From the NCBI GenBank assembly GCA_947302205.1, contig CAMYVD010000004.1, forward strand, positions 4,218 through 68,217: a stretch of 64,000 nucleotides of DNA. Direction: 5' to 3'. Source of the stretch: an uncultured Bacteroidales bacterium (GTDB taxonomy: Bacteria; Bacteroidota; Bacteroidia; Bacteroidales; F082). How positions within the stretch are numbered: position 1 is the first letter of the stretch; every line of letters begins with the position of its first letter. The notes beneath the pieces were generated by a model. That model was not told the DNA's origin. It saw only the letters and a program-made list of their open reading frames with translations, and searched no databases. This document shows positions 1 through 64,000 of this stretch, one piece after another. The position numbers and the translations under genes are program-made.

Positions 1-237
1 ATCACTGAGAAGGACATTCTCGTTCACGACAAGACCACTGAGGACACTGGTATCCACATGATGCTGGCTCACATGCAGCCGCCTCATTTCCCGGTCGCCA
101 TCGGCGTGATCCGCGACGTGAAAGCCCCGACCTTCAACGACAGCCTCGATCAAGTGATCGAAAACGAAAAGGCTGCTTCGAAGATCCACTGCATGGATGA
201 CCTGCTGAATAGCGGCTCCACCTGGAACATCGAATAA
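1..237 (+). CDS. 2-oxoacid (2-oxoglutarate):ferredoxin oxidoreductase beta subunit, C-terminal fragment (5' end outside the window)
   Basis: The frame is open from nt 1 to TAA at 235-237 (..ILVHDKTTEDTGIHMMLAHMQPPHFPVAIGVIRDVKAPTF..). It resembles the C-terminal tail of KorB-type subunits and is followed by a hairpin terminator. Confidence 0.5.
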   Translation: MTEKDILVHDKTTEDTGIHMMLAHMQPPHFPVAIGVIRDVKAPTFNDSLDQVIENEKAASKIHCMDDLLNSGSTWNIE

Positions 238-259
238 TCGTTGATCGTTTTGAAACGAA

Positions 260-290
260 AAATCCCGTTCGATTGAGCGGGATTTTTTTT
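260..290 (+). terminator. Rho-independent terminator
   Basis: Stem aaatcccg/cgggattt followed by a T8 run. Confidence 0.7.
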
Positions 291-297
291 ATATTTG
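290..297 (+). promoter_or_regulatory. Bacteroidota -7 box (TATATTTG)
   Basis: Matches TAnnTTTG, 8 nt upstream of the ATG at 305. Confidence 0.4.
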
Positions 298-304
298 CAT
301 CGTT

Positions 305-850
305 ATGAGCGAAGAACAACAAGTAATTGAAAAGGTTATTGTTCCAAATCCTGAGGGATATACTCTTGTTAAATATTCCTATTTGGTAGTGGGTATGAGT
401 TACTCAATAGGTGGTATTTTGTTTCTGCCATTTGCTGAATTTGTTTTGAAGGGTGGAGATGGTAGCTGTTTGGTGGATAAATGGTTGTGGTGGCCTTTGT
501 TTTTTGTCTTTTTTCTTTTGGGCGGAGTAATTGGGCATAAACTTACGGAGGCTAAAGTTAACATTAAACTATCTGAAAGGGGATTGGAGCAAACGAGGTT
601 GTCTGGGTCAAGATTTGTTCCAGAATATCGATTTATACCATGGTGCGAAATGAAGAGATTTCATCTTTTTGGGAGAAATAATAGTGTTGATTTTCTTATA
701 TGTACAAAAGAAGGGTCGAATTTTCGTATTTCCATGCCACCTGTTAGGATATTTGAGCGGCAGAAGGTGAATGATGTTGTTTTCAACACTTTTCGAGTTG
801 ATTTTAAGCACGTTGCGATGGAACATGGAGTATTCCCTGCTTTTTATTGA
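305..850 (+). CDS. Hypothetical membrane protein (two predicted TM helices plus a soluble C-terminal domain)
   Basis: 181-aa ORF with hydrophobic stretches (VVGMSYSIGGILFLPF and WWPLFFVFFLLGGVIG). No family recognised. Visibly more AT-rich than its neighbours. Confidence 0.5.
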   Translation: MSEEQQVIEKVIVPNPEGYTLVKYSYLVVGMSYSIGGILFLPFAEFVLKGGDGSCLVDKWLWWPLFFVFFLLGGVIGHKLTEAKVNIKLSERGLEQTRLSGSRFVPEYRFIPWCEMKRFHLFGRNNSVDFLICTKEGSNFRISMPPVRIFERQKVNDVVFNTFRVDFKHVAMEHGVFPAFY

Positions 851-862
851 AACAAATAGATT

Positions 863-1429
863 ATGAAAATCCCCTTCAAACCCGGCACATTGATTTATCC
901 GCTGCCCGCTGTGATGGTGACCTGCGGCGATTGCGAGGAGAACTATAATATCATCACTATTGGCTGGACTGGAACGATTTGCTCCGACCCGCCGATGTGC
1001 TATATCTCCGTGAGGAAAGAACGCCACTCTCATGACCTCATCTTGAAAAACATGGAGTTCGTCATCAACTTGACCACGGAGGAATTAGCTGCCGCCACCG
1101 ATTGGTGCGGCGTGCGATCAGGTCGCGATTACAACAAGTTCAAGCAGATGCATTTGCATACGGAACCGGCGCAGATTGTGAAAGCTCCATTAATAAAGGA
1201 GTCGCCACTGAGCATCGAATGTAAGGTGGTGGAGGTAAAAGAATTGGGCTCCCACGACATGTTCATCGCTGAAGTGGTGGCTGTCAATGCAGAGGAAAGA
1301 TTGATTGATAAAGGCACTGGCGCTTTCCAACTGAATCATGCCAGACCTTTGGCATATTCCCATGGGAAGTATTATGGCCTCGGTGAGAAGATCGGTGGTT
1401 TTGGGTTTTCGGTGAAAAAGAAGAAATGA
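863..1429 (+). CDS. Flavin reductase-like (flavoredoxin family) protein
   Basis: ..YPLPAVMVTCGD..NIITIGWTGTICSDPPMCYISVRKERHSHDLI..EFVINL.. is typical of FMN-binding split-barrel flavin reductases. Confidence 0.65.
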   Translation: MKIPFKPGTLIYPLPAVMVTCGDCEENYNIITIGWTGTICSDPPMCYISVRKERHSHDLILKNMEFVINLTTEELAAATDWCGVRSGRDYNKFKQMHLHTEPAQIVKAPLIKESPLSIECKVVEVKELGSHDMFIAEVVAVNAEERLIDKGTGAFQLNHARPLAYSHGKYYGLGEKIGGFGFSVKKKK

Positions 1430-2676
1430 TCGATGTTGCTTCGCATATTAAGGACAAAAAGCTGATCCTTGCTTTGAGTGGTGGCATCGACTCGATGGTG
1501 CTTGCTGATCTGTTGCTGAAGGGCAAGGCGGATTTTGTATTGGCGCATTGCAACTTCCATCTTCGAGGTGAGGAATCCGATGGCGATGAGCAGTTCGTTC
1601 GGGACTATGCTTCACGAAATGGACTAACGATCTATGTGAAGCAATTCGAAACCGAGGTTTACGCCAAGGAGCAAGGTGTCTCCATCGAAATGGCTGCCCG
1701 TGAACTGCGCTATGCTTGGTTTGAGGAACTTCGTCAGCAATTAGGTTATGACTATATTGCCGTGGCTCATCATGCTGATGACCAGCTGGAGACCTTTTTC
1801 ATAAATCTGTTAAGAGGAGCAGGCATCCGAGGCTTGAAAGGGATGCAACCCGTCAATGGCAATGTTATTCGTCCATTGCTTGATGTTTCCCGTGAGGAGA
1901 TCCATCAATATGCCATTGAACATGGGATAAAATGGCGAGAGGATCATACTAATGCCGAGACTCAGTTTTTAAGAAATAAGATCCGCCACGAGCTGTTGCC
2001 TGTGATGGACAGCATCTCTAAAGAGGGTAGGGCATCCGTCCTGAAATCCATCAGCCATCTGGCATCTGAGAATGAGCTTTATCGGGAGTTAGTGGACGCA
2101 AAGCTGTTTCAGATTGTGAAACAGGATGGCGAGGTTCAAAAAATCTCTTACCTTTCACCTCTTACCTCTCAACTTCTCTTCGAATGGCTCCGTGATTATG
2201 GCTTTAACAGTGATCAAGTCAACTTCATTTACGAAGCCATGAACGGCCAACCGGGGACATCGTTTTTTTCACCGACTCATAAGGTTACGATTGAGCGTGA
2301 TGGAGTGGAACTGGCACCAATTTGTCAGCATGACAAAACCCAAGTGGAACTGGTTTATGAACAGCATCCCAATGACGATAATTTCGTGATTGATAAATCC
2401 CCTGAGGTAGCTCAACTGGATTACGATAAGCTTACATTCCCCCTCAAACTGAGAATATGGCAGGCGGGCGACCGTTTTTATCCCTTAGGGATGAAAGGCT
2501 CAAGGCTGCTGAGCGATTTTATGAAGGATTTGAAACTCACTACTAGGCAAAAGGAAGAATGTCAGGTGCTGACTACCGCCAAGGATGAGATCGTTTGGGT
2601 GGTCTGCAGACGTGTCGATGAGCGCTTCAAGGTGAGTGATAAAACAAAAACGATTCTTAAAATTCAGAGGGTTTGA
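1426..2676 (+). CDS. tilS: tRNA(Ile)-lysidine synthase
   Basis: PP-loop motif LSGGIDSMVL, 416 aa, with a 4-nt overlap with the upstream gene. Confidence 0.85.
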   Translation: MIDVASHIKDKKLILALSGGIDSMVLADLLLKGKADFVLAHCNFHLRGEESDGDEQFVRDYASRNGLTIYVKQFETEVYAKEQGVSIEMAARELRYAWFEELRQQLGYDYIAVAHHADDQLETFFINLLRGAGIRGLKGMQPVNGNVIRPLLDVSREEIHQYAIEHGIKWREDHTNAETQFLRNKIRHELLPVMDSISKEGRASVLKSISHLASENELYRELVDAKLFQIVKQDGEVQKISYLSPLTSQLLFEWLRDYGFNSDQVNFIYEAMNGQPGTSFFSPTHKVTIERDGVELAPICQHDKTQVELVYEQHPNDDNFVIDKSPEVAQLDYDKLTFPLKLRIWQAGDRFYPLGMKGSRLLSDFMKDLKLTTRQKEECQVLTTAKDEIVWVVCRRVDERFKVSDKTKTILKIQRV

Positions 2677-2722
2677 TTGTTTTACTATTTTTGCAAAAAA
2701 AAAGATAATTAACTAATTTGAT

Positions 2723-4789
2723 ATGAGACGCTTCTTTTTATCTCTTTTGCTGGTGCTGGTCACTGTGTTTTCGGTGACAGCTCAGGTGATGGATCCTGTG
2801 AAATGGACGTTTGCCATCAACGATTTGAACGACGAGGAATTTGAACTGGTTGCCACAGCTACCATCGAGCCTCAATTCCACATTTATTCCACTCAAATGC
2901 CCGACATGGCTCCGCTGCCGACGGTGTTCAGCTTTGAGTCAAACGAGTTTTATGAGCCGATAGGTGAAGGTTATGATCTCACTGATGTGGAGCTGTACTA
3001 TGACGATATTTTTGAGGTGGAGTACAAACAGTTCTCGGGCATGGCTTCGTTCGGACAGAAATTCAAGAAGCTCAAAGAAGGCCCCTTCCAGATTGTGGGA
3101 GAACTGAACTACCAATCGTGCAAGGACGGCATGTGCGTTTCATTGACTGAGGATGTTAATTTGACTTATGGACAGGCTGTGCTTACCGCAGATGAAGATG
3201 CCGAAGACGCTGGCGCTCAGGGTAAATCGAACATTTGGGCTATGATTCTTGAAGCCATCCTTTGGGGCTTTGCCGCCTTGTTGACACCTTGCGTGTTCCC
3301 GATGATCCCGATGACCGTGTCATTCTTCATGCACGGCGAGGGTGAGACCAAGGCTCAAGGAAAGTTCAAGGCTTTCATGTATTTCGTCTTTATCGTACTG
3401 CTTTATACTTTGCCAATTGCCATCATCATTTTGGTGACTTGGTTGGTGGGTGGCAACAGCGTCACAGCCGATATTTTCAACTGGCTGGCTACGCACTGGC
3501 TGCCAAACATCATCTTCTTCTTGGTGTTCATGATCTTCGCTGCCTCGTTCTTTGGTGCCTTTGAGATCACCTTGGGAAGCAATATGGTGAATAAGAGTGA
3601 CAGTAAACAGAATGCCAAGAGCTTGGGCGGTATCTTCTTCATGGCTCTGACCCTCGTGTTGGTGTCATTTGCATGCACGGGTCCCATCGTGGGCACGGTG
3701 CTGATCAAGTCCACCTCTGGTGAGTTCTGGGCTCCTATCGTGACGATGTTCGCTTTCGCAGTGGCCTTCGCTTTGCCATTTGCCCTGTTCGCTTTCTTCC
3801 CGAACCTGCTCCAGCGTCTGCCTAAGAGCGGTGGTTGGCTCACTTCCGTGAAGGTGGTGTTAGGCTTCATAGAAGTTGCCCTTGGATTCAAGTTCTTGAG
3901 CGTCGCTGACCAAACCTACCATTGGCATTTGCTCGACCGTGAGGTCTATCTCGGCATTTGGATTGTGTGCTTTGCCCTGTTGGGCTTCTATTTGCTTGGA
4001 AAGATCCGTTTCAAAGGCGAGAAGGAAGTCAAGGAGTTGGGCGTGTTCCGTTTGGTGCTCATTATCATCGACTTCACCTTTGTGATCTATATGATCCCCG
4101 GCATGTGGGGTGCTCCTTTGAAGGCACTTTCAGGCTATCTGCCTCCAAAGCAAACCCTCGATTTCGACTTGAATCGTATCATTGAAGAGAATAGTGAAAA
4201 GGTGATTGATTACGTGGATGCCAAGTTCGCCAATATGTCTGTTGACCACGCTTCTCAAGCCCCAATGCTTGAGGGTAACGCCAACTTTACCTGCGAGGAA
4301 CCCAAATATGCTGATTTGTTCCATCTGGCTCATAACCTGAAAGGTTATTTCGATTACGACCAGGCCTTGGCTTGTGCCAAGGCGCAAGGCAAACCCATCT
4401 TTGTGGACTTCACCGGTCACGGCTGCGTGAACTGCCGTGAGATGGAAGCCAATGTGTGGAGCGATCCCCGTGTGAAGGACATGCTGCGCAGCGATTTCGT
4501 GATCTGTGCCTTGTATGTCGATGACAAGACTTCGCTGCCCAAGGAGGAATGGTACACTTCCACCTACGATGGCAAGGAAAAGAAGACCATCGGTCGCAAG
4601 TACGCCGACTTCCAGATTTCGAAGTTTGGCACTAATGCCCAGCCGTACTACTGTCTTATGGATCACAACGGCAACCTGCTGATGAAGCCCCGTGCCTATG
4701 ACCTCGACAAGGATGCCTTTGTGGCGTTCCTCAAGGAAGGCATCAAGAACTTCCAGGAAGGTACGTTCTATCAGCATGTTGTAGATTAG
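2723..4789 (+). CDS. dsbD: Thiol:disulfide interchange protein DsbD family
   Basis: Signal peptide, a central polytopic membrane domain, and a C-terminal thioredoxin fold with a GHGCVNCREME CxxC motif. Confidence 0.8.
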   Translation: MRRFFLSLLLVLVTVFSVTAQVMDPVKWTFAINDLNDEEFELVATATIEPQFHIYSTQMPDMAPLPTVFSFESNEFYEPIGEGYDLTDVELYYDDIFEVEYKQFSGMASFGQKFKKLKEGPFQIVGELNYQSCKDGMCVSLTEDVNLTYGQAVLTADEDAEDAGAQGKSNIWAMILEAILWGFAALLTPCVFPMIPMTVSFFMHGEGETKAQGKFKAFMYFVFIVLLYTLPIAIIILVTWLVGGNSVTADIFNWLATHWLPNIIFFLVFMIFAASFFGAFEITLGSNMVNKSDSKQNAKSLGGIFFMALTLVLVSFACTGPIVGTVLIKSTSGEFWAPIVTMFAFAVAFALPFALFAFFPNLLQRLPKSGGWLTSVKVVLGFIEVALGFKFLSVADQTYHWHLLDREVYLGIWIVCFALLGFYLLGKIRFKGEKEVKELGVFRLVLIIIDFTFVIYMIPGMWGAPLKALSGYLPPKQTLDFDLNRIIEENSEKVIDYVDAKFANMSVDHASQAPMLEGNANFTCEEPKYADLFHLAHNLKGYFDYDQALACAKAQGKPIFVDFTGHGCVNCREMEANVWSDPRVKDMLRSDFVICALYVDDKTSLPKEEWYTSTYDGKEKKTIGRKYADFQISKFGTNAQPYYCLMDHNGNLLMKPRAYDLDKDAFVAFLKEGIKNFQEGTFYQHVVD

Positions 4790-4801
4790 TAAATAGCGGA
4801 T

Positions 4802-5578
4802 ATGTCAGAAATCCTTCGCGCGGAAGGGCTTAGCAAGACCTTCAAACTGACACGCAAACAACAGCAGATCGAGAGGACAAGCCGTAAGAAGATTGTTGCG
4901 GTTGATGACCTTTCGTTTACCGCCAACCGTGGCGAGATCTTTGGCCTGCTTGGCCCCAACGGCGCCGGCAAGACCACCACATTGCGTATGCTGGCTACCT
5001 TGATTGCCCCTGACAAGGGTAATGCCTTTATCGATGGATGCTCCATTGTGAGTCAACCGGAACAGGTGAGGGCTAAGATTGGATTTCTTACCTCAGAATT
5101 GAAGTTGGAAGACTTTTTTACTCCCAATTATTTGTTCGACTTCTTCTCCCAACTCTATGGGATTGCCCCAGAAGTTATCGCTCAACGTAAAGCCAAATTG
5201 TTTGAACGTTTTGGCATCGACCGTTTTGCGGAAGTGAAGGTGGCTAACCTCTCCACGGGTATGAAACAGAAGGTTTCACTGGTAATTTCTTTGGTCCACG
5301 ATCCGGAGTTTGTCATTTTCGACGAGCCCACTAACGGCCTGGATGTGCTCACCGCTCGCACCGTTACGGATTATCTTCAGGAACTGCGCGAACAAGGCAA
5401 GACGATTATCTTGTCTACCCATATCTTCAGTCTCGTTGAGAAGCTTTGCGACCGTGTTGGTGTCATCATTGACGGCCGCATGACAGCCTGTGGCCCACTT
5501 GATGAGGTTTGCAACGGACTCTCACTGGAAGACCGTTTCTTTGAGATGTACAAGGAAGTGAAAGGAGGTGAGGAATGA
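4802..5578 (+). CDS. ABC transporter ATP-binding protein (ABC-2/NatA-like)
   Basis: Walker A GPNGAGKTT, signature LSTGMKQK, Walker B VIFDEPTNGLD. Confidence 0.85.
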   Translation: MSEILRAEGLSKTFKLTRKQQQIERTSRKKIVAVDDLSFTANRGEIFGLLGPNGAGKTTTLRMLATLIAPDKGNAFIDGCSIVSQPEQVRAKIGFLTSELKLEDFFTPNYLFDFFSQLYGIAPEVIAQRKAKLFERFGIDRFAEVKVANLSTGMKQKVSLVISLVHDPEFVIFDEPTNGLDVLTARTVTDYLQELREQGKTIILSTHIFSLVEKLCDRVGVIIDGRMTACGPLDEVCNGLSLEDRFFEMYKEVKGGEE

Positions 5579-6762
5579 AGAACAATGCATGGACCATCAT
5601 TAAGAAAGAGTTTGCCCGTGTCTTTGGCGACCGCCAGTTGCTATTCACGTCGGTGATCATGCCGGGTTTGCTCATCTATATCATTTATAGTCTTTTGGGC
5701 TCAGGTATGCAGAAGATGGCCACTGAGGGGACGGATGAAATGGTAATCGTTCGTGTGGAGAACCTCCCCGAGAGCGTGGCTCCGATGGTGGAGAATCTGC
5801 CTTCTGTTGTGGTATTGCAACAGGCTGTTCTTCAGGAAGACATAGAAAAGTTGGAAAGCAAAAACCTCAACGAAGTGCTGGCACGTTTCCCAGAGGCTTT
5901 CGATTCAATAGTGGCTACATACGATCCTCAAAGCGGTGTGGCTGCACCTAATATTGAGATCTATTACAATTCGGCCAACAATGCTTCCTCTCGCGTCTAT
6001 CAAATGTTGAAGGGATCCCTTGCGGCTTACGAAGAGCAACTGAGTAACCGTTTCGACATCAACCGTGCTGACGTTGAGGAGGCTCAATTCGACATGGCTA
6101 GCGATGACGATGTGTTGGGTGGTATTCTCTCCAAGCTTATCCCCATGCTCATCTTGATGATGCTCTTCAGTGGCGTGATGGCTATCGCTCCCAGCTCTAT
6201 CGCCGGAGAGAAGGAACGTGGCACCATTGCTACATTGCTGGTGACCCCATTGCGAAGAAACGAACTTGCCTTGGGTAAGGTGGTATCGTTGAGCGGCATT
6301 GCTTTGATGAGTGGCATCTCGAGCTTTATCGGCATTGCCTTGTCGCTGCCGAAGATGATTCAGGCTGATGCAGCAGGTATGGAGTTACATTACACGACAA
6401 GTGATTACCTGGTCATTCTGCTTACTATTATGGCTGCTGTGCTCATCATGGCTTCAGTCGTCAGTTTGCTGTCGGCACTGGCCAAAGATGTCAAGAATGC
6501 AGGTACCATGATCATGCCTTTCATGTTAGTAGTGGTGTTCTGTGGCTTGACGCCAATGTTCCAGAACGGCTCGCCTGAGAGCTTGACTGCCTACCTGATC
6601 CCGTTTTACAACGCCGTTCAGGTCATGACTTCCGTCTTTGCTCACGAGATGAAATGGATGCCCGTCATCGTTACCTTAGCTGCCAATGTATGCTATACGG
6701 GCATAGCAGTATGGGGCTTGACGCGGATGTTCAATAGCGAGAAGATAATGTTTTCGAAATAA
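5575..6762 (+). CDS. ABC-2 type transporter permease (NatB-like)
   Basis: 4-nt overlap with the ATPase gene. N-terminal TM helix, large extracytoplasmic loop, C-terminal multi-TM domain. Confidence 0.7.
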   Translation: MKNNAWTIIKKEFARVFGDRQLLFTSVIMPGLLIYIIYSLLGSGMQKMATEGTDEMVIVRVENLPESVAPMVENLPSVVVLQQAVLQEDIEKLESKNLNEVLARFPEAFDSIVATYDPQSGVAAPNIEIYYNSANNASSRVYQMLKGSLAAYEEQLSNRFDINRADVEEAQFDMASDDDVLGGILSKLIPMLILMMLFSGVMAIAPSSIAGEKERGTIATLLVTPLRRNELALGKVVSLSGIALMSGISSFIGIALSLPKMIQADAAGMELHYTTSDYLVILLTIMAAVLIMASVVSLLSALAKDVKNAGTMIMPFMLVVVFCGLTPMFQNGSPESLTAYLIPFYNAVQVMTSVFAHEMKWMPVIVTLAANVCYTGIAVWGLTRMFNSEKIMFSK

Positions 6763-6782
6763 TACGACCTGAAAGGCCAAAA

Positions 6783-6854
6783 GCTATTAGCCCAGGGCAC
6801 CGCCCTGGGCTAATAGCAAAAAAATAGAGGATGACTCAAAATAAGCCATCCTCT
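6783..6854. terminator. Two tandem hairpins between convergent genes (bidirectional terminator region)
   Basis: A 16-bp stem gctattagcccagggc/gccctgggctaatagc (6783-6817) and a stem agaggatg/catcctct (6826-6854), with flanking A/T runs on both strands. Confidence 0.65.
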
Positions 6855-6886
6855 CTAAAATGATTGCAGCTTTAAAACTATTCAAA

Positions 6887-7264
6887 TCAATGATTTGAGT
6901 CTATGAATTCAATGACATAACCCCTGGTTATCGCTGATTTTTTCATATACACAGGACCAGCTATGTAAGAAACTGAATAAGTTGTAGTCGCATTGATGAT
7001 GGTTTGGTTGTTTTTGAGATCTGCTTTGGTATACATGTCGGCGACAGAATTGTTCTCAAGTGCTTTTTGGCTTAATCCACCAATGCCGAGAACATATGTG
7101 GCAGACCATTCTCCTTGAACTGGCTTAACGTATCTGAAATTATTCTCTTTTAATACTACATGAGTTTGGGGAAGTCGTGCCGCTGGGATATTTGTTAAAC
7201 CAACACAACTTGAGAATCCGATAGCGGTAATACAACAAAGTAATAGAAGTTTAATTCTCTTCAT
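6887..7264 (-). CDS. Small lipoprotein, function unknown
   Basis: Signal peptide with lipobox (..AIGFSSC). 125 aa and AT-rich. Confidence 0.55.
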   Translation of the reverse strand: MKRIKLLLLCCITAIGFSSCVGLTNIPAARLPQTHVVLKENNFRYVKPVQGEWSATYVLGIGGLSQKALENNSVADMYTKADLKNNQTIINATTTYSVSYIAGPVYMKKSAITRGYVIEFIDSNH

Positions 7265-7448
7265 GATAATAAAACCGGCTTTCAGTTCCTTAAAGCCAGG
7301 TGATCCTTTACACCTTTTGTATGTTATACATAGGAAGCATGGAACTGTTGCTTATTATTTGAAATAGGCGAAATGCTTTCATAAGTATGATTATTTTTGA
7401 CTTTGCAAAGATAATAAATTATAGTGACTCTGCAAAAATAATAAAAAA

Positions 7449-8816
7449 TTATTCCCCTTTTGCGAAGTGTTGGTAAAAAGCGATAATCGTCTCGATGCCC
7501 TTGTAGAAGTGGTCGAGGCGATAGTTTTCGTTAGGTGAGTGGATGGCGTCCTCGCCGAGTCCGAAGCCCATCAAGATCGACTTGATACCCAACACTCTTT
7601 CAAACTCAGAGATGATCGGGATGGAACCACCTGAACGCATCGGGATAGGCTGTTTGCCGTAGGTTTCCATGTAGGCGGCTTCAGCAGCTTTGTATGCCGG
7701 CAGGTCGATGGGGCAGCCGTAGGCTTGTCCACCGTGCAAAGGAGTGACCTTCACGGTGACGTACTTCGGAGCGTTCTTCTCGAAATAGTTCTTCACTAAC
7801 TTGGCAATCTTTTCGTGGTCTTGGTTCGGTACCAGACGGCAGGAGAGCTTAGCGTATGCCTTTGATGGCAACACGGTCTTGCTGCCCTCGCCAGTATAAC
7901 CACCCCACATGCCACAGAGGTCGAAGGTAGGACGGATGCCTACACGCTCGATCTTGGTGTAGCCCTTTTCGCCACGCAGCGCCTTCACGTTCAGGCTTTC
8001 CTTGTAGGCTTTCTCGTCGTAAGGTGCCATGTTCAACAGCTGGCGTTCCTTACGTGAGCAGTTGATAACGTCGTCGTAGAAATGAGGAATGGTGATATGG
8101 TTGTTCTCATCCATGCACTTGGCGATCATCTCGCAGAGCGTGTTCAATGGGTTGGCTACGCTACCGCCGAAGATGCCGGAGTGGAGGTCTGCGTTAGGAC
8201 CGGTGACTTCGATCTCCCAGTAGGCAAGACCTCTCAGACCAGTGGTGATGGAAGGAACGTCTGAAGCGATCATCGAGGTGTCGGATACTAAGATGACATC
8301 GGCCTTCACTAAGTTCTTGTATTTCACGATCCATTTGGCGAGACTGCCAGAACCGATTTCCTCTTCGCCTTCAAGCATGAACTTCACGTTGCAGGGGAGG
8401 GTGTTGGTCTTTACCATGGTCTCGAAAGCCTTGGCGTGCATAAACGACTGACCTTTATCGTCGTCGGCACCACGAGCCCAAATCTTGCCGTCTTTCACCA
8501 CGGGTTCAAAGGGCTTGGTGTTCCACAACTCGATGGGATCCACAGGCATCACGTCGTAGTGGCCATACACCAGCACAGTGGGTTTCTTCGGGTTGATGAT
8601 CTTTTCGCCATAGACGATAGGATTGCCATCGGTAGGCATAACCTCGGCTTTGTCGGCACCGGCCTTCAGCAGGTGCTTGCGCCAGCACTCGGCGCAACGG
8701 ATCATATCAGGTTTATGAGCTGCTTCCGAGCTGATGGACGGAATACGAATGAGTTCAAATAATTCTTCAAGGAAGCGATCCTTGTTTTCCTTGATGTACT
8801 TGTCAGTGGTTTTCAT
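7449..8816 (-). CDS. M20-family dipeptidase
   Basis: Motifs HYDVMPVD, ARGADDDKG and EGEEEIGS; 455 aa. Confidence 0.8.
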   Translation of the reverse strand: MKTTDKYIKENKDRFLEELFELIRIPSISSEAAHKPDMIRCAECWRKHLLKAGADKAEVMPTDGNPIVYGEKIINPKKPTVLVYGHYDVMPVDPIELWNTKPFEPVVKDGKIWARGADDDKGQSFMHAKAFETMVKTNTLPCNVKFMLEGEEEIGSGSLAKWIVKYKNLVKADVILVSDTSMIASDVPSITTGLRGLAYWEIEVTGPNADLHSGIFGGSVANPLNTLCEMIAKCMDENNHITIPHFYDDVINCSRKERQLLNMAPYDEKAYKESLNVKALRGEKGYTKIERVGIRPTFDLCGMWGGYTGEGSKTVLPSKAYAKLSCRLVPNQDHEKIAKLVKNYFEKNAPKYVTVKVTPLHGGQAYGCPIDLPAYKAAEAAYMETYGKQPIPMRSGGSIPIISEFERVLGIKSILMGFGLGEDAIHSPNENYRLDHFYKGIETIIAFYQHFAKGE

Positions 8817-8827
8817 GTTATAAAGTA

Positions 8828-9586
8828 TTAAGATTTAGATTCATAATATTTCAACTCCACCGTCTCCCCGTCGAACACCGCATAGGTGAAATCGTAAATC
8901 CAGTTGCCCACTACGGTGGTCATGGCATGATCACCTGATTGGTATTGCATGGGTTTGTGCTGATGGCCGAAGACGAAGAAGTCGATGGAAGGATCTAAAG
9001 CAGCTTGCTCAGCGGCATATCGGTAAAGCCGAGTGTTGGGAATGTCGTCGTAATAGCCTCGTTCTACCTCGTTCTTGAGCTTCTTCAAGCGGTGGTTATG
9101 CGACCATCGAAGGGCCAATCGGATGCCGATATCGGGATGGATCCAACGGAAAAGCCATTGGTTCACCCGGCATTCAAACGCTTTTTTAAGGAATTTGTAG
9201 CCTTTGTCGCCAGGGCCTCTGCCGTCACCGTGGACCAAAAAGAACTTTTTGCCTTTCAACATCAAGATCTCGGGCTCGCGATGCAGCTGAATACCCAACT
9301 CGTCATGCAGATAGCCAAAGCACCACAAATCGTGGTTGCCGATGAAGAGATGTACTGGGATGCCGGCGTCAGTAAATTCGGCCAGTTTGCCTTGGATCCT
9401 TACAAAGCCTCTTGGTACCACCGACTTGTATTCAAACCAGAAGTCGAACAGATCGCCCATCAGGAACAACTCCTCGCAATCAGCCTTGATGGAGTCCAGG
9501 AACTTCAAGAGTTTCAGTTCGCGCTCATGGCTGTCCTCAAGCGAAGGAATGCCCAGATGGAAGTCGGTGACGAAGTAAACGGCCAT
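8828..9586 (-). CDS. lpxH: UDP-2,3-diacylglucosamine diphosphatase
   Basis: Calcineurin-like metallophosphoesterase motifs TDFHLG, MGDLFDFW and GNHD; 252 aa. Confidence 0.8.
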   Translation of the reverse strand: MAVYFVTDFHLGIPSLEDSHERELKLLKFLDSIKADCEELFLMGDLFDFWFEYKSVVPRGFVRIQGKLAEFTDAGIPVHLFIGNHDLWCFGYLHDELGIQLHREPEILMLKGKKFFLVHGDGRGPGDKGYKFLKKAFECRVNQWLFRWIHPDIGIRLALRWSHNHRLKKLKNEVERGYYDDIPNTRLYRYAAEQAALDPSIDFFVFGHQHKPMQYQSGDHAMTTVVGNWIYDFTYAVFDGETVELKYYESKS

Positions 9587-10422
9587 CAGAACTTGATTTG
9601 GGAACTGCGGCGGATAAGCTCGGTGATGAGGGTAATGAGCTTGGGTTCAACGGCGTTCACGGCACGGATGACCTCTTCGTGGGTGATGGTGATCGGGTGA
9701 TCGACACCGAAGATGTTACCCATGTCGGAGACGATAGAAAGACCGAATACCGGCAATTTGCCTTGGCGGGCCACGATAACCTCAGGGGTGGTCGACATGC
9801 CGATGGTGTCGGCACCGATAATACGGAAATAACGGCACTCGGCAGGAGTTTCGTAGGTCGGTCCCGTAGTGGAGCAGTATACGCCGTGCTGCACCCAGAT
9901 GCCTTTTTCCATAGCGATTTCGTCAGCCAACTTGATGAGTCGTTTGTCGTAAGGTTCGCTCATGTCGGGGAAACGCTCGCCGAAACGATCGTCATGAGGC
10001 CCAATCAGAGGATTCGGCATGGCGTGGATGTGGTCGTTGATGATCATGATGTCGCCCACGCGGAAGTTCGGGTTGAGTCCACCGGCAGCATTGCTGAGGA
10101 TAAGGAACTTGATGCCAAGTTGCATCATCAAGCGGATGGGGAAGACAACGGTTTCCATGGGATAGCCTTCGTAGTAATGGAAGCGGCCTTGCATGGCGAT
10201 GACTTTACGCCCCGCGATGGTGCCGAAAAGCAATTGTCCCTGATGGCCTTTGACGGTGGAAACGGGGAAGTTGGGAACCTCTGAATAGGGGAGGGCGTAT
10301 TCTACGGCAATACCGTTGGCCAAGCCGCCTAAACCGGAGCCTAACACGACGCCGACTTCAGGCTTGAACCCTTTGGTCTTCATGTTGATGTAATCAACCG
10401 TGGTGAGCATTTTTTCGTACAT
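9586..10422 (-). CDS. Purine nucleoside phosphorylase (trimeric PNP-I/PunA type)
   Basis: ..VVLGSGLGG.., GRFHYYEGY and MSTTPEV. I chose the start at MYEKM (10422) rather than the ORF-track start at 10503. The stop overlaps the lpxH ATG (TGATG). Confidence 0.8.
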   Translation of the reverse strand: MYEKMLTTVDYINMKTKGFKPEVGVVLGSGLGGLANGIAVEYALPYSEVPNFPVSTVKGHQGQLLFGTIAGRKVIAMQGRFHYYEGYPMETVVFPIRLMMQLGIKFLILSNAAGGLNPNFRVGDIMIINDHIHAMPNPLIGPHDDRFGERFPDMSEPYDKRLIKLADEIAMEKGIWVQHGVYCSTTGPTYETPAECRYFRIIGADTIGMSTTPEVIVARQGKLPVFGLSIVSDMGNIFGVDHPITITHEEVIRAVNAVEPKLITLITELIRRSSQIKF

Positions 10423-11443
10423 AGTCCAATATGATTTTGTTGAATTTTTCTTGTTGATGAATATGGATGCTGATCGGCGCCACAAAGAGCGGAACCGATT
10501 CAAACTTACAAAGGTAAGGAGAATTTATCAAACGCGCAAAATCTTTTTCGGTGGTGACCATGATTTTCTGGTCACTCGGGATTTGCTCGAATCGCTTGAG
10601 TATCGTGTTGATCTCTTTCTCGGTGTAAGCGTGATGATCGCTGAACGTGACGGTTTCTACTTGCTGATAATGGCTTGAAAGTTCTTCAATTAACGGCGTA
10701 GGATTAGCGATGCCGCAGAACAGCATGGCGGCCTGGGCCTGACCCAAATCGAATTCGTCGGCTTTGGCATTGATGGCTCTCAAAGGCTCATATTCCAAGG
10801 ATGAGAAGAATACTTCCTGATGAGGTAAGGGCTTCAATTGATTGATTATCTCAGCCTTTTGATTGTTATCCAAATCGGCGGGTGCTTTGCTTACCACGAT
10901 GATATCAGCTCGTTTGGAGGCTCCTCTCACATCACGCAAAGTGCCGACAGGAACTAAAAAATCGTTGGAATACAGCTTGTTATAGGATGTGAGCAAAATG
11001 TTAAGCCCGGCTTGGGTGCTTCGGTGTTGATAGGCGTCATCCAGCAGATAAAGCTCAGGAGGTCGGTCGATGGTTCCCATCAGTTCAATGGCTTCATTGC
11101 GGTTCTCGTCCACCGCCACCATGATATTGCTGAACTTGTTGACATACTGCAAGGGCTCGTCGCCAACGGTTTCCGATGCGCAGCCGTTATTGGCCAACTG
11201 AAAGCCTTTGGTCTTGCGACCGTAACCGCGACTGACAACGCAAACCCTGTATTGCTCCGAGAGCAGCTCAATCAAGTACGCTATGTGGGGGGTCTTGCCA
11301 GTGCCGCCTAATGCCAGATTACCCACGCAGATCACCGGTGTATCGAATCTTTTCGATTTCAAAATACGCCAATCGTACAGCTTATGCCTGATACTCAGGA
11401 TAATATGGTACAAAAACGCTATGGGTGACAGCAAAATCTTCAT
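10394..11443 (-). CDS. lpxK: Tetraacyldisaccharide 4'-kinase
   Basis: P-loop GNLALGGTGKTP; 349 aa. Confidence 0.85.
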   Translation of the reverse strand: MKILLSPIAFLYHIILSIRHKLYDWRILKSKRFDTPVICVGNLALGGTGKTPHIAYLIELLSEQYRVCVVSRGYGRKTKGFQLANNGCASETVGDEPLQYVNKFSNIMVAVDENRNEAIELMGTIDRPPELYLLDDAYQHRSTQAGLNILLTSYNKLYSNDFLVPVGTLRDVRGASKRADIIVVSKAPADLDNNQKAEIINQLKPLPHQEVFFSSLEYEPLRAINAKADEFDLGQAQAAMLFCGIANPTPLIEELSSHYQQVETVTFSDHHAYTEKEINTILKRFEQIPSDQKIMVTTEKDFARLINSPYLCKFESVPLFVAPISIHIHQQEKFNKIILDYVRKNAHHG

Positions 11444-11499
11444 ATTGGGGTCAAAAATAGAGATTTTTCCCTAATTTTGATGCACTAAACCACGAAAAT

Positions 11500-12294
11500 A
11501 TGACCGTTAAGGAGATTATGAACTGCATTACGGAGATTGCGCCGTTGCAGTGGCAAGAAGATTACGACAATGCAGGGCTTCAGGTGGGCGACGTGAACGC
11601 CGAGGTCCATAAGGCGTTGATTGCCTTGGATGTGACAGAGGAATTGGTTGATGAGGCCATTGCCAAGCAGTGTGACCTGATTGTTAGCCATCATCCGCTG
11701 ATTTTCAGAGGGTTGAAGCATCTGACGCCGCAGACCTACATCGAGCGTGTAGTGATGAAAGCCATCAAGCACGACATTGCGATCGTTTCCATGCATACCA
11801 ATCTGGATAATAGTTATCTGGGCGTTAGCCGAGTGTTGGCCGACCAATTGGGCTTGACGAATCTGCACCTCCTTCAGCCTTCAGTGGATGAGCCTGAATT
11901 ATGCGGCGCTGGCATGATCGGAGAGTTTGGCCAGCCGATGAAAGAGGTTGATTTTCTGAATCTTGTCGCTGAAACGATTGGTTCACCATGTCTGAAACAT
12001 TCTGCTTTGACAGGTAGGATGATTCATAAAGTGGCTTTATGTGGCGGTTCTGGCACGCCTTTCATGCCCGATGCCCTTCGCCAAAAAGCCGACGCTTACC
12101 TTACTGCCGACATCAAATACCACGACTATTTTGTGCCTGAAGGCAATATTCTGTTGGTGGATGGCGGACATTTTGAGACCGAGCAGTTTACAAAAGAATT
12201 AATTAAGGTCTTGATAAAGAAAAAAATTCCTACCTTTGCAGCCGAAATCGCCGAGACCAATACCAACGCGGTTCACTATTTTTGTAAAAAATAA
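11500..12294 (+). CDS. Nif3-like dinuclear metal centre protein
   Basis: ..WQEDYDNAGLQVG.. and ..SHHPLIF..; 264 aa. Confidence 0.8.
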   Translation: MTVKEIMNCITEIAPLQWQEDYDNAGLQVGDVNAEVHKALIALDVTEELVDEAIAKQCDLIVSHHPLIFRGLKHLTPQTYIERVVMKAIKHDIAIVSMHTNLDNSYLGVSRVLADQLGLTNLHLLQPSVDEPELCGAGMIGEFGQPMKEVDFLNLVAETIGSPCLKHSALTGRMIHKVALCGGSGTPFMPDALRQKADAYLTADIKYHDYFVPEGNILLVDGGHFETEQFTKELIKVLIKKKIPTFAAEIAETNTNAVHYFCKK

Positions 12295-12308
12295 ATCTAA
12301 TCATAGCT

Positions 12309-13094
12309 ATGGCAGAGAAAAAAGAAGTCAAGAACATGCTCAACGAAGAACAAGTTGAGATCAGCATCGAACAGAAGTTAGAGGCGCTGTATACCTTGCA
12401 ACAGGTGGACTCGAAGATTGACAAGATCCGTGCTTATCGTGGCGAGTTGCCTCTGGAGGTCCAGGATTTGGAAGACGAGGTTGCCGGTCTGGAAACCCGT
12501 ATCAACAACTTCCAGGAGGACACCAAAAAGTTCAATACCGAGATAGCCAACTACAAGATCAAGATCAAGGAAGCTGAGGCGCTGATCAAGAAATATGAGG
12601 ACCAGCAGAACAATGTTCGCAACAACCGCGAGTACGATTCCATCAGCAAAGAGATCGAGTACCAGCAGCTTGACATTCAGCTTAGCGAGAAGAGAATCAG
12701 AGAGGCTACTGCCAAATCAGAAGACATCGCCGCTAAGATCGGGGCTGCCCAACAGCGCCTTGAGGAACGCAAGAACGACTTGACTGCCAAGAAGGATGAG
12801 CTCAATTCCATCGTTGAGGAGACTCAGAAAGAAGAAGAAACCCTGCTGAAACGCTCTGCCGAGTGCGAAGGTTTGATTGAGGAACGTCTGTTGGTGGCTT
12901 ACAAGCGCATTCGCAAGAACGCCCGCAACGGTTTGGCTGTGGTTGGTATCAACCGTGACGCTTGCGGCGGCTGCTTCAACAAGATTCCTCCGCAACACCA
13001 ACTCGATATCTGCACGCACAAGAAGATCATCGTTTGCGAGTACTGCGGACGTATCCTTGTCGATAAGGAAATCATTGAGAAATACCACGAATAA
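12309..13094 (+). CDS. Coiled-coil protein with a C-terminal C4 zinc ribbon (DUF164-like Nif3 partner)
   Basis: Long heptad-like region followed by CGGCFNKIPP..CEYCGRIL. This is the conserved neighbour of Nif3. Confidence 0.7.
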   Translation: MAEKKEVKNMLNEEQVEISIEQKLEALYTLQQVDSKIDKIRAYRGELPLEVQDLEDEVAGLETRINNFQEDTKKFNTEIANYKIKIKEAEALIKKYEDQQNNVRNNREYDSISKEIEYQQLDIQLSEKRIREATAKSEDIAAKIGAAQQRLEERKNDLTAKKDELNSIVEETQKEEETLLKRSAECEGLIEERLLVAYKRIRKNARNGLAVVGINRDACGGCFNKIPPQHQLDICTHKKIIVCEYCGRILVDKEIIEKYHE

Positions 13095-13097
13095 AAC

Positions 13098-13128
13098 AAA
13101 AAGCCGCTCAACCGAGCGGCTTTTTTTA
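13098..13128. terminator. Bidirectional hairpin terminator
   Basis: Stem aagccgctc/gagcggctt, flanked by an A-run and a T7 run. It sits between convergent genes. Confidence 0.7.
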
Positions 13129-14646
13129 TTCAATCCTGAATTTCAACGTGACCATCAGTTTGTTGCGCCAAAGGTGCTGAACCACCTCTCCAGCCACATT
13201 CTGATCCTCCTCGAAATAGCTGTAGGGAGTGTATCCCGTCGTACATTCAGTGAGCTCATAGGCGAAATCCCAAGAGACACTTGGACTGGTGGCATAGCCC
13301 AAGCCCAATGCGAATTTCTTTACACTGCCGTAATCCTCGCCGAAGCCGTATGGGCTGCCGTAATAGGCTGCGCCGCAGCGTAGGAAGAACTGCCGCACTC
13401 GCCATTCCGTGCCAATCCTGATGTTGCAAGTGGGCTTCAGGATGTTCTTGATGCCGTTGTTGACGTCGTCGAAAGAATATTCGTAACTTGTGAATCTGGA
13501 GGTGCCGTAATCCATGTATTCCACGTCGGTAGTGATCACTCCTCTTTGTCCGATGATGAATGCGACGCTACCGATAAACGTGTGTGGCGTGCGGAAGTCA
13601 TAAGTCTGATAGAACAATGGTGAGAGACGGCGGTGATAGGGCGTTCCGTCAGGGCTGTCTTTCAATGCGGTGCTGATTTCGGTGGACCAGGTCTCACCGA
13701 AGGTGTAAAGCGTTCTTGAGTGCCATGCTACTCCAATTCTCAGCCAACTGGTAGGGTAATAAATCACACCCAATTTACCATTTACACCCCAAGCAGTGTC
13801 ACCCAATACTTCGGTATAGTCCCATGTTTCAAAAAGGGTGCTGGGATCCTTGTCGTCGCCAGGCGTTTCGGTGTATTTTCGAGCGCTGGAGCGCTTGAGG
13901 TGCGATAGCCCGAAGCTGGCACCTATGAACAGCTTGTCGTACATATTGGTGCTTAAGGCAAAGGTCCACTCGTCGGCACGCCCTTTTGAACTGATGCTGT
14001 TTTGCTGATTGACATTGCCTGGAGGAACGGGACTGTCATAATAAATATTTCCCAATGAGTCGGTATATTGGTCAAATAGGTAGGTCTCCCAGGCAGGGCT
14101 GAGGTCGTATGGATAGTTGTCGCTCAGATAGTCGCTGACATTCGTGCTGGGATCAAAGAGCTGGCCGATGCCGTTGACGGTTTGCAGGAAAGCGTCTACC
14201 ATCGAGTTGTTTGGGTTGAGACCCCGGGCGATGCTGTTGAAGTTGAAGTCGTTGATGCGGGTGAGCCCGATGCCGAACTGAATGTAACGCACGGCCTCGT
14301 AATTGCTGAACCGAGGAGCGAACACCACACCCAAACTAGGGATGGTCATCCTCATTCTACTGTCGCTTTGGCTGCTGCCGTAATAGCTTGATTGCACCAA
14401 GGCGTGTTGCAATCCTGTGGTGAAAGTGAATTCCTGTGCCCGATACAGGCCCATGCCCGCAGGGTTGATACAGGTGGCCGTAGCATCGCCTCCCAAGGCT
14501 CCCGTGGCATTGCCCATGGCCATGCTGCGCGAGGTGCCTTCGTATAAAGCTTGGGAGTTGAGGATGGCATCATTCACACCCTGGGCGAAAAGCCCAAGAG
14601 GAAGAAGGAGTAAGGCGTATAATAGGGTTCTCAAAGTTCGTGTCAT
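13126..14646 (-). CDS. FadL/TodX/PorV-family outer-membrane beta-barrel protein
   Basis: I chose the start at MTRTLRTLLYALLLLPLGLFAQ (signal peptide). N-terminal hatch-like motif GTSRSMAMGNATGALGGDATATCINPAGMG. The rest is rich in aromatic and Gly residues in a beta-strand pattern. Confidence 0.55.
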   Translation of the reverse strand: MTRTLRTLLYALLLLPLGLFAQGVNDAILNSQALYEGTSRSMAMGNATGALGGDATATCINPAGMGLYRAQEFTFTTGLQHALVQSSYYGSSQSDSRMRMTIPSLGVVFAPRFSNYEAVRYIQFGIGLTRINDFNFNSIARGLNPNNSMVDAFLQTVNGIGQLFDPSTNVSDYLSDNYPYDLSPAWETYLFDQYTDSLGNIYYDSPVPPGNVNQQNSISSKGRADEWTFALSTNMYDKLFIGASFGLSHLKRSSARKYTETPGDDKDPSTLFETWDYTEVLGDTAWGVNGKLGVIYYPTSWLRIGVAWHSRTLYTFGETWSTEISTALKDSPDGTPYHRRLSPLFYQTYDFRTPHTFIGSVAFIIGQRGVITTDVEYMDYGTSRFTSYEYSFDDVNNGIKNILKPTCNIRIGTEWRVRQFFLRCGAAYYGSPYGFGEDYGSVKKFALGLGYATSPSVSWDFAYELTECTTGYTPYSYFEEDQNVAGEVVQHLWRNKLMVTLKFRIE

Positions 14647-14704
14647 AAAAAAAGGACTATCTTTAGTCTGCAAAGATAGTCCTTTTTGGTTTATGTCGGT
14701 TTTT

Positions 14705-16018
14705 TTAACGTCTTCCGCCGCCGCTGCGACCACCGCCGCCACCGCTGCTGCGACCTCCACCGCTGCTGTGGCTTCCGCCGCCACCGCCTCCACGGCTGCC
14801 GCTGCTATGGCTGCTGGAGCTGCTGCTACGGCTGCTGCCGCTGTTATAGCTTGGACTGCTGCTTCTCGAGGATGAGCTGCTGTGGTTGTAGCTTCCGCTG
14901 TTGCGACTGCTGGAGCTGCTTGAGGATGGTCTGCTCATGCTGCCGTTTGAGGATGGTCTGCTCGTTGAGGAGTTCGGGCGCACGTATTCGGAGCTTGAGC
15001 GTGACTGACGGTTGTCGCTGGGTGAGGTGTAGCTCTTGCGACCTGTTGAGGAGCTCGAGCTGCTAGGACGAGTGGTGCTGCTTGTTCCTGTGCTGGGACG
15101 TGCGGTACTTCCAGCGGTGGGGCGACTGCTTGCCGTAGGTCTGCTACCCGTTGTCGGCCTTCCACTTACCGATGGTCTTCCGCTTGTCGATGGTCTTCCG
15201 CTTGCCGATGGCCTGGTGGTTGCTGATGGCCTGGCATTGGCAGTAGGTCTGGCATTTGAAGTGGTAGGTCTTGAGACACCTGCACCGGTAGTACCACGAC
15301 CACCGTTGTTTTGAGGCGTGCGGTAACTCATGGAGCCTGGCGTGTTGTTGCGGTGGACGCTAGCCACGTAGTTGCCGAAATCGTTGTGCCCGTAACCATG
15401 TCCGTAACCTCCGTGACCATAGTAGTGATGGTGATGATGGTGGTGGTGGTGATGCGGATGATACCAATAGTGGTCATACCAAGCCCAATGAGGTCCGTAC
15501 CAATAGTAAGGGCGGTACCAGTAATAGTCGTAATACCAGGGGTTGTAATAACCGTAGTAGGGAGAATAGTAGAAGCTGAAACCGAAGGGGTAAAAGCCCC
15601 AGTTCCAGGAGTCGCCTATATAAACATAGGTGTTGCCGCCGGTGTAGTAGTCGTCATAATAATCCAGTGTGGAGCTGGCTCCGCTGCCGAAGCGCTTGAT
15701 GCGTGCCGCATAGTCGGCATCGTAGTAGGTTTCAGTGGTGGTATAGACCACGCCGTTGGTGTCGGTCACGGTTTCGGTGGTCTGGTACACTGGCTCCGTG
15801 TTGGGCACGTAGTTCTTACTGTCGGTGTAATAAGCCTGGTAGTCGTAAGTGGAAGTACCAGTGCTTGGAGTAATGGTGCCGCCGTTGCTGCGAACCTGTG
15901 AGCTATGGCTGTTGTATGGCGAGTAGTAGGTGTCGTCATAAGCCGTTCTCTTGCTTGATGAGCAGCCTGCGATCATCAGTGCTGCAAGCATCACGGGAAT
16001 TATTCTAAGCGTTTTCAT
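14705..16018 (-). CDS. Low-complexity lipoprotein (Tyr/Trp block, His10, GHGxY-like, RP(S/T)xxx repeats, Ser-rich region, RGG-like tail)
   Basis: Lipoprotein signal MKTLRIIPVMLAALMIAGC. This is the only frame with a signal peptide and a consistent start. The H10 tract is encoded at 15425-15454. Confidence 0.6.
   Translation of the reverse strand: MKTLRIIPVMLAALMIAGCSSSKRTAYDDTYYSPYNSHSSQVRSNGGTITPSTGTSTYDYQAYYTDSKNYVPNTEPVYQTTETVTDTNGVVYTTTETYYDADYAARIKRFGSGASSTLDYYDDYYTGGNTYVYIGDSWNWGFYPFGFSFYYSPYYGYYNPWYYDYYWYRPYYWYGPHWAWYDHYWYHPHHHHHHHHHHYYGHGGYGHGYGHNDFGNYVASVHRNNTPGSMSYRTPQNNGGRGTTGAGVSRPTTSNARPTANARPSATTRPSASGRPSTSGRPSVSGRPTTGSRPTASSRPTAGSTARPSTGTSSTTRPSSSSSSTGRKSYTSPSDNRQSRSSSEYVRPNSSTSRPSSNGSMSRPSSSSSSSRNSGSYNHSSSSSRSSSPSYNSGSSRSSSSSSHSSGSRGGGGGGSHSSGGGRSSGGGGGRSGGGRR
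15101..15271 (-). repeat. About 9 tandem 18-nt repeats encoding RP(S/T)xxx hexapeptides
   Basis: The + strand reads cgatggtcttccgcttgt / cgatggtcttccgcttgc / cgatggcctggtggttgc and so on. Translated, this gives RPTANA RPSATT RPSASG RPSTSG RPSVSG RPTTGS RPTASS. Confidence 0.8.
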
Positions 16019-16039
16019 CGTATTATGTATTTAATTTTC

Positions 16040-16047
16040 TATTTTTG
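16040..16047 (+). promoter_or_regulatory. -7 box TATTTTTG upstream of proS
   Basis: Matches TAnnTTTG. Confidence 0.4.
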
Positions 16048-16091
16048 CAGTCTGAAAAAACAAGTAAGAAATATACAAATATTATACCAAG

Positions 16092-17564
16092 ATGGCAAAG
16101 GAATTAACAACTCGCAAAGAAAATTATTCGCAATGGTACAACGACCTGGTAGTGAAGGCCGATTTGGCGGAGCAATCCGCGGTTAGAGGATGCATGGTGA
16201 TCAAGCCTTATGGCTATGCGATCTGGGAGTTCATGCACGACGCCTTGGACAAGATGTTCAAGGAGACCGGACACGTGAACGCCTATTTCCCGCTGTTCAT
16301 CCCCAAGAGTTTCTTCAGCCGTGAGGCCGACCATGTGGAAGGTTTTGCCAAGGAGTGCGCCGTGGTGACTCACCACCGCCTGATGAACGATCCTAACGGC
16401 AATGGCGTGGTGGTTGATCCTTCAGCCAAGCTTGAAGAAGAGCTGATTGTCCGTCCTACTTCTGAGACCATCATTTGGGACACCTACCGCAACTGGGTGA
16501 AGAGCTACCGCGACCTCCCGATCCTCTGCAACCAATGGGCCAACGTGGTTCGCTGGGAGATGCGTACCCGTTTGTTCCTCCGCACGGCCGAGTTCCTGTG
16601 GCAGGAAGGTCACACGGCTCACGCCACCATGGAAGAGGCTGAAGCCGAGGCTAAGAAGATGCTGGGTGTCTACACTGACTTTGCTGAAAAGTGGTTGGCA
16701 ATTCCTGTGTATCAAGGTGTTAAGTCGGCTAACGAACGTTTTGCCGGTGCTTTGAATACCTATTGCATCGAAGCCATGATGCAGGACGGCAAGGCCTTGC
16801 AGGCTGGTACTTCGCACTTCTTGGGCCAGAACTTTGCCAAGGCTTTCGACGTGAAGTTCCTCAACAAGGAGAACAAACTCGAGTATGTGTGGGCTACCTC
16901 ATGGGGTGTTTCCACCCGCTTGATGGGCGCTTTGATCATGTCGCACTCCGACGACGACGGTTTGGTGCTGCCTCCAAAGATCGCCCCGATCCAAGTGGTT
17001 ATCGTGCCCATTTACAAGAACGACGAGGAGAAGGCTTTGACCTTTGGCCGTTGCGAAGAGATGAGGCAACAACTTGTGAACGCCGGTCTGCGTGTGAAGT
17101 TCGATGACCGCGATACCCAAAAGCCTGGCTTCAAGTTCCACGAGTGGGAGCTCAAGGGCGTTCCAGTACGTTTGGTGGTTGGTCCTCGCGATGTCAACGA
17201 AGGCACGGTGGAACTGGCTCGCCGCGATACCATGAGCAAGGAATCAACTTCTTACGAAGGCATCGTTGCCAAGGTCCTTGGCTTGATGGAAGAGATTCAG
17301 GCGAACCTCTATCAGAAAGCCCTGAAATACCGCAACGACAACACTTACGATGTCAACACCTGGGACGAGTTCAAGGCTCAGATTGAGAAGGGCGGCTTCG
17401 TACACGCTTTCTGGGATGGCACTACCGAGACCGAACTGAAGATCAAGGAGGAGACCAAAGCCACCTTGCGTTTCATCCCGCTTGATGTCAAGGAAGAGGA
17501 AGGCGTGGATGTCTATTCAGGCAAGCCTGCCAAGATGAGAGTGTATTTCGCTAAGGCCTACTGA
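16092..17564 (+). CDS. proS: Proline--tRNA ligase (archaeal/eukaryote-like type)
   Basis: 490 aa. Class II aaRS core with the C-terminal ..FAKAY ending typical of this ProRS type. Confidence 0.9.
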
Positions 17565-18501
17565 TAATCGTATCAAGGATATTCTCAGGCTTAAGGCCTG
17601 ATCTGATGAGGCTCAGAGGGCAATAGTAGGTGGTGTCAACCGTGTCGCTAGGTATCCATCCTTCATCGGGATCGAGATGCCCCCAATGAATCACTTTTCC
17701 GGGTTTTGTATATCGGGCGTAATACACACGCCCGATGTTGTCATTCATTGCGATGATTTGCTTGAAAGCCTTTGCATAGACGGTATTGGTGCCAAAATAG
17801 TTGATCCTATGGTATAAGCTGGACTCCATGTTGAGACAGTTGATGATCCCGTGGCACTCGTAGTTGCCGTAAGTTTCCGCACGGACACAGCTTCCTTTGA
17901 CATTGATGCTGGAAGTGCCCATCATGTATTTGGTTATCAATCGATAGCAGTTTGTCAAGACAGTGAAATCTCCCGACCCTCCGTTGATCTCAAGCATGAG
18001 ATTGGGGGTGAGCGAATAAAAGATATCACCGCTGTCAGTGGAGAAATCGGTCCAGCTGTCATAGCCTCTCAGCGTATCGGTGTTGATGATGCCGTTGGAA
18101 TTGAAGATGAGCATGAGCAAGGAGTCGTAATAAACGGTCATCTCAAGCGTATAGTCGTAGGGGCGAAGGAAATCGAGCGTGTTTTCGTTCCTGATCACGA
18201 GCTTGTTGAGCGTTAGCGTTTCGATGCCTTCGTTATTGACGGTTTCAATGCGATGTTCCTCAAATTCAGTGGTGATTTGGTCTATCAGGTTTTCGCCGGT
18301 TTTGACGATGATTTTGCCAGCGGGATTGACGGCATCAGCATGCTTCAACGTGACATTGATGTTGTCACACATCTCAATGACTTGGAACGGGGTGTCCAAT
18401 CGGTATTGCTTCTCGGTTACGTTGCCGTTGGAGAACTTCTTGCAGGAGAAGCACAATAGGCTAATGCAAGCCAGGAGCAGTATGTCGAGTCTTCTTTTCA
18501 T
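17551..18501 (-). CDS. Lipoprotein, possibly DUF2807/GIN-domain-like
   Basis: Signal plus lipobox (LLCFSC). Repetitive beta-strand-like segments. The family assignment is uncertain. Confidence 0.4.
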
Positions 18502-19726
18502 GGTTGAGATAGTATTTTTGGTTGAAGCGGTATCCCAGGCCGAAGCAGAGATAGTCGGCCCTGCCGAAATGAGTCATCAGGGCGACATGGGCGTAGATGT
18601 TGTCGTAGATCCGATAGCGTGCGGTGACTTTCTGGAAAATGTTGCCTTTGCTGAGATCGGTGAACTTGTTGTATTTCAGGTGCCAGCCGAACTCAAAGTA
18701 ATACGAGAGCCGGTTCATCGTCAAGGAATAGCATAAGCTGAGGTTGAGCTTGGCCATCTGGTAAGGCTGGATGACGTACGTCTTGGCTCCCTCTTTCTCG
18801 TAGACTGTAACCTCAATGCCTCCATCAACGAGCTTATGGCCGGGGAGTCGCTGGTCGGACATGTCGAGCACCAGCGAGAGGCCGAATCCCGCGCGGCTGT
18901 ATTGCGTGAATTGCCCAAGGAAGAAAGCGGAAAGGTCATGCACGGGGTAAAAATAAGCGGAATCGCCACCCAAGGTCTGCGACACGTTCTTGAACCCGAT
19001 GCCGTAGTCCAAATCGAGGGAGAGCCATTTTTTCTTGTCGAACTCAAAAGGGTAGTACTGTGGACGCCATCCCGGATTCTCATTGCCTCGAGGACGGGCG
19101 AGGTGGTAGGCCAGTCCCCATGCTCCGCTGATGGTGTTCAAACCGTAGTTGGGCAACTTGGTGCTTCCGTTGGAGAAATGCGTCAGGCCGATGGAGGCTA
19201 CTGACATCAACCTGTCAGTGATTCGCTGCCGGTATTCGAATGAAAGGTTTACGGCGGCGTTCAGGTGCGATCCGATGGAGAAGTTGTAGTAGTTGCTGCT
19301 TTCATAAGGCTCGAAATGGCTGGTGAGATAGCCTAAACCAATGCCGAGCTTAAAGGTTATCTGGCTGTTTTGGTTGTTGTTGAGCGGATAGCTGATGAAA
19401 GGATAGAGCGCATACGCCCGCCCTAACTCCTTAAAGCCTCCCAGGTTGGAGTGGTAGAAGGTGAGGCCGATGTAGGGATAGTTGAAGTCGGCTTCCCATG
19501 CCTTTTTGCCGAAGGTCCTTGTGTACACCGAGGCTTCGATGGCGCCGTAATGCGCGTTGAACTTTTCCATCTCGAAGTGGTGGTGGTAGAAGAATCCATA
19601 ATGCACACGGGCCTCGACCATGATGTTGTTATGCTTCGCCCACAAAAACTCTTGTCCCTTGGCTGTCGAGCCAAGAGCCATCAGGAACGCCAATATTCCG
19701 ATAACAAATGCCTTTGTGGGTTTCAT
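18461..19726 (-). CDS. Acyloxyacyl hydrolase / PagL-like lipid A deacylase family outer-membrane protein
   Basis: I chose the start at MKPTKAFVIGILAFLMALG. HFSNG motif (HxSNG) and beta-barrel-like composition. Its 3' end overlaps the next gene by 41 nt. Confidence 0.55.
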   Translation of the reverse strand: MKPTKAFVIGILAFLMALGSTAKGQEFLWAKHNNIMVEARVHYGFFYHHHFEMEKFNAHYGAIEASVYTRTFGKKAWEADFNYPYIGLTFYHSNLGGFKELGRAYALYPFISYPLNNNQNSQITFKLGIGLGYLTSHFEPYESSNYYNFSIGSHLNAAVNLSFEYRQRITDRLMSVASIGLTHFSNGSTKLPNYGLNTISGAWGLAYHLARPRGNENPGWRPQYYPFEFDKKKWLSLDLDYGIGFKNVSQTLGGDSAYFYPVHDLSAFFLGQFTQYSRAGFGLSLVLDMSDQRLPGHKLVDGGIEVTVYEKEGAKTYVIQPYQMAKLNLSLCYSLTMNRLSYYFEFGWHLKYNKFTDLSKGNIFQKVTARYRIYDNIYAHVALMTHFGRADYLCFGLGYRFNQKYYLNHEKKTRHTAPGLH

Positions 19727-19768
19727 AACAGAATAAACTGCAAAAATACTCATTTATTTTTAAATGCT

Positions 19769-19776
19769 TATTTTTG
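19769..19776 (+). promoter_or_regulatory. -7 box TATTTTTG upstream of mazG
   Basis: Matches TAnnTTTG, 20 nt upstream of the ATG at 19796. Confidence 0.4.
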
Positions 19777-19795
19777 CATTTTCAAAACTATTGTT

Positions 19796-20572
19796 ATGGA
19801 CGAACGTCTTGAAGCTTTCAAACGCCTGCTCGACATCATGGATGCAGTTCGAGCGGGATGCCCTTGGGATAGCACGCAAACCATTGAGAGTCTGCGGCAT
19901 CTGACCATCGAGGAGACCTACGAACTGAGTGAAGCCATCCTTGCTGAGGATCTCAATGAGGTGAAAAAGGAATTGGGCGACCTGATGCTGCATCTGGTGT
20001 TTTATGCCAAAATCGGCAGTGAAAAAGGCGCTTTTGACATCACAGACGTGCTCAATGGCATCTGCGATAAGATGATAGTGCGCCATCCCCATATTTTTGG
20101 GAACGAGAAGGTGGAGAATGCCGAGCAAGTGGAACAGAACTGGGAGAAGATCAAGCTGGAGCGGGAGCACAACCGTAGCGTGTTAGGGGGTGTGCCCAAT
20201 GGCTTGCCCTCACTGTTGAAGGCCTACAGGATGCATCAGAAAACGGCGGGCGTGGGGTTTAAATGGCCTAGTGCTGAGGCGGCCTGGAACAAGGTGGAAG
20301 AGGAAAAGAAGGAACTGTTTGATGAGTTGCAGAAGACTGACAATCAAGAAAATATTGAAGCAGAATACGGCGATTTGCTGTTTGCCTTGGCAGCCTATGG
20401 AATATATATAGGTGTCAATCCTGACGATGCCTTGGAAAAGACCAACAAGAAGTTCAAGAACCGTTTCGGCTATTTGGAACAGCGAGCCCGCGAGATGGGG
20501 AAGGGGGTGCAACACCTTACTTTGGAGGAGATGATTGCGCTTTGGAAGGAAGCGAAGGGCAATGAGCAGTAA
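19796..20572 (+). CDS. mazG: Nucleoside triphosphate pyrophosphohydrolase MazG
   Basis: I chose the start at MDERLEAFKRLLDIMD. Contains ..CPWDSTQTIESLRHLTIEETYELSEAI.. and tandem MazG domains. Confidence 0.85.
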   Translation: MDERLEAFKRLLDIMDAVRAGCPWDSTQTIESLRHLTIEETYELSEAILAEDLNEVKKELGDLMLHLVFYAKIGSEKGAFDITDVLNGICDKMIVRHPHIFGNEKVENAEQVEQNWEKIKLEREHNRSVLGGVPNGLPSLLKAYRMHQKTAGVGFKWPSAEAAWNKVEEEKKELFDELQKTDNQENIEAEYGDLLFALAAYGIYIGVNPDDALEKTNKKFKNRFGYLEQRAREMGKGVQHLTLEEMIALWKEAKGNEQ

Positions 20573-20696
20573 GGCGTGAGAGGCGTTTTTTTTCAAAAAA
20601 AACAACCGTTTTCCGAAACAATTGTTATATTTGTAGCCTCAAAAAGAATGTAAACTAAATTCATTTAATCAATTATTATTAACTAACTCACACATT

Positions 20697-22565
20697 ATGA
20701 AAAAGTTATCTTTACTTTTTGCATTGATTGCCTTCGCATTTGGCAATGTGTTTGCACAAACAGTTCTCATCAGTGATGACTTTGAGGCTTATCCTCTTGG
20801 TGGTAAGATCGCCCAGAGCGCTCAGAACCAAGGTATCGATTGGTGGACCACATGGACCAACTCACCTGGTAGCAATGAAGACGGCGTTATTGCAGAGGCT
20901 GGCGGCACCCAGTGCGGCTACATCTCCGGCAGCAACGACAACGTTCTTCTTCTCGGTGGTCAGGAAACTGGTACTTATGACCTTGAATTCGCCATTTATT
21001 GCGATGAAGGCAAGTACGGTTACTTCAACATCCTTCACGAGTTCAACGGCGGTGGCTCAACTTGGGCCATGCAGGCTTACATGAACGCTACCAACAACGG
21101 CCAAAGCACTACCACTTATTCAGTGGGTCATGGTACCGTTCACGCTGGTGCCAACAGCAATGGTGATATCCCTGCTGTTGTGAACGAGTGGATGTTCTTT
21201 AGAATTCGCGTGGATTGCGACCAGGACGTTGCCCAGTTGTATTACCGTTCAGCTTCCACCTATCCTGAGGAGCAGCTGATCGTTGAATGGCAATGGAGCT
21301 TGGATAGCTTCGGTGAGCACACCGTAGGCCCCAAGATGGACGCCATGGACTTCTATGCACCTAACGCCACTCTCGGTTGCTACTATCTTGACAACTTCGT
21401 TTACACCAGAATCGGTGAAGAAACCTTCGCTTCTCTCGAATTCGATACCGAAGAAATCAGCGCTGCTCTTGAAGAAGATGATGCAGATTCTTTCGATATC
21501 AACATCAGCAATGCCAATGGTTCTTCAATCGGTCGTTGGACAGGTTGGGTTGACTTCGGCACCTCAACTGTTACTACCGGTTCTCACCAGATCAACTGGG
21601 ACGCTGAAATCAACGAGAACTCATCACTCGTTGGTCTCAATGTTGACGATCCTACTCTTGTTGAAGTTGGCGCCATGTTCCCGGGCTCAGCTTACGCTGG
21701 TGCAGCCATGGGTACACAGGTTGTGAGCGCACAATATGTGTTCTTCACCAACTCAACCGGTGCTCTCGGAGTTGAACCTAACACCGATGTTACCTTCCGT
21801 ATCTACGGTCAGGGCCTGTATGGCCAGCCCGGTGAAGTCCTTGCTGAAAAGACTGTTCCTTATAGCGCAATCGTTGCTGACGATTGGACCATCGCTACAT
21901 TCGACACCCCAGTTGACATCACTGGTTTCAATGCTTGGGTGACTGTTGAATACACACAAGCTGTTGAGGGTTATGCCATGTCATTCGACGGTGGCACCGT
22001 AGCTCCTCATGGCGATTATTATCGTACCAATGGTGGTGGCGCTTTCGGAAAATGCTCAGAAGTGTTCCAAGAGGTTTATGGTAACTTCCATATCCGTATG
22101 AACACTCATGGTACTCCTGTCCCCGCAACATGGGCAAGCTTGAGCAAGACTGAAAACAATGGTATCCCGATCGGTGGCAGTGATGTGGTTACAGTGAACT
22201 TGAACTCCATCGGCCTCAACGAAGGTGACCAATATTCAGCTGTCATTAACTTCAAGACTAATGATCCTGAAAATCCTGTAGTTAGAATTCCTTTGACTCT
22301 GGCTGTCGGTTCAACTTCTGTCATTGAGAACGGTAACAATGCTGTTAGCGTTTATCCTAACCCAGCTTCAGGTGAAATCACCGTTCAGGGTGAAAACCTC
22401 AGCTCACTCGCTATCTACAACGTCGCTGGTCAGTTGGTCCGCATCGTGACCCTCGACAACGTGATCAACACCATTGACATGAATGTTGAAGCTGGTGTTT
22501 ACTTCTTCAGCATTTACGACAACAATGGCAACAGTAGCGTACAGCGCGTTGTCGTCACCAAATAA
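20697..22565 (+). CDS. Secreted protein with a T9SS C-terminal sorting domain
   Basis: Signal peptide. C-terminus ..VYPNPASGEITVQG..AGVYFFSIYDNNGNSSVQRVVVTK. Confidence 0.7.
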   Translation: MKKLSLLFALIAFAFGNVFAQTVLISDDFEAYPLGGKIAQSAQNQGIDWWTTWTNSPGSNEDGVIAEAGGTQCGYISGSNDNVLLLGGQETGTYDLEFAIYCDEGKYGYFNILHEFNGGGSTWAMQAYMNATNNGQSTTTYSVGHGTVHAGANSNGDIPAVVNEWMFFRIRVDCDQDVAQLYYRSASTYPEEQLIVEWQWSLDSFGEHTVGPKMDAMDFYAPNATLGCYYLDNFVYTRIGEETFASLEFDTEEISAALEEDDADSFDINISNANGSSIGRWTGWVDFGTSTVTTGSHQINWDAEINENSSLVGLNVDDPTLVEVGAMFPGSAYAGAAMGTQVVSAQYVFFTNSTGALGVEPNTDVTFRIYGQGLYGQPGEVLAEKTVPYSAIVADDWTIATFDTPVDITGFNAWVTVEYTQAVEGYAMSFDGGTVAPHGDYYRTNGGGAFGKCSEVFQEVYGNFHIRMNTHGTPVPATWASLSKTENNGIPIGGSDVVTVNLNSIGLNEGDQYSAVINFKTNDPENPVVRIPLTLAVGSTSVIENGNNAVSVYPNPASGEITVQGENLSSLAIYNVAGQLVRIVTLDNVINTIDMNVEAGVYFFSIYDNNGNSSVQRVVVTK

Positions 22566-22587
22566 TCTTTTTCGAAAGATTTGAAAA

Positions 22588-22616
22588 AAGCCGTCCGTTG
22601 AGGGCGGCTTTTTTTT
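22588..22616 (+). terminator. Rho-independent terminator
   Basis: Stem aagccgtcc/gggcggctt followed by a T-run. Confidence 0.7.
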
Positions 22617-22623
22617 ATCTTTG
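22616..22623 (+). promoter_or_regulatory. -7 box TATCTTTG upstream of cdsA (near-leaderless)
   Basis: Matches TAnnTTTG and ends 8 nt before the ATG at 22631. Confidence 0.4.
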
Positions 22624-22630
22624 CATCATC

Positions 22631-23419
22631 ATGAAAGAATTGCTAGTTAGGACATTGTCAGGTGCAGTGCTGGTGGCACTCATCATCGCATGCATCATGG
22701 TCTCCCCTTGGACCTGTGCGGCTTTAGGCTTATTGATCGTTGCCATAGGAACTTTTGAGATGAGCCGACTCCAACAGATTGGCAATCCTTGGCAGATTGC
22801 CTTTGGAGAACTGCTGGCTGTCGGGTCGTATGTGCTCGTCGCTTTAGGGGCATTGAATGTGATGCTTTTTTCCGGGCTGATGCTTTTGCTTCCCATGTTG
22901 CCGTTCCTGTTGGCTTTGTTCTCCATTAGCAGCGACTTCAAATCGATAGCGGCATTCACTTTCGGCTCCATGGCTTACCTGAGCATGCCCTGTGTCCTGA
23001 TGGTATGGATGCATGAGCTTTTCAGTCCGAAGATGCTCCTGCTGGTGTTCGTCCTGTTGTGGGCCAACGACACTTTCGCCTATCTTACGGGAAAGCTGTT
23101 GGGCAAACACAAGCTCTTTCCGCGCATTTCTCCCGGAAAGACCATTGAAGGCAGTCTTGGCGGCTTGTTGTTCACGATGGTGGGTGTCATGGTGTTCAGC
23201 CATTATGCCGATTGGCTTTCGATGAAAGCAGCCCTTGGCATGGGAGCGATTGCTGTGGTGTTCGGCACGCTCGGCGACTTGTGTGAGTCGATGCTGAAAC
23301 GTCAGGCAGGTGTGAAGGATTCGGGCAAACTCATCCCGGGTCACGGAGGCATTTTGGACCGTTTTGACTCCGTTTTGTTCACCATTCCGTTTGTTTTTGT
23401 ATATTTGCTGCTGTTATGA
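22631..23419 (+). CDS. cdsA: Phosphatidate cytidylyltransferase
   Basis: Signature SMLKRQAGVKDSGKLIPGHGGILDRFDS. Confidence 0.9.
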   Translation: MKELLVRTLSGAVLVALIIACIMVSPWTCAALGLLIVAIGTFEMSRLQQIGNPWQIAFGELLAVGSYVLVALGALNVMLFSGLMLLLPMLPFLLALFSISSDFKSIAAFTFGSMAYLSMPCVLMVWMHELFSPKMLLLVFVLLWANDTFAYLTGKLLGKHKLFPRISPGKTIEGSLGGLLFTMVGVMVFSHYADWLSMKAALGMGAIAVVFGTLGDLCESMLKRQAGVKDSGKLIPGHGGILDRFDSVLFTIPFVFVYLLLL

Positions 23420-24096
23420 GACAGATTCACAAACGGATTCATGAAGAGGGTACCAAGGCTATTTTGGTCAACCTGCTTATTTTGATCGTTTTGGTCGTTG
23501 GCATCAACCTGTTGTGGCCTCATCAAACGGTGTGGCATGTGGTGGCGTACGTTATCATCGCGCTCTTTTTCGGCCTTATCGTACGTTTTTTCAGGATTCC
23601 TATCGAACGTAAGACCACCATCATGGAGCATGCTGTAATCTCTCCTGCTGATGGTGAGATTGCCGCCAACGAAATCGTGATGGAAGACGAGTATTTTCAT
23701 GAAGAACGCCGTCAAATCTCCATCTTCATGTCCATTTATAATGTGCATATCAATTTCTTCCCCTTTGATGGAGAGGTGACTTATTATAAGTACCATCCAG
23801 GCAAGTTTTTGGTGGCCTTCAAGCCCAAGTCATCCACCGATAACGAGCATAATTCCATCGTGATTAAGGATGCTCAGGGAAGAGAAGTGCTGGTGCGTCA
23901 GATCGCCGGTTTTGTGGCTCGCCGCATCGTATGTGACTTGGAACCTGGCGATGCGTCAGTCGTTGGCGAGGAATTCGGCATGATCCGCTTCGGCTCCCGC
24001 GTGGATGTGTTTCTCCCAGTGGATGCTGAGGTGAATGTCCATATTGGCCAGAAGGTGAGAGGCAAGTCGTCGGTGTTAGCTACCTTAAAGGGTTAG
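23416..24096 (+). CDS. psd: Phosphatidylserine decarboxylase proenzyme (short form)
   Basis: ..NVHINFFPFDG.. and the FGSRVD self-cleavage motif. 4-nt overlap with cdsA. Confidence 0.85.
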   Translation: MRQIHKRIHEEGTKAILVNLLILIVLVVGINLLWPHQTVWHVVAYVIIALFFGLIVRFFRIPIERKTTIMEHAVISPADGEIAANEIVMEDEYFHEERRQISIFMSIYNVHINFFPFDGEVTYYKYHPGKFLVAFKPKSSTDNEHNSIVIKDAQGREVLVRQIAGFVARRIVCDLEPGDASVVGEEFGMIRFGSRVDVFLPVDAEVNVHIGQKVRGKSSVLATLKG

Positions 24097-25331
24097 AGGT
24101 AAGAGGCGATTTCAATCAGTTTGTTTACTTCATAGGTGCGTTTGCCAAGGACGGGTTGTCCTGAAGCATTGAACAGCAATTGATCCATGCCGGCGGCACG
24201 GGCACCGTCAATGTCAACAGTCATCTCGTCACCGATCATCAGGCTCTCTTCAGGGGTGGCACCGGCTTTTTTCAGGGCATGGAAGAAGATCTCGGGATTG
24301 GGTTTCTTTACCCCGACTTCCTCGGAGACGGTGAGGGTTTCGAAATAAGGTTCCAGGCCTGAGCCGCTCAATTTGGTGTGCTGTACCTCCTCAAAGCCGT
24401 TAGTGATCAAGTGGAGGTGGTATTTCGGCTTCAGATAATCGAGCAATTCCATGGTGCCAGGCACTAACCTCACGATACGTGGCGACCAATATACATAATC
24501 CTCGCTCAGGTGGTCGGCCAACGATTCGTCATGGATGCCGTAATGCTCCAGCGGCTTCATGAAACGAGTGCGGTTGAGCTCATCTTTGGTGATCAGGTCG
24601 GCACGATAGAGTTCCCAAAGCTTTTCATTCAGCGGATGATACACCTCGTGGAATTCATGGGCGCTTGGGATGCCTAAATCCTTGAGGTGGTATTGATCAT
24701 AGATCTTTTCGAAGGCCACTTCAGCGGCGGCGTCGAAATCCCAAAGCGTCCTGTCGAGGTCAAAGAACAGGTGCCTATAGGCCTTCTTACTTCTGCCTTC
24801 CGTCTTCTGACTTCTTAAAATCATCTGTCGTTGCCATTCAAACAAGGCCACTGCGGCGGCGTGACTGACGTTGAGTGATCGGGTGGGGCCGGGCACGGGG
24901 ATGTAAACCACCATGTCGCATTGTTTTAGGAGGTCTTCGCTGAGGCCGTGGCTCTCGCTGCCTACGATGAAAGCCGCGTCTTCGGGCAGTGGAGTGTCGT
25001 AAATGCAAGTGGCGTTGTCGGCAGTTTCGATGGCGACGATGGTCTTGCCTTCGGGGACAATCATGCGTAGGTCGGTCTCTTCGGTGAAAAACCAGCGGAT
25101 ATTGCCCCTGCTTGAGGCGGCTGCCCTGCGAACTTTTCCGAGGCTATGCCTGCTCTCGTCGCCGAGGAAGCACATTTCGGACGCTCCGATGTTGTCGGCA
25201 ATGCGGATCATGGCTCCCATGTTGTCAGGGGTCATCAGGTGGTCGGCAATGACGATGGGATGGGGGATGTGTCGGTAGATTTCCTCCGTGGGGATTTTAT
25301 TGAAAAGGTCGTTTGATTTAAGGTAGCTCAT
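24093..25331 (-). CDS. Fusion protein: SpoU/TrmH-family RNA 2'-O-methyltransferase (N-terminal) plus HAD-IA YjjG-like nucleotidase (C-terminal)
   Basis: N-terminal part: IVGSESHGLS and IPVPGPTRSLNVSHAAAVALFE. C-terminal part: FFDLDRTLWDF, ITNGFEEVQ and GDEMTVDIDGARAAGM. The linker is ILRSQKTEGRSKKAY. Confidence 0.75.
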   Translation of the reverse strand: MSYLKSNDLFNKIPTEEIYRHIPHPIVIADHLMTPDNMGAMIRIADNIGASEMCFLGDESRHSLGKVRRAAASSRGNIRWFFTEETDLRMIVPEGKTIVAIETADNATCIYDTPLPEDAAFIVGSESHGLSEDLLKQCDMVVYIPVPGPTRSLNVSHAAAVALFEWQRQMILRSQKTEGRSKKAYRHLFFDLDRTLWDFDAAAEVAFEKIYDQYHLKDLGIPSAHEFHEVYHPLNEKLWELYRADLITKDELNRTRFMKPLEHYGIHDESLADHLSEDYVYWSPRIVRLVPGTMELLDYLKPKYHLHLITNGFEEVQHTKLSGSGLEPYFETLTVSEEVGVKKPNPEIFFHALKKAGATPEESLMIGDEMTVDIDGARAAGMDQLLFNASGQPVLGKRTYEVNKLIEIASYL

Positions 25332-26281
25332 TCGTCAGTTAGGGTGTTAAGGAAGGCTTTCAGTTGCTGTTTCTCCTGTGGGGTGAGTTGTACACCGCCC
25401 TGCATCACATGGTGCATCAGGGGACTGATGTGTTCCGAGTACTGCACGCCTTCGGAATAGAAGTCGATGACCTCGTCAAGGGTGGTGAAGCGGCCGTCGT
25501 GCATGTAGGGTGCCGTGAGAGCGATGTTGCGTAGGGTAGGGGCTTTGAATTCACCTTGGATGGCGGCATCAAGGCCGTTGTTATAGCGCAGGTGGGTGGT
25601 AAACAAGGCGTTGGCGCCGCCACCGTGGCAGTGGAAACAGTCGGCGCCGTTCTCCGTGATGAAAAGCATGTAGCCGTTTAGTTCATCTTGTTCAAGTTGT
25701 TCTTCCCCTCGCAGGTATCGGTCGAACTTGCTATTGGCAAAGACTAGACTGCGGACATATTGGGCAATGGCTTTCTCCACAAGGATAAAGGTGATTTTAT
25801 CTGTGCCAAAAGCCTTCCTGAAAAGCTCGGGATAGGTATCGGATTGCTGCAGCTGTCGGACTACTTCGGAGGTGTCGGCGTTGATCTCCAGCGGGTCGGT
25901 ATAAGCGGCATAAACCATGTCCTCAAGCGTGGCCACTTGGCTTTCCCAGCCTAATCCAGTGGTGTTCCAAGCCAAGTTGATGAGCGGTAACATGGTGTGT
26001 GATGTGCCAAGATTGTCAAGCGTGCCTTCGGGTCCCATCTCAAAACTATGTTCCTTATGATGGCACATGGCGCAACTCCTTTTTTCAAAGAATAGTTGCT
26101 CTCCCAACGCGACGCCTTCCTCAGTCATGGGATTGTCGTCAGGAATGTTGTTCGTGGAGGGGAAAAACAAGGGCTGTGGCAACTCGTAAGGCGTTGGCTG
26201 GTAGGATTCGTCATGGGTCGGACGGCATCCGGCCAGCAGCAAACCCAGGAGCAAAACGACAACGGTCTTCGCTTTCATCAT
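25328..26281 (-). CDS. mbnH: Di-haem cytochrome c peroxidase-family protein (MbnH-like)
   Basis: Lipoprotein signal (LLAGC) and two CxxCH motifs (CAMCHH and CFHCHGG). ATGA overlap with the gene on each side. Confidence 0.65.
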   Translation of the reverse strand: MMKAKTVVVLLLGLLLAGCRPTHDESYQPTPYELPQPLFFPSTNNIPDDNPMTEEGVALGEQLFFEKRSCAMCHHKEHSFEMGPEGTLDNLGTSHTMLPLINLAWNTTGLGWESQVATLEDMVYAAYTDPLEINADTSEVVRQLQQSDTYPELFRKAFGTDKITFILVEKAIAQYVRSLVFANSKFDRYLRGEEQLEQDELNGYMLFITENGADCFHCHGGGANALFTTHLRYNNGLDAAIQGEFKAPTLRNIALTAPYMHDGRFTTLDEVIDFYSEGVQYSEHISPLMHHVMQGGVQLTPQEKQQLKAFLNTLTDE

Positions 26282-27156
26282 TCTTTGTTATTGCGTGTGA
26301 AGAAATCCGCGAAAAGCTCTTCCATGTTTTTCTTCGTGTAGAAATGCGGTTTCGGCGCTGCCTTGTGCATGAGGCCTTTCAAAGTGCTGACAATCTTTTC
26401 CATATGTTGATCAAAGCTACTGATGCTGAATACGTCATGGCCATTTTCCTTTAACAGCTGCTGTGCCTCTTGGTTTTGCATGATGGCGCTGCCAAAGGCT
26501 TGGCAATCATAGATATGCGGATTTTGGAACCAGTTGTCGATGTTCATGTTGAGCTGAATTGCATTGACGCCATCCGCTTTCACGTCCAGATCCAAAGGAA
26601 GTTCCACGGTGAAATCATTCTGATAGAAAACGGTTAAGTCTTCATTTTGGCCGATGCCGAGATGGATGTTCATCGGGGCGAGGTCGCCGTTTTCATCAAG
26701 GTATTTGCCGTTGAGTTTCATGTAATGGTAACCGCCGCCAAGGGGTTCTGGCCAAAACATGTCGCGCTCAGGCGGGTTGGAGAATAGCCCGGTGACGTTG
26801 TCATCTTGGTCAAGCCCGAAGGTGAAACGCATGGAGGTGTATCTCTGACAAGGAATCGAGGAGGTTGAAAGTACCTGCCTCTCAGGAATATTGGTGTCGA
26901 TGTAATAGATCTTTCCCAGAGCGTATTCATCGCCTTGTTCGCCAATAATCGTGAGGTTTGAAATGAACCACTGTATTTCAGTGATCAGGAATTGGTTCCC
27001 TGCCGCGTTGGTATAGCAAAGGCTGTCCGTGATCAGGTCATGACCATTGACAGTGTAGTTGACATGGATTTCGGTGTCGCCGTAGTCCACGGGCTTGTCG
27101 CAGGCCACGTTCATCATCGAAACCAAGAGAAGCAGCAGAAAGGCAATCTTTTTCAT
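26278..27156 (-). CDS. mbnP: MbnP-family periplasmic (copper-binding) protein
   Basis: I chose the start at MKKIAFLLLLLVSMMNVAC. The size and its position directly upstream of a CCP-like di-haem gene match the MbnP/MbnH pair. Confidence 0.5.
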   Translation of the reverse strand: MKKIAFLLLLLVSMMNVACDKPVDYGDTEIHVNYTVNGHDLITDSLCYTNAAGNQFLITEIQWFISNLTIIGEQGDEYALGKIYYIDTNIPERQVLSTSSIPCQRYTSMRFTFGLDQDDNVTGLFSNPPERDMFWPEPLGGGYHYMKLNGKYLDENGDLAPMNIHLGIGQNEDLTVFYQNDFTVELPLDLDVKADGVNAIQLNMNIDNWFQNPHIYDCQAFGSAIMQNQEAQQLLKENGHDVFSISSFDQHMEKIVSTLKGLMHKAAPKPHFYTKKNMEELFADFFTRNNKE

Positions 27157-27203
27157 CTTCGTCAGAATTCGACTGCAATGATACAAAAATCTTACCAAAA
27201 TCG

Positions 27204-27211
27204 TATCTTTG
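27204..27211 (+). promoter_or_regulatory. -7 box TATCTTTG
   Basis: Matches TAnnTTTG, 21 nt upstream of the ATG at 27232. Confidence 0.4.
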
Positions 27212-27231
27212 CAGTCTAAAACAATTGAATT

Positions 27232-28329
27232 ATGGCAGAATTTAAGATAGGCGACAGGGTAAACTTCCTGAGCAGCACGGGTGGCGGCAAAGTCACCAAG
27301 ATCATTGACTCACGCATGGTGATGGTGGAAGTGGAGGATGGCTTCGAATTACCGACTTTGATCAGTGATTTGGTGCCTGACTTCCGCAACCAACCTGCCC
27401 GACAGCAGCAAATCGTGGATACGGTGCAGAAAGAGATTCAGGAGAAGGAACTTGTGCAGCAACAACAGGTGGAGGACGCCCGTCACGGAGGTTTGCGCCG
27501 TTTTGCCAAGGAAGCGGAAAAAGAAGGCGTGTACCTGGCTTTCGTGCCTCACGAGCAGCAGTGGCTTCTGACCGGTGCCATGGATGTGGTGTTGGTGAAC
27601 CATACCCCATACGAGATGCTGTACTCTTTTACCATCAAGGAGGAGGATAAGTTCGTCAATGTGGATTACGGGCAAGCCGACAAGCATGAAAAGGTGGTGG
27701 TGGAGACCATCTCACGTGATGATTTGGAGTACTGGTGCAATGGTATTGTGCAGGCCATTTTCACTACGGAAAGTAGCGACACGGTGTTGCTCCCGCTGAA
27801 CGCTCCATTCTCGCTCCGTACCAACCGTTTCTTCAAGGAAGGCAGCTACCTGATGTCAGGCCTGCTGGGTGAAAAAGCGGTGATGATCAGCCTTTCTGAC
27901 TTGGTTTCGCTCAAGAGTGGCGATGCGGATCTGATGAAAATCGTCAAGGAAGGTGTAGGATCGCAGGCACCTAAGAAAGACTTGATTAAGCATGAAGCTC
28001 CCATCGACAAGCATCGGACGGGCCAAGGCGAGGCCACGGTGGATTTGCATATCGGCGAGTTGGTCGAAAATATTGCCGGGCTTTCGAGTCACGACATGTT
28101 CAACATCCAGATGGATTATTTCAGGAAGATGCTCGATAGCGCCATTGCTGCCGAATACACCAAGGTGACGTTTATCCATGGTGCGGGCAACGGTGTGTTG
28201 AAGAACGCCATTATTGAGGAATTGAAGAAATATGGAAATACAAAAAGTAAAATGGCGTCCATTGCCAAGTTTGGCGTTGGGGCTATTGATGTTGTCATTC
28301 GCGGTGACGTCATGTCGTCGAACCAATGA
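27232..28329 (+). CDS. Smr domain protein (DUF2027 plus Smr)
   Basis: C-terminal Smr domain ..VDLHIGELVE..VTFIHGAGNGVLKNAIIEELKKY..GVGAIDVVI. Confidence 0.7.
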   Translation: MAEFKIGDRVNFLSSTGGGKVTKIIDSRMVMVEVEDGFELPTLISDLVPDFRNQPARQQQIVDTVQKEIQEKELVQQQQVEDARHGGLRRFAKEAEKEGVYLAFVPHEQQWLLTGAMDVVLVNHTPYEMLYSFTIKEEDKFVNVDYGQADKHEKVVVETISRDDLEYWCNGIVQAIFTTESSDTVLLPLNAPFSLRTNRFFKEGSYLMSGLLGEKAVMISLSDLVSLKSGDADLMKIVKEGVGSQAPKKDLIKHEAPIDKHRTGQGEATVDLHIGELVENIAGLSSHDMFNIQMDYFRKMLDSAIAAEYTKVTFIHGAGNGVLKNAIIEELKKYGNTKSKMASIAKFGVGAIDVVIRGDVMSSNQ

Positions 28330-28624
28330 TTCCTTGATCGGCCGTTGGACGGTGGAAAAGGTCAATGTGGAGTTTAATGAGCAGATTGCCACTCCGGAGA
28401 TGGTGCGGCAATACGGCGAAATGGAGAAAGGCAACGTCATTGAAATCAGTAAGGATTCCGTGCTGACGTTCATCTCTGAAGGTGACACCCTAAAGGGGAG
28501 ATGTTCTCTAAGAGGTTTTCAGTTGTCATGTGACGGTAACCCTTTTGGCCGGTACGAAAATGGCCATATCGAGACCGAGGCGGTCACACCGATTGGGGTG
28601 ATAAAAGTGTTGTATAAGAAGTGA
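28232..28624 (+). CDS. Lipocalin-like small lipoprotein
   Basis: Signal plus lipobox (LLMLSFAVTSC), then GRWTVEKV... Its 5' end overlaps the Smr gene by 98 nt in another frame. Confidence 0.5.
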   Translation: MEIQKVKWRPLPSLALGLLMLSFAVTSCRRTNDSLIGRWTVEKVNVEFNEQIATPEMVRQYGEMEKGNVIEISKDSVLTFISEGDTLKGRCSLRGFQLSCDGNPFGRYENGHIETEAVTPIGVIKVLYKK

Positions 28625-28693
28625 ACCCGCAGGGAATCGAACCCTGATCGAAGGAACCGGAATCCTTTATTCTATCCATTAAACTACGGGTCC
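28622..28693 (-). tRNA. tRNA-Arg (anticodon CCG)
   Basis: Cloverleaf folded by hand: acceptor GGACCCG/CGGGTTC, anticodon loop TTCCGGT, T-arm CAGGG-TTCGATT-CCCTG. 72 nt. CCA is not encoded. Confidence 0.9.
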
Positions 28694-28710
28694 AAGCGCT
28701 AAAGGCGCTG

Positions 28711-28718
28711 CAAAGATA
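28711..28718 (-). promoter_or_regulatory. -7 box TATCTTTG upstream of tRNA-Arg
   Basis: The reverse complement of caaagata matches TAnnTTTG. It lies 17 nt upstream of the tRNA 5' end. Confidence 0.45.
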
Positions 28719-28749
28719 GGAAAAACTTTCCGTTCTCTGTTTTCCGTTT

Positions 28750-30150
28750 TCAACTTTGTTTCAAGTGCTCCACAAATTCGTCGATGCGTTGCATCTCGCT
28801 GGCGATGGCGATCTTTTGCGGGCAGTGTGACTCGCACTGATGGCATCCGATGCAGTGGCTGGCCTGGCGTTCATAAGGAACCTTCTCGTCATAGCTCTTG
28901 AGGAAAGCTCGGCGATTGCGGCGGTACTCCACGGCTTCAGGATTGCCAGCGGGCATGTTGCCCTCGGTGATGCAGTCGTTGTAATGCGCAAAGATGGCAG
29001 GGATGTTCAGGCCGTAAGGGCAGGGCATGCAATAGTTGCAGGCAGTGCAGGGCACGGTCTTCAGCTTCACGAACTCCTCGGCGATTTTCATCAGGAGCTC
29101 GTTTTCCTCCTCGGTGATGGGACGCAATGGCGAGTAGGTGGCCACATTCTCCATCAGATGCTCCATATAGGTCATGCCGCTCAAAACCACCAGCACGCCT
29201 TCGGGAGTGCCGGCGAAACGGAAAGCCCAACGTGCCACGGGGGTCTCGGGCTCACGCTCCTTCATCTGCCGGACGATGTAGTCGGGCTGTTTGGCGAGAC
29301 GGCCTCCGAGCAGCGGCTCCATGATGACAGCGGGGATGCCACGGCGATGCAACTCGTTGTAGAGATAAACGGCGTTGACGTTGTCCGAATCGATGACATG
29401 GGCGTAGTTCCAGTCAGCGTAATTCAGCTGAATCTGCACGAAGTCCCAGTGGTAGCGACCCTCGTCGTGCCAGCGCAGCATGGTGTCGAACACCTCAACG
29501 TCGCCATGGAAGGAGAACCCTAAGTTGCGGATGCGACCGGCTTGCTTTTGCTCCACCAACCAGTCAAGGATGCCGTTGTCGATGAAGCGGGCATTGAACA
29601 TCTCCATGCAACCCAACTCGTCGTTTGATCCGCCGATGCTGTGCAGCAGCAGGTAGTCGACGTAGTCGGTGCGCAGATACTTCAAAGAGTTCTCGAACAT
29701 GGCTTTGGAGGCCTCGGCACCCCAGGTGGAAGGGCTGAAGTTCGACAATTTGGTGGCGAGGTAATAGCTGTTGCGTGGGTGCCGTGAGAGGGCGATACCG
29801 GTGGCTTCTTCCGAATGGCCTCGGGTGTAGACCGGAGAGGTGTCGAAGTAGTTGACACCGTGCTCGAGGGCGTAGTCGATCTCCTCGTTCACCATCTCTT
29901 GGTCAATCTGGGCATTGGGATTGTCGCGGAAGGTAGCTCCGTCAACCATCGGGAGGCGCATCATGCCATAGCCTAGCAACGACACTTTATCGCCGCTGTT
30001 GGGGTTGATGCGGTAGGTCATCTCTCCTTGGCCGTCGATGACGTCGGTAGGAGTGACCCCAGGGTTGTTATTTGATTTACAGGCGGAGAGCACCACCGAG
30101 GTTGCCACGGCGGCACCGCCCATCTTCTTTATGAAATCTCTTCTTTTCAT
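28750..30150 (-). CDS. Tat-exported aldo/keto reductase lipoprotein with a C-terminal 4Fe-4S dicluster domain
   Basis: Twin-arginine signal MKRRDFIKKMGGAAVATSVVLSAC. AKR tetrad context FDTSPVY / ATK / LLHS. C-terminal CTACNYCMPCP and CIGCHQCESHCP. Confidence 0.75.
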   Translation of the reverse strand: MKRRDFIKKMGGAAVATSVVLSACKSNNNPGVTPTDVIDGQGEMTYRINPNSGDKVSLLGYGMMRLPMVDGATFRDNPNAQIDQEMVNEEIDYALEHGVNYFDTSPVYTRGHSEEATGIALSRHPRNSYYLATKLSNFSPSTWGAEASKAMFENSLKYLRTDYVDYLLLHSIGGSNDELGCMEMFNARFIDNGILDWLVEQKQAGRIRNLGFSFHGDVEVFDTMLRWHDEGRYHWDFVQIQLNYADWNYAHVIDSDNVNAVYLYNELHRRGIPAVIMEPLLGGRLAKQPDYIVRQMKEREPETPVARWAFRFAGTPEGVLVVLSGMTYMEHLMENVATYSPLRPITEEENELLMKIAEEFVKLKTVPCTACNYCMPCPYGLNIPAIFAHYNDCITEGNMPAGNPEAVEYRRNRRAFLKSYDEKVPYERQASHCIGCHQCESHCPQKIAIASEMQRIDEFVEHLKQS

Positions 30151-30179
30151 TCTGACTCCTGACTTCTAAATTCTGATTT

Positions 30180-31562
30180 TTAATCCTTTTGGTGAACGGT
30201 GTTTCCTTCGACGTAGATGGCGCTGAATGGCCTTGAGGGACATAGATTCTCACAGGCACCGCAGCCGATGCATTTGTTTTCGTTGACGGCAGGCACCATG
30301 ACCGTCTGGCCATTGTGCTGGTATTCCACCATCTGGATGGCTCCAGTGGGGCAGTGGCGGGCGCAGTTGCCGCAGCTGACACCGTCAGTGAGTACCACGC
30401 AGTTGTCTTTCACCCAAACGGCGTGGCCTGCATGGATGGCAGTCTTCTCCTCCTTGGTGATCGGCTTGATGGCACCAGCAGGGCAGACTTGGCTGCAGTG
30501 GGTACATTCAGGACGGCAGTAGCCTACCTCGAACGACATGGTGGGCTGCATGAAACGGTTCAGGTCGGTTGAGGGACGCAACACATGGTTGGGGCAAGCC
30601 GAAATGCAGAGTTGGCAAGCAGTGCAGTGTTGCTGGATGTGACGTGCTGAGATGGATCCGGGAGGTGTCAATGGGGTTTCACGCTTGGGAGCCTGTTTTT
30701 CGGTGATGACCGCCAGTCCGCCGTCCACCTTCATCTGGGTTTGGGCCATGGCTGCAGTGCCAGTGGCTATGGCTGCACCGACCAGGAACGAGCGACGGCC
30801 TTGGTCAGGCTCGCTTGATGCGTCATGGGCCGGTTTCGTGGCTGAATATTTCAACGCGTCAAACTTGCACTGTGCCGTGCAATCACCACAAACCACGCAA
30901 CGGGAATAATCCACGGTGCCGTTCTTGACATCGATGGCGCGAGCCTTGCAGTTCTTCTCGCAGAGACCGCAGTGCTTGCATTTGTTCTCGTCAATACGCA
31001 CTCTAAAGAGAGAGAAACGGGAGAAGAAGCTGAGGATGGTTCCTACGGGACAAATCGAGTTGCAGTAGGCGCGGCCATAAAGGAAAGCCAAAACGCCGAG
31101 CACCAACATCACCACCCAAGCGATGATGGAGACGGTGACATTGCGCATATAAAAACTGGTGACGATACGGCCGTAGGTGCTGTATGGGGCAAGCAAGGTG
31201 GTCACTGGCGCGAAACCAATGATGAGGCAAATGATGAACAGTGCCAAAACGCTGTAACGGAGCCATTTGTGCTCTTTTACATAGTTAAAGCGGTTTTTCT
31301 TGAACTTGCCGCCAAGCCAGCTGTAAATGTCTTGCATGATGCCCAATGGGCAGATCACGCTGCAGTAGATCCTGCCAAAGAGCAGGGTGAGGATGAGCAG
31401 GGCGGCCACCACGATGAAGTTCATGGCCAACAGTGCCGGTAGGAACTGGATCTTGGCTGCCCATCCAATCCATCGGTCAATGCCGTAGCCGACCCCCACA
31501 AAGAGCAGGGTGATCACCAATATCATGATGACGGCCAGTGTGATTCGGAGCTTTTTTAACAT
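30180..31562 (-). CDS. Membrane polyferredoxin, apparent NapH-like plus NapG-like fusion
   Basis: N-terminal TM helices with two CxxxCP motifs (CSVICPLG and CNSICPVG). Two CxxCxxCxxxC clusters, an internal GRRSFLVGAAIATGTAAMAQ segment, then four more Cys clusters. Confidence 0.7.
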   Translation of the reverse strand: MLKKLRITLAVIMILVITLLFVGVGYGIDRWIGWAAKIQFLPALLAMNFIVVAALLILTLLFGRIYCSVICPLGIMQDIYSWLGGKFKKNRFNYVKEHKWLRYSVLALFIICLIIGFAPVTTLLAPYSTYGRIVTSFYMRNVTVSIIAWVVMLVLGVLAFLYGRAYCNSICPVGTILSFFSRFSLFRVRIDENKCKHCGLCEKNCKARAIDVKNGTVDYSRCVVCGDCTAQCKFDALKYSATKPAHDASSEPDQGRRSFLVGAAIATGTAAMAQTQMKVDGGLAVITEKQAPKRETPLTPPGSISARHIQQHCTACQLCISACPNHVLRPSTDLNRFMQPTMSFEVGYCRPECTHCSQVCPAGAIKPITKEEKTAIHAGHAVWVKDNCVVLTDGVSCGNCARHCPTGAIQMVEYQHNGQTVMVPAVNENKCIGCGACENLCPSRPFSAIYVEGNTVHQKD

Positions 31563-31597
31563 GAGTTAGCAGTTTGAAGTTGGGAGTTGGGAGTTGA

Positions 31598-32974
31598 TTA
31601 GTTAATTAGGAGTTTTTTGGAAATGGTTTTGGAGCCTTGTTTTATAACGGCGATGTATAAACCGGGCTTCAATGATTGGGTGTTGACACGTTGTCCGGTG
31701 ATGGTGTAGAGGGTGGTTGTTGACGGGTCAAGGTTGTTGATGTCAATGTCGATGAAGCTTTCTTCCACGCCTTCGCTTCCAACATAAGGATAGAAAGTGA
31801 CGAGGCCGAGGCTCGGGTCGTCCACTTGATGGTAGATTTGTGATTCTATGAAATCGTAAATCGTTGTTCCCCAATAATTTCCAACAGCAGTGATGTTACA
31901 AGCGGAGTTGTTGTACAAGTCGTATACCGATCCGCCGTTCATGTTGTCACGGATTACGTTGCGCCCCCAATCGTCTTCAGTTCCCAAGTCGATGTCGTGG
32001 AGGTTGATGGCGGTGATGCCCCATAAATTGCCTGTAATCACATTATCGCGCAAGATGGCTTTATTGTTTGTGGTGGAACCATAGATGGAGATGCCGCTAC
32101 CGCCGTTCATCGGGTTGTCCTCGTTGTTATTGTCGATGAACTGGTTTCCAATAATGACCGACGAGATGTTGGCACCCTGTTGGTTGTAGCCGTAACGACC
32201 GTCTCTGATTTCATTGTCCTTCAAGAGCACTTTGGTGGTCCCGACGCCCATGAGATCGGCTATGGAGATGCCTCCGGTATGGTATTGGGCCCAACGGTCG
32301 TAGATGTCGTTGCCGACAATGCGGATGGTGTCGTCACTACCGGGACCGAGGTTGATTTGAGGGCTGTTGAAGCCATTCACGTTGGCATCGAAAGTGTTGT
32401 TCAGGATTTGCGGAGAGCTTTGGCCATTGGCAGGAGAACTGATGGCGGCACCTTCATTGTCTTGGAAATAACAGTTTTTGATGATAGGGTCGCAGTTGAA
32501 GACATCGATGACCGCGTTGCAGTAATCGCGGGTGAAATACAAGAACTTCACGTCGTCGAAAGTCACGTCGGATTCGATGACCTTAATGCCGGCGCCATCA
32601 GAAAAATACAACCATTTGAGGTTGCAGCCGGTAGCGTTCTCGAACCTCATGCTGAAATGCTCCGTTTGGTTCAAGCCAAAAAGGCCTACTCGGTCGATGG
32701 TATTGGTGCTGACCATGGAGCCGTTGATGGAGATGAGTATTTCAGCGGCATAAATACGCGTCACTTGATTGTCAATCTTCAATACGTCGTTGGCGGAAAT
32801 GGTGAGGTCTTGGTGGATGGTGAAAATCGTTCCATCGTTGGTGACCACGCCTTCGGTGACATCGACGAGATCGGGTAGGGTGTAGGTGGTGCCGTCGCCG
32901 GGACTGACCCATTGGGCCTTTAATGAAGTTGCTAAACTGATGATTAACAGTAGGATGGGTAAAATTCTTTTCAT
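31598..32974 (-). CDS. Secreted right-handed parallel beta-helix repeat protein with a probable T9SS C-terminal domain
   Basis: Signal peptide. Repeated ..N.I..N.. beta-helix rungs. C-terminus ..LYTITGQRVNTQSLKPGLYIAVIKQGSKTISKKLLIN. Confidence 0.55.
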   Translation of the reverse strand: MKRILPILLLIISLATSLKAQWVSPGDGTTYTLPDLVDVTEGVVTNDGTIFTIHQDLTISANDVLKIDNQVTRIYAAEILISINGSMVSTNTIDRVGLFGLNQTEHFSMRFENATGCNLKWLYFSDGAGIKVIESDVTFDDVKFLYFTRDYCNAVIDVFNCDPIIKNCYFQDNEGAAISSPANGQSSPQILNNTFDANVNGFNSPQINLGPGSDDTIRIVGNDIYDRWAQYHTGGISIADLMGVGTTKVLLKDNEIRDGRYGYNQQGANISSVIIGNQFIDNNNEDNPMNGGSGISIYGSTTNNKAILRDNVITGNLWGITAINLHDIDLGTEDDWGRNVIRDNMNGGSVYDLYNNSACNITAVGNYWGTTIYDFIESQIYHQVDDPSLGLVTFYPYVGSEGVEESFIDIDINNLDPSTTTLYTITGQRVNTQSLKPGLYIAVIKQGSKTISKKLLIN

Positions 32975-33024
32975 GCTTGAATCGGTTTTGCTTTTTTAAA
33001 AGCCAAAGATACATGTTTTTTCCC

Positions 33025-33032
33025 TATTTTTG
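33025..33032 (+). promoter_or_regulatory. -7 box TATTTTTG
   Basis: Matches TAnnTTTG, 20 nt upstream of the ATG at 33052. Confidence 0.4.
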
Positions 33033-33051
33033 CAAATAAAGAAAAAGCAAT

Positions 33052-34212
33052 ATGTCACGAATTCTAATCATTGACGACCAGGATCCCATCCGCCGCGTGC
33101 TGCGCGACATCTTGGAGAATGAGAAATATCAGGTGGATGACGCTGCCAATGGCCCTGCTGCCCTTCAAATGCTGAAAGAGCAAGAGTACGATGCCATTTT
33201 GTGCGACATCAAGATGCCTGACATGGACGGCATCGAGGTGCTTGAACAGGTGAAAGCCACGAACGACACGCCTGTCATCATGATTTCAGGTCACGGCACG
33301 ATCGATACGGCTGTGGATGCCATCAAGAAAGGCGCCTTCGATTTCATCCAGAAGCCGCCCGATTTGAACCGTTTGCTCATCACCGTGCGCAATGCCCTCG
33401 ACAAGCAGAGTCTCAGCACGGAGAACAAGGCCTTGAAGAAAGCCGTCAGCAAGCAGAATGAGATGGTGGGCACCTCGGCACCCATGATGGAGGTACGCGA
33501 CATGATTGAGAAGGTGGCACCTACGAACGCCCGTGTGCTCATCACCGGAGAAAACGGCACCGGCAAGGAGTTGGTGGCCCGTCAGCTCCATGAACTCAGC
33601 CCACGCCGCTATGGTCCTTTCATCGAGGTCAACTGTGCAGCCATCCCTGCAGAACTTATTGAAAGCCAATTGTTCGGCCATGAAAAGGGTTCGTTCACCT
33701 CAGCCATCAAGCAAAAGAAAGGCGACTTCGAACTGGCCAATGGAGGTACCTTGTTCCTTGACGAAATCGGTGACATGAGTTTGGCAGCCCAAGCCAAGGT
33801 GTTGCGTGCCTTGCAAGAAAACAAGATCATCCGTGTAGGTGGCGAGAAAGAGATACCGGTGGACGTGCGCATCGTTGCAGCCACCAATAAAGACCTGCGC
33901 AAGATGATTGAGGAGAACGCTTTCCGCGAGGACTTGTACCATCGTTTGAGCGTCATCGTGGTGCATGTGCCGCCGTTGAGAGACCGTAAGGATGACATTC
34001 CGTTGCTGGTGGGTAGTTTTGTGGAGACCATCGCCCAGAATATGGGCAAGGCTGCTCCAGCCTTTACCGACGAGGCTTTGGAGGAACTCAAGAATTACCA
34101 GTGGACGGGCAACATCCGTGAACTTCACAACATCGTTGAGCGCTTGGTGATCCTTTGCGGAAACACCATCACGAAGGAAGATGTCATCCAGTTCGGGAAC
34201 CCGCTGAAATAA
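33052..34212 (+). CDS. Sigma-54-dependent response regulator (REC plus AAA+), lacking a C-terminal HTH domain
   Basis: REC domain (ILIIDDQ.., ..CDIKMPDMDG). AAA+ motifs GENGTGKE, GHEKGSFTSA (GAFTGA-like) and FLDEIG. The protein ends right after the AAA+ lid, at 386 aa. Confidence 0.8.
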   Translation: MSRILIIDDQDPIRRVLRDILENEKYQVDDAANGPAALQMLKEQEYDAILCDIKMPDMDGIEVLEQVKATNDTPVIMISGHGTIDTAVDAIKKGAFDFIQKPPDLNRLLITVRNALDKQSLSTENKALKKAVSKQNEMVGTSAPMMEVRDMIEKVAPTNARVLITGENGTGKELVARQLHELSPRRYGPFIEVNCAAIPAELIESQLFGHEKGSFTSAIKQKKGDFELANGGTLFLDEIGDMSLAAQAKVLRALQENKIIRVGGEKEIPVDVRIVAATNKDLRKMIEENAFREDLYHRLSVIVVHVPPLRDRKDDIPLLVGSFVETIAQNMGKAAPAFTDEALEELKNYQWTGNIRELHNIVERLVILCGNTITKEDVIQFGNPLK

Positions 34213-34242
34213 AAAACACTTGCGGTGGAACGATTTTTGCTG

Positions 34243-34250
34243 TATTTTTG
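34243..34250 (+). promoter_or_regulatory. -7 box TATTTTTG upstream of ssrA
   Basis: Matches TAnnTTTG and ends 10 nt before the tmRNA 5' end. Confidence 0.5.
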
Positions 34251-34260
34251 CAGCGCTTTC

Positions 34261-34658
34261 GGGGGTGTATGGTTTTGACAGCAAGATGAATTGTCACGGA
34301 AGCATGCCGAGCCTTGCAGCGAAGCTCGTAAATCTTAACTGCAAAAAAGTAATTGGCGAAAATAACTACGCTTTCGCTGCCTGATCGAAGTACAGTAGAT
34401 CACTGGCTTAATCCGCTCACAAGGTGGGTGGACGAAACATCCCGCAGGTGGAGATGCCTGATTCCGGCCTGAGCACGGGGTGCTAATCAATTTCGGGATC
34501 GCCCGTTCGGAGCTTCGACGCACGGGTTAAATTTAGGAGATAAGGTCAGGTTTAGGGCGTTCGCTCCCTTGCCTGGCACGAAAACCAACAGCGGAATAAG
34601 CATGTAGAAACCTTGGGAGTTCCTTGTTTGGACGAGGGTTCGACTCCCTTCACCTCCA
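34261..34658 (+). ncRNA. ssrA: tmRNA (SsrA)
   Basis: The 5' GGGGGTG pairs with the 3' CACCTCC, including a G3:U pair. T-arm GGGTTCGACTCCC. Tag ORF GGC GAA AAT AAC TAC GCT TTC GCT GCC TGA at 34355-34384 gives (A)GENNYAFAA. Confidence 0.9.
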
Positions 34659-34670
34659 CAAATTGAACGC

Positions 34671-34705
34671 AAAACCCGTTGATTTTCAGCGGGTTTTTGA
34701 TTTTC
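34671..34705 (+). terminator. Rho-independent terminator after ssrA
   Basis: Stem aaaacccg/cgggtttt with loop ttgattttcag, followed by a T-rich tail. Confidence 0.7.
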
Positions 34706-34761
34706 TTTTGTCCATTAGACCAAAATTGATTATTTTTGCCAAAATAACTAATAATAGTAAT

Positions 34762-35481
34762 ATGATGAATTCCATGAAGTTAATGGCAGCCATAACCCTG
34801 ACCGTGGCGATGATGTTTGTTGCAGGATGTAAACCAGAAGAAACTCCTAATACTAGTGATGGCACATACAACGGCCATGAATATGTGGATTTAGGCCTGC
34901 CGAGCGGTACCCTGTGGGCGACTTGCAACGTTGGAGCGGATACTCCAGAAGGAACGGGCGACTTTTTCGCTTGGGGCGAGACCACGCCGAAGACCATCTA
35001 CAATTGGAGCACTTACCAGTACTGCAACGGCGGTGAGGGACTGAATACGCTCACCAAGTACTGCAATGATTTCAATTTCGGTTACAACGGCTTCACCGAC
35101 ACTTTAACCATGTTGCAGATGATGGACGATGATGCCGCCACGGCCAACTGGGGCGACGGTTGGTGCATGCCCACAACCGAACAATGGAGGGAACTCTACC
35201 TGAACACCACTCACACATGGATGGAGCAGAACGGAGTGAACGGCGGGTTGTTCACCGCTTCTAACGGCCACAGTCTCTTCTTGCCCGCTGTCGGCTACCG
35301 TTGGGACGACGTTCACAACAGTGCCGGCACCATCGGTTACTACTGGTCAAGCTCGTTAGATACCATCAGCCCCTACAATGCATGGAACTTCAACTTTAGT
35401 TCGGGCGGTTGCTACGTGTTCGACTACCCTCGGAGCGACGGTCGATCTGTCCGTCCGGTGCGCTCTTCGTCTCAGGACTAA
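34762..35481 (+). CDS. Lipoprotein, FISUMP/DUF1566-like domain
   Basis: I chose the start at MMNSMKLMAAITLTVAMMFVAGC, preceded by a -7 box TATTTTTG at 34731-34738. Contains ..GTLWATCNVGA..FFAWGE..GWCMPTTEQWRELY..LFLPAVGYR..GYYWSSS..SVRPVR. Confidence 0.5.
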   Translation: MMNSMKLMAAITLTVAMMFVAGCKPEETPNTSDGTYNGHEYVDLGLPSGTLWATCNVGADTPEGTGDFFAWGETTPKTIYNWSTYQYCNGGEGLNTLTKYCNDFNFGYNGFTDTLTMLQMMDDDAATANWGDGWCMPTTEQWRELYLNTTHTWMEQNGVNGGLFTASNGHSLFLPAVGYRWDDVHNSAGTIGYYWSSSLDTISPYNAWNFNFSSGGCYVFDYPRSDGRSVRPVRSSSQD

Positions 35482-35509
35482 CCTTTGTAACCGAAAAAAG
35501 AACCCGCCG

Positions 35510-37426
35510 ATGAAACGTCTTCTTTTGCCGATATTGCTTTTGGCAGTGCTGGTGATGCCCGCCCAGAACCCTTGGGTAGGGGGGCTCAACGCATGTCAGT
35601 TCGGGAGGATGGACTTCAACGAAGACGGGCGCAAAGACCTGATTGTGTTTGACCGGCACGGCGACAGGCTGCTGTGTTTCCTTAATCAAGGCTCGGAGGG
35701 TGAGATCCGTTATGAATATACCTCGGCTTACGATGCGGCTTTTCCGAAGTTGAATGCTTGGGCGGTGTTTGCCGATTACGACGGTGACGGCAAGGAGGAT
35801 CTCTTTACGTATTCCAAAGGCTGGGCTGGCATCAAAGTGTATCGCAATGTTTCGGTTCAGGGCCATCCGGAGTTTGAGCCGGTGGTCAGTCCGTATCTGA
35901 CTTCGTGGCAGGGTGGGGGCGAGGTGAACATCCTTGCCACCGACGCCGATTATCCGGCCATCGTGGACCTCGACGGTGATGGCGACTTGGATCTCTTGAC
36001 TTTCGGCGTGATGGGCACGTTCATCGAGAAGCACCTGAATCTTTCGATGGAACGTTATGGCTGCCGCGACTCGCTTACGTTTGAGCGTACAGACCAATGC
36101 TGGGGACGTGTGGCGGAGAACGACGAGAACAACGTGATGTATCTGGATACTTGCCTTTTCGGCTATGGCTTAACCGTTGCGAAAGACGATTTCCGACACC
36201 GTGGCGCAACGGTCACCGTAAGAGATATGAATGGCGACGGCTTGATGGATTTGCTCTTGGCCGATGTGGATTATCCTGGATTGACCTTGCTGACCAATGG
36301 CGGCGATGCCGACAATGCGCTGATGGTAAGCCAGACAGAGCGTTTTCCGCAATCATATCCCGTTCAACTGCCTTCGATGCCGGTGCCGTTCTTTACCGAT
36401 ATCAATAACGATGGCATTGACGATCTGTTGGTGTCGCCATTTGATCCCAACCTGATGGCTTCGGCAGGCACGGAAAGCGTATGGCTTTATCTGAATCATG
36501 GAACAAATGAAATTCCTGATTTTCAACTTTATACCAAGTCGTTTTTGCAAGATCAAATGATCGACATCGGCAAAGGCGCCTATCCGGTTTTCACGGATTG
36601 GGATGGAGATGGCTTGATGGATTTGAAGGTGAAGGATTTCGAGGGCGGGTTCACGGTGTTCAAGAACGTGGGGACGGCATTGCAGCCTGCCTTTGAACAG
36701 GTTTCCCAAGCTGAGGACGTGGCTTCGGAATGGACTGCACAGTGCTATTTCGACGTGGATCAAGATGGGCTGGTGGATTTGGTGGAAGGCAATGTAAACG
36801 GGAAGTTGACTTTCTATAAAGGCCATGCCAATGGCTTTGAATGGATTACGGATTTTTGGGGAGCGGTGGACGTTTGCGACCACAGCTCGTCCTACTACGG
36901 ATATAGTGTTCCCACCTTGTTTTGCTATCAGGACCAGTTGCTGCTTTGCGTGGGCTCCGAACAGGGAAAACTGTTCTTGTATCGGGTTTCAGAGGATGCC
37001 GCTTTTGAGGAGGTTGGTGATCTTTGGGAAGCGATTTGCCCTACGATGCCTGAATCGTTTGGGATCCATTCAGCGGCTGCCTTGGCGGATTTGAATGGAG
37101 ACGGTGTGCTCGAAGTGGTGGTGGGCAATTTTGCTGGTGGATTGCAACTGTTCAATGCGGAGATTCCCGTGAACAATCTTGGAATCTCGGAACAGCAGGA
37201 TGATTTGGAGGTGCTGGTTTTCCCCAATCCGGTTAGTTCTTCGCTGCATGTGATTTCGACGGGCTCTTCCTTGCGGATCATGGATTTGTGTGGAAGAATA
37301 GTAAGGGAGCAGGAAATCTCTTCTTCTGAAACCATCCTTGACGTTTCCGACCTGCCTTCTGGTGCCTATTTGCTCTCCTTGACTTTGTATCGCGGTTTGG
37401 TGAACCGGATCTTCCTCAAGCGGTAA
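35510..37426 (+). CDS. FG-GAP/VCBS repeat protein with a T9SS C-terminal sorting domain
   Basis: I chose the start at MKRLLLPILLLAVLVMPAQ. At least 8 Ca-binding-like DxDGDG/DxNxDG repeats. C-terminus ..VFPNPVSSSLHV..GAYLLSL... Confidence 0.75.
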   Translation: MKRLLLPILLLAVLVMPAQNPWVGGLNACQFGRMDFNEDGRKDLIVFDRHGDRLLCFLNQGSEGEIRYEYTSAYDAAFPKLNAWAVFADYDGDGKEDLFTYSKGWAGIKVYRNVSVQGHPEFEPVVSPYLTSWQGGGEVNILATDADYPAIVDLDGDGDLDLLTFGVMGTFIEKHLNLSMERYGCRDSLTFERTDQCWGRVAENDENNVMYLDTCLFGYGLTVAKDDFRHRGATVTVRDMNGDGLMDLLLADVDYPGLTLLTNGGDADNALMVSQTERFPQSYPVQLPSMPVPFFTDINNDGIDDLLVSPFDPNLMASAGTESVWLYLNHGTNEIPDFQLYTKSFLQDQMIDIGKGAYPVFTDWDGDGLMDLKVKDFEGGFTVFKNVGTALQPAFEQVSQAEDVASEWTAQCYFDVDQDGLVDLVEGNVNGKLTFYKGHANGFEWITDFWGAVDVCDHSSSYYGYSVPTLFCYQDQLLLCVGSEQGKLFLYRVSEDAAFEEVGDLWEAICPTMPESFGIHSAAALADLNGDGVLEVVVGNFAGGLQLFNAEIPVNNLGISEQQDDLEVLVFPNPVSSSLHVISTGSSLRIMDLCGRIVREQEISSSETILDVSDLPSGAYLLSLTLYRGLVNRIFLKR

Positions 37427-37812
37427 TTGATGGTGGCCTTGAAACGGTAGAGGAGGTCGCCTCCGATGATGCCGTCGATAGCGGGCAACCCTAGTTTCTG
37501 GTAGGTTTCGTGGATGTTTTCGAGGTCAAGGGCGACGGCTTCGTAATCGTGGATTTCGATGTCGCCGAAGGCCAATGATTTGATGGTGAAAGTGGAACTT
37601 TCGAGGTCGTTGCCGCCGACACCAGCGGTAATGCCGACTTTCTTTTCGAATGTAGGATGGTCGATATAGCGGCCAATGACATTGGGATCGAACACGGAGC
37701 GGGAGGCGCCTGTATCAACCAAAAAGTTGGCTTCCATGCCATTGATCTTGCCTTTGATCATGACGTGGAAGCCTTCTCCTTCGATGTCCAAGAGACGAAT
37801 GGGAATCTGCAT
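37366..37812 (-). CDS. Retropepsin-like aspartic protease (single domain)
   Basis: LVDTGASRSVF (D-T-G) and GIIGGDLL flap/dimer motifs. 148 aa with no signal peptide. Confidence 0.7.
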   Translation of the reverse strand: MQIPIRLLDIEGEGFHVMIKGKINGMEANFLVDTGASRSVFDPNVIGRYIDHPTFEKKVGITAGVGGNDLESSTFTIKSLAFGDIEIHDYEAVALDLENIHETYQKLGLPAIDGIIGGDLLYRFKATINYRLRKIRFTKPRYKVKESK

Positions 37813-38534
37813 CAGAGTTCCAGGTTGGGTTTCACACTGTAGCGGTTGTAGAAATCCTCGATCACCTTAACGGCGTCTTCGGCAGTGTCAACCACGTGGA
37901 AAATGTCGAAGTCTTCTTCGTTGATCATGTGTTCCGGGAGCAAGGTGTTGCGGAACCAGTCGATGAGCCCCTGCCAGTAGTCCTTGCCGACGAGCACGAC
38001 GGGGAAGTCGCAAAGTTTCTCGGTTTGGATGAGGGTGAGGGCTTCCGACATCTCGTCGAGGGTGCCAAAGCCACCGGGCATGGCAATGTAACCTTGAGCG
38101 TAACGCATGAAGATGTTCTTGCGGACGAAGAAGTAGTTGAACCGGATGTTCTTGTCGAAATCGACGTAGTCGTTGCACTTGCCTTCGAAGGGCAGCAGGA
38201 TCTCGCATCCCACGCTGATGCCGCCCGCTTCTTTGGCGCCTTTGTTGCCGGCTTCCATGATGCCAGGGCCACCTCCGGTGATGACGCCGAAACCAAGTTT
38301 GGTAATGCCGTGCGCGATGTCCACGGCCATCTCATAATACTTTTCTCCCGGTTTGGTGCGCGCTGATCCGAAGATGGCGACGCAAGGCCCGATCTTCGAC
38401 ATCTTTTCCATGCCATCCACAAACTCGGCCATGATTTTGAAAACAGACCAGGAGTCGTGGGCTTTTACATTGCTCCATGTTTTGGGTTGGAAACTCTGGC
38501 GGATGATTTTTTCTTCTCTTTCGGTAATAGGCAT
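37812..38534 (-). CDS. LOG family protein (TIGR00730 Rossmann-fold nucleotide-binding / cytokinin riboside 5'-monophosphate phosphoribohydrolase-like)
   Basis: GGGPGIMEA and PGGFGTLDE motifs. I chose the start at MPITERE (38534). The stop overlaps the protease ATG (TGATG). Confidence 0.8.
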   Translation of the reverse strand: MPITEREEKIIRQSFQPKTWSNVKAHDSWSVFKIMAEFVDGMEKMSKIGPCVAIFGSARTKPGEKYYEMAVDIAHGITKLGFGVITGGGPGIMEAGNKGAKEAGGISVGCEILLPFEGKCNDYVDFDKNIRFNYFFVRKNIFMRYAQGYIAMPGGFGTLDEMSEALTLIQTEKLCDFPVVLVGKDYWQGLIDWFRNTLLPEHMINEEDFDIFHVVDTAEDAVKVIEDFYNRYSVKPNLEL

Positions 38535-38546
38535 AATAAAAATGTT

Positions 38547-38554
38547 TATTTTTG
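38547..38554 (+). promoter_or_regulatory. -7 box TATTTTTG upstream of tRNA-Gly
   Basis: Matches TAnnTTTG, 10 nt before the tRNA 5' end. Confidence 0.5.
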
Positions 38555-38564
38555 CAATCCCAAC

Positions 38565-38637
38565 GCGAATGTAGCTCAGTTGGTAGAGCATCAGCTTCCC
38601 AAGCTGAGGGTCGCGGGTTCGAACCCCGTTATTCGCT
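38565..38637 (+). tRNA. tRNA-Gly (anticodon CCC)
   Basis: Acceptor GCGAATG/TATTCGC, anticodon stem TCAGC/GCTGA with loop TTCCCAA, T-arm GCGGG-TTCGAAC-CCCGT, discriminator U. Confidence 0.9.
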
Positions 38638-38648
38638 CGGTTTTGAAT

Positions 38649-38692
38649 GTTGTAGGGCTGTCACAATGTGGCAGCCCTACATTTTTTTTTTG
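38649..38692. terminator. Bidirectional terminator hairpin
   Basis: 10-bp stem tgtagggctg/cagccctaca followed by T10. It lies between tRNA-Gly and the convergent SPFH gene. Confidence 0.75.
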
Positions 38693-40003
38693 TTAGGCTA
38701 CAGGGGTACCGCACTCAGGGCAGAACTTACCTGTCACTTCAGCACCGCACTTCGGGCATTTCTTTGGGCCAACGGCTACCAATGGCGTACCGCACTCAGG
38801 GCAGAACTTACCAGTGCTTTCTGTGCCGCACTTCGGGCATTTCATGGCTGCCTTTGGGGCAGGAGCTGGCGTGCCGCATTCAGGGCAGAACTTGCCTGTG
38901 ATTGGGGTGCCGCAGTTGGGGCAGGGGACGCCTTGAGGTGCTTGTGGTCCGCCTTGGGGCGCTTGTGGCCCGCCTTGTGGAGCTTTCGGGCCACCTTGGT
39001 TGTATGGATCGTAGTTGACCTGTCCGCCGCCTTGGTTGTTCCAGGCATTTTGCATCACGCTACCGGTCATGCCACCGCTTCCCATGTTCATCATGCCCAT
39101 GCCCATGAAGGCACCGGCTGCACCGCCGGTATTGTTGGCTGCATCGCCCATGGCCTCGATGATCTTGCCTTGTTGCATCATCGCATTGGAGCTGAATTCG
39201 TAACGGTCGATCTTGGCTTGGCTGGCTTCATCAAGTGATACGGATTCCACGGTGAAGCTGACCAGACGGATACCGCGGGCACGGATGGGCTCGTCGAACA
39301 CCTTCTCATCCATCACCTGCTTGATTTCGTCAGTGTTGCTGGGGAGTTCGAGCACAGGAACACGGTGTTGGCTGTTGCCCATTTCGTTAAGCACGTTCTG
39401 GAACGAAGCGATCACCTCGCTACGCATCTGCTCGGTGATGTCTTTCTTCTTGACGACGGTGCCGGTACCGGCGTGGTTACGCATGAAGATGCCTATATCG
39501 TCAAGTTGGAAGGTGTATTTGCCATAGCAGCGAACGTTGACACCCATGGGGCTCATTGAGCCGGTCATCTGGTTCGGGATGGCGTGTGACCAATCCTGGA
39601 AAGGAATAGGAGTGGCTGTGCCGAACTTGTTGTCTAAGATCTCCTTGATGTTGAAGAAGAAGACGGCTTGTTCCTTGGCGGGAGTGCCACCATAGGTGAA
39701 ACGTTGCCACATTTCCTTGAAGACAGGTCCGAACTGGCCGCCAAAGAATGACGGAGAGGATGACTGATCGAAGGTGTAAACGCCTTCCTCGGCCGATGCG
39801 TCGAGGACGGAACCGCTGTCGTAGATGACTACGGCCTGGCCGGGAGCCACGAGGATGCGGCTGCCCTTGGAGATTTGCCCCGACTTGGTGGTCTGTTTCA
39901 CCATCAGGGTGTCCATGTCCATGTTGTCACATTTGATTAGGTCTAACCATTGGTCGCGCATGGTGCTTCCTACGGCTCCGGTGATTGCTTTAATAAGTCC
40001 CAT
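38693..40003 (-). CDS. SPFH/band-7 domain protein (COG4260/YdjI-like) with three C-terminal zinc ribbons
   Basis: N-terminal MGLIKAITGAVGSTMRDQW.. followed by an SPFH-like core. Gly/Met-rich and PQGG repeats. Three copies of CPxCGxxxTGKFCPECGTP. Confidence 0.65.
   Translation of the reverse strand: MGLIKAITGAVGSTMRDQWLDLIKCDNMDMDTLMVKQTTKSGQISKGSRILVAPGQAVVIYDSGSVLDASAEEGVYTFDQSSSPSFFGGQFGPVFKEMWQRFTYGGTPAKEQAVFFFNIKEILDNKFGTATPIPFQDWSHAIPNQMTGSMSPMGVNVRCYGKYTFQLDDIGIFMRNHAGTGTVVKKKDITEQMRSEVIASFQNVLNEMGNSQHRVPVLELPSNTDEIKQVMDEKVFDEPIRARGIRLVSFTVESVSLDEASQAKIDRYEFSSNAMMQQGKIIEAMGDAANNTGGAAGAFMGMGMMNMGSGGMTGSVMQNAWNNQGGGQVNYDPYNQGGPKAPQGGPQAPQGGPQAPQGVPCPNCGTPITGKFCPECGTPAPAPKAAMKCPKCGTESTGKFCPECGTPLVAVGPKKCPKCGAEVTGKFCPECGTPVA
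38696..38930 (-). repeat. Three tandem ~66-70-nt coding repeats (zinc-ribbon modules)
   Basis: + strand accgcactcagggcagaacttacc..gcaccgcacttcgggcatttc occurs at about 38709 and 38779, with a diverged copy at about 38872. Confidence 0.8.
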
Positions 40004-40034
40004 AGTGTTATTTATTTATTTGTTTGTTAATTTG

Positions 40035-40943
40035 TTAGTTTCTTGAATGAATGTCGGTCAGCACCCAATCGTGTTCGCCGTTGGTGATGACGCTGCCGCA
40101 GTAGGAACACTGTCCGGATGAGGTGACCTCAGTGGGGGCACCGCAGTTGGGGCAGTTGGTGATGGCGTTGCCCTTGCGTCCCGGGTCGGTCTTCAAGCCG
40201 GCCTTGCGGTTGAACACCATCTCGTATTTCATGTACCAGTCACGGTTGGGGTCGCTCTCGAGCACGTTCTTAGTGGCATCGTCAATCACATAGTCGCGCA
40301 TCACCGCATTGAGCCACACGGTGAGCACTTCCTTGTCGCCGTCTTCCACAAAACTGTGCAGTGAGCAATGCTTGATGCCGATTTTCTCCACCACGTTGGT
40401 CTTGCCCAAGCGGATGTATTCGTCAAGCTGTTGCTTGTGCTGGTTGAAGAGGGTCTCGCTCTCGAAGGGACGGATGGGCTTCCAATCCTTGGTCGTCCAG
40501 GCTTCCTGGATCTTCATGAAGACTTCACGGGCAAAGCCGATGAACTTGTCGGCCGAGAAGGCGGGGTCGATGGTCTGGATTTGGTTGGCCACCATGGGGC
40601 TGTAGTCGGGAGTGGTGTCGGTCCTCATCTGATTCTCCACCTGCTGATTGACATAGCCGGGGTCGTTGGCCTGCTTCTGGGCTTTCTTTTTCCTGATGAA
40701 ATAAATGACCAAAATGATGGCCAGTACGATCATGCCAGTGACGGGATCGTCAATGAAGAGACCGATTAGGTAGCCAATGAGCATGCCGAGGTCACCATCG
40801 CCACCATCTCCACCACCGGAATTATAGCGATTCTGGTTGCCCACGTCTCCGAAAGCAAAAGTACATACTAACAAACTGATTGCCAATAAAATAAATGGCA
40901 AGTAACGTTGTAGCTTCCTTAAGTTGTTTCGCTTCATACCCAT
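40035..40943 (-). CDS. Tim44-like domain membrane protein with a C-terminal zinc ribbon
   Basis: N-terminal TM helices, then the Tim44-like region ..FSADKFIGFAREVFMKIQEAWTTKDWKPIRPFESETLF.., and C-terminal CPNCGAP..CSYCGSV. I chose the start at the first ATG after the -7 box, because the ORF-track TTG start lies inside the box. Confidence 0.6.
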   Translation of the reverse strand: MGMKRNNLRKLQRYLPFILLAISLLVCTFAFGDVGNQNRYNSGGGDGGDGDLGMLIGYLIGLFIDDPVTGMIVLAIILVIYFIRKKKAQKQANDPGYVNQQVENQMRTDTTPDYSPMVANQIQTIDPAFSADKFIGFAREVFMKIQEAWTTKDWKPIRPFESETLFNQHKQQLDEYIRLGKTNVVEKIGIKHCSLHSFVEDGDKEVLTVWLNAVMRDYVIDDATKNVLESDPNRDWYMKYEMVFNRKAGLKTDPGRKGNAITNCPNCGAPTEVTSSGQCSYCGSVITNGEHDWVLTDIHSRN

Positions 40944-40955
40944 GATATTGAAAAG

Positions 40956-40963
40956 CAAAGATA
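40956..40963 (-). promoter_or_regulatory. -7 box TATCTTTG for the Tim44-like/SPFH operon
   Basis: The reverse complement of caaagata matches TAnnTTTG. It lies 12 nt upstream of the ATG at 40943. Confidence 0.45.
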
Positions 40964-41005
40964 ATAAAAATCTAGAAAAAAGTCATTGTATTTGAAAAAA
41001 ACGAC

Positions 41006-41013
41006 TATCTTTG
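41006..41013 (+). promoter_or_regulatory. -7 box TATCTTTG upstream of tRNA-Val
   Basis: Matches TAnnTTTG, 11 nt before the tRNA 5' end. Confidence 0.5.
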
Positions 41014-41024
41014 CACCCGCAAAT

Positions 41025-41099
41025 GGGAGTTTAGCTCAGTTGGTTCAGAGCACCTGCCTTACAAGCAGGGGGTCGCTGGTTCGAATCCAACAATTCCCA
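41025..41099 (+). tRNA. tRNA-Val (anticodon TAC)
   Basis: Acceptor GGGAGTT/AATTCCC, anticodon stem CCTGC/GCAGG with loop CTTACAA, T-arm CTGG-TTCGAAT-CCAA (4 bp), discriminator A. Confidence 0.9.
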
Positions 41100-41110
41100 C
41101 AAACAAGCAG

Positions 41111-41145
41111 AAAGCCCGCTGATTTTCAGCGGGCTTTTCTTTTTC
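41111..41145 (+). terminator. Rho-independent terminator after tRNA-Val
   Basis: 10-bp stem aaagcccgct/agcgggcttt with loop gattttc, followed by a T-rich tail. Confidence 0.75.
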
Positions 41146-41518
41146 TCCTCATTTTGCCCCCTAATTTAGGATCACCGACGAAGGAAGGTAATGATGGGGG
41201 CGTCGTCGGGTTTAGTTGTCGGGATCTACGCCACTTTCCTTGGTGAACTGCTTGCTGGTCACGGAGCTGGTCACGGTGCCGTCGCTGGCTACGGCCAGTG
41301 CTAAAAAAAGGTTGTTGAATTTTTTTTGGTTTTTGGTTCGGTTTTTTTGGGTTTTTTCGGGTTAGCGAAAAGTCAGAGTTACATCAGACTTACATCAGAG
41401 TTGGAACATCATGTCAAAGAGCGTTTGTCGAATCGATTGACGAGGCAAAAATACGGCATCCCCAACTGGCACTCGGGCGATAGCGGAGGATGCCGTGCGA
41501 TGGCGGAACTTTTTGTTT

Positions 41519-41860
41519 CAAGATTCATGTTTCAAGTACGCTTCGGTTTTGGTGTAGAGGCCGGTCTGTTCGTCGAGGGTGATGAAGTCGCGGCGCTTCC
41601 ACAAGGTTCGACAATTGGCCTTTGTTGCAGCCCGAATCGCCCACCAAACTGGCCATCATGCCCGTCGGTTCCTTCCAACTGAGGTCTGGATACTGAAATT
41701 CCGAACCGCTCATATGAGCGCCAAGTACGGGGAAAAGCATCGGAACGAGGGGTTCGTGCATGTCTTTTGAGGCCTGCGAGAGCAGGATTCTGATGCATTC
41801 TGTCCCTTTTCCGAGGGCAGGCATCGTGGGTGCTGTAGCTTTTGTGATATCGTATCTCAT
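41519..41860 (-). pseudogene. Truncated and frameshifted fragment resembling the N-terminus of a DUF3987/YfjI-like mobile-element protein
   Basis: MRYDITKATAPTMPALGKG..PMLFPVLGAHMSG..WKEPTGMMASLVGDSGCNKGQLSNLVEA. A protein-like continuation (KRRDFITLDEQTGLYTKTEAYLKHES*) then appears in another frame. The fragment is only about 115 aa, far shorter than I would expect for this family. The family assignment is from memory only. Confidence 0.3.
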
Positions 41861-42506
41861 TGTAATTTTGCTTTTTAGATAAATATGAAACACTCAAATC
41901 TTCCAATTCCAAATCTTCCAGTTATTTTTTGGAGGATTCCAAATCTTCTAATTCAATATATAACTATCTATATAACAATTAGTTATAAAGTATTAATAAG
42001 GGTTTTTGTCTCTCCTTTTTAAATTGGAAGAACTGGAATTGGAAGGAATCTTCCCTAAAAGGCCTGCGATGGCAAGGGGCTCTGCAGCAGCCTCGACGCA
42101 GAAGTCCTTGAAGGTCGTGATTCAGCACGCCTTGGTAGTCCTTGCCTATCTTGGCGAAGCGGTCCCGTTTGAGGATGGTTTTCAGATCGACGCAGAGGTC
42201 GGTGTTGGTGGCTTTTCTGTTTGTTTTTTTAATTTTGGTTGACATTGTATTTTGTCTCTCCGGGAATCCCCCCGGTCTCACACGGGGGACCCTCCGCACA
42301 ACCGGGGAAGTGAGACAGGCCTACGGACCGACGCTTGACCGTTCAGAAACCGGCGGCTTTTTGCAGGGGGCTGTCGGTAAAAAAAGCTGCTTCAGGTTAT
42401 CGGTAAAGGCTTTGAAAGAGCCGTCCAAATCTTTCAAAACTTCCTGAACATCGTCAAGACCAGGAAACCGAATGCCCGGAAGGGGAGGAGGAAGAAACGG
42501 TGAAAT

Positions 42507-42549
42507 AAAGCAATTGCCATCGTAAATGTACGGTGGCAATTGCTTTTTT
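42507..42549 (+). terminator. Strong hairpin plus T6 on the + strand, an orphan terminator
   Basis: 13-bp stem aaagcaattgcca/tggcaattgcttt with an inner 4-bp cgta/tacg, followed by tttttt. No convincing CDS lies upstream on the + strand. Confidence 0.5.
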
Positions 42550-42777
42550 AGAAAATATTGTTTCATTGGGGTGGATTCTATATTTTGTAACCCAACATCC
42601 GCCTCAACTTCCTCATTTCCCTCAACTCTTTTTTCGTGAGGAAAAGCGCCTGGCTCATACCTCAGTTCCTCCATTTCGTATTTTCTCCGGGCATCCCTTA
42701 TGTCTTTCGACTCTCTGCTGTTATCGGCTCACCCGTAAAAGCCTGTGTTTTAAGCGATTTTCAATTTCAGAATTTTG

Positions 42778-42785
42778 TTTTAAAT
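42778..42785 (+). promoter_or_regulatory. -7 box TAAATTTG
   Basis: Matches TAnnTTTG, about 40 nt upstream of the ATG at 42824. Coordinates are approximate, to within a few nt. Confidence 0.35.
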
Positions 42786-42823
42786 TTGTGGCTGAATAAC
42801 AAAACAATTAAATCTCAAATCAG

Positions 42824-43456
42824 ATGAAAGCAATTAAAATCAACTTCAGCGAGGCTAACGACGAACTTTTCGGACAAAGCAAATGGTGGGGCATGCCCGA
42901 CATGCCCGAAGACTGGGAATATCCTGAAATCACAGGCGACGACGGTGAACCCTGGCCGCTCACCTTTGTCTGCCAGATCCGCTGCGCCGACATAGCCAAG
43001 TTCGACACCGAGAACCTGTTGCCTCACGAAGGAATGTTGTACTTCTTCGCCGCCATCGACGAGTACATAGAGACTGCTTGGGCAGAGTGCCCTTACCACA
43101 ATGGCCTTGGCGAATGGAGCCACGACGCCTTCAAAGTGCTATACTCACCCACCACTGACAACCTGACGCCATTCGAGATCACCCTTGATGACGACGAGCC
43201 GGCCAATTTCCCCGTAGAAGCCATCAACTTCGAAGAGGAAGCCCCGTACTCCTATGGGTTCCGTCTGCTCGGAAAGGCCACCCCAGGCGAAGTCGCCGAC
43301 TATTACGGTGATTACTACAACCTCCTGCAAATCGAGGAGGAAGAGCGTTGGGACTTGAGGCTCTACGACATGGGGATGATCAACTTCCTCATCAAGCCCG
43401 AAGACCTGAAAGCCAAACGCTTTGAGAAGACCATGTTGTATTTCGAATCAATGTAA
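42824..43456 (+). CDS. DUF1963 (YwqG-like) domain protein
   Basis: ..SKWWGMPDMPEDWEYPE..PLTFVCQIRCADI..LLPHEGMLYFFAAIDEY..INFLIKPEDL.. Confidence 0.6.
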   Translation: MKAIKINFSEANDELFGQSKWWGMPDMPEDWEYPEITGDDGEPWPLTFVCQIRCADIAKFDTENLLPHEGMLYFFAAIDEYIETAWAECPYHNGLGEWSHDAFKVLYSPTTDNLTPFEITLDDDEPANFPVEAINFEEEAPYSYGFRLLGKATPGEVADYYGDYYNLLQIEEEERWDLRLYDMGMINFLIKPEDLKAKRFEKTMLYFESM

Positions 43457-43461
43457 TTAGT

Positions 43462-45354
43462 TTATCGTTTGGAGTTGACTAATTTACGTGTGACCAGATT
43501 GCCATTTCGGGTGAGGCCCTGGATGAGGTAGATGCCGGAAGGCAGATGCTCCACATCGGTCTCGTTGACGAGTTGGCCGGTCATCGTGTAGATCTTCGTG
43601 ATGGTAACGATGGGCTCATCGGTGCTTTCGGTGACGGATTGGAAATTCGGGATTTCGAGGAGGAGGTAGTCTTCGCCATCGGGGGTGGGGGCAAAGTTTG
43701 ACTCGCAGTCTTCATACACAGCGGTCAGTTTGAAGACATAGTCTCCGGGATCTCTGTCTGTGTAGTAGGAGTCATACTGGCCGTCAATCTCGATGATTTC
43801 CTTTAGGCCTTCGCAATAAAGGTTATAGTGGAGCGGCTGTGTTTCAGGTGCGGTCCATGAAAGGACGGCGGCACTGCTGCCCGTGGCGGTGTTGTAATAG
43901 GCCTCGCCTTGGAAGTTGGTCGGTGCATCGCACGGCGCAGGTGGGGTAGGAGGAGCGACTTCGCCCATCTCGCCGTTTTGACCGATGTTTTGTCCATACA
44001 TGCCACCAGGGCCGCTGCCGACTGCATCGGTTGAATTGATCCAGGTGATGATGTTCTGCCCGTCATGGAATCCGGTGCTGTTTCTGCAACTTGTCTTGCT
44101 GTAATTGCTTGAGCACATCTGTGTGTTCCATATATTGTTGCCGTTCATATCGAAACCTTGGGCCTCAACAGTAGCCATGCTTCCGGATGTCTGGCTGACA
44201 CCTTTGAAGTAGGTAACGACAAAACCGTCGCCGAATTCGAAGGCGTCGATGTTATAACCTCCACAAGGAACGACACCGTTGTCAAGCACGAGGATGCCGT
44301 CGCCCCACAACACTTCACCGTATGACGTGATGCGGTTCACGTAAATCTTGCACTGAACCTGATTAGCGTCGTCGGTCTGTTCATAGACGAGGATGATGTC
44401 GTGGCTGACGGGATCGACGGTGGCGCTTGCGGAGATGTATAGGTTGTTGCTGTCGGGTGAGTGTACCGGTACGCCGTTGGGATCCATGATGGTTGAGTTG
44501 CCGTTTTGGTCGAAGTGGAACACGTAAACGTTGAAATTATAAAAAGCAGGATGGAAGATGTAAACGTAACCACCGCCCATGCCGTCGGAAATGGCAGAAT
44601 GGATATAGGTTGATTGGAATGTCTGTTCCGCCATCAGCTGCGTTTCTGGGCTGAACTGAGTGCCATCGGTATTGTAACCTGCGACATAGATCGATTTGTT
44701 GGTGTACATACCGCTTCCGAGTTTCTCGTAGGTCACGAAGACTTTGTTGTCATTGCCAAGCGTGAGCTTCCCGAACATGCAATTCTGGCCGCCGTTATCG
44801 TGAATGGTGACAACGGGTCCAGCACTTTCGTTGAGATACTGAAGATACAGATTCGTGTAGTCAAAGCCCAGTGCCCAGATGCCGCCATCGTCGGTGGCGA
44901 TCACCTCGACACGTGAGAAGCCGAGTCCGTTGAAAAGTTGTACACCCTGTTCTCCCCAGGGGAAGGTGCCGTCAGGATTGATTTTCACGGCGTAGGAATG
45001 GTCGTCGTCGGCTGCGAAACAACTGACGACCCCACCATCAGTAGTGGTTGTCATGGCAAAGCCTTGACTGGAGGATGCAAACTGATGGCCCGCAATATGG
45101 ATGCCACTGACGCCCCATTGCGGTTCTCCTGCAAAATTGATTCGTTGCAATGTCGGAGACCATCCGTTCCCGCCGACAAAGCTGGACCATTGGACGTAAG
45201 TGTCGCCGGTGTTATGGTTTGTCGCGGTGTAAATCTCGCCAGCGTCAGCAGAGGTGTTGGCAATAAAGGTGTTGTTGACAGGGTCGTTGACCCATTGTGC
45301 TTGCATGACGCTAAAGGTTAGCAATGCAAAAACGAGTATAAAAAGTCTTTTCAT
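43462..45354 (-). CDS. Secreted protein with a T9SS C-terminal sorting domain
   Basis: I chose the start at MKRLFILVFALLTFSVMQAQ. C-terminus ..IYTMTGQLVNETDVEHLPSGIYLIQGLTRNGNLVTRKLV... Confidence 0.7.
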   Translation of the reverse strand: MKRLFILVFALLTFSVMQAQWVNDPVNNTFIANTSADAGEIYTATNHNTGDTYVQWSSFVGGNGWSPTLQRINFAGEPQWGVSGIHIAGHQFASSSQGFAMTTTTDGGVVSCFAADDDHSYAVKINPDGTFPWGEQGVQLFNGLGFSRVEVIATDDGGIWALGFDYTNLYLQYLNESAGPVVTIHDNGGQNCMFGKLTLGNDNKVFVTYEKLGSGMYTNKSIYVAGYNTDGTQFSPETQLMAEQTFQSTYIHSAISDGMGGGYVYIFHPAFYNFNVYVFHFDQNGNSTIMDPNGVPVHSPDSNNLYISASATVDPVSHDIILVYEQTDDANQVQCKIYVNRITSYGEVLWGDGILVLDNGVVPCGGYNIDAFEFGDGFVVTYFKGVSQTSGSMATVEAQGFDMNGNNIWNTQMCSSNYSKTSCRNSTGFHDGQNIITWINSTDAVGSGPGGMYGQNIGQNGEMGEVAPPTPPAPCDAPTNFQGEAYYNTATGSSAAVLSWTAPETQPLHYNLYCEGLKEIIEIDGQYDSYYTDRDPGDYVFKLTAVYEDCESNFAPTPDGEDYLLLEIPNFQSVTESTDEPIVTITKIYTMTGQLVNETDVEHLPSGIYLIQGLTRNGNLVTRKLVNSKR

Positions 45355-45390
45355 GGTGAATATATTTGGTTTATCGAAGTCCAAAAATAA

Positions 45391-45431
45391 TAAAAAAAGT
45401 AATGGCCGCCAATTGGCAGCCATTACTTTTT
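45391..45431 (-). terminator. Terminator of the MFS gene
   Basis: Stem agtaatggc/gccattact, with a T-run on the - strand. Confidence 0.6.
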
Positions 45432-45454
45432 ACAATTTTTTTGATTTTATTCGC

Positions 45455-47068
45455 TTACTTGATGTTCGGTTCTTCCAGTCCGAGGTGCTTCTTGGCATCC
45501 ACACGTTTCAGGATGATACCGATGATCAAAGCGGCCACGCCAAGGCAGGCAAGCATCACCAGAGGCCAAGTGTAGTTGAGGGCCACCGGGTCATCGACGC
45601 CTGGGTTGGTGTTTTCAAGTACCTTACCGATGAGCAGCGGGAACAGCCACAGACCGATGTTCTGGATCCAGAAAATCAGTGCGTATGCTGAACCGATGAT
45701 CTTTTCGTCTACCAGCTTTGGCACGCTTGGCCACAAGGCGGCAGGCACCAGTGAGAACGAGGCACCCAACACCAGAATGGTCACGTAAGCCACGATGACA
45801 CCACCGACGGCATTGCCCTTGAACATAGGCAGGATGAATGCGAAGGTGAGGTGGCAGATGATGAGCAGCAATGAGCCGATCATCAGCATGGAAGCGGCTT
45901 TGCCCTTATTGTCGACATAGCTGCCGAGGATTGGAGTGATGGCCACAGCCAACAGCGGGAACACAGCGAAGATGGTCTCGGCGGTGCCACGCATGTAACC
46001 CATGTAGCAGTAAACTATAAGGGCGACGACGGCAACGGCCATCAAACCGAACTTCAAGCTTTTCTTCTTCGAGAAGTTGCTGGCAAAAGAGCAGACAGCA
46101 ACAACAAGCATGATGATGTATTGCACGATGGTGACCGTGTCGCCAGCCCAGAACGAACCTGCTTCAGGAGCGCTCAAGGTAAGGTTGCACTGCAGCATGT
46201 TTACGGCATATTTCTGGAAGGGGAAGATGGCTGAGTAGTAAAGCACGCAAAGGAGGGCGACCAGCCAGAAACCGAGGCTCGACAAAATCTTGCCGATATC
46301 GGATACCTTGAAAGGATCGTCTTTCTCTTCAGCTTCACCAGTCTGAGCGTCAAGTTTCTTATCCATGAAGAAATAGACAACGAACATGATGAGGGCGATG
46401 CAGAGGAGCACTACGCCGAAAGCCACGGAACGGCTCACGTTGATAGAGCCACCGAGACGGGCGAAATAGGGCGAGAAGATCATGCAGGTGGCCACACCCA
46501 AGCGGGCGAGTGCCATCTCTGAACCCATGGCCAGGGCGGTCTCACGACCCTTGAACCACTTGACGATACCACGGCTCACGGTAATGCCGGCCATCTCTGT
46601 GCCGCAACCGAAGATCATGAAACCGAGGGCGGCCAACTTGGCGGAAGCGGGCATGCCGCGGTAGAACGGAGAAACGCCTAATTCTTCGAACACAGGGATG
46701 TAGTTGAGGTTGTTGTTGAACCAGGTCTCAGCACCGCTGCCGTAGAACGACTCGCTGATGGCGTAGTACTTGATCAAACCGCCGACGAGCATGACGGCGC
46801 CTGAGAGCACTGCGGTGAAACGCACACCCATCTTGTCGAGGATGATACCTGCGAAAATCAGGAAGAACACGAAGACGTTCAGGAAGGTCTCAGCACCCTG
46901 CATGGTGCCGAAAGCGAGGCTGTCCCATCCACGTTCGGTTTGCATCAGGTCCTTGATGGGGGACAGGATGTCCATGAAAATGTAGCTGCAGAACATGGCT
47001 AAGGCCAAAAGCAGCAGGGCAATCCACCTCATGGTGGGATTGTCTCTCAATGTGAGTTTTTCTGTCAT
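45455..47068 (-). CDS. MFS transporter
   Basis: 537 aa with about 12-14 hydrophobic helices. Substrate not inferable. Confidence 0.7.
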   Translation of the reverse strand: MTEKLTLRDNPTMRWIALLLLALAMFCSYIFMDILSPIKDLMQTERGWDSLAFGTMQGAETFLNVFVFFLIFAGIILDKMGVRFTAVLSGAVMLVGGLIKYYAISESFYGSGAETWFNNNLNYIPVFEELGVSPFYRGMPASAKLAALGFMIFGCGTEMAGITVSRGIVKWFKGRETALAMGSEMALARLGVATCMIFSPYFARLGGSINVSRSVAFGVVLLCIALIMFVVYFFMDKKLDAQTGEAEEKDDPFKVSDIGKILSSLGFWLVALLCVLYYSAIFPFQKYAVNMLQCNLTLSAPEAGSFWAGDTVTIVQYIIMLVVAVCSFASNFSKKKSLKFGLMAVAVVALIVYCYMGYMRGTAETIFAVFPLLAVAITPILGSYVDNKGKAASMLMIGSLLLIICHLTFAFILPMFKGNAVGGVIVAYVTILVLGASFSLVPAALWPSVPKLVDEKIIGSAYALIFWIQNIGLWLFPLLIGKVLENTNPGVDDPVALNYTWPLVMLACLGVAALIIGIILKRVDAKKHLGLEEPNIK

Positions 47069-47093
47069 TGTGATACTATTTTAATTTGTTTGA

Positions 47094-49898
47094 TTATTCG
47101 GGAAGTTGAACGATTTCCTTCTTGTAGCCTTTCAGCACTTCCTTGGCGAAGTCGGCGATGGCCTGAGGCGTGATGCTCTTGACGATGGCGTCATATTCGC
47201 CAACGATGTTGATCTTGTCTTCGTCGAAGGTTTCCATGGCGTTGATCCAGAAGCTGTTCTCCTCAAGCTGTTCGGTGCGTTTCTTGTAGAGGTTTTCGAC
47301 AACCTTGGTGAGGTCTTCCTGGGCGGGACCGTTCTTGGCCACGTCGTTGAGGCCTTCGTAAACCTTGCCCATGAGCTTTTCGTACATTTCCTTGTTGGTG
47401 TCGAAAGCGACGAGGAACAGGAAGGCATCCTTAGGCTTGTCGGTGATCTGGCCCATGACGCCAACACCGTAGGTGCCGCCTTCCTCTTCACGGATGGTAC
47501 GGGTGTAATAGATGTCCATCACATCGCTCAAAGCCTTCATGTAGAGCTGGTTGCGATAGTTGTACTCCATGGTGCCATTCAGGATCATATAGATGCTGGC
47601 TTTGGGGTTCTGCATCTGTTTGCTGAAGTGGCAGATGTTATCCTTCTCTGGAATGCCGAGGTTGATGTCTTTCCAGCTTTCCTTGCGTTTGTCGGCTTTC
47701 AGGGATGCCAGGTATTGCTCAACCATGGGCTTGAAGGTCTCGGGATCGATGTTGCCCACGAAGTAGAAGGTGAAGTTGTTAGGATCGGCGAAGCGGTCGC
47801 CGTAAAGCTTCATGGCCTTGGCATAGTCGATCTTGTCGATATCGGAGGCTTTGGTTCTCATGCGGAGCGGATGGTTGTTGTAGAGCACGCTGATGAGCGA
47901 GTCGGAGAAGGTGACCATCGGGTTGAGCTCTTGGTTTTCAAGGGCAGCCTTGGTGCGCTGTGCATAGGACTGGAAGGCTTCTTCGTCGGAACGTGGAGCG
48001 GTGAAATACAAATAGATGAGCTGCATCATCGTCTCCAAGTCCTTGGGTGAGCAGTTGCCGCTAATGCCTTCTTGGTAGCTCTCGATGTAAGGCGTGACAC
48101 GCACTTTCTTGCCGGCGAGCACCTTGGGCAGGTCAGTGGCGCTGAAGTTGCCCACGCCGCCGAGGGTGATGACTTCGTCAAGGCTTGACAGCGTAACGAA
48201 GTCTTCCTGCTTGAGGGCGGAAAGACCACCTTCGCTAATGCCTCTGAAGCGGATTTCGTCTTCCTTGAAGGTGGTCTTCTTATAGACAACCTTCATGCCG
48301 TTGCTGAGGGTCATGACAACAGCGTCGAATTCAGGTTTCAGCTCTTCTTTCTTGATCTTGCCGGGTTTAGGCATGTCAGCGACCATTGGGCCTTCGAACA
48401 CTTCTTCCTTGTAAGGCTCTACCTGAGCCGCATTGGCAGTGTTGTAAATCTTCAGGACTTCTTCCTTGGTGGGAAGGACTTCGCCGTCTTTCTTAGGAGC
48501 GGTCACAGTGATCACGAGGTTGTTTGCAGGGATGAGCTGTGCGGCAAAGGCATTGATGGCCTCGATGGGGAGATTCGGGATCACCTGTTGATACAAGGCG
48601 TATTCGGTCTCGATGCCCATCATAGGCTCGTTGCTGAGGAAGTGTTCCAGGCACTCATTGACATAGGTCCCATTCTCAGTGTTGTTTCTTTCGTTGTATT
48701 GGCTTTCAATGCGCTTCATGAAGTCGGCCTTGGCACGTTCGTATTCCGAAGCGGTGAAGCCGAATTGGGCCATGCGCTTGTTCTCGGTGACCAAGGCGGT
48801 GATGGCTTCGTCGATGCCTTTGGCATCCTTGGCCATGGCTCTGCTGCACCATGCGTCCTTGGTGGGAGCAAGGTAATAGTTGGAGTAATAGCTATAACCA
48901 TAGACGAATGGAGGGTTGGCTTTCTGGGTGAGCTCGCGCAGACGGTTGATCTCCATCTGGGAGATGATGCCCAGAACGTATTGCCCGATCCAATATTGTA
49001 TGTCGTTCTTCAATGAGTCGGGGGTGGCATCGGTCTTGTAATAGAGGCAAATTTCGTAGTTGGTTTCCTCAGGGTCGGAGGCAATGGCCACGATGGGTTC
49101 TTCATTGTCTTCAATCATGAATTGTGTTCTTGGAGCAGGATTCACGGGAGCCTTGATGTCAGCGCATAGCTCCTTGATGCGGGCTTCGATGGCGTCAACG
49201 TCAACGTCACCAACGATGATCAGGCCCTGGAGGTCAGGACGATACCACTTGTGGTAGTAGTCGCGGAGGGTCTGGTATTCGAAGTTGGCAACCACCTCAG
49301 GCAGACCGCCGGGCAGACGGTTGGCATAGGGGCTGTTGGGGTACATGACGGGGAGAATCTCCTTCATGATACGCTCGCTGGCGTCCTCACGGGTGCGGAG
49401 CTCCTCAAGGATGACGCCACGCTCGTTGTCAATCTCTTCTTCCTGGAGTGCGATGAAGCTTGACCAGTCGTGGAGGATGAGCAGGCAGGTATCCACCAGC
49501 CCAGGGATGTTGGTAGGCACGTTGGTGACCATGTACACAGTCTGGTCGATGCCAGTGCCAGCGTTGAGGTTTTCACCGAACTTGATGCCACGGCTTTGGA
49601 GATACTCGCGGAGCATCATGCCGGGGAGGTTGGTGGTGCCGTTAAAGGCCATGTGCTCCAGGAAGTGGGCAAGGCCGCGCTGTGGCTCTTCCTCAAGGAT
49701 GGAACCGACTTTCTGGGCGATGTAAAAGTCGGCACGTTGAGCCGGCTTCTCGTTGTGACGGATGTAATAAGTCATTCCGTTGTCAAGCTTGCCGTATCTC
49801 ACGTTGGGATCCATCGGAGTAGGCATCTGCTGGGCCATGGCATTAAAGCCAAAGGCCATCAAAAAAGCGATTGCTAAAGTTAGTTTAAACTTTTTCAT
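47094..49898 (-). CDS. M16-family (insulinase/pitrilysin-like) zinc peptidase
   Basis: Signal peptide and the inverted zinc motif HFLEHMAFNG (HxxEH). 934 aa. Confidence 0.85.
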   Translation of the reverse strand: MKKFKLTLAIAFLMAFGFNAMAQQMPTPMDPNVRYGKLDNGMTYYIRHNEKPAQRADFYIAQKVGSILEEEPQRGLAHFLEHMAFNGTTNLPGMMLREYLQSRGIKFGENLNAGTGIDQTVYMVTNVPTNIPGLVDTCLLILHDWSSFIALQEEEIDNERGVILEELRTREDASERIMKEILPVMYPNSPYANRLPGGLPEVVANFEYQTLRDYYHKWYRPDLQGLIIVGDVDVDAIEARIKELCADIKAPVNPAPRTQFMIEDNEEPIVAIASDPEETNYEICLYYKTDATPDSLKNDIQYWIGQYVLGIISQMEINRLRELTQKANPPFVYGYSYYSNYYLAPTKDAWCSRAMAKDAKGIDEAITALVTENKRMAQFGFTASEYERAKADFMKRIESQYNERNNTENGTYVNECLEHFLSNEPMMGIETEYALYQQVIPNLPIEAINAFAAQLIPANNLVITVTAPKKDGEVLPTKEEVLKIYNTANAAQVEPYKEEVFEGPMVADMPKPGKIKKEELKPEFDAVVMTLSNGMKVVYKKTTFKEDEIRFRGISEGGLSALKQEDFVTLSSLDEVITLGGVGNFSATDLPKVLAGKKVRVTPYIESYQEGISGNCSPKDLETMMQLIYLYFTAPRSDEEAFQSYAQRTKAALENQELNPMVTFSDSLISVLYNNHPLRMRTKASDIDKIDYAKAMKLYGDRFADPNNFTFYFVGNIDPETFKPMVEQYLASLKADKRKESWKDINLGIPEKDNICHFSKQMQNPKASIYMILNGTMEYNYRNQLYMKALSDVMDIYYTRTIREEEGGTYGVGVMGQITDKPKDAFLFLVAFDTNKEMYEKLMGKVYEGLNDVAKNGPAQEDLTKVVENLYKKRTEQLEENSFWINAMETFDEDKINIVGEYDAIVKSITPQAIADFAKEVLKGYKKEIVQLPE

Positions 49899-49939
49899 AG
49901 TTGATTTATTTAGGATTCTTACTTCTGTCTTCTGACTTC

Positions 49940-50566
49940 TTAATAAAGGTGCACCACATACTTCTCCTCAAAATATTCTTCCTTGAAGTATTTCGATACG
50001 GGAGTCTTCTTGTAATGCCAGTATTTGGCGATGGCTTGGAACTCTGCCTTGAGGTCACCGCCTTTGAGGTAAAGGATGCCGCCTGCTTCTTCGTCGCCTC
50101 TGATCCTCAGTTTGTTGCCTGCTAGGTTGGCAATCTCAGGCAAGGTCATCACGGCGCGGCCGGTGACAATGTCGAACTTTTCTCTGACTTCCTCGGCGCG
50201 CTTGTGCTCAGCCACCACGTTCTTCAAACCGATGGCGTCCTTGACGGCGTTTACCACGTTGATTTTCTTGCCAGTGCCGTCAATCAAATAAAACTCGGCA
50301 TCGGGAAACATAATCGCCAAAGGGATCCCGGGGAATCCTCCGCCGGTGCCAAGGTCCATCACCCGCATGCCCGGAAGGATGTCGAAATATTTGGCGATGG
50401 CCAGGGAGTGTAATACATGGTGCTCATAGAAATGGTCCATGTCCTTCCGGGAAATGACGTTGATCTTGCTGTTCCAGTCCAAGTACAAAGCTTTCAACTG
50501 GTTGAACTGATCTATCTGCGTCTCGGAGAGCTCCTTGAAATAATTGAACAGGCCGGTCGTATCCAT
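49940..50566 (-). CDS. rsmG: 16S rRNA (guanine527-N7)-methyltransferase
   Basis: ..VMDLGTGGGFPGIPLAI..; 208 aa. Confidence 0.85.
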   Translation of the reverse strand: MDTTGLFNYFKELSETQIDQFNQLKALYLDWNSKINVISRKDMDHFYEHHVLHSLAIAKYFDILPGMRVMDLGTGGGFPGIPLAIMFPDAEFYLIDGTGKKINVVNAVKDAIGLKNVVAEHKRAEEVREKFDIVTGRAVMTLPEIANLAGNKLRIRGDEEAGGILYLKGGDLKAEFQAIAKYWHYKKTPVSKYFKEEYFEEKYVVHLY

Positions 50567-50665
50567 AATAATATATTAAACTTACAAAAATACGAATTTA
50601 TTGAATACGATTGTAGAAACACAAAAAAGTTTTGTATTTTTACCTCCTGAAAATTGAACACCAGA

Positions 50666-51643
50666 ATGAGACGTTTGCTGTTTTTTATGATGCTGCTGCC
50701 GATTTCATTGATGGCGCAGAAAATTACCGTTGAAGAATACATTGAGACCTATAAGGACATCGCCATGAGGGAAATGAGGGATCATAAGATTCCGGCATCG
50801 ATCACCTTGGCCCAAGGCATCATCGAGTCGGGGGCGGGCAATAGTGCCTTGGCGCGTGAGGCAAAAAACCATTTCGGCATCAAGTGCCATAAGGAATGGA
50901 AAGGCAAGACCTACACCATGGACGACGATGAGAAGAACGAGTGTTTTCGCGTGTACAAAAACGCCGAGGAATCGTTTCGCGACCATTCGGAGTTCCTTAC
51001 GAGCCGTCCCCGGTATGCCGACCTCTTCAAGCTCGACATCATGGATTACAGATCATGGGCCAATGGCTTGAAGGCTGCCGGCTATGCCACCAATCCCGCC
51101 TATGCCACCATGCTGATCAATCGCATCGAGCTGAACAAGCTGTATTTGTATGACCAACTTGCCATGGGAAAAATCAACGAAAATGAGGCCGAGCAACAGA
51201 TAGAGTCGGAAGAGGAAAACACCGACGAGGACATCGAGTTGGAACTGGCTTATTCGCCTGCCGACAAATCGGCGTATGAATTGGTTGACATGACGGCCGA
51301 CAAACGTTTCATCTATGAGAACAACGGTGTGAGATTCCTATATGCCAAGGAGGGCGAGACGCCTGAAAGCCTTTCAAAAGAATTGAGAATCAGGAAGAGG
51401 CAACTGTGCCAATTCAATTTGGTCCAGCGTCCGGATGAAATGGTGTTCCATTACGGGGACGTGGTGTATTTGGAAAAACTTCGCAACAACAACAGAAAGG
51501 TTAAAAAATACGTTGCTGACGGCAATGAGAGCGTTCGCGACATTGCCTTGCGCTTTGCGGTGCAGCCCGAACGGATTGTCAAGATGAACAAACTTGAGAA
51601 AGGAAAGAGTCTCAAGGCTGGGCAAAAGATCAGGTTACGATAG
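50666..51643 (+). CDS. Glucosaminidase (GH73-like) domain protein with two LysM domains
   Basis: ..ITLAQGIIESGAGNSALAREAKNHFGIK.. plus C-terminal LysM-like repeats. I chose the ATG at 50666 over the TTG at 50654. Confidence 0.75.
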   Translation: MRRLLFFMMLLPISLMAQKITVEEYIETYKDIAMREMRDHKIPASITLAQGIIESGAGNSALAREAKNHFGIKCHKEWKGKTYTMDDDEKNECFRVYKNAEESFRDHSEFLTSRPRYADLFKLDIMDYRSWANGLKAAGYATNPAYATMLINRIELNKLYLYDQLAMGKINENEAEQQIESEEENTDEDIELELAYSPADKSAYELVDMTADKRFIYENNGVRFLYAKEGETPESLSKELRIRKRQLCQFNLVQRPDEMVFHYGDVVYLEKLRNNNRKVKKYVADGNESVRDIALRFAVQPERIVKMNKLEKGKSLKAGQKIRLR

Positions 51644-54472
51644 TTCTTGGCGAAGGTATTGCGCGGTGTAGCTCTCCTCGTGTTGGGCGACTTCCTCGGG
51701 AGTGCCTTGGCAGATGATTTCGCCGCCTCTGTCTCCTCCTTCAGGACCCATGTCGATAATGTAATCCGCCAGTTTGATCACATCCATGTTGTGCTCGATG
51801 ATGAGCACCGTATTGCCTTTGTCAACCAACTTGTTCAGCACGCTCATCAACACCTTGATGTCCTCGAAATGCAAGCCTGTGGTGGGCTCGTCAAGCACAT
51901 ACAGCGTCTTTCCGGTGTCGCGTTTGGCAAGTTCGGTGGCGAGTTTTACGCGCTGGGCTTCGCCGCCTGAGATGGTGGTTGATGCTTGGCCTAAAGTGAG
52001 ATAACCCAAGCCGACATCTTGTAAGGTTTTGATTTTCTGTATGATGGATGGGATGTTCTCAAAGAATGACACAGCCTCGTTGATGGTCATGTTGAGCACA
52101 TCGTTGATGGATTTGCCTTTGTAGCGAACCTCTAAGGTTTCACGGTTATAGCGCTTGCCTTGGCATTCTTCGCAAACCACTGATACATCGGGGAGGAAGT
52201 TCATCTCGATGAGTTTCATGCCGGCGCCCTTACAGGCCTCGCAGCGTCCACCCTTCACGTTGAATGAGAACCGCCCTGCTTTGTAATTGCGGATTTTGGC
52301 TTCAGGCAATTCTCCAAACAGCTTGCGGATGTCATCGAACACCTTGGTGTAGGTGGCAGGGTTGGAGCGAGGCGTGCGTCCGATGGGGGCTTGGTCGATC
52401 TCAATGATCTTGTCAATCAGTTCAATACCTTCGATGCTGGCATAGGGTAGGGGCTCCTTCACCGAACGGTAGAATTTCTTGCTGAGGATGGGGGTAAGGG
52501 TCTCATTGACCAAAGTGGATTTTCCTGATCCTGAAACACCTGTGATACAAGTCATTACTCCCAGAGGAAGCTTGAGGGTGACGTTCTTCAGGTTGTGGCC
52601 GGTGGCTCCATTAACAATAAGGTATTGCCCTTCAATGGGCTTGCGTCTTTCTTTGGGAATTTCAATGGTGCGGGTGCCGTTCAGGTAGTCACAAGTGATG
52701 GAGTGGCCTTGCATGGCTTCTTCTGGAGTGCCTGCAAATACCACTTCTCCGCCGTGGCGACCGGCACCGGGACCGATGTCAACCAAATAGTCGGCATTGA
52801 GCATGGTGTCCTTGTCGTGCTCCACCACGATGACGGAGTTGCCAATGTCGCGTAACTCTTTCAATGACTGAATCAGCCGATGGTTATCTCTTTGGTGAAG
52901 GCCGATGCTAGGCTCATCCAAGATGTACAGCACTCCCGTGAGTTGTGATCCAATTTGGGTGGCCAGACGGATGCGTTGAGCCTCGCCTCCTGAGAGCGAT
53001 GCCGCTGGACGGTTGAGGCTTAGGTAGTCAATGCCGATATCCAACAGGAAATGCACTCGCTTGTCAATTTCACGCAGAATCTCCTTTCCGATTTCATTTT
53101 GGCGCTCATTGAGTTTCGATGGAAGCGTCTCAATCCACTGGCATAGCGAATAGGTGTCCATCTCGGCCACTTCGGCGATGTTTTTGCCGTCGATGAGGAA
53201 ATACTGAGCCTCTTTTTTGAGTCGGGTGCCATGGCAAACGGGGCAGGTGACGTGATTCATGAACGATCCAGCCCAATGGGCGATACTGGCGGGAGCGTCT
53301 TCGTTGTTTTGGCTTTCGATGAAACGGATGATGCCTTCGAAATTGATTTTGTAGATGCTGTTAATGCCGATGTATTCGCGTTTTACCTCAAAGGTCTCGT
53401 TGGTGCCATAAAGGATCACGTCCAAAGCCTCGTCTGAGATTTCTTTCATCGGAGTGTCCAAGGTAAAGCCGTATTTCAATCCAATGGCTTCAAGTTGGTG
53501 GAAAATCCAGCTGCCCGACTTGTATTCACCTGCCGGTGCCAGCCCGCCTTTCTTGATGCTCAGGTCGGGATTGGGGATGAGTTTTTCCTTGTCAACCACG
53601 GTGATTTCGCCCATGCCGTTGCATTTGGGACAAGCGCCATAGGGGGAGTTGAACGAAAAAGTGTTGGGCTCGGGATCCTCGTAGGATAGGCCGGTGGTGG
53701 GACACATCAGCAGACGGCTGAAATAACGCACCTGCCCGGTTTCATGATCCATCACCATCAACAGGCCTTTGCCATAGCGGAAGGCCGTTTGCACCGACTT
53801 GGTGATGCGGCTCTTGCCGTCGTCATTGACTTCAAGACGGTCCACCACAATCTCGATGTCGTGGGTTTTGTAGCGGTCGAGCATCATGCCGAACTCAATC
53901 TCGCGCATCTCTCCATCCACTCGCACCCGGGTGAATCCAGCCTGGCGGATGTGCTCAAACAGCTCGCGATAATGGCCTTTACGTCCTCTGACGGAAGGGG
54001 CAAGGATGTGGATGCGCCTCCCATGGTAGTCCTTGAGAATGAGTTCAGTGATCTGCTCCTCAGAGTAACGTACCATGCGCTCTCCGGTGTTGTAGGAGTA
54101 GGCTTCGCCGATTCGGGCGTAAAGTAATCTCAAAAAATCATAAATCTCGGTGATTGTGCCAACAGTGGATCGTGGGTTTTTGTTGACTGACTTTTGCTCA
54201 ATGGAGATGACGGGACTCAATCCCGTGATTTTGTCAACGTCAGGGCGTTCCATGTTGCCGATGAACTGTCGGGCGTAGGCAGAGAAACTTTCCATGTAGC
54301 GGCGTTGGCCCTCGGCGTAGATGGTGTCGAAAGCCAAGGACGACTTGCCGCTGCCGCTGATGCCGGTGACGACCACCAAGGCATTGCGCGGTATTGAAAG
54401 GTCGATGTCTTTCAGGTTGTTCTCGCGAGCACCTAAAATTTCTAGCGTCTTATCTTCCGAGAATTCATTCAT
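51635..54472 (-). CDS. uvrA: Excinuclease ABC subunit A
   Basis: 945 aa. Two ABC modules (GISGSGKSS and GVSGSGKST) and zinc-finger Cys clusters. Confidence 0.95.
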
Positions 54473-55413
54473 TTCGGTAGTTTAATCTGGTAGCTGTTTC
54501 CTTCGGAAATCGTCAACTTGTTGCTCCTAAGCCAGGGATTATAGTATTTGAGCATCTTGAGGTTGGTGCCCTTGTCAATGGCGAATTGGGCAAGGTCCTC
54601 GATGGTCTCAGTGACTGTGATGGTCTTGTATTCCAAGGGTTGGTACCAGCCTTCATCACTGATATGGAAACCGTATTTTTCAGGGTTCTGTGTGATCAGC
54701 TTGAATGCAAGAATGCGGTAGATGTAACGCTCGGTCTCGGCAGGTAGCAACAGATCGTAATAGGAAGACACATGTTGTTCCTCAATGGAGCGCGACACCT
54801 TGCCGCCACCGCAGTTGTAAGCTGCCGCCGATAATGTCCAGCTACCGAACTTGGCATATAAGTCCTTCAAGAAATCACACGCTATCTGGGTCTCCAACTC
54901 CTGATTGTAACGCATATCCACCTCCTTGTAAATCTCCAGTCCGTATTGTTTTCCGGTGCCTTCAAGAAACTGCCAGAAGCCGACGGCTTTAGAAGGTGAT
55001 ACCACGTTGGTCAAGTCACTCTCAATCATGGCCAGGTATTTGAAATCCTCTGGAAGGTTGTTCTTCTTCAGGATAGGCTCAATGACAGGGAACCAACGGG
55101 TCGTTCTTTTCAGCAGGAGAATAGTGTTGGAATGACGATAAGAATTGACTATTATCTCACGCTCAAGACTTTCCCGCACATAGAAACGGTCGAGCGGCAC
55201 GGGTTCGCCACAAAAATCAAGGGATTCAGGCAACTCAATGTCGTGGATGTTCTGGTCGAGATAGTCGAAACTCAGTACATCAGGATTGAGCTCGTTGTAA
55301 AAGCTGTCATCTTTCGTTCCGGTGCTTTGGGCGATGCCGAAAGTGATGGCAGCGGTTACACCTATTAATATAATAGCGGCGCCTATGGCTAAAAAGAGGT
55401 TCCTCGTTTTCAT
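54469..55413 (-). CDS. Lytic transglycosylase (MltD-like, SLT domain plus C-terminal LysM-like domain)
   Basis: ..[24 protein letters not shown]... 4-nt overlap with uvrA. Confidence 0.7.
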
Positions 55414-55418
55414 TTTGT

Positions 55419-55961
55419 TCAGAATGGGGTGACGAAATCCTTAAAATGCGGCGAGACTTTATCTTTCTCGGATAAGATGGGGCTTTCGATGTCCCATCGG
55501 ATGCCCAGATCGGGATCGTTCCATCGGATGCTACCCTCGGATGCCTTGTTGTAGACATTGGTGCATTTGTAGGTGAACACCGAATAATCCTCAAGGCACA
55601 CGAATCCGTGGGCGAAGCCTTCCGGTATCCAGTACATGAACTTGTTGCCTTCGGTAAGTACCACCGATTCCCATTGCCCATAGGTAGGGGAACCTTTACG
55701 AAGGTCAACGGCCACGTCCCTGACGGCGCCTTTCACCACGCGTACCAATTTGCCTTGTGCGAAGGGCGGTTTCTGGAAGTGCAAGCCGCGCAATACTCCT
55801 TTCATGGATTGTGACTCGTTGTCTTGAACGAAGTTCATGTCAAGTCCGTGTTCCAGGAAGCGCTGCCTGTTATAGCTTTCGAAGAAATAGCCCCTTTCAT
55901 CCTGGAATACGTCCGGCTTGATAATCAGTAGGTCTTTGATTTTTGTTTCAACAATCTCCAT
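55419..55961 (-). CDS. rfbC: dTDP-4-dehydrorhamnose 3,5-epimerase
   Basis: ..FQDERGYFFES.., ..RGLHFQ.. and ..GFAHGF..; 180 aa. Confidence 0.9.
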   Translation of the reverse strand: MEIVETKIKDLLIIKPDVFQDERGYFFESYNRQRFLEHGLDMNFVQDNESQSMKGVLRGLHFQKPPFAQGKLVRVVKGAVRDVAVDLRKGSPTYGQWESVVLTEGNKFMYWIPEGFAHGFVCLEDYSVFTYKCTNVYNKASEGSIRWNDPDLGIRWDIESPILSEKDKVSPHFKDFVTPF

Positions 55962-55985
55962 TCTGTCTTCTGTCTTCTGACTTCT

Positions 55986-57377
55986 TTAAAGATGCACGCA
56001 TTCGTTATATGCTGCCGCTGCTGCTTCCATGATTCCCTCCGACATGGTGGGGTGGGGGAATACGGCGTGGATGATGTCTTCGCCCTTGGCGCCGAGTTCA
56101 CGGCAGAGCACGGCTGCGGCGACCATCTCAGTGACGTTGTCGCCTACCATGTGGCAGCCCAGCCAATCGCCAGACTTGGCATCAAACACGACTTTGATGA
56201 AGCCGTCCTTGTTGCCGGCAGCGGTGGCTTTGCCAGAGGCGGTGAAGGGGAACTTGCCGATCTTGACCTCATAGCCGGCGGCGATGGCCTCGGCTTCACT
56301 CAAACCGACGGAGGCAATTTCAGGAGTGGTATAGGTGCAACCCGGAATGTTGGCATAGTTCAGGGGCTTGGGATCGAGCCCGCAGATTTTCTCCACGCAA
56401 ATGGTGGCTTCGTGATCGGCCTTGTGGGCCAAAGCGGGACCGTGAACGATGTCGCCGATGGCGTAAATGCCCGGTACATTGGTGCGGTAGAAATCGTCAA
56501 CGACGACTTTGCCGCGTTCAGTGGCGATGTTCAGCGTTTCCAGTCCGAGGTCGTCAATGTTTGTCTGCACGCCGACAGCGGAGAGCACGATGTCGGCTTC
56601 TACGGTCTTTTCGCCCTTCTTGGTGCTGATGGTGCACACACATTTCTCACCGGTGGTGTCCACATGGGTCACTGAGGCTTCGGTCATGACAGTCATCTTC
56701 AATTTCTTGAAGGAACGCTCTACTTGCTTGGACACTTCCTCATCCTCGTTCGGCACCACATTGGGCAGGAATTCCACGAGCGTCACTTTGACACCCATGC
56801 TGGTGAAGAAGAAAGCAAACTCGGAACCGATGGCGCCAGAACCGACCACCACCATGCTCTCTGGAAGCTTGTCCAATACCAAAGCCTGACGGTAGCCGAT
56901 GATTTTCTTACCATCGATAGGCAGGGCGGGCAGCTCACGAACGCGGGAACCCGTGGCAAGGATGATATGGTCGGCTTCGTGCAGGGTGGCGTTGCCCTCG
57001 GCGTCAGTTACGGAAACTTGCTTGTCGGCAGTGAGGCGACCATAGCCGTTGATAACTTCTACATTGTTCTTTTTGAGGAGGAACTGTACGCCTTTGCTCA
57101 TGGTCTCGGCCACGCCACGGCTGCGGGCAACCACGGCCTCCATGTCGGGCTTTGCTTCGCCTTCCACCTTGATGCCATAGTTCTCGGCATGGTTGATGTA
57201 ATTGTAAACCTGTGCGCTTTTCAGCAGTGCCTTAGTCGGAATGCATCCCCAGTTGAGGCAGATGCCGCCTAATTCAGCCTTTTCGACCACGGCAGTTTTC
57301 TTTCCAAGTTGTGATGCTCTGATGGCAGCCACGTACCCACCAGGGCCGCTGCCGATAACGATGACGTCGTATTTCAT
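55986..57377 (-). CDS. lpd: Dihydrolipoyl dehydrogenase
   Basis: GSGPGGY FAD motif and the redox disulfide GGICLNWGCIPTK. 463 aa. Confidence 0.9.
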   Translation of the reverse strand: MKYDVIVIGSGPGGYVAAIRASQLGKKTAVVEKAELGGICLNWGCIPTKALLKSAQVYNYINHAENYGIKVEGEAKPDMEAVVARSRGVAETMSKGVQFLLKKNNVEVINGYGRLTADKQVSVTDAEGNATLHEADHIILATGSRVRELPALPIDGKKIIGYRQALVLDKLPESMVVVGSGAIGSEFAFFFTSMGVKVTLVEFLPNVVPNEDEEVSKQVERSFKKLKMTVMTEASVTHVDTTGEKCVCTISTKKGEKTVEADIVLSAVGVQTNIDDLGLETLNIATERGKVVVDDFYRTNVPGIYAIGDIVHGPALAHKADHEATICVEKICGLDPKPLNYANIPGCTYTTPEIASVGLSEAEAIAAGYEVKIGKFPFTASGKATAAGNKDGFIKVVFDAKSGDWLGCHMVGDNVTEMVAAAVLCRELGAKGEDIIHAVFPHPTMSEGIMEAAAAAYNECVHL

Positions 57378-57380
57378 GAT

Positions 57381-57500
57381 TTATTCTGTTTTTTTGTTTT
57401 TCTTTTCGCTTATCCGTTTGACGATGGACGCTAGCAAAGCCCAAAGGGCGAAAAATGCAATCACGCCGACCAGCCAAACAAGAACTAAACTTCTGACCAT
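57381..57500 (-). CDS. Candidate 39-aa single-pass membrane peptide upstream of lpd
   Basis: My own translation gives MVRSLVLVWLVGVIAFFALWALLASIVKRISEKKNKKTE*. A -7 box TACTTTTG (57518-57525, - strand) lies upstream of this ORF rather than between it and lpd. The stop is 3 nt before the lpd ATG. Confidence 0.4.
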   Translation of the reverse strand: MVRSLVLVWLVGVIAFFALWALLASIVKRISEKKNKKTE

Positions 57501-57615
57501 AATTAATAATTAAGGTGCAAAAGTAAGAAAAAAGTATGATTTTTTAGGGCCCCGTTGTAGGATTATCAAGAAAATTTCTTATGTTTGTACCCAATTAACA
57601 ATAAAACCTACGATT

Positions 57616-57948
57616 ATGAACTACGATTCCAATCCAGTACAACTCAATTTCAATAATGAAGAACTCAAAGAGAGAATCAATATGGTGATGTCAAGCCGTG
57701 ACCATACTACTGGTATTACGTTTGTCAATCTATGTTACCAACTTGTTCAGATCGCTTTTCAGGAGCATAGGGTGAAAAAGGCTGACGAAAACACCACCCT
57801 TACCAGTGAGGAACTTTGTGCTGACGATCAGGTTCGCGTGAGCAGAATCCTGTGGGAATTGATCTGGGATCACAAAATTTTCCTGCTCTTCGGACGTAGC
57901 GAATTGCTCGGTTTGAGCAACGGCGAAGACCGTTTCGTAAAGTATTAA
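57616..57948 (+). CDS. Hypothetical protein
   Basis: 110-aa ORF with a -7 box TATGTTTG at 57580-57587 and a terminator downstream. No family recognised. Confidence 0.5.
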   Translation: MNYDSNPVQLNFNNEELKERINMVMSSRDHTTGITFVNLCYQLVQIAFQEHRVKKADENTTLTSEELCADDQVRVSRILWELIWDHKIFLLFGRSELLGLSNGEDRFVKY

Positions 57949-57993
57949 TTCGGCATCAAGAAGGCAGAAGCAAGAAGAAAGAAGGCATAAAAT

Positions 57994-58038
57994 GCGTCAT
58001 CATGAGAAAATTGAGTTTCTTGTGATGACGCTTTTTTA
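57994..58038 (+). terminator. Rho-independent terminator
   Basis: 9-bp stem gcgtcatca/tgatgacgc followed by T6. Confidence 0.7.
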
Positions 58039-58140
58039 TTTCTGTTTAAGCAAAACAACGTGATTTTCAGTGAGTTAAAAAATTATCAAAAATTTTCAAA
58101 AAAAATAGTTGAAAACTATTGCTGGTAAAAGAAATTGTTG

Positions 58141-58148
58141 TACTTTTG
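58141..58148 (+). promoter_or_regulatory. -7 box TACTTTTG of the str operon
   Basis: Matches TAnnTTTG, about 270 nt upstream of the rpsL ATG. Confidence 0.4.
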
Positions 58149-58419
58149 CGCCGCTGAAATCGTGAAAGGTTTATCCTTTTGAATAGATATGGTCGGGGAC
58201 CTGAAAACTAAACCGTTATAGGTCTCTGCGCGATGCTGACGAAACGTCGAAAAAGCGGTTGCATCGTGGGTTTATAGACTTCAGGCCTGAATTATGGCCG
58301 AATCTTTCCCTGACTACATCTTGAAAAATCGTGAATCTTGAGCTGTTTCGGCTTGAGCAAAGAAATATTTGTCCAAAAAATAGGATTTAAACAAACAGTT
58401 AAAACTTAAACGTAACAAA

Positions 58420-58809
58420 ATGCCGACTATTCAACAATTAGTGCGCAAAGGGCGCCAAAAATTGATCGACAAGAGTAAGTCACCAGCATTGGATTCATGT
58501 CCGCAGCGCCGTGGCGTGTGTGTTCGTGTGTACACAACGACCCCTAAGAAACCTAACTCAGCTATGCGTAAGGTCGCCAGGGTTCGTTTGACCAACCAAA
58601 AGGAAGTCAACGCATACATCCCGGGCGAAGGCCATAACCTGCAGGAACACTCTATCGTGATGATCAGAGGAGGCCGTGTGAAGGATCTTCCAGGTGTTCG
58701 TTACCACATCATCCGTGGTGCTTTGGATACCAGTGGTGTTGACGGACGTCGCCAACGCAGATCCAAGTACGGTGCTAAGAGACCTAAAAAGACAGCTGCA
58801 AAGAAGTAA
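58420..58809 (+). CDS. rpsL: 30S ribosomal protein S12
   Basis: [27 protein letters not shown]... Confidence 0.97.
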
Positions 58810-58845
58810 AGGCAACTAAATCAAGTAATTAAGACTTTTTGAGAA

Positions 58846-59313
58846 ATGAGAAAAGCGAAACCAAAAAAGAGAATCATCCTTCCGGATCCGAAGTACAATG
58901 ACGTGCAGGTCACGAAGTTCGTGAACAACATCATGCTCAAAGGAAAGAAGAATCTGGCTTATGAGATTTTCTACGAAGCCATGGACATCATTGAAGAAAA
59001 GCTCAATGAGAATCCTGTTGAGGTGTGGAAGAAGGCTTTGGCCAATGTCACTCCTCAGGTCGAGGTCCGCAGCCGCCGTATCGGTGGTGCCACTTTCCAG
59101 ATTCCTTCAGAAATCCGTCCTGCCCGTAAGCAGAGCATCGGTATGAAGAACCTGATCAACTACGCTCGTAAACGTCACGAGAAGTCGATGGCCCTCAAGC
59201 TCGCTTCAGAAATCATGCAAGCCTACAAGGAAGAAGGTTCTGCTTTCAAGAAGAAGGAAGAAATCCACCGTATGGCTGATGCCAACAAGGCCTTCTCGCA
59301 CTTCAGATTCTAA
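58846..59313 (+). CDS. rpsG: 30S ribosomal protein S7
   Basis: [16 protein letters not shown]..; 155 aa. Confidence 0.95.
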
Positions 59314-59334
59314 TTTGACACAGGTATAGGAAAC

Positions 59335-61455
59335 ATGGCAAACGTCCAAGAAAATATGATCAACCTCAGCCTCACTCGCAATATCGGCATCATGGCTCAC
59401 ATCGATGCTGGTAAGACGACTACGACCGAGCGTATCCTCTATTATACTGGACGTAGCCACAAGATCGGTGAGGTCCACGACGGAGCTGCTACCATGGACT
59501 GGATGGTTCAGGAGCAGGAACGTGGTATCACCATCACTTCAGCTGCCACAACGGTGTTCTGGCACCTTAACAATGAGGCATACAAGATCAATATCATTGA
59601 TACTCCCGGTCACGTCGATTTCACAGTGGAGGTGGAGCGCTCGCTCCGCGTCCTCGATGGCGCTATCGCTATCTTCTGTGCCGTGGGCGGCGTCGAGCCT
59701 CAGTCCGAAACCGTTTGGCACCAGGCTGACAAGTACAGAGTGCCCCGCATTTGCTTCGTGAACAAGATGGACCGCGCCGGTGCCGACTTCTATAAGGTCA
59801 TCGACGAGATCCGTGAGCGTTTGCACGCCAATCCTGTTCCGCTTCAGCTGCCCATCGGCGTCGAAGACAGCTTCGTCGGCGTGGTTGACCTGCTGAAGAA
59901 TAAAGCTTACGTGTGGGACGAGGAAGACAACGGTTCGCATTTCGAGGAAGTTGCCATCCCTGATGACATGAAAGATGAGGTAGCCAAATACCGCACCATG
60001 ATCATCGAGGGCGCCGCCGAGGACAACGAAGCCCTGTTCGAGAAATACATGGAAGATCCCGACAGCATCACCGAGGAAGAGCTGATCGCCCAGATCCGCA
60101 AGGAGACCCTGAGCCTCAACATCTGTCCCGTGTTCTGCGGCGCTTCGTTCAAGAACAAGGGCGTTCAAATGCTTCTCGACGGTATCGTCAACTACCTGCC
60201 GAGCCCACTGGATGTCGATCACGTGACCGGCACCAACCCCAAGACCGGTGAAGAGGAAATCCGCAAGGCTGACCCGAACGGGCCGTTCTGCGCCCTGGCA
60301 TTCAAGATTGCCACTGACCCCTTCGTCGGCCGTCTTTGTTTCTTCCGCGTCTATTCAGGCACCCTGAAAGCCGGTGAGACCGTTTTGAACACAGGCACAG
60401 GCAAACGCGAACGCATCGCCAAGATCGTTCAGATGAACGCCAACAAGCAGACTCCCATGGAGGAGATCTCCGCTGGCGACATCGCCGCAGCCATTGGGTT
60501 CAAGGTCATCCGCACCGGCGATACTTTGACCGTCGAAAACAAGCCTCTGGTACTCGAGAACATCAAGTTCCCCGATCCAGTGGTGAACGTCGCGATCGAG
60601 CCTAAAGCTACTGCAGACATCGAAAAGATGGAGACCTCGCTCACCAAGTTGGTGGAGGAGGATCCCACTTTGTTCGTACACCTCGATGAAAACTCAGGAC
60701 AGACCATCTTGTCCGGTATGGGCGAATTACACCTTGATATTATTATCGACCGTCTCAGAAGAGAATTTGGCGTCGAAGTCAACCAGGGTCGTCCACAGGT
60801 CGCATATAAGGAAACCTTTACAAACACGATTCAGCACCGTGAAGTCTATAAAAAACAGACCGGTGGAAAAGGAAAATTCGCAGATATCGAGTTTACAATG
60901 GGTCCTGCAGATGATGGTGTCGTCGGTTTGCAGTTTGTTGATGAAGTGAAGAACGGTGCCATCCCGCGTGAGTTCATGCCCGCGATTGAGAAAGGCTTCA
61001 AAGGCGCTCTCTCCAATGGCGTGCTTGCCGGATTCCCGGTCGAAAGTGCCAAAGTCGTCATCACTGACGGCTCATTCCATCCTGTCGATAGCGATGCCCT
61101 CTCGTTCGAGTCGGCAGCGCACATCGGGTTCAAGGAGGCTGGCCTCAAGGCTAGTCCTGTCTTGACGGAACCTATCATGCGAGTGGAGATCCACTGCCCT
61201 GACGAATACATTGGTGATGTCACGGGCGATCTGAACAAGAAGAGATCCATACTGCGTGAAGTCAATGCCAACATTGGCTATCAGATCATCAAGGCGGACG
61301 TGCCGCTGGCTGAGATGTTCGGTTACATCACAACCCTTCGCTCGATTACTTCGGGCCGCGCCACGTTCAACATGGAAATCAGCCATTACGCCCCAGTGCC
61401 TGAAGCCATTGCTGACATCGTGATTAAAAAAGCAAAAGGACTTTATTTCATTTAA
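59335..61455 (+). CDS. fusA: Elongation factor G
   Basis: G1 AHIDAGKTT and DTPGHVDF. 706 aa. Confidence 0.97.
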
Positions 61456-61487
61456 GAAAAAAGACAAATCTATAAATAATAATTATT

Positions 61488-61793
61488 GTGAGCCAGAGAA
61501 TTAGAATTAAATTGAAGTCACACGATCACAACTTGGTTGACAAGTCAGCCCAGAAGATCGTGAACACCATTAAGTTGACTGGAGCAGTTGTCAGCGGTCC
61601 TATTCCGTTGCCGACCAACAAGAAGATCTACACCGTGCTGCGTTCAACTTTCGTTCACAAGAAATCGAGAGAGCAGTTCGAGCTTTCCACCTACAAGCGT
61701 TTGCTCGACATCTACAACTCGACTTCCCAGACGATCGACGCACTGATGAAGCTGGAGCTCCCCAGTGGTGTGGAAGTAGAAATCAAATTGTAA
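61488..61793 (+). CDS. rpsJ: 30S ribosomal protein S10 (GTG start)
   Basis: [18 protein letters not shown]..; 101 aa. Confidence 0.95.
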
Positions 61794-61831
61794 AAAACCT
61801 ATCTAGTACAAAAAATTAAAGCTAAGTAGCA

Positions 61832-62461
61832 ATGTCAGGATTACTAGGAAAAAAGATTGGGATGACAAGCATCTACGACGAAAGCGGTAAGATGATCCCG
61901 GTAACGGTCATCGAGGCTGGTCCATGCGTGGTCACCCAAGTCAGAACAGTAGAGAAAGACGGTTATAGCGCCATTCAGTTAGGTTTCGACGAAAAGAAGG
62001 TGAAGAACACCTCCAAGGCTGAGCAGGGTCACTTTGCAAAAGCCAACACGACTCCTAAGAAGTTGGTGCGCGAATTTTCACGTTTCGAAGAAGGCCACAG
62101 AAAACAATTAGGCGAAACGTTAACCGTTGACGTCTTCATGGAAGGCGAGTTTGTGGATGTCAGTGGCATCAGCAAAGGTAAAGGCTTCCAGGGCGTTGTG
62201 AAACGTCATCATTTCAATGGCGTTGGTCAAGCAACTCACGGTCAGCACAACCGTTTGAGAAAACCGGGTTCCATCGGTGCCTGCGCTTATCCTTCAAGAG
62301 TTTTCAAAGGATTGCGCATGGGTGGTCAGATGGGCAACCACAAAGTTAAAGTAACGAACTTGCAGATCGTGAAGATCGATGCAAGCAAGAATTTGTTGGT
62401 GGTGAAGGGCGCTGTTCCGGGCCACAAGAATGGATATTTAATGATTGAGAGATGGAGTTAA
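61832..62461 (+). CDS. rplC: 50S ribosomal protein L3
   Basis: [15 protein letters not shown]..; 209 aa. Confidence 0.95.
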
Positions 62462-63078
62462 CAGTTTATAACATCAAAGGCGAAGACACCGGCCGTAAGG
62501 TCCAGCTGAATGACAACATTTACGCTGTTGAACCTAACGAGCATGTCATGTATCTGGCAGTGAAACAATATCTCGCTGACCAGCGTCAGGGAACTCACAA
62601 GTCGAAGGAACGCAGCGAAATCAGTGGCAGCACCCGCAAGCTCTTCCGTCAGAAGGGTACCGGCGGTGCCCGCCGTGGCGACATCAACTCTCCATTGCTG
62701 AGAGGCGGCGCCCGCGTGTTCGGCCCCAAGCCCCGCGACTATAGTTTCAAACTGAACAAGAAGGTCAAGGCCCTTGCCCGCAAGTCAGCCCTCACCTGCA
62801 AAGTTAAGGACAACGAGATCATCGTGGTCGAAGACTTCACGTTCGATACCATCAAGACCAAGCAGATGGTCAACATCCTGGACAGCTTCAAGGTCAACGG
62901 TATGAGAAACATGTTCGTGTTCACCGAACCTAACCGCAACGTGGTGCTGAGTGCCCGCAACATCCAGCGCACCAACGTGGTTCTGGCCCGCAACCTGAAC
63001 ACATACGATATTCTGAATGCCAAGAGGATCTTCATCACCGAAAGTGCTCTGAAGCCAATCGACGAGATTCTTGGATAA
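62452..63078 (+). CDS. rplD: 50S ribosomal protein L4
   Basis: ..[12 protein letters not shown]..; 208 aa. 10-nt overlap with rplC. Confidence 0.93.
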
Positions 63079-63104
63079 TGTTTAACTTTTAAAATCGAAA
63101 AGAG

Positions 63105-63395
63105 ATGATTATCATTAAGAAACCCGTCATTACAGAAAAGATGACCGCAATAAGCGAAAAGCTTAACCGCTATGCATTTATCGTTGACAAGCGCGCCAAC
63201 AAGATCCAGATCAAGAAGGCCGTTGAAGACCTTTACGGTGTGAAGGTTACCGCCGTCAACACGATGAATTACGAAGGAAAGTCAAAGTCACGCTACACCA
63301 AAGGCGGCGTCATTACCGGTAAGGCTAATGATACCAAGAAAGCTGTTGTGACATTGGCTGAAGGTGAAACAATTGACTTTTTTAGCAATATCTGA
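63105..63395 (+). CDS. rplW: 50S ribosomal protein L23
   Basis: ..ITEK....KY.F.VD..ANK..IK.AVE.LY.VKV..VNT..; 96 aa. Confidence 0.93.
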
Positions 63396-63397
63396 AA

Positions 63398-64000
63398 ATG
63401 GCTTTAAAGAAATATAAACCTACGACACCAGGTCAGCGTTTCAAGGTTTTGAGCGCATTTGACGAGATTACGACCGACAGACCGGAAAAGTCATTGCTTG
63501 CTCCCATGAAGAGCACCGGTGGACGTAACTCCAGTGGTAAAATGACTGTTCGTTACAGAGGTGGCGGACACAAACAGAAATACAGAATCATCGACTTCAA
63601 GCGTGATAAGGACGGCGTTCCGGGCATCGTGAAGACTATTGAATACGACCCGAACCGCACCGCTCGCATTGCCCTCGTATTCTACAAGGATGGTGAGAAG
63701 CGTTACATCATCGCTCCTGCTGGCTTGAAGGTCGGTCAGGAAGTCATCAGTGGCAAGGGTGTCCAGCCAAACGTTGGCAACACCATGTTCCTGAGCGAAG
63801 TCCCGTTCGGTACTATTATTCACAACATCGAGTTGCGCCCAGGTCAGGGTGCCAAGATGGCAAGAAGCGCCGGTTCATACGCACAGCTGATGTCGCGTGA
63901 AGGCAAGTACGCCATCCTCCGCATGCCCTCAGGCGAAACCCGTATGATTCTCCAAGCATGCAAGGCTACCATCGGTTCAGTCTCCAACGGAGACCACAAC
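63398..64000 (+). CDS. rplB: 50S ribosomal protein L2 (3' end outside the window)
   Basis: My own translation from the ATG at 63398 gives [17 protein letters not shown]...GGRN..G..T.R.RGGGHK. The frame stays open to the end of the window. Confidence 0.93.

What the first reader, a model, noticed from the sequence alone, without database searches (positions are those of the whole stretch)
13126..16018. Block-structured low-complexity lipoprotein (aromatic block, H10, GHGxY-like, RP(S/T)xxx repeats, RGG tail) paired with a FadL/PorV-family barrel
The 437-aa ORF (14705-16018, - strand) opens with a lipoprotein signal (MKTLRIIPVMLAALMIAGC). After that it is almost entirely low-complexity sequence arranged in discrete blocks:
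- a Y/T/D-rich region;
- an aromatic block with hardly any aliphatic residues (GFYPFGFSFYYSPYYGYYNPWYYDYYWYRPYYWYGPHWAWYDHYWY);
- an uninterrupted His10 tract (nt 15425-15454), followed by YYGHGGYGHGYGH;
- about 9 hexapeptide RP(S/T)xxx repeats encoded by 18-nt tandem DNA repeats (15101-15271);
- a long Ser-rich tract;
- a C-terminal tail GSRGGGGGGSHSSGGGRSSGGGGGRSGGGRR.
A beta-barrel gene with a FadL/PorV-type N-terminal motif (..INPAGMG..) follows 58 nt downstream on the same strand, so the two are probably one operon. From established knowledge, His/Gly/Tyr GHGxY-type repeats are known from squid-beak and Nereis-jaw proteins, which coacervate or are metal cross-linked. Poly-His tracts bind Ni, Zn or Cu, and RGG/SR-like tails are typical of eukaryotic condensate-forming proteins. 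My inference is a surface or periplasmic metal-binding or matrix/condensate-forming lipoprotein that the adjacent barrel handles or anchors. I do not recognise this combination of blocks as a described bacterial family.
Basis: partly seen in the sequence, partly recalled or inferred. Interest (0 to 1): 0.7.

Follow-up and report, generated by a model that had tools for sequence, protein, structure and literature searches.

The report
Disordered lipoprotein paired with FadL-like barrel
A real, expressed gene for an almost wholly disordered lipoprotein (aromatic block, then a long arginine/serine-rich tail ending in RR) belongs to an undescribed protein family that, throughout the phylum Bacteroidota, sits directly upstream of its own kind of FadL-type outer-membrane barrel; the function of the pair is unknown.

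Summary
ORF 14705-16018(-) encodes a 437-aa lipoprotein with the blocks described, and a FadL-fold barrel (13126-14646) starts 58 nt downstream.

The gene is real:
- dN/dS is about 0.1.
- Independent assemblies differ only by in-frame indels; one has a 17-nt gap in the repeat tract.
- Rumen metatranscriptome contigs cover it.

It is not a one-off. In about 73 of 75 informative Bacteroidota loci, the gene just upstream of a barrel homologue encodes the same architecture: signal or lipobox, a DDxYY motif 8-13 residues after the Cys, usually YxxRIxRF, an aromatic block, a cationic S/T/R tail, and a ...GGRR end. proS is the divergent neighbour in 54 of 82 loci.

The His10, GHG and RP(S/T) repeats are embellishments limited to some lineages. 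The barrel has the FadL fold and an invariant NPA hatch motif, but it is neither BamG nor PorV. No Pfam or NCBIfam model matches the disordered protein, and it lacks the surface-export signal.

My best inference is that its conserved N-terminal head docks on the barrel, as BamH docks on BamG, and the sticky Tyr/Trp-plus-Arg tail stays in the periplasm. Function is untested.

The parts
14705..16018 (-). CDS of the 437-aa intrinsically disordered lipoprotein (called IDP here).
   Evidence: ORF. One search found 162 homologues. dN/dS is about 0.10. Independent assemblies show only in-frame indels. Metatranscriptome contigs cover it. The AF2 model has mean pLDDT 48 and is disordered except for residues 78-106.
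15962..16018 (-). Signal peptide plus lipobox (MKTLRIIPVMLAALMIAGC, lipidated at Cys19).
   Evidence: Read from the sequence. C19 is invariant in alignment A2. There are no acidic residues in the six positions after the Cys, so no lipoprotein export signal.
15923..15937 (-). DDTYY motif, 9 residues after the lipid Cys. This is the family-wide N-terminal signature.
   Evidence: D28 and D29 are at least 90% conserved and Y31 is invariant. The motif lies 8-13 residues after the Cys in nearly all lipidated members. Non-lipidated members also have it, near the mature N-terminus.
15689..15787 (-). The only predicted folded element: a beta-hairpin (TETVTDTNGVVYTTTETYY) plus a short helix carrying YAARIKRF.
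   Evidence: AF2 pLDDT is 88-95 for residues 78-98, and a helix is predicted at 101-106. The YxxR(I/L)xRF motif is present in most barrel-linked orthologues.
15461..15613 (-). Aromatic block (residues 136-186, 30 of 51 Y/W/F).
   Evidence: Composition. An aromatic block with 19-34 Y/W/F per 50 residues sits at the same position in every orthologue.
15386..15460 (-). His-rich patch: HP-His10 (15425-15454), then YYGHGGYGHGYGH.
   Evidence: It is lineage-specific, found in the rumen clade and some Bacteroidaceae and Marinilabiliaceae. Its length varies in frame among assemblies (+12, -3).
15056..15274 (-). RPxxxx hexapeptide repeats (about 10 units). Only 15159-15211 is a near-identical 18-nt DNA tandem repeat.
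   Evidence: In-frame deletions of 18 and 36 nt occur in other assemblies. One assembly has a 17-nt gap here.
14966..15031 (-). Conserved island inside the tail: YTSPSxxRQxRSSSEYVRP.
   Evidence: Conserved in alignment A2 across distant members. Also detected by the regex scan.
14708..14800 (-). Gly/Arg-rich C-terminal tail ending in GGGRR.
   Evidence: R436 and R437 are invariant in A2. 142 of 182 family sequences end in RR.
14649..14687 (-). Intergenic 13-16-bp hairpin followed by a U-run. It looks like a terminator or attenuator and sits between the IDP and barrel genes.
   Evidence: It is conserved in 7 related loci with 2 compensatory pairs. The T-run length varies.
13126..14646 (-). CDS of the 506-aa FadL-family outer-membrane barrel (signal peptide 14584-14646).
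   Evidence: The AF2 model has pLDDT 85.9. Foldseek matches FadL, TodX, TbuX and BamG at E 1e-15 to 1e-12. Pfam Toluene_X gives E 5.6e-4, below the cut-off. One search found 370 homologues. dN/dS is 0.09-0.12.
14458..14466 (-). NPA motif (N61-P62-A63) in the N-terminal hatch of the barrel.
   Evidence: Invariant in the 49-sequence alignment A1. That it corresponds to the NPA of the FadL hatch is established knowledge; the N33A, P34A and delta-NPA FadL mutant structures are among the hits.
13098..13125 (-). Strong intrinsic terminator right after the barrel stop. It is shared with the convergent Zn-ribbon gene.
   Evidence: 12-bp stem, 6 GC pairs, T-run.
16092..17564 (+). proS (prolyl-tRNA synthetase), the conserved divergent neighbour. 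73 nt separate the two start codons.
   Evidence: It is the neighbour in 54 of 82 loci.

Best explanation
This is a conserved two-gene envelope module of the Bacteroidota.

Gene 1 encodes a Sec-exported protein, usually lipidated, that is disordered except for a short N-terminal head. The head consists of the lipid Cys, a DDxYY motif and, in this lineage, a beta-hairpin plus a YxxRIxRF helix. After the head come an aromatic Tyr/Trp/Gly/Pro block and a 200-400-residue cationic Ser/Thr/Arg/Gly tail that ends in ...GGRR. Gene 2 encodes a distinct clade of FadL-family 14-strand barrels with an intact NPA hatch.

Shown here: the pair is real, expressed, under purifying selection and syntenic across the phylum. 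The barrel has the FadL fold but is not BamG or PorV. The disordered protein lacks the surface-export signal.

Inferred: the two proteins form an outer-membrane complex in which the conserved N-terminal head of the disordered protein docks on the barrel. The precedent is the lipidated N-tail of BamH lying in a groove of the FadL-like BamG. The aromatic block and the Arg-rich tail would then hang into the periplasm as a multivalent sticky element (Tyr/Trp plus Arg 'stickers') that self-associates or binds anionic envelope polymers such as peptidoglycan, phospholipid or LPS head groups. This would organise or tether the envelope around a channel for hydrophobic molecules.

The His10/GHG patch of this rumen lineage is an add-on. 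It would make that stickiness sensitive to pH or to Zn/Ni.
For: **Reality of the gene**
- dN/dS is about 0.10, comparable to the barrel.
- Metagenome contigs differ only by in-frame indels of +3, +12, -3, -18 and -36 nt.
- A cDNA contig at depth 54 covers 15337-15776, and one contig spans the junction at 14396-14936.

**Family and architecture**
- One search found 162 homologues.
- C19, Y31 and the terminal RR are invariant.
- The block order is conserved in 60 barrel-linked orthologues.

**Synteny**
- Three subfamilies with different genomic neighbourhoods all have the barrel immediately downstream.
- In about 73 of 75 genome loci that have upstream DNA, the adjacent upstream ORF is a 340-610-aa protein rich in S/R/G/T and aromatics, most ending in RR.

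**The link to the barrel lies in the head**
- Proteins with the same aromatic block, S/R tail and GRR end but other heads (the P0084, P0045, P0088 and P0087 classes) have no barrel next to them.

**The barrel**
- AF2 pLDDT is 85.9, and the FadL, TodX, TbuX and BamG folds match at E about 1e-15.
- The NPA motif is invariant.

**Periplasmic location**
- 99 of 106 lipidated members have no acidic residue in the six positions after the Cys. The rule for surface lipoproteins is two or more (PMC12578637).

**Precedent for FadL-like barrels holding a lipoprotein N-tail**
- BamG-BamH, and the BamG2-BamH2 operon (PMC12611786; PMC12578637).

**Charge layout**
- The head carries -6, the tail about +27, and Arg greatly outnumbers Lys.
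Against: - No physical interaction has been shown. I could not run a complex prediction.
- A conserved terminator-like hairpin lies between the genes in several lineages. Stoichiometric co-expression is therefore not guaranteed.
- The head diverges fast. A search with residues 20-135 finds only 20 clusters among 1.84 billion representatives. In some lineages the DDxYY motif degenerates: Flavobacterium has DNDGVYG and the P0100 class has DDGQRFQDGIYG.
- A DD pair at +9 to +12 might still act as an atypical export signal, so surface exposure is not excluded.
- Nothing indicates what the tail binds.
- Neighbouring genes give no functional clue.
Confidence: 0.45

Rival explanations
1. Export or anchoring model. 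The barrel carries or anchors the disordered protein at the cell surface, as PorV holds T9SS cargo or as RcsF is threaded through OmpA/C/F. There its aromatic and Arg-rich parts form an adhesive or matrix layer bound to anionic LPS or capsule.
For: Synteny is strict. FadL-like barrels of this phylum do hold surface proteins: BamG-BamH and PorV-cargo. Some members are not lipidated and begin with the DDxYF motif right after signal-peptidase-I cleavage. The tail is strongly cationic.
Against: No lipoprotein export signal is present in 99 of 106 members. No T9SS C-terminal domain or any other Pfam or NCBIfam hit was found. The barrel keeps an invariant NPA hatch, which plugs FadL-type lumens, so threading a 400-residue chain through it is hard to picture. 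There is no specific similarity to PorV.
Confidence: 0.15
2. Substrate-relay model. The barrel is a conventional FadL-type importer of hydrophobic or amphipathic molecules such as fatty acids, bile acids or aromatics. The disordered protein, anchored beside it, acts as a periplasmic acceptor: the aromatic block binds hydrophobic moieties and the Arg residues bind carboxylates.
For: The barrel has the FadL fold and a conserved NPA hatch. The protein is predicted to be periplasmic. The aromatic block and the Arg richness are the conserved features.
Against: No fatty-acid or aromatic catabolic genes are linked. A 250-400-residue Ser/Arg tail is unnecessary for such a role. FadL systems in Proteobacteria need no such partner (established knowledge).
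Confidence: 0.15
3. Metal-binding protein. The His10/GHG patch is the functional core, and the protein buffers or scavenges Ni, Zn or Cu in the envelope.
For: The window protein has His10 plus 11 further His. His-rich patches recur at the same position, directly after the aromatic block, in several gut and rumen subfamilies.
Against: Most of the family has no His run: the longest run is 0 in about 60 of 75 genome loci, including all Flavobacteriales, Chitinophagales and Prolixibacteraceae. The His tract length varies between strains. No metal transporter or regulator is linked.
Confidence: 0.08
4. The two genes are functionally unrelated, and their adjacency is inherited gene order next to proS.
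For: proS adjacency occurs in 54 of 82 loci, so this is an old, vertically inherited neighbourhood. A terminator-like hairpin lies between the genes.
Against: The pair stays together where proS and all other neighbours differ (L003 and L004). Adjacency survives across classes of the phylum at about 30% barrel identity. Paralogues with the same tail but another head are never next to the barrel.
Confidence: 0.07

Closest known systems
BamG-BamH of the Bacteroidota BAM complex, and the BamG2-BamH2 operon Bt1785-Bt1786 (PMC12611786, PMC12578637)
   Same: A FadL-fold 14-strand barrel is paired with a partner lipoprotein. In BamG2H2 the partner is encoded beside the barrel. The conserved lipidated N-terminal tail of the lipoprotein is held by the barrel. 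The barrel fold matches at the same level as FadL (9hiv_F, 9n2d_B and 9hjm_F, E 3e-15 to 7e-13).
   Different: There is no detectable sequence similarity to the solved BamG chains, either with the single sequence at E up to 1 or with the profile at E up to 10. BamH is a folded surface lipoprotein with an export signal. The partner here is disordered and lacks that signal.
FadL, TodX and TbuX hydrophobic-compound channels (Pfam Toluene_X, PF03349)
   Same: The predicted fold matches (TM 0.5-0.65). The NPA motif in the N-terminal hatch is invariant. Many homologues carry PF03349.
   Different: Identity is 12-14%. The window protein is below the Pfam cut-off (18.9 against 29.7 bits). It is about 60 residues longer, with helical extracellular insertions. 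It has an obligate disordered partner gene, which is unknown for FadL.
PorV/PorQ shuttle barrels of the type IX secretion system
   Same: They are FadL-superfamily barrels of the same phylum that bind other proteins.
   Different: NCBIfam PorV_fam scores 31.7 bits against a cut-off of 90. PorV is not among the 50 best fold matches. There are no T9SS genes nearby and no C-terminal secretion domain on the partner.
FUS-type low-complexity proteins (Tyr-rich prion-like domain plus RGG domain) and His-rich squid-beak or Nereis-jaw proteins
   Same: A Tyr/Trp-rich segment is followed by an Arg/Gly/Ser-rich segment. This lineage also has a His/Gly/Tyr patch. The resemblance is one of composition and 'sticker' logic (the comparison itself rests on established knowledge).
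   Different: There is no homology. The protein is bacterial, secreted and lipidated. Only 3-4 GHG units are present and they are not conserved in the family. Phase separation is untested.
DUF3300 (PF11737), the name UniRef gives to the P0084-class paralogues
   Same: The P0084 class shares the aromatic block, the S/R-rich tail and the GRR end.
   Different: The Pfam scan finds no DUF3300 match in P0084 or in the window protein, even at E up to 10. The head is different and there is no barrel partner.

Membership tests
FadL / Toluene_X family (barrel) | 14-strand beta-barrel fold plugged by an N-terminal hatch | tested here: met
   The AF2 model has pLDDT 85.9. Foldseek against the PDB gives FadL, TodX, TbuX and CymD at E 1e-15 to 1e-11 with TM 0.5-0.65. 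This rests on a predicted structure, not a solved one.
FadL / Toluene_X family (barrel) | Conserved NPA motif in the hatch | tested here: met
   N61, P62 and A63 are invariant in 49 homologues.
FadL / Toluene_X family (barrel) | Pfam PF03349 gathering score | tested here: not met
   18.9 bits against a cut-off of 29.7 for the window protein. Many close homologues do carry a precomputed PF03349 hit, and a profile search hits TbuX at E 0.0086.
FadL / Toluene_X family (barrel) | Lateral opening (S3 kink) and transport of hydrophobic substrates | not testable with these tools
PorV/PorQ (T9SS) | NCBIfam NF033709 cut-off and a T9SS gene context | tested here: not met
   31.7 bits against 90, and PorV2 15.6 against 325. 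There are no T9SS genes among the neighbours.
BamG (Bacteroidota BAM subunit) | Orthology to the solved BamG chains of B. thetaiotaomicron, P. gingivalis and F. johnsoniae | tested here: not met
   There is no sequence hit to any BamG chain at E up to 1 with the single sequence or E up to 10 with the profile. True orthologues of this barrel in Flavobacterium still give tblastn E about 1e-46. The fold similarity is no better than to FadL.
Bacterial lipoprotein (signal peptidase II substrate) | Signal peptide ending in a lipobox with an invariant Cys | tested here: met
   The lipobox is ...LMIAGC19. The Cys is invariant in A2. 106 family members have a lipobox. A minority use a signal-peptidase-I site instead.
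Bacteroidota surface lipoprotein | Lipoprotein export signal: two or more acidic residues within six residues after the Cys (rule as stated in PMC12578637) | tested here: not met
   Of 106 members, 99 have no acidic residue there and 7 have one.
T9SS cargo | C-terminal secretion domain of about 80 residues | tested here: not met
   No Pfam or NCBIfam hit was found. The C-terminus is a disordered Gly/Arg tail.
DUF3300 (PF11737) | Match to the Pfam model | tested here: not met
   No hit at E up to 10 for the window protein or for P0084.
His-rich beak or jaw proteins (GHGxY repeats) | Many tandem GHG-type repeats as the dominant, conserved feature | tested here: not met
   Only about 4 units are present. 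They are absent from most family members. The resemblance is by composition only.

The most novel reading that the evidence does not exclude
The aromatic block, cationic S/R tail and ...GGRR end form a portable periplasmic 'condensate or gel' module of the Bacteroidota. It is fused to different heads, and more than 2,800 paralogues exist in one head class alone. In the class described here, the module is nucleated at the outer membrane by a dedicated FadL-like barrel. If so, this would be a bacterial envelope counterpart of the FUS-type Tyr-Arg phase-separating proteins. It would organise periplasmic space or tether the outer membrane in a phylum that lacks Braun's lipoprotein, and gut and rumen lineages would tune it by pH or metal through their His tracts.
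Probability: 0.15. Interest if true: 0.9.

Novelty: new variant of a known kind. Interest (0 to 1): 0.62.

Why it matters
The outer membrane of the Bacteroidota has recently proved to be built differently from that of E. coli: FadL-like barrels serve as structural partners of lipoproteins (BamG-BamH). PMC12578637 counts four FadL paralogues in B. thetaiotaomicron and describes only BamG and BamG2.

This finding defines a further FadL clade, conserved across the phylum and inherited vertically next to proS. It always comes with an unannotated disordered partner whose conserved features are an N-terminal docking motif, an aromatic block, an Arg-rich tail and a terminal RR.

The pair is directly testable in cultured species that carry it: Flavobacterium potami, Labilibaculum filiforme, Marinifilum breve, Mangrovibacterium lignilyticum and Gaoshiqia hydrogeniformans. 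If the tail is a periplasmic self-associating or polymer-binding element, this would be a new principle of envelope organisation in a phylum that dominates gut and rumen communities.

Tried and rejected
- **Family scans.** Pfam and NCBIfam scans of the disordered protein and 15 diverse relatives gave nothing, even at E up to 10.
- **PDB sequence searches with the barrel.** These gave only TbuX at E 0.0086.
- **Source names.** Cluster look-ups returned only 'hypothetical protein'.
- **Literature.** Four searches found no paper on this pair: FadL with disordered lipoproteins in Bacteroidetes, outer-membrane-to-peptidoglycan tethers, FadL paralogues in B. thetaiotaomicron, and PorV/PorQ paralogues. 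They did yield the BamG-BamH papers. The supplements of PMC12578637 hold no list of the other FadL paralogues. I therefore could not obtain locus tags in model organisms or consult Tn-seq or proteomics data.
- **Neighbourhood clustering.** Beyond proS, a Zn-ribbon/Nif3 pair and lineage-specific genes (DUF4954, a methyltransferase, a TPR protein, WbqC), nothing points to a function.
- **Head-only search.** A single-sequence search of all 1.84 billion representatives with the head alone found only 20 clusters. The head evolves too fast for phmmer; a profile would be needed.
- **Rejected: another reading frame or a non-coding region.** dN/dS, in-frame indels and homologues rule this out.
- **Rejected: the frameshifted copy P0001/L089 as evidence of a pseudogene.** It has a 17-nt gap exactly in the 18-nt repeat tract, and the downstream sequence is otherwise 98% identical and still open in the original frame. 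This is most likely an assembly collapse.

Full report
**1. What is in the sequence**

On the minus strand, ORF 14705-16018 encodes 437 residues.

- It starts with a lipoprotein signal, MKTLRIIPVMLAALMIAGC.
- Residues 20-135 are rich in Tyr, Thr and Asp (net charge -6).
- Residues 136-186 are an aromatic block with 30 Y/W/F in 51 residues and a single aliphatic residue.
- Residues 187-211 read HP-His10-YYGHGGYGHGYGH. The His10 tract is nt 15425-15454.
- Residues 249-321 contain about ten RPxxxx units.
- A tract follows with 50 Ser in 93 residues.
- The protein ends GSRGGGGGGSHSSGGGRSSGGGGGRSGGGRR.

The mature protein has net charge +18 and pI 9.7. The charge is segregated, with an acidic head and a tail of about +27.

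At DNA level, Tandem Repeats Finder reports only about three near-identical 18-nt copies (15159-15211) and short repeats in the His and Gly/Ser regions.

The next gene starts at ATG 14646 with a signal peptide, MTRTLRTLLYALLLLPLGLFAQ. The longer GTG-initiated ORF is an artefact of the mechanical ORF listing.

The spacer contains a 16-bp palindromic hairpin followed by a T-run (14649-14687). A strong terminator follows the barrel gene at 13098-13125. proS diverges from the lipoprotein gene, with 73 nt between the start codons.

**2. The gene is real**

- Against its two closest genomic relatives (L009 and L010, MAGs from yak and sheep reticulum), dN/dS is about 0.10 overall. It is 0.06-0.07 in the N-terminal region and 0.13-0.26 in the Ser/Arg tail. 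The barrel gives 0.09-0.12. dS is near saturation, so these figures are rough.
- Contigs from four independent metagenome runs differ from the window in this ORF only by in-frame changes: +3 at 14905/6, +12 at 15389 (one extra GHGY-type unit) and -36 at 15194-15231 (two RPxxxx units).
- Rumen metatranscriptome contigs cover the ORF. One cDNA contig of depth 54 spans 15337-15776. It again shows only in-frame differences (+12, -3; another run shows -18).
- One contig (14396-14936) crosses the intergenic hairpin into the barrel gene. Contig depth is a poor measure of expression, and that run's RNA status is marked uncertain.
- The single frame-disrupted copy (P0001, locus L089) is 98% identical. 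It has a 17-nt gap inside the 18-nt repeat tract, and the downstream sequence is still open in the original frame. An assembly collapse is the likeliest cause.

**3. It belongs to a family with a conserved block order**

A homology search gave 162 proteins at E up to 1e-3. All are 'hypothetical', and where a source names the organism it is a member of the Bacteroidota.

Reading and aligning them shows a common plan:

- a signal peptide, usually with a lipobox Cys (invariant in alignment A2);
- a DD(I/V/L/T)Y(Y/F) motif 8-13 residues after the Cys (Y31 invariant);
- a variable linker;
- in most members, a Y-x-x-R-(I/L)-x-R-F motif;
- immediately after it, an aromatic block with 19-34 Y/W/F in the densest 50 residues;
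- a tail of 150-400 residues made of Ser, Thr, Asn, Gly and Arg, typically with 20-60 Arg, few Lys and very few acidic residues;
- often the island YTSPSxRQxRSSSEYVRP;
- a Gly-rich end terminating in RR (R436 and R437 invariant in A2; 142 of 182 sequences end in RR).

AlphaFold2 with this alignment predicts disorder throughout (mean pLDDT 48). The exceptions are a beta-hairpin at residues 78-98 (pLDDT about 90) and a short helix at 101-106.

The poly-His, GHG and RP(S/T) features occur in this rumen clade and in a few gut and marine subfamilies, always right after the aromatic block. They are missing from most of the family, for example from all Flavobacteriales, Chitinophagales and Prolixibacteraceae loci.

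No Pfam or NCBIfam model matches any of 16 members tested, even at E up to 10.

**4. The barrel**

The window protein is below the curated cut-offs of both Pfam Toluene_X (18.9 against 29.7 bits) and NCBIfam PorV_fam (31.7 against 90).

It has 370 homologues at E up to 1e-5, many at 50-90% identity and many carrying PF03349. The AlphaFold2 model is confident (pLDDT 85.9).

The model's best structural matches are FadL, TodX, TbuX and CymD, together with the FadL-like BamG subunits of the three solved Bacteroidota BAM complexes. All lie at E 1e-15 to 1e-11, TM 0.5-0.66 and 11-14% identity. PorV is not among the best 50.

It corresponds to the NPA of the FadL hatch domain.

The barrel is not BamG. 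Neither the sequence nor a 49-sequence profile detects any BamG chain in the PDB, whereas true orthologues of this barrel in Flavobacterium are found at E about 1e-46. It is therefore a separate clade of the FadL family.

**5. The pairing is the rule**

- Three subfamilies of the disordered protein, with different heads and different neighbourhoods, all have a homologue of this barrel immediately downstream. phmmer E-values are 1e-100, 3e-32 and 8e-28.
- A scan of one genome per species with the barrel profile returned 299 relatives, of which the best 80 were kept.
- In about 73 of the 75 loci with enough upstream DNA, the adjacent same-strand ORF ends 11-260 nt before the barrel. It is 340-610 residues long, has a signal or lipobox, is 31-54% S+R+G+T and 12-18% aromatic, and mostly ends in RR.
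- The taxa include rumen and gut Bacteroidales, Prolixibacteraceae, Marinilabiliaceae, Flavobacterium, a MAG labelled Chryseobacterium, Chitinophagales and Sphingobacteriia.
- proS is the divergent neighbour in 54 of 82 loci. The module is therefore old and vertically inherited.

Conversely, proteins with the same aromatic block, S/R tail and GRR end but other N-terminal heads are not next to such a barrel. These are the P0084 class with more than 2,863 members, and the P0045, P0088 and P0087 classes. The link to the barrel therefore lies in the DDxYY head, and the tail looks like a portable module.

**6. Operon status**

The two genes are on the same strand and 58 nt apart. The hairpin plus U-run between them is conserved in seven related loci, with two compensatory base-pair changes. 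Comparable terminator-like hairpins occur in several distant lineages, while others have short, plain spacers.

Together with the junction-spanning contig, this suggests co-transcription with partial termination, so that more partner than barrel is made. A separate barrel promoter is not excluded.

**7. Where the protein sits and how it may work**

The rule quoted for Bacteroidota surface lipoproteins is two or more acidic residues within six residues of the Cys (PMC12578637). Among lipidated members, 99 of 106 have none. There is also no T9SS C-terminal domain. The default prediction is a periplasm-facing protein anchored in the outer membrane, or a soluble periplasmic one in the non-lipidated subfamilies.

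The two 2025 BAM structures show that FadL-like barrels of this phylum can act as holders of lipoprotein N-tails. [quoted passage not shown] BamG2 and BamH2 are encoded together (PMC12578637).

By analogy, and because only the head co-varies with the presence of the barrel, I infer that the head docks on the barrel. The aromatic block and the cationic tail would then be free in the periplasm.

What is conserved in the tail is composition, namely many Tyr/Trp followed by many Arg in a Ser/Gly spacer. That is the pattern of multivalent, self-associating or polyanion-binding disordered proteins. Whether the tail binds itself, peptidoglycan, lipid head groups or transported hydrophobic ligands cannot be decided here.

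The invariant terminal RR implies recognition of the free C-terminus by something, also unknown. In this lineage the His10/GHG patch would add pH or Zn/Ni sensitivity.

The steps from 'docks on the barrel' onward are inference, not demonstration.

**8. Rivals**

- **Export or surface anchoring by the barrel.** Possible, but disfavoured by the missing export signal and the intact hatch.
- **Periplasmic relay for FadL substrates.** Fits the fold, but has no genomic support.
- **Metal binding as the core function.** Contradicted by the patchy distribution of His tracts.
- **Mere inherited adjacency.** Contradicted by the persistence of the pair in different neighbourhoods and by the head specificity.

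**9. Novelty**

The barrel is a new clade of a known family. The partner is an undescribed family. The pairing of a FadL-like barrel with a dedicated lipoprotein has a recent precedent. I therefore rate the finding a new variant of a known kind. A minority reading, a periplasmic condensate or gel module, would be categorically new.

Noticed in passing
P0045 class (e.g. L005 4001-5371): Paralogues with the same aromatic block, S/R tail and GGRR end have a mature N-terminus reading DETITVTA or ETITVSAN. This looks like a TonB box. It is followed by an NLDLNGDGQVDYLRV head, and the next gene is another Ser-rich lipoprotein.
   Followed up: partly
P0084 class (L090 5001-6428; L091 5001-6530): One head class of the same tail module has more than 2,863 members. 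UniRef names some of them 'DUF3300 domain-containing', yet no Pfam model matches. They stand alone, without a barrel gene.
   Followed up: partly
L008 1027-5251: Another tail-module paralogue (P0087) lies directly after a porP/sprF-like gene and a PorE-like gene (TPR, PD40, OmpA).
   Followed up: no
window 14649-14687: The 5' arm of the intergenic hairpin contains TATCTTTG (TACCTTTG in relatives). From memory this fits the Bacteroidetes -7 promoter consensus TAnnTTTG. The element might therefore be both a terminator for the upstream gene and a promoter for the barrel.
   Followed up: partly
window 15050-15460: Repeat-number polymorphism between strains. Units are gained or lost in frame in the RPxxxx tract (-18, -36), the GHGY tract (+12) and the His tract (-3). 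One assembly has a 17-nt gap.
   Followed up: yes
window 16019-16091: Only 73 nt separate the divergent start codons of proS and the lipoprotein gene. The arrangement is kept in 54 of 82 loci across the phylum.
   Followed up: partly
window 10394-11443 and 17551-19753: Envelope genes lie nearby: lpxK, a DUF2807 lipoprotein and a PagL-like lipid A deacylase homologue. The DUF2807, PagL-like and MazG genes are also present in L001, and LpxC and LpxA-like genes lie near the pair in L006. This may be coincidence.
   Followed up: no
window 11500-13094: A Nif3-family gene followed by a CdsZ-like coiled-coil and zinc-ribbon gene lies convergent with the barrel and shares its terminator. This pair recurs in about 20 of the related loci.
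   Followed up: no
L091 8166-11025: Seven tandem copies of a 96-aa GIY-YIG domain gene occur at about 145-nt spacing in Prolixibacter sp. SD074.
   Followed up: no

Follow-up and report, generated by a model that had tools for sequence, protein, structure and literature searches.

Two adjacent genes in a 64,000-nucleotide stretch of DNA (the window) form a conserved unit; one encodes a polytopic polyferredoxin (PFD) and the other an aldo-keto reductase that carries its own Fe-S domain (AKR). We consider it rather likely that together they constitute a periplasm-facing, menaquinone-linked, membrane-wired oxidoreductase of the gut or rumen Bacteroidales bacterium that hosts them. The pair probably couples chemistry on a possibly sugar-derived substrate with the membrane quinone pool, and oxidation of that substrate is more likely than reduction of ordinary carbonyls. 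The class to which the PFD belongs has already been published (Tooke 2017); the pair of PFD and Fe-S AKR is conserved and uncharacterised.

The pair follows a gene for a beta-helix protein, and the three open reading frames, all on the minus strand in the order beta-helix, PFD, AKR (458, 460 and 466 aa), are separated by gaps of 35 nt (beta-helix/PFD) and 29 nt (PFD/AKR). The three genes, their motifs and their gaps were confirmed as given in a preliminary description of this DNA (Table 1). Upstream of the beta-helix gene lies a candidate promoter box, TATCTTTG, which is the sole TAnnTTTG on the minus strand between position 33100 and the AKR stop codon; the next one on that strand is found past the AKR gene, at 28711-28718. 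The beta-helix gene is probably co-transcribed with the PFD and AKR genes here.

Table 1 Features of the locus, in window coordinates
Feature	Position	Strand	Basis and details
-7 promoter box, Bacteroidetes-type	33004..33011	-	Motif only; TTG 22 nt upstream; ~30 nt before beta-helix ATG
Beta-helix protein, DUF1565 family, 458 aa	31598..32974	-	Signal peptide 1-20; weak T9SS C-terminal domain ~418-458
PFD, polytopic polyferredoxin, NapH-like/NapG-like fusion, 460 aa	30180..31562	-	Profiles, motifs, PMC5449189 class
NapH-like part of PFD, residues 1-240	30843..31562	-	TM helices, CxxxCP, 4Fe-4S motifs
Internal twin-arginine signal and fifth TM segment of PFD, QGRRSFLVGAAIATGTAAMAQ	30741..30803	-	68-homologue alignment
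NapG-like part of PFD, periplasmic (predicted), residues 282-460, four Cys4 motifs	30183..30719	-	Motifs, profiles
AKR, Tat-exported (predicted) lipoprotein Fe-S aldo-keto reductase, 466 aa	28750..30150	-	ORF, Pfam, alignment, model
AKR Tat signal with lipobox, MKRRDFIKK...VLSAC, Cys24	30079..30150	-	80-homologue alignment
AKR TIM barrel, residues 44-360, tetrad D103 Y108 K134 H170	29071..30021	-	Pfam, alignment, model
AKR S213-F214-H215, replacing canonical S-N-x nicotinamide motif	29506..29514	-	Alignment; H215 corresponds to NphT His144
AKR C-terminal dicluster ferredoxin-like domain	28810..29055	-	C368/371/374/377-P and C433/436/439/443-P

Conservation of gene order singles out the PFD and AKR. 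A search of 40 relatives found the PFD next to the AKR at all 17 full-length matches, and the two adjoin each other in 74 of the 76 named Bacteroidales loci with room for a PFD (in the exceptions, L098 and L103, no PFD adjoins the AKR). Moreover, the 45 AKR-carrying genomes among the 301 sampled in the order all carry a PFD as well, and a NapH/NapG-like partner, fused or split, adjoins the AKR in 10 of 10 loci from other phyla. The pair is also linked to genes of the Tat pathway: tatC is adjacent in 33 of 80 loci, and in one locus (L034) the order is tatA-tatC-PFD-AKR with junctions of 1-4 nt. Among the genomes of the genus, TatC and the AKR occur together in 15, neither occurs in 7, TatC alone in 2 and the AKR alone in 1, and this last genome is 62% complete.

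The PFD begins with four strong TM helices (residues 7-25, 44-62, 105-123 and 142-160). Its NapH-like part contains two Fer4_5 (CxxxCP) motifs (C67/C71 and C167/C171) together with 4Fe-4S motifs at 195-205 and 222-232 that are predicted to lie on the cytoplasmic side; the Cys4 motifs of the NapG-like part lie at 313-323, 349-360, 388-404 and 431-441. Among named NCBIfam families the PFD matches NapH and NapG best, at scores far under the cut-offs (95 bits over residues 54-240 against 213-234 for NapH, and 81 bits over residues 250-442 against 269 for NapG). The fifth segment is weakly hydrophobic, its hydropathy being under the threshold that the other four helices pass. Across 68 homologues the Cys ligands and the twin arginines are invariant or nearly so, with R257 in all 68, position 256 occupied by R in 60 and by K in 8, and F259 kept in 63; judged from the alignments, motif conservation in both the PFD and the AKR exceeds chance. 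The middle gene had been described as NapH fused to a NapG-type ferredoxin, with a Tat-signal-like segment inside it. That description is supported, the class is in the literature (PMC5449189), and the twin-arginine segment lies exactly where it had been placed.

Dual Sec/Tat insertion of polytopic polyferredoxins of this class has been tested experimentally (Tooke et al., eLife 2017, PMC5449189), and the arrangement of four strong helices, conserved RR and weakly hydrophobic fifth segment is the one that those experiments showed for the class. By its described features, the PFD of delta proteobacterium MLMS-1 (Q1NSB0, PMC5449189) resembles that of the window in having a NapH-like four-TM N-terminal part with cytoplasmic Fe-S motifs, a conserved twin arginine immediately followed by a fifth TM segment of weak hydrophobicity, and a four-cluster NapG-like C-terminal domain. 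The two differ in that the window PFD has one Lys past the fifth segment rather than a cluster of positive charges; its own family consensus is K-rich at this point, with three. The text of PMC5449189 makes no mention of an AKR or other PFD partner. The NapGH quinol dehydrogenase of the E. coli and Wolinella periplasmic nitrate reductase systems is built from these two kinds of domain as well, with an identical predicted topology, but in the window both parts reside in one polypeptide and the partner is an Fe-S AKR. By analogy with the NapGH literature, the NapH-like domain may bind quinone.

The AKR (N-terminus MKRRDFIKKMGGAAVATSVVLSAC) is covered by Pfam Aldo_ket_red at residues 59-355 (114 bits) and by Fer4_9 at residues 368-446. 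An alignment of 80 homologues shows no variation at R3, R4 and F6, at the catalytic tetrad or at any of the eight Cys ligands, and at least 90% of the sequences have C24; this conservation of the RRxF motif, the lipobox Cys and the eight ligands upholds the earlier reading of the protein as a Tat lipoprotein with two 4Fe-4S motifs of its own. The structure model is confident (pLDDT 85.8) and shows an ordinary AKR barrel, with TM scores of ~0.75-0.82 normalised to the target, and the best PDB sequence matches are L-galactose dehydrogenases. The preliminary description had also proposed that the Fe-S domain replaces nicotinamide, and here the evidence is divided. Canonical AKRs have S-N at the position of S213-F214, so that the Asn that binds the nicotinamide carboxamide is lost in the window AKR; other cofactor-loop motifs, MEPLLGG and LSGM...L..N, are kept and are invariant in the 80 homologues. 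These invariant motifs and the full tetrad argue for a bound hydride cofactor. H215 is likewise invariant (80/80) and is retained by most exported relatives from other phyla. No flavin-binding domain that could bridge two-electron hydride and one-electron Fe-S chemistry was detected.

The preliminary description had taken the three genes for one system, a periplasmic reductase of carbonyls driven by quinol, here menaquinol, with the Fe-S domain instead of nicotinamide as the electron entry point and a NosD-like beta-helix protein as an accessory. We regard this as very unlikely. The short gaps, the lone promoter-like box and the loss of the carboxamide-binding Asn favour it, as does the retention of the trio within one subclade (L013-L015, L017, L018, L031 and L113-L117); however, the whole neighbourhood is common to that subclade, and its synteny is therefore no evidence of coupling. 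In five congeners (G007, G010, G012, G016 and G020) the beta-helix gene and the AKR are on separate contigs; in five others (G008, G013, G014, G017 and G019) the beta-helix gene was not found, and in another (G022) it is present but the AKR is not. Thus, by the co-conservation test that the preliminary description had itself set, the PFD-AKR part of the proposed synteny is tightly co-conserved and the beta-helix part fails: that gene is a lineage-specific neighbour outside the conserved module. The parallel with NosD fares no better. Clade II nosZ clusters also combine NapGH-like electron-transfer proteins (NosGH) with a right-handed beta-helix protein, NosD, and the model of the window protein is such a helix, but a fold search with it is led by the alginate epimerase AlgG and polysaccharide lyases, with NosD at ranks 29 and 47 (TM 0.23-0.30), and a Pfam search returned no NosD match; NosD is thus no more than a low-ranking, generic match of fold. 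The product belongs to the DUF1565 family, is of T9SS type and has the fold of a carbohydrate enzyme; it is probably a carbohydrate-type protein of its own, secreted or at the surface. Export by T9SS would take it out of the periplasm, although the tail scores weakly (19.3 bits in NCBIfam, where the cut-off is 23, and 15.6 in Pfam, where it is 27; some homologues carry PF18962). Neither NapA nor NosZ was found in a search of the genome, as had been noted for the window. The cofactor-loop motifs and tetrad also speak against an Fe-S substitute for nicotinamide, and menaquinol would be too weak a reductant for ordinary carbonyls. Quite unlikely, too, is a self-contained AKR that shuttles hydride between two periplasmic substrates through a tightly bound NAD(P), leaving the Fe-S domain and the PFD only redox poising, repair or regulation. 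A precedent for such tight binding exists in Zymomonas, whose glucose-fructose oxidoreductase is exported by Tat; Tat export permits cofactor loading beforehand, and the AKR keeps most of its cofactor-loop motifs along with the tetrad and the fold. Moreover, the AKR NphT disproportionates sugars without an external electron partner (PMC13524815). Nevertheless, the change of S-N to S-F-H removes a canonical nicotinamide ligand, and near-obligate, cross-phylum pairing with a six-cluster membrane wire is hard to explain without net electron flow.

NphT itself holds a nickel-pincer mononucleotide (Semersky et al., Nat Chem 2026, PMC13524815; PDB 9YEB), which raises an alternative that we consider unlikely, if less so than the two above: that NAD(P)H is replaced in the window AKR by a nickel-pincer nucleotide, NPMN or NPAD, held non-covalently and loaded before Tat export, with the nickel centre enabling hydride chemistry to pass single electrons to the Fe-S chain and the genome having to scavenge the cofactor or a precursor. 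Both proteins have the same barrel, an intact tetrad and an S/T-x-H motif in place of the canonical Asn; S213-F214-H215 aligns residue for residue with NphT T142-G143-H144, in which H144 is the nickel ligand (PMC13524815), and the invariance of H215 also counts in favour. On the other hand, the window AKR has an invariant Glu (motif MEP) where the tethering Lys200 would probably fall, albeit 40% of lar-linked AKRs have the His but not the Lys (PMC13524815). NphT also differs in being cytoplasmic and ~290 aa long, with neither Fe-S domains nor export described in PMC13524815, whereas the window AKR has a Tat signal with a lipobox and a two-cluster C-terminal domain. Within the order, 14 of 47 LarC-carrying genomes have larC no more than 5 kb from a paralogous PFD whose partner is a Tat-signal DUF362 protein; in L125, L127 and L128 larC-larB(-larE) adjoins this pair. 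It is the same kind of membrane wire (PFDs 38-48% identical) with a Tat-signal enzyme partner, but the exported partner is DUF362 rather than an AKR, and it sits beside nickel-pincer biosynthesis genes. The AKR module, in contrast, was never found together with LarC among the 301 genomes: LarC is in 0 of the 45 that carry the AKR, against a chance expectation of ~7 (hypergeometric P 2.4e-4, a value that treats related genomes as independent, which they are not). Nor was LarC found in the window genome (88.6% complete), or any lar gene within 9-10 kb of the AKR at the 10 loci of other phyla. A search of the genome for the genes of a possible uptake route (TonB receptor, DUF1893, 170-aa membrane protein) found none of them, and L134 has a fusion of DUF1893 with a NapG-like ferredoxin, so that a redox role is indicated rather than uptake.

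Returning to the menaquinone-linked oxidoreductase, Sec would insert the first four PFD helices and the internal twin-arginine segment would pass the folded four-cluster NapG-like domain to Tat. The AKR would fold in the cytoplasm, where it would acquire two [4Fe-4S] clusters and presumably a permanently bound pyridine-type hydride cofactor, before Tat exported it folded, to be lipid-anchored at Cys24 on the periplasmic side. Electrons could then move between the Asp-Tyr-Lys-His active site, the AKR clusters, the four NapG-like clusters and the putative NapH-like quinone site. Menaquinone has a potential of ~ -74 mV, and ordinary alcohol, aldehyde or aldose couples lie at ~ -200 mV or lower; substrate oxidation would thus be the favourable direction. 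By these textbook potentials, the quinol-driven carbonyl reduction suggested earlier is doubtful with menaquinol and would require an unusually oxidising acceptor. Substrate oxidation would feed the quinone pool and then fumarate respiration, and the genome encodes MenA and a fumarate reductase/succinate dehydrogenase flavoprotein. Our suggestions on substrate and direction draw on this thermodynamic argument and on what neighbours the AKR at a few loci of other phyla. Some distant AKR loci neighbour carbohydrate genes; in L121 these include GH43, GH92, a glucuronoyl esterase and a GFO/IDH/MocA gene.

The preliminary description had proposed three neighbouring genes as one unit: a beta-helix gene, a fused NapH-NapG-like polyferredoxin (PFD) and an Fe-S aldo-keto reductase (AKR). 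The three ORFs, the gaps between them and every motif quoted there sit where they had been placed (Table), and the PFD gene has proved to be the constant neighbour of the AKR gene. In particular, among 40 related genomes a PFD gene lies directly upstream of every full-length AKR match (17 loci, with identity down to 50%). A scan of one genome per species for the AKR returned at least 595 matching stretches, from which we took the best 80 named loci (Prevotella, Phocaeicola vulgatus, Alistipes, Paludibacteraceae, Muribaculaceae, and Candidatus Limimorpha); among these best 80, a PFD gene adjoins the AKR gene in 74 of the 76 loci with enough upstream sequence, L098 and L103 being the exceptions. 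Moreover, the AKR occurs in 45 of 301 sampled genomes of the order Bacteroidales, and each of these 45 also has a PFD; approximately 393 genomes from outside that order but within the phylum gave no AKR match. Beyond the phylum, ten loci (Kiritimatiellia and Proteobacteria, according to the names in the records) have an exported Fe-S AKR adjoined by a NapH/NapG-like partner, which is either fused (467–578 aa) or encoded by separate NapH-like and, in some loci, NapG-like genes.

Features of the module region in the window
Feature	Position (nt)	Strand	Remark
Beta-helix ORF	31598-32974	-	
PFD ORF	30180-31562	-	35-nt gap from beta-helix ORF
PFD internal segment QGRRSFLVGAAIATGTAAMAQ	30741-30803		
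AKR ORF	28750-30150	-	29-nt gap from PFD ORF
TAnnTTTG box	33004-33011	-	
Next TAnnTTTG box	28711-28718	-	ahead of tRNA gene
tRNA gene	28622-28693	-	directly 3' of AKR gene

The beta-helix gene is distributed differently. It precedes the pair in one subclade only, where the whole surrounding gene order is shared; in five congeneric genomes (G007, G010, G012, G016, and G020) it and the AKR gene are on separate contigs, in five others that carry the AKR (G008, G013, G014, G017, and G019) it was not found, and in G022 it is present without the AKR. On this distribution the proposed three-gene unit is rejected, and the conserved unit is the pair of PFD and AKR rather than the trio. The pair occurs in approximately 15% of the sampled Bacteroidales genomes and in several other phyla, and the near-exceptionless pairing of an exported Fe-S AKR with a NapGH-type wire implies undescribed periplasmic redox chemistry in abundant gut and rumen anaerobes.

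Three loci merit separate mention. In a metagenome contig from the same subclade (L115:7877-9277) the AKR is split between two gene calls (196 and 243 aa), which may reflect a broken copy or an assembly error. In Phocaeicola vulgatus (L039:3822-4445), the genes immediately upstream of the PFD-AKR pair encode a Flavodoxin_4 protein that has a signal peptide and a short-chain dehydrogenase. At L118:640-5826, a gene for a PFL-like glycyl-radical enzyme of 801 aa overlaps with the beginning of a gene for an exported Fe-S AKR, which is followed by NapG-like and NapH-like genes.

Besides the weak T9SS tail, no Pfam match was found in the beta-helix protein. That tail, which the preliminary description had named, scores below both curated cut-offs (19.3 bits against 23 in NCBIfam, and 15.6 against 27 in Pfam); PF18962 was found in one homologue. 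The proposed analogy with NosD did not hold up, as there is no NosD family match, the many homologues (68–97% identical) carry DUF1565, and the fold search places NosD only at ranks 29 and 47. The structural model (pLDDT 79) shows a right-handed beta-helix that carries a beta-sandwich at its C-terminal end (residues 420–457), and its top fold matches are the alginate epimerase AlgG, PL6 and fucoidan lyases, and phage tailspikes. We read the protein as a putative secreted or surface protein that is carbohydrate-binding or carbohydrate-active.

The Bacteroidetes-type −7 box has the consensus TAnnTTTG. A motif search of the minus strand between 33100 and the AKR stop found a single such box, and in the window's genome this arrangement would fit a single transcript for all three genes. 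No terminator-like hairpin was seen between the AKR stop and the tRNA gene. (Note that this tRNA gene has its own TATCTTTG box 18 nt upstream.) Control by sigma-54 through a divergent activator was rejected: the two relevant intergenic regions hold no −24/−12 match, such matches are no more frequent across the window than expected by chance, and in the related locus L013 the activator and the beta-helix gene are not neighbours. No riboswitch or other known RNA was found near the module at positions 27000-35000 of the window or in 11 related loci, where tRNA and tmRNA genes were the only RNA genes.

The window's PFD belongs to a published class of NapH-NapG fusions, the polytopic polyferredoxins of Tooke et al. 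(PMC5449189). The hallmark of this class is a conserved twin arginine followed by a weakly hydrophobic fifth TM segment and then by positive charges; dual Sec/Tat insertion was shown for the MLMS-1 protein, and no partner enzyme was named (PMC5449189). In the window's PFD we found four strong TM helices (hydropathy peaks of 2.6–2.9 at residues 7–25, 44–62, 105–123, and 142–160), CxxxCP motifs at C67/C71 and C167/C171, and 4Fe-4S motifs at 195–205 and 222–232. Fer4_5 was matched twice (Pfam), and the N-terminus (MLKKLR) and the charge bias of the loops are as expected for cytoplasmic CxxxCP motifs and first two clusters. The NapG-like part holds four further Cys4 motifs. Across 68 homologues the motif (R/K)-R-x-F-L is almost invariant: R257 occurs in all 68 and F259 in 63, while position 256 is occupied by R in 60 and by K in 8. 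The fifth segment (residues 260–274) falls below the hydropathy threshold and is followed by K-K-K in the family consensus, as against Q-M-K, with one Lys only, in the window's PFD. On these features, Tat would translocate the NapG-like C-terminal domain. The protein differs from NapH and NapG proper, scoring below both equivalog cut-offs (92–95 bits against 213–234 for NCBIfam NapH, and 81 bits against 269 for NCBIfam NapG) and lacking nap operon context. The preliminary description had reported no NapA or NosZ, and neither was found in the window's genome; the beta-helix gene likewise lacks nos cluster context. The AKR would give the dual Sec/Tat polyferredoxins a physiological client.

The AKR itself matches Pfam PF00248 with 114 bits over residues 59–355 (cut-off 24), and a two-cluster ferredoxin-like domain follows the barrel. 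Its Tat signal and lipobox read KRRDFIKK...VLSAC, with R3, R4, and F6 invariant and C24 present in at least 90% of 80 homologues, and the protein is thus predicted to be a Tat-exported lipoprotein. Also invariant in the 80 homologues are the D103/Y108/K134/H170 tetrad, the MEPLLGG loop, the LSGM...L..N motif, and all eight Cys. The model (pLDDT 85.8) shows a confident barrel and a helical Fe-S tail, and its fold matches are ordinary AKRs (AKR11C1, AKR14A1, and L-galactose dehydrogenase); neither sequence nor fold search found a solved structure of an Fe-S AKR or one covering its tail. The cofactor site departs from the usual pattern. In canonical AKRs the Asn of an S-N motif binds the nicotinamide carboxamide, whereas the window's AKR lacks that Asn: S213-F214-H215 aligns with GVSNE of Tas, the canonical motif is missing, and S-F/Y-H is conserved in its place across the family. 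We found nothing relevant in the literature on Tat-exported or Fe-S AKRs. (A second AKR clade in the genus, represented by L023, L024, L025, L026, and L027 and 50–57% identical, carries S-R-K-D-F-L-K instead of the twin arginine and keeps both the lipobox and the adjoining PFD.)

The pair is also linked to the Tat system. A tatC gene adjoins it in 33 of the best 80 named loci, and in one of the comparison loci (L034) the order is tatA-tatC-PFD-AKR with junctions of 1–4 nt; the window's genome has two tatC genes, both on other contigs. Within the genus, TatC and the AKR occur together in 15 genomes and are both missing from 7; TatC occurs alone in 2 genomes, and the AKR alone in 1 that is 62% complete. 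Since related genomes are not independent, we take this co-distribution to be a pattern rather than a test. In this genus the module may be one of the chief reasons why the Tat system is retained.

AKRs are classically cytoplasmic NAD(P)H enzymes, and the periplasm has no NAD(P)H pool. Beyond the observed gene identities, motifs, pairing, and tat linkage, we infer a mechanism in which the AKR would be exported folded, carrying two clusters together with a pyridine-type cofactor that stays permanently bound, and would be anchored on the periplasmic side. (Surface-exported lipoproteins of Bacteroidota have an acidic motif after the lipobox Cys; none was seen after Cys24 of the AKR.) The enzyme would exchange electrons with the four NapG-like clusters and then, by way of the NapH-like part, with menaquinone; MenA and the flavoprotein of fumarate reductase/succinate dehydrogenase are present in the window's genome. 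As for direction, the preliminary description had favoured quinol-driven carbonyl reduction. Menaquinone lies at approximately −74 mV and ordinary carbonyl/alcohol or aldose couples at approximately −200 mV or lower. On these values the favourable direction is oxidation of the substrate, with electrons passing to the quinone pool, and quinol-driven carbonyl reduction would need an unusually oxidising acceptor. The best PDB sequence matches of the AKR are L-galactose dehydrogenases, and at L121:3984-8105 a tandem pair of Fe-S AKR genes and the unfused NapG-like and NapH-like genes that come after it are surrounded by GH43, GH92, glucuronoyl esterase, and GFO/IDH/MocA genes; together these hint at a sugar-type substrate. 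If the AKR oxidises sugars or alcohols to reduce menaquinone, it would be an unrecognised electron input to fumarate respiration. The proposed mechanism would have to couple hydride chemistry to one-electron clusters without a flavin.

It is conceivable, though we consider it unlikely, that the exported AKR is an extracytoplasmic nickel-pincer enzyme, in which a scavenged pincer nucleotide would sit untethered on His215 and its nickel would link two-electron hydride chemistry to the one-electron Fe-S chain and the quinone pool. The AKR NphT (PDB 9YEB) binds a nickel-pincer mononucleotide, with His144 as nickel ligand and Lys200 as cofactor tether, and 40% of lar-linked AKRs carry the His without the Lys (Semersky et al. 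2026, PMC13524815). HMMER aligned LGFSFHG of the window's AKR to IGITGHG of 9YEB (whose chain index is offset by 3 from the residue numbering of the paper), so that H215 falls on His144 of NphT. By analogy with AKR11C1 the Lys200 position would be the invariant E278, the alignable part of NphT being residues 27–151 only. The NphT type is further marked by a small cofactor cavity that excludes the AMP moiety and by a bound nickel cofactor. LarC was not found in the window's genome (88.6% complete), and in the 301-genome sample of the order LarC occurs in 47 genomes and the AKR in 45, with an overlap of 0 against approximately 7 expected; in the ten loci outside the phylum, no lar genes were seen within 9–10 kb of the AKR. 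Second-tier PFDs of the order, 38–48% identical to the window's, are paired with a Tat-signal DUF362 protein (MERRDFLKK...) and lie within 5 kb of larC in 14 of the 47 LarC-carrying genomes; the DUF362-PFD pair stands beside larC-larB(-larE) at L125:6228-10798, L127:5384-10064, and L128:6689-12146. These neighbourhoods, taken with the non-overlap of AKR and LarC, argue that this kind of wire is genetically tied to nickel-pincer synthesis with the DUF362 client and not with the AKR client. The polyferredoxin class and the nickel-pincer AKRs have each been published; their combination has not. Were the nickel reading true, bacteria unable to make the cofactor would have a path from hydride transfer to respiration that needs no flavin, and the 2026 discovery would extend to extracytoplasmic enzymes linked to respiration and to the cross-feeding of cofactors in gut communities.

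The window genome's own DUF362 gene was considered and set aside: it encodes a Sec signal and a T9SS-like tail and has no relation to the PFD. Its product is the only DUF362 protein of that genome (L131:1189-2298, contig 29), has no Tat signal, and has no PFD nearby.

In Prevotella and Bacteroides, the pair is accompanied by DUF1893 (22 of the 80 loci) and by a membrane protein of 170 aa (19 of the 80); neither was found in the window's genome. A metagenome contig (L134:10001-13328) encodes, in this order, a TonB-type receptor, an Fe-S AKR, a NapH-like protein, and a NapG-like ferredoxin fused to DUF1893 (TM1506), and this fusion suggests a place for DUF1893 in the redox chain rather than in an uptake route. 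On the same contig, a DUF362 gene and a ferredoxin gene lie 4 kb upstream.
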